Shown piece by piece: positions 1 through 5,664 of a stretch of 5,664 nt of DNA. Where the stretch lies: NCBI GenBank assembly GCA_964573185.1, contig CAZNIQ010000010.1, positions 1 through 5,664 on the forward strand. Reading direction: 5' to 3'. Position 1 is the first letter of the stretch, and every line of letters begins with the position of its first letter. Both the position numbers and the translations under genes were made by a program. The notes beneath the pieces were generated by a model. The model saw nothing but the letters and a program-made list of their open reading frames with translations. It ran no database searches and was not told where the DNA came from. The stretch is from Candidatus Woesearchaeota archaeon. Its GTDB lineage: Archaea > Nanobdellota > Nanobdellia > Nanobdellales > CAZNIQ01.

Positions 1-375
1 ACCCTGTATATTCTGAACTATTAAGGTATTTACATTTGCTTGATTAATATTTACTTGATCCATACTACCCTTAGCTTTGTTAAATTCAATATAGTTTGCT
101 TGTAAATAACTAACATTTGTAATGTTATAGTTATTTGCGTTAAGGTTTGAGGATAATTTTGAAACAAATAAGGAAGTAACTTTAAGAAAATCTACAGATA
201 AATTTTGAAAGGGAAAATACGTAATTATTTTACCATTTGCAAAATCAAATACGGGTTTCAATGTGTGATAATCTGTTATTATTTGGCTTATAGGTATCAT
301 TGGTAGGTTTTTGTTTAAAGAAAGAATGATACTGAGACCAAACAAGAATACACCAATAGCGATATATCTTTTCAT
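1..375 (-). CDS. Hypothetical signal-anchored/secreted protein; N-terminal 125 codons only, since the gene runs off the left edge. Absent from the supplied ORF track.
   Basis: ATG at 375-373 (cat on the + strand). I translated all 125 minus-strand codons down to position 1 and met no stop: MKRYIAIGVFLFGLSIILSLNKNLPMIPISQIITDYHTLKPVFDFANGKIITYFPFQNLSVDFLKVTSLFVSKLSSNLNANNYNITNVSYLQANYIEFNKAKGSMDQVNINQANVNTLIVQNIQG. Basic N-terminus (MKR) followed by about 17 hydrophobic residues, which suggests a signal peptide or anchor. Three N-x-S/T sequons (NLS, NIT, NVS). Asn-rich C-terminal part. No family recognised. Confidence 0.55.
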   Translation of the reverse strand, partial: MKRYIAIGVFLFGLSIILSLNKNLPMIPISQIITDYHTLKPVFDFANGKIITYFPFQNLSVDFLKVTSLFVSKLSSNLNANNYNITNVSYLQANYIEFNKAKGSMDQVNINQANVNTLIVQNIQG

Positions 376-398
376 AAAAGAACATTATAATTTGGAGG

Positions 399-406
399 GT
401 TTAAAT
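399..406 (-). promoter_or_regulatory. TATA-like box for the 375..1 gene; predicts a leaderless mRNA
   Basis: The minus strand reads ATTTAAAC at 406-399, which is -31..-24 relative to the A of the ATG at 375. That is the usual archaeal TATA-to-start spacing. No Shine-Dalgarno motif lies between it and the ATG. It abuts the candidate sRNA D box (409-406). Confidence 0.35.
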
Positions 407-456
407 CAGTTGCGGAAGTAATACATCATTAATCAGTCAGTGCCGGTTTCATCAAA
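403..456 (-). ncRNA. Candidate archaeal C/D box sRNA (2'-O-methylation guide), immediately 3' of tRNA-Val
   Basis: Minus strand read: box C UUGAUGA (455-449), 12-nt spacer AACCGGCACUGA (448-437), box D' CUGA (436-433), loop UUA (432-430), box C' AUGAUGU (429-423), 13-nt spacer AUUACUUCCGCAA (422-410), box D CUGA (409-406). It is 50 nt box to box. Box order and the 12/13-nt spacers match the canonical archaeal architecture. No terminal stem is evident. The D' assignment is ambiguous because CUGA is duplicated (440-433). Confidence 0.6.
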
Positions 457-528
457 TGGGGCCGCGGGGATTCGAACCCCGGACCTCCGCCTTGTAAGGG
501 CGGCGTCATGCCGCTAGACTACGGCCCC
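457..528 (-). tRNA. tRNA-Val (anticodon UAC), 72 nt, no intron, no encoded CCA
   Basis: Minus strand 528->457: GGGGCCG UA GUCU AGCGGCA UGAC G CCGCC CUUACAA GGCGG AGGUC CGGGG UUCGAAU CCCCG CGGCCCC A. It has a 7-bp all-Watson-Crick acceptor stem, a D arm with G18G19, and a 5-bp anticodon stem. The anticodon loop is CU-UAC-AA (U33, A37). The variable loop is 5 nt, the T arm carries a UUCGAAU loop, and the discriminator is A. The following bases are UUU, not CCA. 51 of 72 positions are G/C. Confidence 0.93.
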
Positions 529-568
529 AAGTAAAATTTATACTTCAACTAAGCTTAAAAATCTTATA
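529..568. promoter_or_regulatory. Bidirectional/interleaved core-promoter spacer for polB (+) and tRNA-Val (-)
   Basis: Only 40 bp separate tRNA position +1 (528) from the polB ATG (569). The + strand has AATTTATA at 535-542, which is -34..-27 from the polB ATG. The - strand has ATTTTTAA at 562-555, which is -34..-27 from tRNA G+1. No Shine-Dalgarno motif precedes the polB ATG. Confidence 0.4.
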
Positions 569-2998
569 ATGAAAGTCTTCGTACTTTCAATAGATTATGA
601 AAGAAAAGGTGATGAGTATCTCATAAGAATTTGGGGGAGAACTGAAGATGGCAAAAAGATTCTGATTTTAGATCATTATGACTGGTATATTTATATCATT
701 CCGAAAACTGATAAAAACAAAATTTATAATGAATTAAAAAAGATAAGATATTTTTATAGAATTGAAGAAGAAAGAAAAAAATATTTAGGGAAAGAATATG
801 ACGTGTTTAAATGTTATTTGAAACCAAAAGATTATGATGATGCAAAGAAGCTATTAGATCCTTTAAAGGAACAAGGATTAATTGAGAAAAAAGAAGTGGA
901 TATTAGTTATCATAGAAAATATATTGTAGATAAAAGATTGTATCCTTTGCATTTTTATAACTTCGAATTAGAACCTATTGGAAAATTATATGGTGTTGAT
1001 ACTTACAGACTAAAATCTTTTAAAGAGTCTAACGGTAAATATGAACTAAAAGTTTTGGCTTTTGATATTGAGGTTTTGACGAACAAAGCTTTTCCTGATC
1101 CCAAAAAAGATCCTGTAATCTCAATAGCTTTTTATTCTAAAGATTTTAAGAGAGTTATTACTTATAAAGAACCTGAAGAGAAAAAAGATTATTATGTTAT
1201 TGTTAAAAGCGAATACGAATTATTTAAGAAATTTGAGGAAACAATAAAAGAGTACGACCCAGATATTCTTGTAGGATATAATTCTAATAATTTTGATCTT
1301 TGGTATTTGTATGAAAGAGCAAAGGTTCTTAACTATAAATTTACTATCGGATGGGATAGGAAAGGATTCATTTATGCTAAAAAGGGGGAGGATAAGAAAT
1401 TTAGAATTACTGGAATACAGCATATAGATTTCTATGATTTCGTTGTTCATATCTTAGGAGGACAGTTACAAAGCACTACGTATTCTTTAGATGAAGTTGC
1501 TAAAGAACTTTTAGGAGAGGGAAAAATAGAAATATCATGGGAGGAACTTTACAAGATATGGACTTCTGGCAAAAACGTAGAAAAACTTTTAGAATATAAT
1601 TTAAAGGATGCAGAGTTAACATACAAGCTTTTTGAGAAATTCAAAACAATACTATTCGAATTAACAAGAATAGTAGGTCAGAATCTTGATGACGTAGCTC
1701 ATATGACTTATGGACAATTAGTAGAATGGTATTTGATTAGAAGATCTAGAGATTTCAATGAAATAGTACCTAATAGGCCTAAACAAGAGGAAGTACAAAG
1801 AAGAAAAGCTATCACTTATAAAGGTGCATACGTTTTTGAGCCAAAGCCGGGATTGTATACTAATGTTGTAGTCTACGATTTCAGATCTCTATATCCCTCT
1901 ATAATAATTTTGCATAATGTTTCTCCAGATACATTAAAATGTGAACATGAGGAATGCAAATCTAATGGTATTACTGTTGAAACTTCTATTGGAAAATGGT
2001 ATGTATGGTTCTGTACAAAGAGGATAGGTTTTATTCCCTCTGTTTTAAAAGAAATTTTTGAGGAAAGAGCGGAACTTAAAAGGAGATTGAAAACTTTGCC
2101 AAAAGACTCTGAAGAATATAGACTTTTAGATGCAAGGCAATATTCATTAAAGATACTTGCAAACGCAACTTATGGTTACATGGGCTTTCCTAACGCTAGA
2201 TGGTATTGCTTGGATTGTGCAGCGGCGATTACAGCTTGGGGAAGAAAATACATAAGTTTTGTTGCCGAAGAAGCTAAAAAGAGAGGATTTAAAATAATTT
2301 ATGGAGATACGGATAGTATTTTTATTCAAGTAAATAATAAAGAGGAAGCATTGAAATTTTTAGAATATATTAATTCAAAATTGAAAAAACCAATGGAATT
2401 AGAGCTGGAGGATTTTTACCCAAGAGGCATATTTGTTTCTAAGAGAACCGAACTTCTTGAAGGCGCAAAAAAGAAATATGCTCTAATAAATGAAAAAGGA
2501 GAAATAAAATTAAGAGGTTTTGAAACTGTTAGAAGAGATTGGGCAGAAATTGCAAAAGAAACACAGAGAAAAGTAATTGAGATTCTGTTGAAAGAAGGAG
2601 ATGTTGAGAAAGCTATCCGATATGTTCAAGAAGTTATAGATAATCTGAAGAAACATAAAGTTCCTGTAGAGAAATTGATTTTATATGAGCAATTAAGAAA
2701 ACCTTTGGAAGAATATAAAGTTGAAGCTCCACATGTAGTTGCTGCAAAGAAATTAAAGCAAAGAGGATTTCCAGTAGGGCAAGGAACTGTCGTTTCTTAT
2801 ATAATTTGTAAAGGAGGAGAGAGAATAAGAGATAAGGTAAGATTACCTGATGAGGTAAAACCGGAAGATTATGATCCAGAGTATTACATAGAGCACCAAG
2901 TTATTCCAGCAGTAGAAAAGATTTTTGAAGCTGTAGGTGTTCCTAAGGAAAGATTGTTATCTAAAGGGCAAAAAACTTTACTTTCCTTTTTCAAGTAA
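569..2998 (+). CDS. polB: Family B DNA polymerase (archaeal replicative PolB type), 809 aa, contiguous, no intein
   Basis: All signature motifs are present in order: Exo I FDIE (1061-1072), Exo II YNSNNFDLWYL (1277-1309), Exo III YNLKDAELTY (1595-1624). Pol motif A is DFRSLYPS (1877-1900), motif B is KILANATYG (2150-2176), and motif C is YGDTDS (2300-2317); KKKYA follows downstream. By eye the sequence is collinear with Thermococcales PolB, for example ARWYCLDCAAAITAWGRKY against Pfu ARWYCKECAESVTAWGRKY, and VRRDWAEIAKETQ against VRRDWSEIAKETQ. Confidence 0.96.
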   Translation: MKVFVLSIDYERKGDEYLIRIWGRTEDGKKILILDHYDWYIYIIPKTDKNKIYNELKKIRYFYRIEEERKKYLGKEYDVFKCYLKPKDYDDAKKLLDPLKEQGLIEKKEVDISYHRKYIVDKRLYPLHFYNFELEPIGKLYGVDTYRLKSFKESNGKYELKVLAFDIEVLTNKAFPDPKKDPVISIAFYSKDFKRVITYKEPEEKKDYYVIVKSEYELFKKFEETIKEYDPDILVGYNSNNFDLWYLYERAKVLNYKFTIGWDRKGFIYAKKGEDKKFRITGIQHIDFYDFVVHILGGQLQSTTYSLDEVAKELLGEGKIEISWEELYKIWTSGKNVEKLLEYNLKDAELTYKLFEKFKTILFELTRIVGQNLDDVAHMTYGQLVEWYLIRRSRDFNEIVPNRPKQEEVQRRKAITYKGAYVFEPKPGLYTNVVVYDFRSLYPSIIILHNVSPDTLKCEHEECKSNGITVETSIGKWYVWFCTKRIGFIPSVLKEIFEERAELKRRLKTLPKDSEEYRLLDARQYSLKILANATYGYMGFPNARWYCLDCAAAITAWGRKYISFVAEEAKKRGFKIIYGDTDSIFIQVNNKEEALKFLEYINSKLKKPMELELEDFYPRGIFVSKRTELLEGAKKKYALINEKGEIKLRGFETVRRDWAEIAKETQRKVIEILLKEGDVEKAIRYVQEVIDNLKKHKVPVEKLILYEQLRKPLEEYKVEAPHVVAAKKLKQRGFPVGQGTVVSYIICKGGERIRDKVRLPDEVKPEDYDPEYYIEHQVIPAVEKIFEAVGVPKERLLSKGQKTLLSFFK
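2970..2975 (-). terminator. Oligo-T (T6) candidate archaeal terminator for the ATPase operon, embedded in the polB 3' coding end
   Basis: After the ATPase stop codon the minus strand reads TAA-AG-TTTTTT-GCCCTTTAG. The T6 run begins 2 nt after the stop codon. T runs are common in this AT-rich sequence, so support is weak. Confidence 0.3.
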
Positions 2999-4759
2999 CT
3001 TGGCTAATTCCTCAGGAGCATTATAAAACATTTCAATATATTTTTCTATCTCTTTATAATTTCTTATATTGTTTTTAACTAAATATTCTATTACTTTTGC
3101 TCTAAAATTTAGATCCGCTATTAATTCTTCATCGGAATATCCTTTAAACTCTTTTATTTCTTCTAATATTTTAGATTTCAATGCTAGGAACTCATCTTTA
3201 GCGGGAACCCATCTAAAAGCTTCCCCATAAACTATATCATCCTTTGATCGATCATAACCGTAAATTTCTACAATTTGAGCTACTCTTCTAACGTAATAAT
3301 TTCCTATTTTTGTTCTAACTAAGAATACTATTGCATCAAGGTTCTCTAAAAGAACTTTAGGTAAATTGATTGGAGGAGAAATTAATCTATCTATGACAGC
3401 TTCTACTGAATCAGCATGAATAGTTCCTAGACCGGGATGTCCTGTAGCCATTGCTTGGAACAATACATAAGCTTCCTTTCCTCTCACTTCTCCAACTATT
3501 ATATAATCTGGTCTTTGTCTCAGGGCTGCTTTTAACAAATCTATCATTTCAACAGCACCGTAATTGTTTGACCCAAATCCGGGTCTTGCAACTAAAGGCA
3601 ACCAGTTTGGATGTGGGAGCTTTAATTCAGGAGTATCTTCTATAGAAACTATCTTCATTTCTGGTTTTATGAATAATGCTATAGAGTTTAGAAATGTAGT
3701 TTTTCCTGTAGCTGTTCCACCTGCAATCAAAATAGAATGTTGTGTTTCTATTAAAGCCCAAAGATACGCAAATATTTTTATATCAGCAGTTCCGAATTTA
3801 ATCAAATCTACAAATGTTAAAGGTTCCTTTGTGAACTTTCTTATAGTAAAATTAGAACCTCTCCTAGCAATATCCTTTCCATATGTTATCTGAACTCTAG
3901 AACCATCTGGTAATGTACCATCTAATAATGGTTGTGCAACGGAAATTACTCTTCCAGTTTTTTGAGCAAGCTTCATAACAAAAGAATCTAATTCTTCTTC
4001 AGTTTCGAATACAATATTTGTCTGAATCTCCCCTATAGCAGGATGTCTATGAAATACGAATATCGGAATTCCAACACCATCACAAGAGATATCTTCAATA
4101 AAAGGATCATGCATTAAGGGTTCTATTTTACCTAAACCGATAGTGTCTCTAAAAATATAATACTTTATCTCAACTTCCCTATCTTTAGGATATTTTACCT
4201 TTAAGAACTTCCAAATTTCATTAATTTTTTTGTCAATGTAATCATAAGCTTCTTTTATATTTTTAATAGCATTAAAATCTATATCTAATTTATCTTCAAG
4301 CATTTCAACGGTTTTTTCTATAATTTCCTTATCTTTCCCATTTATTGGTGGCTCGTGGACAAAGTAGATCAATCTTTTCTTTTCTGGAACATAATGAATA
4401 TCTGCATAAGCTAATACTTTTGTTTTGCCATTTATTTTAGCTATAATTAAAGGATAAATTAGCTTTATATTTGCAGGCTTTCGCTCTATATATGTAAAGG
4501 TTTTAATTTTCTCTACTTTTGTTTCTTTAAATATATAGGACAGTTCAATACCTTTTGCACTAGATTTCTTTGATACTTTTTCTTGCTGATCTATAGGGTA
4601 AGGATAGGAAGTAACGGGAACGAATACTGGTCTGGAGGGGTGAACATATTCTTCAATAATTTTAATTGTAGGAGCTTCAAACTCCTCATATTTCTTTCTA
4701 AGCATTTCCCTTTGTGCGAGAAATTTCACCGCTTTCCTAATGATTTTCCTCAAACTCAT
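2978..4759 (-). CDS. ArlI/FlaI-family archaeal type IV filament (archaellum/pilus) assembly ATPase; GspE/VirB11 secretion-ATPase superfamily; 593 aa
   Basis: Walker A is AGGTATGKTT (GGTATGKTT at 3695-3721). Walker B/Asp box is RPDYIIVGEVRG (DYIIVGE at 3488-3508). The His box is GHPGLGTIHA. Archaeal FlaI-type N-terminal motifs are present: YFVHEPP, IEDISCDG and NFTIRKF (FTIRKF at 3833-3850). The FlaI-like C-terminal helical tail is also present (...YSDEELIADLNFRAKVIEYLVKNNIRNYKEIEKYIEMFYNAPEEL). The ATG overlaps the upstream stop codon as ATGA (4756-4759). Confidence 0.9.
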   Translation of the reverse strand: MSLRKIIRKAVKFLAQREMLRKKYEEFEAPTIKIIEEYVHPSRPVFVPVTSYPYPIDQQEKVSKKSSAKGIELSYIFKETKVEKIKTFTYIERKPANIKLIYPLIIAKINGKTKVLAYADIHYVPEKKRLIYFVHEPPINGKDKEIIEKTVEMLEDKLDIDFNAIKNIKEAYDYIDKKINEIWKFLKVKYPKDREVEIKYYIFRDTIGLGKIEPLMHDPFIEDISCDGVGIPIFVFHRHPAIGEIQTNIVFETEEELDSFVMKLAQKTGRVISVAQPLLDGTLPDGSRVQITYGKDIARRGSNFTIRKFTKEPLTFVDLIKFGTADIKIFAYLWALIETQHSILIAGGTATGKTTFLNSIALFIKPEMKIVSIEDTPELKLPHPNWLPLVARPGFGSNNYGAVEMIDLLKAALRQRPDYIIVGEVRGKEAYVLFQAMATGHPGLGTIHADSVEAVIDRLISPPINLPKVLLENLDAIVFLVRTKIGNYYVRRVAQIVEIYGYDRSKDDIVYGEAFRWVPAKDEFLALKSKILEEIKEFKGYSDEELIADLNFRAKVIEYLVKNNIRNYKEIEKYIEMFYNAPEELAKLLEKGK

Positions 4760-5097
4760 ATTATAATTATTTTATTTCCTTCTCTTTTAATAGTTATCCT
4801 ATCTGAAACAGTAACCAAAACTTTTGCATTTAAAGGATAAACTTCTGAAAGAATTAAAGAATCGTTATAAAAAAGAAGTTTTTCTGGGAATGTTAACGTT
4901 ATTGAAACATTAGATAAATTTGCTATAGTGATTGCGTTTTGAATTACATAAAGATACATTATCTCTTTTTCTTTTGTGATGTTAGAAAGTACCTTTTGAT
5001 AGGAATTGTAGATTTGATAATAGAAGAAAAGAAAAAGAGATATAACGAAAAATGTGTGAAAAAGCTTTTCTATATATTCTGCTTGGCTACGAAACAC
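4756..5097 (-). CDS. Small pilin-like / ArlF-ArlG-like protein (113 aa) with a class III-signal-like N-terminus, one hydrophobic helix and a beta-rich ectodomain
   Basis: The GTG start at 5097 is immediately preceded by an in-frame TAA (5100-5098), so this is the only start that keeps the N-terminal helix; the next Met is residue 47. The N-terminus is MFRS-QAEYIEKLFHTFFVISLFLFFYY. There are four N-x-S/T sequons (NIT, NLS, NVS, NDS). The stop codon overlaps the ATPase ATG. The N-terminal motif is shared with the upstream gene. Confidence 0.6.
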   Translation of the reverse strand: MFRSQAEYIEKLFHTFFVISLFLFFYYQIYNSYQKVLSNITKEKEIMYLYVIQNAITIANLSNVSITLTFPEKLLFYNDSLILSEVYPLNAKVLVTVSDRITIKREGNKIIII

Positions 5098-5659
5098 TTA
5101 TTCTTAATTTGTAAATAGTGAATAAAGTGCAATTAGGATAGCTTCCTTTCCTCTCATCTACTTTTTCAATAATTAGTTTTCCTTTCAATGGAAGTGTTGG
5201 TAATTCTTCGAACTCAAAAGTATAACATCTTCCAGTTATAGGATCCTTATGGATTCTACAAAATATTTCATAAATTATTTGTGTGTTCGTTGTTGATAAG
5301 TTTACAACGCAAGTAGGTTCCGATATCGCTATTGGTGAGTAAATTAGAATATTCAAAGGAATATCCTTAAGGTTTGGAGAGTATATTACATTTTGCGGAA
5401 CATTGTAAGTTACGGTAATGATATTGTTTGAAATAGAAATGTATGCATTATAATTTACATCAAAATCTATTTTATTTTCATATCTAAGTTTATCTAAAGA
5501 GTTTGCAAAATCTATCACAAATTTTTCTAATGAATCTACTTCTGATTTAATTTTATTTTTAGTTAATAATGGTTGTCCCCAAAGAATGGCAGCAGTAGCT
5601 AAAGAAATAACAACACCAGCTAAAAGAATGTAAGAAAGGTAAGAGGCTTGAAGCTTCAA
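5087..5659 (-). CDS. Pilin-like / ArlF-ArlG-like protein (190 aa as tracked) with a class III-signal-like N-terminus. The start is TTG, and the frame stays open to the window edge, so the 5' end may be incomplete.
   Basis: The codon at 5659-5657 is TTG, not ATG. The in-frame codon upstream (5662-5660) is ACC, and no stop occurs before the window ends at 5664. The N-terminus is (M)KL-QASYLSYILLAGVVISLATAAILW, followed by a soluble domain with 4 Cys and 2 sequons (NLS, NCT). Its TAG stop (5087-5089) lies 11 nt inside the next gene. Confidence 0.6.
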   Translation of the reverse strand: MKLQASYLSYILLAGVVISLATAAILWGQPLLTKNKIKSEVDSLEKFVIDFANSLDKLRYENKIDFDVNYNAYISISNNIITVTYNVPQNVIYSPNLKDIPLNILIYSPIAISEPTCVVNLSTTNTQIIYEIFCRIHKDPITGRCYTFEFEELPTLPLKGKLIIEKVDERKGSYPNCTLFTIYKLRISVS

Positions 5660-5664
5660 GGTCT

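Follow-up and report, generated by a model that had tools for sequence, protein, structure and literature searches.

A candidate double-guide C/D box sRNA directly behind tRNA-Val(UAC) in a nanoarchaeote and its predicted targets in 23S rRNA

Introduction

The question raised by this locus is whether a guide RNA gene beginning one base behind a tRNA gene shares the transcript of that tRNA, and which nucleotides of the ribosome it would serve. The window, i.e. the whole stretch of 5,664 nucleotides that was analysed, comes from a nanoarchaeote with a GC content of ~26%; its PolB protein is 51-54% identical to those of Nanopusillaceae and Nanobdella, which assigns the contig to the Nanoarchaeota. 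The closest relative (L003) possesses a PolB that is 87% identical, and the best match found in the JGI data reaches 56% identity. An initial annotation had read the minus strand here as a tRNA-Val joined to a C/D box sRNA in one dicistronic unit and had deduced from the two guides a pair of target sequences, left by it without a position in any rRNA or tRNA.

Materials and methods

The complete C/D'/C'/D layout was formulated as a regular expression, in a strict and a loose version, and tested on 2000 dinucleotide-preserving shuffles. A sequence-only profile was derived from 25 published C/D sRNAs of N. equitans. Covariance models were taken from Rfam, in which the C/D families are guide-specific and uninformative for the sRNA described here. 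The targets were placed on the 23S rRNAs of N. equitans, M. kandleri and M. maripaludis, serving as proxies for the rRNA of the host. A scan for sigma-70 promoters is inapplicable to archaea, and the putative promoter was read from the sequence.

Architecture of the tRNA-sRNA unit

All the features of the unit are situated on the minus strand (Table 1). Read in that direction, the 3' end of the tRNA, ...CGGCCCCA (457), is followed by U456 and then immediately by box C, so that the claimed start of the sRNA directly after the tRNA proved accurate, down to one spacer base behind A457. Equally accurate was the statement that the tRNA-Val(UAC) gene encodes no CCA, since it is UUU that comes after the discriminator. 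No T-stretch separates the tRNA from the sRNA, and a separate promoter of the sRNA has no space because the single U precedes the 7-nt box C. The only promoter-like element that appears to be available to the sRNA is the putative archaeal promoter 26-39 nt upstream of position 1 of the tRNA, a motif also kept in L003. When the 126-nt precursor is folded, the cloverleaf of the tRNA remains intact and independent of the sRNA; the sRNA portion itself is nearly unstructured (minimum free energy of -1 kcal/mol, with 196 of 200 shuffles folding equally well or better), which agrees with the requirement for free guides.

Table 1 Features of the tRNA-Val(UAC)-sRNA unit and its surroundings
Feature	Sequence	Position	Strand	Remarks
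Putative archaeal promoter of the tRNA-sRNA unit	ATAAGA + TTTTTAAG	554-567	minus	Read from the sequence
tRNA-Val(UAC)		457-528	minus	72 nt, 71% GC, discriminator A457; ARAGORN; Rfam RF00005, 71.6 bits
Spacer	U	456	minus	Follows the discriminator and precedes the 7-nt box C; sRNA 5' end predicted here
Box C	UUGAUGA	449-455	minus	Core UGAUGA perfect; sequence, pattern and profile
D' guide	AACCGGCACUGA	437-448	minus	12 nt; N+5 base A441
Box D'	CUGA	433-436	minus	Sequence
D'-C' linker	UUA	430-432	minus	3 nt, size of a K-loop
Box C'	AUGAUGU	423-429	minus	Last base U
D guide	AUUACUUCCGCAA	410-422	minus	13 nt; N+5 base C414
Box D	CUGA	406-409	minus	Sequence
Tail	UUU	403-405	minus	Putative role
Start of downstream ORF		1-375	minus	ATG at 375-373; at least 394 aa, runs past the window

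From U456 to U403, the sRNA measures 54 nt, and both this length and the spacers of 12 and 13 nt are inside the range of the 25 sRNAs of N. equitans; the ending CUGAUUU(U) is also common to many of the latter. The organization is that of archaeal C/D sRNAs in general, i.e. box C near the 5' end, box D near the 3' end and internal D' and C' boxes with a linker of 3-9 nt in between, with guide spacers of ~12 nt and ~50-60 nt overall. The boxes, the spacers and all the coordinates given in the initial annotation hold on re-reading the sequence (455-403), as do the N+5 positions of the guides, A441 and C414. The term canonical, which had been applied to the sRNA as a whole, describes its layout, spacers and size well, but not each base of its boxes: box C deviates from the consensus RUGAUGA by having U instead of a purine in the first position, and box C' ends with U and not with A, the latter variant being shared by sRNA15 and sRNA26 of N. 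equitans (GUGAUGU). It should also be noted that CUGACUGA comprises two overlapping candidates for box D', only the second of which yields the 12-nt spacer; the alternative CUGA at 437-440 would give a spacer of mere 8 nt.

Statistical support and family searches

The strict pattern has one match in the window and none in the 2000 shuffles, while the loose one is matched by 2 of the 2000. With the N. equitans profile, the segment 403-454 of the minus strand scores 24.2 bits (E 8e-7), to be compared with 5 bits for the next match in the window and 8.6 bits for the best background match in the 38 kb searched. The same profile also recovered other clear sRNAs in related contigs. Concerning the Rfam models, suggested beforehand as a check, the result was less favourable: only sR9 from Pyrococcus (RF01312) was hit, aligned over its full model and similar to the present sRNA in the order and spacing of boxes; its 22.6 bits (E 0.34) fell short of the gathering score of 36, and no C/D family came above its threshold. 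Such a sub-threshold score can result from the boxes by themselves, the guides of sR9 being different. Membership in the sR9 family was rejected, the guides being unrelated and the score lying below the gathering value. Overall, the dicistronic reading of tRNA-Val and C/D sRNA stands up, given the canonical layout, its improbability by chance, the lack of space for a promoter and the missing CCA.

Predicted targets in 23S rRNA

Both target sequences of the initial annotation were deduced correctly and could be placed in domain IV of the 23S rRNA of the relatives; a failure to find any complementarity to rRNA, which it had named as evidence against the sRNA, has herewith been removed, at least as far as the proxy 23S rRNA is concerned. 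Positions 2-11 of the D' guide pair with CAGUGCCGGU of the N. equitans 23S rRNA in 10 of 10 Watson-Crick pairs; according to a published alignment, the stretch is identical in M. kandleri, and in M. maripaludis there are 9 Watson-Crick pairs and one G-U. The N+5 base A441 is opposite the U equivalent to U1839 of E. coli. The D guide has its predicted target, GCGGGAGUAA, where helix 69 starts; there, positions 3-12 of the guide are complementary to GCGG(G/A)AGUAA. In N. equitans (CGGCGGGAGUAAC) the run of 10 nt consists of 9 Watson-Crick pairs and one G-U, the guide wanting A where that organism carries G, and the pairing with the proxy leaves guide positions 1-2 and 13 unpaired. The N+5 base C414 faces the G equivalent to G1906 of E. 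coli. An archaeal C/D guide is expected to form 9-10 or more contiguous pairs with rRNA or tRNA, its target base lying opposite the fifth nucleotide upstream of D or D'; on the proxy 23S rRNA, both guides reach such a run.

Helix 68 lies between the two predicted sites, which are separated by 50 nt, and the bases predicted to be methylated correspond to ~1949 and ~1999 of the N. equitans 23S rRNA. The region of helices 68 and 69 is part of an inter-subunit bridge, and it is addressed in N. equitans by the guides of sRNA26 (1955, 1989), sRNA11 (2003) and sRNA22 (2010). Shuffled guides equalled the pairing of the D' guide in 0.7% and that of the D guide in 4.5% of trials; among 4000 shuffled guide pairs, just one had both guides at 10 nt, and none had its sites within 100 nt of each other.

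A second, weaker site of the D guide, a 9-nt run at position 224 of the N. equitans 23S rRNA, is not conserved in M. maripaludis. Three further candidates for the D guide—near E. coli 23S 2735 (GCGGAAGAGAUAAG), near 23S 1262 (GGCGGUAGUAAC) and near 16S 1340 (GCGGAAUC..UAGUAAUC)—were dropped after a systematic scan owing to an internal mismatch or gap. No 23S rRNA with both exact targets and the helix 69 loop was present in the JGI metagenome scan. Scanning of genome contigs with TCAGTGCCGGTN{20,46}GGTAAACGG gave 40 matches, all of them bacterial, with ~30 expected by chance; this pattern demanded that guide position 1 face a U, whereas the base there is C in archaeal 23S rRNA. As a side observation, a 324-codon open frame spans the target region in the 23S rRNA of N. 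equitans.

Relatives and the downstream gene

The tRNA-Val of L003 is identical in sequence to the one studied here, and no sRNA was found behind it; neither was one found behind tRNA-Val in four further nanoarchaeal contigs, which makes five loci without the sRNA in all. The expectation expressed beforehand, i.e. boxes conserved downstream of tRNA-Val in related genomes, was thus disappointed at the tRNA-Val sites compared, the closest relative included. In L003, the tRNA-Val is followed by a gene of the PsiE family, and the synteny breaks exactly at the discriminator. The 3' part of the tRNA shares 35 identical nt with that of the N. equitans tRNA-Val. Viral contigs were scanned for the 3' part of tRNA-Val and for the D' guide with its boxes, with no match.

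On the other side of the sRNA, the downstream ORF begins 30 nt after box D and has a hydrophobic segment at its N-terminus; no homologue of its 394 residues was found among 5.8 billion proteins. The hexamer TTTAAA (405-400), located 25-30 nt ahead of the ATG and overlapping the tail of the sRNA, could be the TATA box of this gene.

Proposed mechanism and alternative explanations

Based on the above results, the locus probably encodes a double-guide C/D sRNA of ~54 nt (403-456, minus strand) that is transcribed from the promoter of the tRNA, released by RNase Z and engaged in methylation of the H68/H69 region of 23S rRNA. The sRNA would have no promoter of its own, and the promoter of tRNA-Val(UAC) would yield a tRNA-sRNA precursor, within which RNase Z, by analogy with sRNA8 of N. 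equitans (PMC3491384), would cut after A457 and generate the 3' end of the tRNA and the 5' end of the sRNA at once. CCA would be added to the tRNA after this cut, and the 3' end of the sRNA is expected at CUGAUUU or just beyond. Assembled with L7Ae, Nop5 and fibrillarin as its presumed RNP partners, the sRNA would direct 2'-O-methylation by the D' guide to the U of CAG[U]GCCGG (the U1839 equivalent), with which the stem of helix 68 begins, and methylation by the D guide to the G of CGGC[G]GAAGUAA (the G1906 equivalent), with which helix 69 begins. Since the two sites flank helix 68, a hot spot of archaeal guides, the sRNA may also aid folding there.

It seems rather improbable that the sRNA, while real, is a mere passenger of DNA inserted together with the orphan gene at the 3' end of tRNA-Val, with no RNase Z cut linked to the tRNA. 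Its expression, if any, would then depend on read-through or on the 5' leader of the orphan gene, or else the copy would be recent or decaying, with little function. An insertion of this kind would account for the end of synteny with L003 precisely at the discriminator, where the PsiE-family gene is found and the sRNA is not, as well as for the downstream ORF without homologues, as recently acquired DNA would be, and it would be in line with the overlap of TTTAAA and the sRNA tail; the 3' ends of tRNA genes are, moreover, classical integration sites. C/D sRNA genes have been described as mobile and often overlapping mRNAs (PMC3491384; PMC7994747). A function that has been maintained is, however, suggested by the intact state of the four boxes and two spacers and by the match of both guides to adjacent sites in 23S rRNA, and the 1.2 kb of available sequence shows no integrase and no repeated tRNA 3' end. 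An insertion would, in addition, be compatible with co-transcription, made almost unavoidable by the one-base spacer.

The pairing data also bear on an action of the D guide in cis, i.e. on G42 in the anticodon stem of tRNA-Val, instead of or besides the 23S rRNA. Positions 3-10 of this guide form with G40-U47 of the tRNA an 8-nt run (7 Watson-Crick pairs and one G-U) with the N+5 base opposite G42, and such a run in a 72-nt target would occur by chance in ~1% of cases, as roughly estimated from the shuffled-guide null. A reference given in PMC3491384 concerns archaeal guides in the intron of tRNA-Trp that act within their own tRNA precursor. Eight pairs including a G-U are, nevertheless, short for the guide of a thermophile, the run in 23S rRNA is longer (10 nt), and the target strand is locked inside a GC-rich anticodon stem. 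Gm42 is, moreover, not a modification known to us from archaeal tRNA, and the action in cis is considered very improbable. Hardly credible at all is the explanation by a chance cluster of short AT-rich motifs or by an assembly chimera of the tRNA and an unrelated sequence, for which one could adduce the shortness of the boxes in a genome of 26% GC, the sub-threshold Rfam match and the presence of the junction in one contig only. Chance is contradicted by the 0 of 2000 shuffles, by the profile match standing more than 15 bits above the background and by both guides fitting neighbouring 23S sites. With regard to a chimera, the adjacency can be taken as genuine: with a single base separating box C from the tRNA, every read or k=141 word over this box should also span most of the tRNA.

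If the double-guide sRNA released from the tRNA-Val transcript is accepted, two new 2'-O-methylation sites are predicted, one at the base of helix 68 and one at that of helix 69, in an area crowded with targets of archaeal guides. The existing picture of how C/D sRNAs work remains unchanged: this is a genuine sRNA gene of an already known and expected kind, and of modest interest. Its patchy presence—here, and not in the nearest relative—represents a small but concrete data point on the mobility of promoter-less guide genes in reduced genomes.

Comparison with known systems

The novelty of the arrangement was overrated in the initial annotation, the same one having been published for sRNA8 of N. 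equitans (PMC3491384). That sRNA is located directly 3' of tRNA-Val(TAC), and both ends were proposed to be made by RNase Z (Randau 2012, Genome Biol 13:R63; PMC3491384), and it is the most abundant C/D sRNA of N. equitans, its layout being documented by RNA-seq (PMC3491384). The two units agree in phylum, tRNA isoacceptor, size and order of boxes; sRNA8, too, starts after the discriminator with a short run of U, without CCA, and ends with ...GAUUU. The guides are, in contrast, completely different (AGUCGUAGUGCG and UGGAGGUUUCGA in sRNA8 versus AACCGGCACUGA and AUUACUUCCGCAA here), as are the predicted targets, i.e. position 369 of 16S rRNA for sRNA8 and, judged from the proxy rRNA, domain IV of 23S rRNA for the present sRNA. 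The boxes of sRNA8 are, furthermore, degenerate (C GUGAAGA and D CAGA), whereas those described here have consensus cores. Orthology with sRNA8 was therefore rejected, neither guides nor targets being shared.

The 3' site of tRNA-Val thus carries unrelated guides in two distant lineages and none in five others, including the relative with the 87% identical PolB. To our knowledge, the tRNA-sRNA dicistron of prokaryotes was first seen in N. equitans, and the present unit adds a second lineage of nanoarchaea that is distant and uncultured. It is conceivable, albeit doubtful, that the 3' end of tRNA-Val(UAC) is a recurrent landing pad in Nanoarchaeota at which C/D guide genes are captured and lost; if so, guide genes lacking a promoter would spread by riding on the transcription and RNase Z processing of the tRNA.

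As regards the targets, a close counterpart is sRNA26 of N. equitans, a double guide to the same two 23S segments around helix 68, which has in common with the present sRNA the string ACCGGCACUGA, the stretch CUGAUUA(A/G)UGAUGU and the U-ending C' box; the common string is due in part to the GCCGGU core being found on both strands of the helix. The order of guides is, however, swapped—in sRNA26, D' is directed to the 3' side and D to the 5' side, whereas here D' is directed to the 5' side and D to helix 69—and the methylated bases differ from those predicted here. Moreover, sRNA26 is not positioned beside a tRNA (NEQ455/NEQ457 context). The present guide may have originated from a sRNA26-like ancestor by duplication of the 4-nt D' box, as seen in CUGACUGA; such a duplication would have shifted the register of the guide and moved its target to the opposite strand of helix 68.

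Dicistronic tRNA-snoRNA genes were reportedly described in plants by Kruszka and co-workers in 2003. Among Archaea, the part of PMC7994747 that cites Tripp et al. 2017 mentions tRNA-sRNA fusions also at tRNA-Ser of I. hospitalis and tRNA-Pro of T. tenax. In both these archaeal fusions and the plant ones, as outlined in the same part of PMC7994747, the guide likewise rides on the promoter of the tRNA and is freed by the processing of its 3' end; they involve, however, other tRNAs and lineages, and the plants use RNA polymerase III and the eukaryotic snoRNP assembly.

Architecture of the tRNA-Val/sRNA unit

The presence of a tRNA-Val gene joined head to tail with a C/D box sRNA, as proposed in the initial annotation, is confirmed by the sequence architecture, by shuffling and by a profile search, and its reading as a dicistronic unit is supported. 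All the coordinates of that annotation are correct on the minus-strand reading, and A441 and C414 are indeed the fifth bases of the guides when counted upstream from boxes D′ and D, respectively. The tRNA-Val(UAC) has a GC content of 71%, its discriminator is A457, and CCA is not encoded. Box C departs from the consensus in its first base, which is a U and not a purine, and box C′ in its last base, also a U. Two overlapping D′ boxes are found within CUGACUGA (433-440, minus strand)—a D′ box duplicated in tandem—and only the second of them leaves a 12-nt spacer.

Elements of the tRNA-Val/sRNA unit and its putative promoter
Feature	Position	Strand	Basis or remark
BRE/TATA-like element ATAAGA + TTTTTAAG	567-554	-	26-39 nt upstream of tRNA position 1; conserved in the closest relative (L003)
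tRNA-Val(UAC)	528-457	-	ARAGORN; Rfam tRNA 71.6 bits
Spacer U	456	-	sequence
Box C UUGAUGA	455-449	-	sequence
D′ guide AACCGGCACUGA, 12 nt	448-437	-	sequence
Box D′ CUGA	436-433	-	sequence
UUA between D′ and C′	432-430	-	sequence
Box C′ AUGAUGU	429-423	-	sequence
D guide AUUACUUCCGCAA, 13 nt	422-410	-	sequence
Box D CUGA	409-406	-	sequence
UUU tail	405-403	-	sequence

The 54-nt sRNA alone is nearly without structure (MFE -1 kcal/mol; 196 of 200 shuffles fold equally well or better), and the tRNA cloverleaf remains intact in the fold of the 126-nt precursor; both predictions would suit a guide RNA shaped by its proteins.

Predicted targets in 23S rRNA

Concerning the guide targets, left unplaced in the initial annotation, both could be located in the 23S rRNA of relatives, used as proxies. 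Aligned 16S and 23S rRNA sequences are available for seven archaea, N. equitans among them (Dennis et al. 2015; PMC4644070); those of N. equitans and Methanococcus maripaludis, transcribed from this source, stood in for the rRNAs of the host, with a Watson-Crick pair demanded at N+5—the target base opposite the fifth guide nucleotide upstream of the box—and at most one G-U pair allowed. Positions 2-11 of the D′ guide form 10 of 10 Watson-Crick pairs with N. equitans 23S rRNA (CCAGUGCCGGUA), the same stretch being present in Methanopyrus kandleri in the published alignment, and nine Watson-Crick pairs plus one G-U with M. maripaludis; methylation would fall on the U in CAG[U]GCC. The best site of the D guide, CGGCGGGAGUAAC, lies 50 nt downstream of the D′ site and pairs in a 10-nt run (positions 3-12, one G-U), predicting methylation of the bracketed G in CGGC[G]G. 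A weaker alternative for this guide, a 9-nt run at N. equitans 23S position 224, is not kept in M. maripaludis. Indexed on an E. coli 23S gene, the two predicted sites are the equivalents of U1839 and G1906; folding of the N. equitans segment places each as the first base of a stem, that of helix 68 and that of helix 69, respectively.

Against N. equitans rRNA, the observed match quality was attained in 0.7% of trials with the shuffled D′ guide and in 4.5% with the shuffled D guide; among 4000 shuffled guide pairs, both members reached 10 nt anywhere in one case, and with sites within 100 nt in none. A control shows that N. equitans rRNA is usable as a proxy: the sRNA in L003—the contig of the closest relative—has a D guide that pairs 11/11 with N. 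equitans 16S rRNA (GUGAAAUGCUGU). A metagenome scan for a 23S rRNA bearing both exact targets gave no match, and JGI yielded no near member of this lineage (best PolB match 56%). A genome-collection scan, run with a pattern fixing the wrong base at guide position 1, returned about the number of matches expected by chance, all bacterial. Perfect pairing of the D guide would require a host helix 69 stem of GGAAG/CUUCC (GGGAG/CUCUC in N. equitans), which would be plausible in an AT-richer rRNA. The H68/H69 region is a documented guide hot spot: in N. equitans, sRNA26 targets 23S positions 1955 and 1989, sRNA11 position 2003 and sRNA22 position 2010 (PMC3491384, supplementary table), and many guides from other species are marked in the same alignment block (PMC4644070). 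The sites predicted here, at ~1949 and ~1999 in N. equitans numbering, are used by none of the N. equitans sRNAs.

Statistical support, conservation and alternative explanations

The full architecture, expressed as a regular expression (C / 11-13 nt / D′ / 2-9 nt / C′ / 11-13 nt / D), matched once in the window and in none (0 of 2000) of the dinucleotide-preserving shuffles; when the common box variants were permitted, 2 of 2000 matched. A sequence-only profile from the alignment of 25 non-permuted N. equitans C/D sRNAs (Randau supplementary table), run with filters off, scored 403-454 (minus strand) at 24.2 bits (E 8e-7), the second-best match in the window reaching 5 bits and the top background match across the 38 kb searched 8.6 bits. 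The profile behaves as a detector, since it also recovers clear sRNAs with 21-26 bits in related contigs, i.e. L003 (16718-16767, plus), L005 (6003-6054, minus), L046 (1358-1411, plus) and L047 (7432-7485, plus). The D guide AGAACCCGGAAA of the L046 and L047 sRNAs resembles that of N. equitans sRNA7. The Rfam search gave a C/D match to Pyrococcus sR9 only, below threshold (22.6 bits vs 36), as expected because the Rfam C/D families are defined by guides.

In L003 (PolB 87% identical), the tRNA-Val and the region upstream are identical to the window, divergence begins right after the discriminator, and the position of the sRNA is taken by a 32-nt AT-rich spacer and a PsiE-family gene. A metagenome scan with the conserved tRNA-Val core yielded four more nanoarchaeal loci (GC 25-27%), one of them stopping 38 nt past the tRNA, with C/D boxes behind tRNA-Val in none of the four. 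Conserved boxes behind tRNA-Val in relatives, which the initial annotation had proposed to look for, were not found in these five loci. The linkage is patchy: it occurs in N. equitans and here, with different guides, and is missing in five other lineages. Such a pattern agrees with the mobility described for C/D sRNA genes: sRNAs may have been captured twice, independently, behind tRNA-Val, or the linkage may be old, its guides having been replaced and the sRNA lost repeatedly. The tRNA-Val(UAC) itself is identical over at least 31 nt from the anticodon arm to the T arm (457-491, minus strand) in all lineages sampled (N. equitans, L003, L046-L049), its acceptor stem varying between them (GGGGCCG, GGGCCCG or GGGACCG).

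A chance set of motifs or an assembly chimera can be excluded for practical purposes, the former by the shuffles and by the distance of the profile score from its background; as for the latter, we infer that the tRNA-sRNA junction is not chimeric because the long reads or k-mers across box C also span most of the tRNA. It is possible that the sRNA came in as the passenger of inserted DNA and is expressed weakly or in another way, a reading compatible with the loss of synteny to the closest relative precisely at the 3′ end of the tRNA; however, the boxes are intact and the targets paired, which argues for function. The D guide might also act in cis on tRNA-Val, to which the initial annotation had seen no guide match: an 8-nt run with one G-U between the guide (410-419, minus strand) and G40-U47 of the tRNA (481-488, minus strand), at the anticodon-stem/variable-loop region with N+5 opposite G42, suggests such a role, but it is shorter than the match in 23S rRNA and its target strand lies inside a GC-rich stem.

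Genomic context and proposed expression

The window covers bases 809-6472 of a 6.5-kb metagenome contig (ENA ERZ27262635; GC ~26%), a part of which is also found in Logan SRR7968109. The neighbouring genes encode a type II/IV secretion ATPase and a family B DNA polymerase, the latter starting 40 bp from the tRNA on the opposite strand. With 51-54% identity to its counterparts in Nanopusillaceae and Nanobdella aerobiophila, and 87% to that of the MAG GCA_054017035.1, the polymerase identifies the host as an uncultured nanoarchaeote; the GC-rich tRNA within an AT-rich genome suggests that it is thermophilic. The PolB (569-2998, plus) and ATPase (2978-4759, minus) genes overlap tail to tail by 21 nt (2978-2998), the overlap in L003 being 42 nt.

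The 40-bp gap between the tRNA and PolB (529-568) carries back-to-back TATA-like elements, ATTTATA (PolB, plus) and TTTTTAAG (tRNA, minus), a layout that would imply transcripts with little or no leader in both directions. The same is described for the tRNAs of N. equitans, which is without RNase P. There is no space for a second promoter ahead of the sRNA. A single precursor of tRNA-Val and sRNA would be transcribed, RNase Z would cleave it after A457, CCA would then be added to the tRNA, and the sRNA would assemble with L7Ae, Nop5 and fibrillarin for methylation of both 23S sites. These four steps are modelled on N. equitans; what is observed here are the sequence features and the complementarity. 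The sRNA may possibly also aid H68/H69 folding, in line with a chaperone idea discussed in PMC7994747.

A TTTAAA motif that overlaps the tail of the sRNA may serve as TATA box for the probably leaderless ORF behind it (1-375, minus; ATG at 375, 30 nt downstream), which continues in the 6.5-kb contig (L001, 2-1183) to at least 394 aa. Its protein, with a hydrophobic N-terminus and a Cys-rich C-terminal part, has no detectable homologue among 5.8 billion proteins.

Comparison with known systems

In N. equitans, 26 C/D sRNAs have been mapped by RNA-seq (Randau 2012; PMC3491384), and further tRNA-sRNA fusions involve tRNA-Ser in Ignicoccus hospitalis and tRNA-Pro in Thermoproteus tenax (2021 review; PMC7994747); our literature search found reports of C/D sRNAs among nanoarchaeotes for N. 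equitans only. The arrangement is the one already published, from the same phylum and for the same isoacceptor, namely sRNA8 directly behind tRNA-Val(TAC). Over the final 35 nt before its acceptor end, tRNA-Val of N. equitans has the same sequence as the one in the window, and both sRNAs have a U run right after the discriminator and end in ...GAUUU. The sRNA8 guides, AGUCGUAGUGCG and UGGAGGUUUCGA, with 16S position 369 as their predicted target, are unrelated to those here, so that the two sRNAs cannot be shown to be one and the same gene.

In function, the nearest counterpart is sRNA26, a double guide for 23S rRNA: both sRNAs grip both sides of helix 68, although with the guide order swapped, and share the strings ACCGGCACUGA and CUGAUUA(A/G)UGAUGU, a part of the similarity being due to the GCCGGU core that occurs on both helix strands. 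Together with the CUGACUGA duplicate, the common strings suggest a 4-nt register shift, by which the guide may have been retargeted between the helix 68 strands. The unit is a second nanoarchaeal tRNA-Val/C/D sRNA dicistron, with new guides predicted to aim at 23S H68/H69, and it goes beyond the published picture only in that the occurrence of sRNAs behind tRNA-Val is patchy and their guides are swapped.

Follow-up and report, generated by a model that had tools for sequence, protein, structure and literature searches.

Type IV filament machines combine an assembly ATPase with a polytopic membrane platform. The two are regarded as inseparable, and archaeal genomics treats them as one module that moves as a whole. 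The archaellum (ArlB, ArlF/G, ArlH, ArlI, ArlJ, and ArlC/D/E or ArlX) is one such machine, and the ATPase studied here shares its FlaI-like fold. In the Epd pili of Methanococcus maripaludis the pilins are processed by EppA, the substrates of which carry Q at +1. In the bacterial Tad/Flp pilus (CpaF/TadA, TadB, TadC) the platform is split, as in the ancestral cassette proposed below, where two single-T2SSF proteins follow the ATPase; it differs in that the pilins and accessory proteins of our loci are archaeal, and the split platform is unlinked in the nanoarchaeal lineage.

The closest described archaeal systems are the Clade 2 (‘euryarchaeal-type’) pili, which comprise an arCOG01817 ATPase (such as Archaeoglobus fulgidus afGspE/AF0659), TadC, a PilA-family major pilin and an arCOG02911 minor pilin, and which include the PilB3/PilC3 adhesion pili of Haloferax (Makarova, Koonin & Albers 2016). 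Loci of this clade often carry two tadC-like genes, and the ATPase and TadC move as one module that swaps pilin sets (Makarova 2016). In the locus described here, in contrast, the TadC genes have disappeared and the ATPase has remained with its pilins.

Gene layout of the window and of the complete operon

The locus was analyzed in a stretch of 5,664 nucleotides (the window), which is the source contig up to its end at position 5664. The nearest relatives of the organism are Nanoclepta minutus and Nanopusillaceae MAGs, in agreement with an earlier note on this DNA, which had taken it for a small-genome archaeon. The annotated features are listed in Table 1.

Table 1. Features of the window, in order of position.
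Feature	Coordinates	Strand	Remarks
polB, family B DNA polymerase	569-2998	+	PF00136 E=1.1e-79; outside the pilus system
PilB/afGspE-type type IV filament assembly ATPase, 593 aa	2978-4759	-	PF00437 E=1.7e-36; final gene of the operon
Small pilin-like protein, 113 aa, GTG start	4756-5097	-	Single N-terminal hydrophobic helix
DUF7289-like minor pilin, 190 aa, TTG start	5087-5659	-	Family alignment A1
PilA-like major pilin, C-terminal R-P-TGA only	5656-5664	-	Cut by the end of the window and contig

The 3' end of the ATPase gene overlaps the convergent polB by 21 nt, which confirms that the operon ends with the ATPase, and a convergent polB is also found 3' of the ATPase in loci L002 and L010. 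The ATPase start overlaps the 113-aa ORF as ATGA, and the TTG start of the 190-aa ORF overlaps the stop codon of the PilA-like gene as TTGA. polB marks the 3' boundary of the operon, at the place where platform genes would otherwise sit.

Two further contigs extend the view beyond 5664: L093, which is 99.4% identical to window positions 4089-5664, and L002, with an ATPase 89% identical to that of the window. Gene content, gene order and homologies are directly visible in these sequences. A thermosome gene is followed by genes for a coiled-coil protein (168 aa in L093, 173 aa in L002), a PilA-like major pilin, the DUF7289-like minor pilin, the small pilin-like protein and the ATPase, and the convergent polB closes the array. 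The operon thus has five genes, and the minimal pilin-pilin-ATPase module of the earlier note was an appearance created by the end of the window inside the operon. That note had also allowed for partners upstream of 5664 or elsewhere in the genome; the former were not found, as the sequence beyond 5664 in L093 and L002 holds the major pilin, coiled-coil protein and thermosome genes and no platform or ArlH gene, while the latter is the option we favor, from the gene table of a related nanoarchaeote.

Linked platform genes are absent from the nanoarchaeal loci

No T2SSF/ArlJ gene and no KaiC/ArlH gene adjoins the ATPase in the window, L093 or L002, as had been noted for the window itself. Eight independent nanoarchaeal-type loci, all metagenomic (the window, L002, L003, L005, L006, L009, L010 and L091), were compared with 82 relatives that fall outside the nanoarchaeal clade (L008, L092 and L011-L090; ATPases 43-59% identical). 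The ATPase was directly followed by two T2SSF genes in all 82 of the outside loci, one matching the N-terminal and the other the C-terminal half of the ArlJ models. None of the eight nanoarchaeal-type loci contained T2SSF within 6-10 kb, as far as sequence was available. A six-frame, maximum-sensitivity HMM search of 135 kb, comprising the eight loci and the duplicates L007 and L093, detected no T2SSF remnant (best E=0.14).

In a neighbor-joining (NJ) tree, constructed without bootstrap values, the eight nanoarchaeal ATPases formed one clade, which lay within platform-bearing lineages and had the ATPases of L092 and L008, both platform-bearing loci, as its sister group. The absence of linked platform genes is lineage-wide and derived. 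A ‘rearranged filament system’, as the earlier note had it, pointed in the right direction. The five-gene order is kept down to ~50% ATPase identity in the nanoarchaeal-type loci; in L009 the ATPase stands alone, with no pilin genes nearby.

The same arrangement upstream of the ATPase (coiled-coil protein, PilA, DUF7289-like protein, small protein with K-G before Q, ATPase) is present in Aenigmatarchaeota and Micrarchaeota. A seven-gene DPANN cassette with this gene order, found in MAGs of these groups (L011, L015, L018, L022, L041) and in L092, contains PilA in 1-3 copies and an ATPase 46-59% identical to the nanoarchaeal one, and goes on with two T2SSF half-platform genes, whereas the nanoarchaeal operon ends with the ATPase. 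The two tadC-like genes in each of the 82 relatives, and the PilA-like major pilin with a larger, beta-rich minor pilin upstream of our ATPase, resemble Clade 2.

Type of the ATPase and source of its platform

Judged by its profile matches, the ATPase is a member of the T2SSE/VirB11-family type IV filament ATPases (PF00437, T2SSE, 126 bits, cutoff 24.9), and CpaF is a clear homolog (168 bits). Alignment with afGspE showed intact catalytic motifs (Walker A GGTATGKTT, Asp box IVSIEDTPEL, Walker B RPDYIIVGEVRG and His box ATGHPGLGTIHA), and the enzyme still looks functional. The best PDB match was afGspE (2OAP, 399.5 bits), ahead of Sulfolobus acidocaldarius FlaI (311 bits), and a weak match to PilB3_C was also obtained; 2OAP belongs to Clade 2, arCOG01817 (Makarova, Koonin & Albers 2016). 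By bit score, the ATPase is closer to this afGspE/PilB3 type than to FlaI. The ATPase of the Epd pili, in contrast, belongs to Clade 1 (Makarova 2016).

The earlier note had taken the archaellum as its frame of reference, and a rearranged archaellum (arl) operon, with ArlH and ArlJ encoded distally, would be in line with several observations: FlaI is the best NCBIfam match of the ATPase (NF058587, 442.2 bits), orthologs are annotated ‘flagellar protein FlaI’ by JGI, the major subunit is weakly similar to Arch_flagellin, and archaellum genes are scattered in the nanoarchaeote Nst1. However, the FlaI score falls short of the equivalog cutoff of 550 and resembles those of ATPases from platform-bearing, non-archaellum relatives (427-430 bits), among which its phylogenetic neighbors lie, and Nst1 has a separate archaellum-clade ATPase. 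The neighboring genes encode PilA-type and DUF7289-type pilins, and no gene for ArlH (KaiC-like), ArlJ, archaellins or ArlF/G was found in the window, L093, L002 or the other nanoarchaeal loci. We regard an archaellum as very improbable. Since the ATPase is not ArlI and the system is no archaellum, a missing ArlH is the normal state; the real anomaly of the locus is the missing platform.

We propose instead that the ancestor was a seven-gene cassette, widespread in DPANN and other archaea, whose last two genes each encoded one half of an ArlJ/TadC-like membrane platform. Both half-platform genes would have been deleted from the cassette or moved out of it, probably once, in the nanoarchaeal lineage, and the remaining five genes would have kept their order. 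The ATPase would then power pilin extraction and polymerization through a platform from another locus. The most likely reading, which we consider reasonably probable, is that the region represents the 3' portion of a nanoarchaeal operon of five genes for a type IV pilus of the adhesion-pilus type, derived from this cassette by truncation and with its platform supplied in trans.

Supply in trans is suggested by a published SNP table for a different nanoarchaeote, from Yellowstone, restricted to genes that had SNP coverage (Jarett et al. 2018). The table includes an ortholog of the window ATPase, 2735310919, in the same gene context, with 14.7 non-synonymous vs 97.6 synonymous SNPs per kb, indicative of constraint (purifying selection). 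Four T2SSF/FlaJ genes are listed, all at other loci: T2SSF 2735310502 adjoins ATPase 503, T2SSF 733 and 734 adjoin ATPase 732, and FlaJ 2735310521 lies between L4P and RFC genes with no listed ATPase neighbor (Jarett et al. 2018). None of the SNP-covered genes is plainly an orphan platform of the split type that would match, so that a dedicated relocated partner is hypothetical.

The same table bears on a different explanation, in which two motors share one platform. Throughout the nanoarchaeal clade, the genome would encode no platform dedicated to this ATPase, which would use the split TadC-like platform encoded next to a paralogous ATPase; the two motors might take turns on it, for example with different pilin sets or between extension and retraction. 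Three of the four T2SSF/FlaJ genes (502; 733, 734) do adjoin another ATPase and 919 is the only listed ATPase without such a neighbor (Jarett et al. 2018), and ATPase/TadC modules have been argued to serve different pilin sets (Makarova 2016). Nevertheless, these counts cover SNP-covered genes only, and FlaJ 2735310521 could be the partner (Jarett et al. 2018). A shared platform is possible but, in our view, rather unlikely; if true, it would be the first archaeal case and would break the assumed one-to-one ATPase/TadC module. As to retraction, no archaeal ATPase is known to have this role. Less likely still is decay or repurposing, in which the platform is lost, the filament is no longer built, and the ATPase and small proteins are vanishing or have taken another role. 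The solitary ATPase of L009, the ~80-residue segment gone from the minor pilin of the window and L002, and the genome reduction typical of the group are compatible with it, but the conserved five-gene order, the intact catalytic motifs, the SNP pattern of the ortholog (Jarett et al. 2018), and ATPase branch lengths similar to those of platform-bearing relatives in the NJ tree argue against it, and we think it improbable. A whole symbiont clade has kept pilins and motor together and dropped the platform genes, making the locus a concrete test of how specific the motor-platform pairing is.

The pilin-like proteins and the predicted filament

The two small proteins preceding the ATPase were correctly recognized as pilin-like in the earlier note: both have class-III-signal-like N-termini, with a short basic leader, Q, and a hydrophobic helix. 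The N-termini (slash, presumed cleavage site) are MKL/QASYLSYILLAGVV for the 190-aa protein, which has L rather than G/A/S at the presumed -1 position, and MFRS/QAEYIEKLF, with E6 present, for the 113-aa protein. In canonical loci, orthologs of both have K-G/Q. The Q at the presumed +1 position, after a K/R-G/S leader, is a likeness to the Epd pilins.

The family of the 190-aa protein has an invariant Q4 and four invariant cysteines, and the window and L002 members have lost the ~80-residue segment (alignment A1). It has only 11 cluster representatives among 1.84 billion; in 10 Aenigmatarchaeota/Micrarchaeota loci a homolog is encoded at this position. The window protein had no direct Pfam match, including to DUF7289 (PF23960), against which its L010 ortholog gave E=0.14, whereas A1 matched the DUF7289-annotated L092 protein, encoded directly upstream of the ATPase, with an HHalign probability of 97.8% (E=7e-13). 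The major pilin (162 aa in L093, 154 aa in L002; MKGITPIIAVILLL...TLRP before the stop codon, with ...TYTLRP in L093) starts as MKG/ITPIIAVILLLLMTV in both contigs, and its matches to Pfam Pilin_N (16-23 bits, cutoff 25.2) and Arch_flagellin (19.9-27.1 bits, cutoff 29.5) were weak.

We hypothesize that a prepilin peptidase would process pilins with K/R-[G/S/L] leaders before Q, and that these pilins would then be assembled into a filament, which may plausibly be used in host-cell attachment. The cleavage is predicted from the N-terminal sequences. No recognizable prepilin peptidase was present in two nanoarchaeal genomes analyzed (Makarova et al. 2016), which makes the processing uncertain.

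Nanoarchaeota live attached to host cells, and in the Saccharibacteria, analogous bacterial episymbionts, attachment is driven by type IV pili; this analogy makes the operon a candidate host-attachment apparatus. Three points temper its interest. Scattered operons are a known trait of nanoarchaeal genomes, earlier reports describe multiple pilus systems in these archaea, and the function here is predicted.

The 113-aa protein has orthologs in the same position in L002, L003, L006 and L010, and in Aenigmatarchaeota and Micrarchaeota its place is taken by a small gene with K-G/Q...E6 (for example MKGQYLVLEHVFFF); the Nanoclepta/Nanopusillaceae orthologs are without the Q. Automatic gene callers cut this ORF to 67 aa, with loss of its conserved transmembrane N-terminus.

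Gene content of the operon

The ATPase gene converges on polB and is preceded on the minus strand by two smaller ORFs (see table). Its start shares an ATGA with the stop of the 113-aa ORF, and its 3' end overlaps polB by 21 nt. This convergent overlap is retained in the related loci L002 and L010, and its occurrence in three independent assemblies rules out an assembly artefact. The minus strand opens with agaccTTGAag, which reads R-P-stop in one frame and provides the TTG of the 190-aa gene in another, so a third gene extends past the window, the end of which coincides with the end of the source contig (ENA k141_168976).

Looking up the exact 190-aa sequence led to NCBI contig RZUK01000034.1 (L093), which matches window 4089-5664 at 99.4% identity and continues 1.9 kb beyond it. 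Its gene order runs from the thermosome 3' end through a coiled-coil protein (168 aa, proline-rich tail) and a 162-aa protein that starts MKGITPIIAVILLLLMTVAAG and ends TLRP* to the 190-aa gene, then the small ORF and the ATPase. The same five genes are found in L002, a 43-kb contig of GCA_054017035.1 with an ATPase 89% identical to that of the window, flanked by the thermosome on one side and convergent polB on the other. The earlier note had described a minimal pilin-pilin-ATPase module; L093 and L002 show instead an operon of five genes. In neither do a platform gene and ArlH stand just upstream of position 5664; the thermosome, coiled-coil and pilin genes lie there, and L002 contains no T2SSF gene (one half of an ArlJ/TadC-like platform) or KaiC-like gene within 10 kb.

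Features of the window
Feature	Position	Strand	Remarks
polB	569-2998	+	Family B DNA polymerase; single uninterrupted 809-aa gene
593-aa ATPase	2978-4759	-	T2SSE domain PF00437, E = 1.7e-36
113-aa ORF	4756-5097	-	GTG start
190-aa ORF	5087-5659	-	TTG start; DUF7289-like minor pilin
tRNA-Val(TAC)	456-529	-	5136-5209 (+) of the window's locus, L001; ARAGORN; Rfam tRNA 71.6 bits
Gene of at least 394 aa	375 to 1	-	Reaches L001 6471; divergent from polB; exits the window's left end

A local GC peak of 0.36-0.39 (elsewhere ~0.25-0.35), in the interval separating polB from the divergent gene, is accounted for by the tRNA gene. A Pfam search with the divergent gene gave no match at E ≤ 1. In Nanoarchaeum equitans polB is split into two genes, unlike the uninterrupted gene of the window lineage.

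The ATPase and its pilin-like neighbors

Alignment with Archaeoglobus fulgidus afGspE showed that the Walker A, Asp box, Walker B and His box motifs of the ATPase are all intact. The top NCBIfam model was FlaI, with a score of 442 bits (cutoff 550), similar to the 427-430 bits obtained for the ATPases of clearly non-archaellum, platform-bearing relatives. The closest solved relative is afGspE (2OAP, 399.5 bits), labelled a typical Clade 2, arCOG01817 ATPase (Makarova et al. 2016), with Sulfolobus acidocaldarius FlaI scoring 311 bits. A separate archaellum-clade ATPase is present in the nanoarchaeote Nst1. As judged from sequence, the window protein is a pilus ATPase and not an archaellum ATPase, for which an adjacent ArlH would not be expected. 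The archaellum framing adopted earlier was thus wrong, the protein falling below the FlaI cutoff and nearer to afGspE.

KaiC-like genes occur at some distance from related ATPases: one Nanopusillaceae contig has PF06745 gene fragments (L007 17040-17436) ~7 kb downstream of its ATPase, and a 'KaiC domain protein, Ph0284 family' (2735310911) lies 8 genes from the ATPase ortholog in a Yellowstone nanoarchaeote genome (PMC6142677). Neither is adjacent to the ATPase, and they were not counted as ArlH.

The 190-aa family is very narrow, with only 11 cluster representatives among 1.84 billion. Its alignment shows invariant Q4, Y10, L12, P30 and K34 and four invariant cysteines, which suggest two disulfides in this DUF7289-like minor pilin. 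Comparison of the family profile with the DUF7289-annotated protein immediately upstream of the ATPase in locus L092 gave an HHalign probability of 97.8% (E = 7e-13), the common segments being M-[KR]-x-Q...W-G-x-P-L...K and R-P-x-K-D-P-I-T-G. Ten loci from Aenigmatarchaeota and Micrarchaeota contained homologs detected with the family HMM; in 9 of the 10 the homolog lies ~420-470 bp upstream of the ATPase, and the leaders are MKG|Q, MKKG|Q and MKA|Q. An AlphaFold model of the 190-aa protein computed without an alignment had a pLDDT of 45, and its helix-then-strands layout was not taken as evidence. In the window and L002 the minor pilin (190 and 193 aa) is missing a middle segment of ~80 residues that the 275-282-aa orthologs from Nanoclepta, Nanopusillaceae, L005, L010 and L091 all have.

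The small gene intervening between this homolog and the ATPase in Aenigmatarchaeota and Micrarchaeota begins MKG|QYLVLEHVFFF or KG|QTIIVEFVLFF, with Q at +1 and E at +6, a pattern that also fits the window (MFRS|QAEYIEK) and L002 (MLRS|QAELVEK). Cleavage of the small protein is uncertain, because its counterparts in Nanoclepta and Nanopusillaceae lack the Q. For the 113-aa ORF, conservation with L002 and with the equivalent gene in other phyla supports the GTG start at 5097. Automatic calls in two source assemblies begin at an internal ATG of this ORF, and the resulting 67-aa product drops the leader and hydrophobic helix that are conserved at the N-terminus. The upstream PilA-like subunit gave Pilin_N and Arch_flagellin matches below threshold only. 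The coiled-coil protein is conserved across phyla (Aenigmatarchaeota and Micrarchaeota), with the N-terminal motif EEYE-[LI]-VP-x-x-P-[IL]-x-KLE. By their sequences, the small proteins of the operon are predicted to be conserved pilin-like components.

Absence of linked platform genes

In the Woesearchaeota locus L008 and in L092, two T2SSF genes directly follow the ATPase, one corresponding to the N-terminal half of ArlJ models and the other to the C-terminal half. Scanning a genome collection with the ATPase, by exact 8-residue patterns, gave 80 further loci from Aenigmatarchaeota, Bathyarchaeia, a Micrarchaeota and a Methanofastidiosia MAG, with ATPases 43-54% identical to the query; nanoarchaeal genomes were not among the matches. 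A first T2SSF gene follows the ATPase in all 80, and a second comes right after it in every contig that extends far enough. No T2SSF gene was present in the available sequence of eight independent loci, comprising the window (L001), L002, L003 (Nanoclepta minutus), L005, L006 (a Nanopusillaceae MAG), L009, L010 and L091. A maximum-sensitivity search of all six frames in 135 kb, covering these eight loci, the duplicate L007 and L093, with HMMs derived from the platform genes (80 in first position, 79 in second), gave a best match of E = 0.14.

Neighbour-joining with afGspE as the root (no bootstrap) groups the eight platform-less ATPases in a single clade, which is sister to L092 plus L008 and nested among platform-bearing lineages. 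The order of the other five genes is kept in most members. The simplest reading of these sequences is that the two terminal genes were lost or relocated once, in the ancestor of the clade. The claim that the ATPase lacks a linked platform is upheld and sharpened: the absence is real, derived and clade-wide.

The hydrothermal vent locus L009 indicates a further break-up of the operon: its solitary ATPase (7001-8962) has a RadA gene with an intein on one side and unrelated genes on the other, and pilin genes are absent from the vicinity.

Nanoclepta-type loci carry an extra pilin-like gene of 126-144 aa (L003 10614-11045, L005 4211-4645 and L006 10430-10810, all on the minus strand), which is convergent, lies two genes downstream of the ATPase, and has the leader ...[KR]xQG|LP[FL][SN]TIVLA. 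It is absent in the window, where polB fills that side. A platform hidden in the convergent downstream gene of these loci was ruled out, since the encoded proteins are either soluble (212-253 aa) or pilin-like (126-144 aa).

Possible source of the platform

Protein searches for a platform, in this genome or that of a sister lineage, returned only 30 close relatives when a Woesearchaeota half-platform was the query, and led to Pacearchaeota, with no nanoarchaea, when a distant match (P0150) was used. A gene table for the Yellowstone nanoarchaeote, with consecutive IMG identifiers, is available (Additional file 3, Jarett et al. 2018, PMC6142677). In it, 'FlaI' 2735310919 (1785 nt) adjoins the single-TM hypotheticals 920 (384 nt) and 921 (849 nt), followed by hypothetical 922 (552 nt) and thermosome 923, a stretch that, from this gene order, is clearly recognizable as the ortholog of the window operon. 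The genome has four FlaJ/TadC homologs: T2SSF 502 adjoins ATPase 503, T2SSF 733 and 734 adjoin ATPase 732, and FlaJ 521 has ribosomal protein L4P (520) and RFC (523) on either side, with 522 unlisted (PMC6142677). Platform genes therefore exist in such genomes, at a distance from the window-type ATPase.

Given this table from a related nanoarchaeote, the most likely mechanism is that the platform would be supplied to the window ATPase in trans. A more novel arrangement than simple supply in trans, in which the platform is shared with a paralogous motor, is a serious though less likely alternative. Most of the Yellowstone platform genes already have an ATPase neighbor. ATPase/TadC modules are reported to be able to serve different pilin sets (Makarova et al. 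2016). No prepilin peptidase was recognized in two nanoarchaea (Makarova et al. 2016).

The ATPase ortholog 919 has 14.7 non-synonymous versus 97.6 synonymous SNPs per kb (PMC6142677), a pattern that argues for constraint. The corresponding non-synonymous values are 9.5 for the small protein, 21.3 for the minor pilin and 46.8 for the coiled-coil protein (2735310922), so that the most variable member of the operon by this measure is the cytoplasmic-looking one.

Follow-up and report, generated by a model that had tools for sequence, protein, structure and literature searches.

The two small genes that lie between the major pilin gene and the secretion ATPase gene in the window (the whole stretch of 5,664 nt analysed) encode, with a probability of about 80%, two distinct type IV pilin-like proteins that act as minor-pilin-like accessory proteins of a type IV filament operon. 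This reading is supported by the fact that the two proteins fall into separate conserved families, whose members usually start with M-K-[G/A]-Q followed by a hydrophobic helix, and that AlphaFold2 models both proteins as a helix plus a beta head. A type IV pilin-like (class III signal peptide-like) N-terminus had been proposed for both in a preliminary description made from the DNA sequence, and the family norm, the gene context and the AlphaFold2 models all support it. Sequence comparison thus places the two ORFs, orphans until now, in two conserved accessory pilin-like families with defined signatures, named here FamA (the 190-aa protein) and FamB (the 113-aa protein). Both are proteins of a known kind, if somewhat atypical in their cleavage motif, in an operon of otherwise ordinary content. 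DPANN-like archaea are believed to attach mainly by means of type IV filaments, and to our knowledge the accessory pilin-like proteins of these filaments have been neither named nor studied. The host lineage, so far sparsely sampled, is AT-rich and probably thermophilic, and it is related to DPANN lineages.

The genes of the operon encode, in this order, a coiled-coil protein, the major pilin, FamA, FamB and an ArlI/PilB-type ATPase. The 190-aa gene (positions 5087–5659, minus strand; ORF MKLQASYLSYILLAGVVISLATAAILWGQPLL...) starts with a TTG that overlaps the TGA stop codon of the upstream pilin gene (cTTGA), and the 113-aa gene (4756–5097, minus strand; ORF MFRSQAEYIEKLFHTFFVISLFLFFYY...), which starts with GTG, shares its first 11 nt with the end of the 190-aa gene. 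Its TGA stop overlaps in turn the ATG of the last gene (ATGA), which encodes an ArlI/PilB-type secretion ATPase of 593 aa (2978–4759, minus strand; Pfam T2SSE, E = 1.7e-36). Only the final codons of the major pilin/archaellin-like gene, R-P-stop, are within the window (5656–5664, minus strand). The whole gene was found at positions 1409–1897 of an identical JGI contig (L004), with an identical sequence across the overlap, and encodes a 162-aa protein (MKGITPIIAVILLLLMTV...LRP-stop) with the canonical N-terminus MKG/ITPIIAV. This protein scored 23.7 bits against the NCBIfam arch_flag_Nterm model (cutoff 20), 26.9 bits against Pfam Arch_flagellin (cutoff 29.5) and weakly, at 24.5 bits, against the NCBIfam ArlF model (cutoff 110). 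Both small genes are therefore encoded with filament machinery, with a canonical pilin directly upstream and the ATPase directly downstream.

The same synteny was common to approximately 30 loci from Aenigmatarchaeota, Micrarchaeota (DPANN archaea) and metagenomes, in which the ATPase gene is followed by additional pilin-like genes and by two split ArlJ-like genes for the platform. Platform genes are adjacent in these relatives but not in the window lineage, where no platform gene or prepilin peptidase was detected in the 6.5-kb or 20-kb contexts; two unannotated membrane ORFs of the related locus L002 (206 and 130 aa) had no GxGD-type peptidase motif. The ATPase scored best against the ArlI model (NCBIfam FlaI/ArlI, 442 bits, below the cutoff of 550), with 231 bits for BasE. 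An archaellum operon was rejected, because no ArlH (KaiC-like) gene was found in the window, L002 or the DPANN loci and neither small protein matched ArlF/G. ATPase scans of metagenomes and genomes returned nothing above 54% identity apart from the identical contig, and Bathyarchaeia ATPase relatives were uninformative, with an unrelated upstream region (ECF transporter). Pfam and NCBIfam scans of the two small proteins themselves gave only noise.

Although the 190-aa ORF is open to the edge of both window and contig, an in-frame TAG lies two codons upstream of its TTG in L004 and in the L002 orthologue (54% identical), and a TAA lies directly upstream of the 113-aa GTG in both. Because these in-frame stops bound the starts, both hydrophobic helices are truly N-terminal. 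The concern, raised in the preliminary description, that the 190-aa ORF might start far upstream and its helix be internal is thereby dismissed, and the ORFs and N-terminal sequences given there for both proteins stand. For the 113-aa gene, the ENA and JGI gene calls instead give a 67-aa protein from an internal ATG, which would favour the view that one or both ORFs are spurious or mis-started, the 113-aa ORF being in reality the called 67-aa protein. However, the L002 orthologue offers no alternative ATG and has a leucine at the position of the internal one, conservation is as strong over the N-terminal 46 residues as over the remainder of the protein, a stop codon stands just before the GTG in both lineages, and the N-terminal motif agrees with that of FamB in 25 other loci. 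We therefore regard a mis-called or spurious ORF as scarcely conceivable, and the start of the FamB gene is corrected here from 67 to 113 aa.

The 190-aa protein was compared with 20 DPANN positional orthologues using hhalign, which gave a probability of 97.2% (E = 4.5e-11) over 150 columns, and its L002 orthologue was matched by an HMM built from DPANN FamA sequences only (E = 1.7e-7). A word-indexed homology search had returned a single orthologue; the family profile search recovered at least 321 representative clusters at 50% identity, with a score of 177 bits for the 190-aa protein. The FamA signature is K-[GA]-Q...W-G-x-P-L-I-x-K. In the 190-aa protein the Gln at +1 opens a hydrophobic N-terminal helix (Q4–W27; 5579–5650, minus strand), as judged from AlphaFold2 and a Kyte–Doolittle plot in which the top 19-residue window covers residues 8–26 (mean 2.32). 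The end of this membrane helix carries W27-G-Q-P-L-L (5564–5581, minus strand), corresponding to the W-G-x-P-[LIM]-[LI] motif seen in nearly all of 148 FamA representatives, with W27 and G28 invariant in the family alignment (A2). FamA is without an acidic residue in the helix, and the head of the 190-aa protein has four conserved cysteine residues. N-x-S/T sequons occur in the heads of both small proteins.

Two of ten FamA relatives matched Pfam DUF7289 (PF23960) above its gathering cutoff of 27 bits, at 28.8 and 29.1 bits, and five more matched it below the cutoff; these matches were limited to profile positions 1 to about 65–70, the N-terminal third. The 190-aa protein itself had no DUF7289 match at E≤1 in the Pfam scan and is tied to the matching relatives through the profile search.

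For the 113-aa protein, a word-indexed homology search found nothing beyond the 100%-identical 67-aa call of the same gene. Comparison with 25 DPANN positional orthologues gave an hhalign probability of 64%, which rose to 84.5% (E = 6.9e-6) over 110 columns, end to end, when a bridging fragment (L165) was added, and FamB was the best of the five families tested. The protein retains every invariant or near-invariant FamB column (Q5, E10, P71, Y77 and I103). These sequence comparisons give moderate support to its assignment to FamB. The signature of this family is K-[GA]-Q-x4-E...I-P-x2-I-x-G-x2-Y. Its N-terminal part corresponds in the window to the Gln at +1, Glu10 (+6 relative to Gln) and a Phe-rich hydrophobic helix (5008–5085, minus strand), whose top Kyte–Doolittle window covers residues 12–30 (1.54); Q5 and E10 show a conservation of 90% or more in the FamB alignment (A3). 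The head-domain motif (I/F)-P-x-x-(I/L)-x-x-Y is present as F-P-E-K-L-L-F-Y (4867–4890, minus strand), with P71 and Y77 invariant among the 19 sequences of A3. Three FamB relatives matched Pfam DUF7266 (PF23928) over 70–100 residues, at 16.7–20.5 bits (E = 4e-4 to 6e-3), all below the gathering cutoff of 27.6 bits; the 113-aa protein itself had no DUF7266 match at E≤1.

Both proteins were modelled using AlphaFold2. The 190-aa model consists of a helix (residues 3–57) and a beta sheet of seven strands (pLDDT 74.8, pTM 0.66). The 113-aa model was built from the single sequence, because a profile search with concatenated FamA and FamB sequences retrieved FamA members only, and has a helix (residues 2–62) and a small sheet of five strands (pLDDT 76.8; 90–97 for residues 1–30). 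At the moderate confidence of these two models, both proteins are predicted to begin with a long helix that leads into a beta-sheet head, as for type IV pilin-like proteins. The structural comparison with solved archaellins and pilins suggested in the preliminary description was run for both models with Foldseek against the PDB and gave nothing significant (best E of 0.29 and 1.9 for the two models, with no pilin or archaellin match), and the FamA profile matched only designed helical repeats among PDB sequences. Neither head fold can thus be linked to a pilin of solved structure.

The two proteins had been described as paralogues sharing a [KR]-x-Q-A-x-Y...V-I-S-L pattern. A tandem duplication of one pilin gene would fit the adjacency of the genes and the K/R-x-Q-A common to both, and in the 20 positions after this motif the window pair has five identities (shuffle P = 0.007). 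However, the orthologue pair has two identities in the same positions (P = 0.44), so that the extra identities are gone: the core [KR]-x-Q-A and the helix are kept in the orthologues of L002 (MKSQASY for FamA and MLRSQAEL for FamB) and L165, but the Tyr at +4 and V-I-S-L are not, with L in place of Y and VIGL and VITA in place of V-I-S-L in the orthologue pair. BLASTP between the two proteins gave E values of 0.28–0.52, and hhalign of the two orthologue pairs against each other gave a probability of 0.9% (E = 0.061) over 21 N-terminal columns only, hence no significant similarity beyond the hydrophobic helix. At the family level FamA and FamB did align, with a probability of 76% (E = 2.3e-5) over 78 mostly N-terminal columns, a result in favour of the duplication; yet each protein matches its own family, conserved across phyla, and the nearest families differ, the major pilins for FamA (93.5%) and a downstream 'D1' family for FamB (97%). 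These pairwise and family comparisons largely refute a recent duplication, which we consider very improbable and rejected. By sequence, FamA and FamB are different, anciently separated families whose relationship extends no further than the N-terminal segment.

In both proteins the true N-terminus is a short basic leader, and a hydrophobic helix of some 20 residues comes directly after it. The leader is M-K-L in the 190-aa protein (5651–5659, minus strand; Lys at -2, Leu at -1), where the L002 orthologue has MKS, and M-F-R-S in the 113-aa protein (5086–5097, minus strand; Arg at -2, Ser at -1), where the L002 orthologue has MLRS. Prepeptides of this length had been called unusual, but three residues turned out to be the commonest FamA leader (57 of 143 parsed sequences), and leaders as short as three residues are cleaved by PibD (review PMC10117864). 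Of 148 FamA representatives, 119 have Gln at +1, and in FamB its conservation is 90% or higher; in the window proteins it is Q4 and Q5. Epd pilins are cleaved before Gln at KGQ/RAQ (PMC4371748).

The residue at -1 is, as had been remarked, the unusual feature. Gly (70) or Ala (53) occupies this position in 123 of the 143 parsed FamA sequences, a few others have Ser, Leu, Val or Tyr there, and the FamB motif in DPANN is KGQ in 19 and KAQ in 5 of 25, whereas the window proteins have Leu and Ser and the L002 orthologues Ser and Ser. Such departures are rare but recurrent. A FamA protein with KKLQ (locus P0049) adjoins a canonical KGQ FamB, and L165 has MKSQTTY in FamA together with a canonical ..SKG/Q site in FamB (..SKGQALFLEK). 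The major pilin of the window lineage retains M-K-G. In a Methanococcus archaellin, changes of the Gly at -1 left cleavage absent or poor (PMC10117864). Since -1 has drifted to Ser/Leu in the window lineage, its two proteins may be processed poorly or no longer at all, or its peptidase may tolerate these residues. Other FamA members, too, repeatedly have Leu, Val, Tyr or Ser at -1 while their FamB partners are canonical, a hint that cleavage may be dispensable for FamA as a whole. With Gly, Ala, Ser and Leu, nature provides a ready series of -1 variants for probing the specificity of archaeal class III signal peptidases.

[quoted passage not shown] The ATPase and platform protein would then build a few copies of both proteins into the filament that the upstream pilin forms, where they would make up a priming/tip or base complex. 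The conserved Glu of the FamB helix would act as Glu5 of bacterial pilins, FamA being without such a residue. A different role would follow if the proteins were uncleaved bitopic membrane anchors that align the machinery (ArlF/ArlG-like stator parts or PilN/PilO analogues) and not filament subunits, the pilin-like helix being kept only as a membrane anchor. The fact that the window lineage carries Leu or Ser at -1 and the tolerance of residues other than Gly/Ala in several unrelated FamA members, such as the KKLQ protein, are in line with this, as is the location between filament and ATPase genes, which is that of arlG/arlF, together with the best score of the ATPase against the ArlI model. 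Against it, a cleavable K-[G/A]-Q is the family norm, FamB keeps the helix Glu typical of assembled pilins, the ArlH gene is in none of the operons, and neither the window proteins nor their FamA/FamB relatives matched NCBIfam ArlF or any ArlG-type model at E≤1. We consider such anchors unlikely, and membership of ArlF/ArlG, put forward in the preliminary description, finds no support in the HMM scans, the missing ArlH and the sub-cutoff score of the ATPase.

Between accessory pilins and anchors lies a somewhat less remote, though still doubtful, possibility, restricted to the window lineage. Its two accessory proteins, having lost the Gly/Ala determinant (K-L-Q/K-S-Q in FamA and R-S-Q in FamB), might do their work without being processed. 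They would then be pilin-like components of the machine that stay anchored in the membrane for good, and in evolutionary terms would stand midway from minor pilins to anchors of the ArlF/ArlG type. Alternatively, the class III peptidase of the lineage might accept Ser and Leu at -1. The reading of both proteins as minor-pilin-like accessory proteins is the one that we favour.

Among known systems, ArlF/ArlG of the archaellum likewise form a pair of small proteins whose N-terminus is a hydrophobic helix, and their genes lie after the filament gene and just before that of an ArlI-like ATPase. FamA and FamB differ from them in the lack of HMM similarity, the lack of ArlH, an ATPase under the ArlI equivalog cutoff and a cleavable class III motif as the norm. 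The bacterial minor pilins and pseudopilins (GspH-K and PilV/W/X/FimU) are likewise a low-abundance pilin-like set encoded with the machinery, and FamA resembles GspK in having no helix Glu. There was, however, no sequence or fold match to these proteins, the leader in the window is of the archaeal type (Lys/Arg at -2 and Gln at +1), and a priming role is an analogy only.

The Epd pilins of Methanococcus maripaludis (DUF361/Pfam Class_IIIsignal, EppA substrates) have the same Gln at +1 and Lys/Arg at -2, their KGQ/RAQ sites match the FamA/FamB family norm, and several different pilin-like genes are present per operon in both. The DUF361/EppA-type likeness suggested previously thus holds for the Gln at +1. 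PF04021 (DUF361) was not matched at E≤1 by the window proteins or 20 relatives, and the Q-x-S-x-E-x-x-x-L motif is absent, the 190-aa protein having Q-A-S without the Glu and the 113-aa protein Glu at +3 and +6 rather than +5. In contrast with Q-x-S-x-E of the Epd pilins, FamB has its acidic residue at +6 and FamA has none, and the window ATPase is ArlI-like and not of the deep-branching Epd clade.

Extra pilin-like proteins encoded in such operons have been read as minor pilins (PMC4858521), and the archaeal minor pilin set of clade 4A/System 1 (Makarova et al. 2016, PMC4858521; Sivabalasarma & Albers 2026, bioRxiv 10.64898/2026.04.22.720090) offers a further parallel. The window lineage differs from this set in having Ser/Leu instead of Gly/Ala at -1 and in the absence of adjacent platform genes. 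Like the window proteins, however, its members are small and combine a short basic leader with a hydrophobic helix at the N-terminus and a head rich in beta structure. They are encoded between the major pilin and ATPase genes as FamA and FamB are, and the relatives of FamA and FamB likewise have two platform genes followed by more pilin-like genes downstream.

On its minus strand, the window (G+C ~30%) carries a tightly packed trio of genes: a 190-aa ORF (5659..5087, TTG start), a 113-aa ORF (5097..4756, GTG start) and a 593-aa secretion ATPase (4759..2978), for which the NCBIfam ArlI/FlaI model gave 442 bits, short of its cutoff of 550, and BasE gave 231 bits. The 113-aa gene shares its first 11 nt with the 3'-end of the 190-aa gene, and its stop is overlapped by the ATPase ATG. 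The window covers nearly all of a 6.5-kb ENA contig, the end of which is reached by the 190-aa ORF, and the upstream DNA was taken from L004, an identical 3.5-kb JGI contig, and L002, a 43-kb NCBI MAG contig whose orthologue (P0002) is 54% identical to its window counterpart. Directly upstream lies a canonical archaeal pilin/archaellin-like gene (162 aa, MKG followed by ITPIIAVILLLLMTV...), whose TGA stop overlaps the TTG of the 190-aa gene (cTTGA); its product matched NCBIfam arch_flag_Nterm above the cutoff and reached 26.9 bits against Pfam Arch_flagellin (cutoff 29.5). A 168-aa coiled-coil protein gene and then a thermosome gene precede it.

The coiled-coil protein (~170-200 aa) is conserved as the first in the operon, just beyond the window (L004 906..1412; L002 9016..9537), with the N-terminal motif EYE[LV][VI]P[LM]xP[IL][RQ][KR]LE and, in both of these lineage copies, a Pro-rich C-terminus (PPVPPKPLLPPPP). 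It matched no family in Pfam or NCBIfam, and may be the counterpart of the clade 4F coiled-coil component noted by Makarova et al. The thermosome gene is immediately upstream of the pilus operon in L002 (7323..8960) and in loci L006, L009-L013, L015 and L016, a synteny common to the window lineage and many Aenigmatarchaeota loci, and unexpectedly well conserved. On the other side, the ATPase gene converges with a family B DNA polymerase (PolB) gene (569..2998, plus strand), their 3'-ends overlapping by 21 nt (2978..2998) and by 42 nt in L002 (12680..12721). Divergent from PolB, past a tRNA gene, a 394-aa ORF runs off the low end (1..375, minus strand; L001 5290..6471) and had no Pfam match at E<=0.01. 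The tRNA-Val (anticodon TAC; 456..529, minus strand) is about two-thirds G+C, counted by eye, against ~30% for the window, which suggests from base composition a (hyper)thermophilic source organism.

In L004 and L002 alike, an in-frame TAG lies two codons ahead of the TTG of the 190-aa gene, and a TAA directly precedes the GTG of the 113-aa gene. The hydrophobic helices are therefore truly N-terminal, with MKL and MFRS as the leaders ahead of Gln at +1. The N-terminal sequences quoted in the preliminary description were correct, and the TAG rules out a far-upstream start for the 190-aa protein. Public gene calls (ENA and JGI contigs) give a 67-aa version of the smaller protein (4756..4959, minus strand) from an internal ATG. 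Because the L002 orthologue has Leu at this Met, the short form is not conserved; we rejected it, the GTG-started form (4756..5097) being the real one by conservation.

Genome and metagenome scans placed the nearest ATPase relatives in Aenigmatarchaeota/Micrarchaeota MAGs (50-54% identity) and in Bathyarchaeia (46%), the latter in a context unlike that of the DPANN loci. In DPANN the gene order is (thermosome), coiled-coil protein, one to three pilins (MKGIS...), a ~200-aa K-G-Q protein (FamA), a ~145-aa K-G-Q protein (FamB) and the ATPase, then two split ArlJ-like platform genes and two more pilin-like genes, whereas in the window lineage no platform gene (ArlJ/TadC) was found downstream of the ATPase. 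The 190-aa protein and its 193-aa L002 orthologue aligned with 20 DPANN FamA sequences at 97.2% hhalign probability (E 4.5e-11, 150 columns), and an HMM derived solely from DPANN members picked up the L002 orthologue (E 1.7e-7). Against 1.84 billion representatives, a 13-sequence FamA profile recovered 321 clusters with E<=0.001, 121 of which had E<=1e-10, with a strikingly uniform N-terminal consensus, M-K-[G/A]-Q-x3-[IV]-[ST]-x-[VI]-L-[IL]-T-G-I...A-Y-x-W-G-x-P-L-I-E-K, with which the window protein (...AAILWGQPLLTKNK) agrees. FamA relatives matched the first ~65 positions of DUF7289 (Pfam), and two out of the ten exceeded its gathering score. For the 113-aa protein and its 115-aa L002 orthologue, DPANN FamB scored highest of five families tested (25 sequences; 64%, E 6.5e-5), in a 111-column alignment running end to end. 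A partial FamB from L165 (MSHLSKGQALFLEKIL...YYFYQ...) bridges the window RSQAEYIEKLF... to canonical K-G-Q, and its addition raised the probability to 84.5% (E 6.9e-6); all invariant or near-invariant FamB columns (Q5, E10, P71, Y77 and I103) are kept in the window protein. FamB relatives matched DUF7266 weakly (E 4e-4 to 6e-3). The pilin-like character of both N-termini is genuine and meaningful.

The two proteins had been described as paralogues sharing an extended N-terminal pattern. Its [KR]-x-Q-A core and the hydrophobic helix are kept in orthologues (L002 MKSQASY and MLRSQAEL; L165 MKSQTTYLSYILL), but the extension (Y at +4, V-I-S-L) is not: over the 20 positions past the core, the window pair has five identities (shuffle P 0.007) and the orthologue pair two (P 0.44). 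BLASTP between the two proteins gave E 0.28-0.52, and hhalign of the orthologue pairs against each other 0.9% over 21 N-terminal columns, so paralogy is unsupported past a common pilin-type N-terminal segment. Between families, hhalign gave 76% for FamA and FamB (78 mostly N-terminal columns), 93.5% for FamA and the major pilins, and 97% for FamB and the downstream ~150-aa family; all of these thus belong, in diverged form, to a single pilin-like superfamily, but each window protein is the orthologue of a separate, old family.

Short prepeptides, earlier considered unusual, turned out to be the rule: among 148 FamA representatives (143 parsable at the N-terminus), leaders of three residues are commonest (57), followed by four (25) and five (19), and PibD processes leaders down to three residues (review PMC10117864, citing Ng et al. 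2009). Gln occupies +1 in 119 of the 148. Leu or Ser at -1 is the sole unusual point, a minority state (of the 143, 70 have Gly and 53 have Ala) that nevertheless recurs, with a handful of true K-S-Q, K-L-Q, K-V-Q and K-Y-Q variants. One FamA protein from an unrelated lineage (P0049, K-K-L-Q; L168 4001..5684) is encoded just ahead of the genes for a canonical K-G-Q FamB and an ATPase. The third relative of the window lineage, L165 (1..1001), has a FamA start MKSQ and a FamB with ..SKGQ.

Methanococcus Epd pilins are cleaved ahead of Gln, at KGQ/RAQ (PMC4371748), and an archaellin with Gly -1 substituted was cleaved poorly or not at all (PMC10117864). The window lineage lacks Gly/Ala at -1 in both accessory proteins and retains M-K-G in its major pilin; the two could be uncleaved anchors, functionally ArlF/ArlG-like, which we consider improbable. 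Kinship with ArlF/ArlG or the DUF361 type, as previously suggested, found no backing, since neither FamA nor FamB matched PF04021 (DUF361) or ArlF/ArlG in Pfam/NCBIfam scans. AlphaFold2 predicts a pilin 'lollipop' layout for both proteins: helix 3-57 and seven strands for the 190-aa protein (13-sequence alignment; mean pLDDT 74.8, pTM 0.66), and helix 2-62 with a small sheet for the 113-aa protein (single sequence; mean pLDDT 76.8). Foldseek of both models against the PDB returned no significant match (lowest E 0.29 and 1.9) and the FamA profile found nothing among PDB sequences; therefore the head folds are not linkable to solved pilin, archaellin, ArlF or ArlG structures. Head cysteines 117, 134, 145 and 177 of the 190-aa protein correspond to 119, 136, 147 and 180 in L002, are absent from the DPANN relatives, and may form two lineage-specific disulfides. 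Both heads contain N-x-S/T sequons, and these, with the conserved cysteines, are consistent with an extracellular location.

Beyond the operon arrangement, bounded N-termini, family membership and predicted architecture, which the analysis shows, we propose that FamA and FamB proteins act as minor pilins. They would be inserted N-in/C-out via the helix, a class III peptidase would remove the leader ahead of Gln in typical members, and the ArlI-like ATPase, together with a platform protein, would place them in low copy number within or beneath the filament formed by the upstream pilin, as proposed for minor pilins in archaeal and bacterial systems (PMC4858521). Like Glu5 of bacterial pilins, the conserved helix Glu at +6 in FamB may pair with an adjacent N-terminus; FamA has no such residue. 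Makarova et al. interpret additional pilin-like proteins encoded in archaeal pilus operons as minor pilins (PMC4858521). Sivabalasarma and Albers (2026, bioRxiv 10.64898/2026.04.22.720090) describe DPANN loci of System 1 and subsystem 4A that carry a pair of platform genes, with accessory genes downstream, and the DPANN loci described here are consistent with that picture. The window pair is a new, divergent representative of an already known kind of system.
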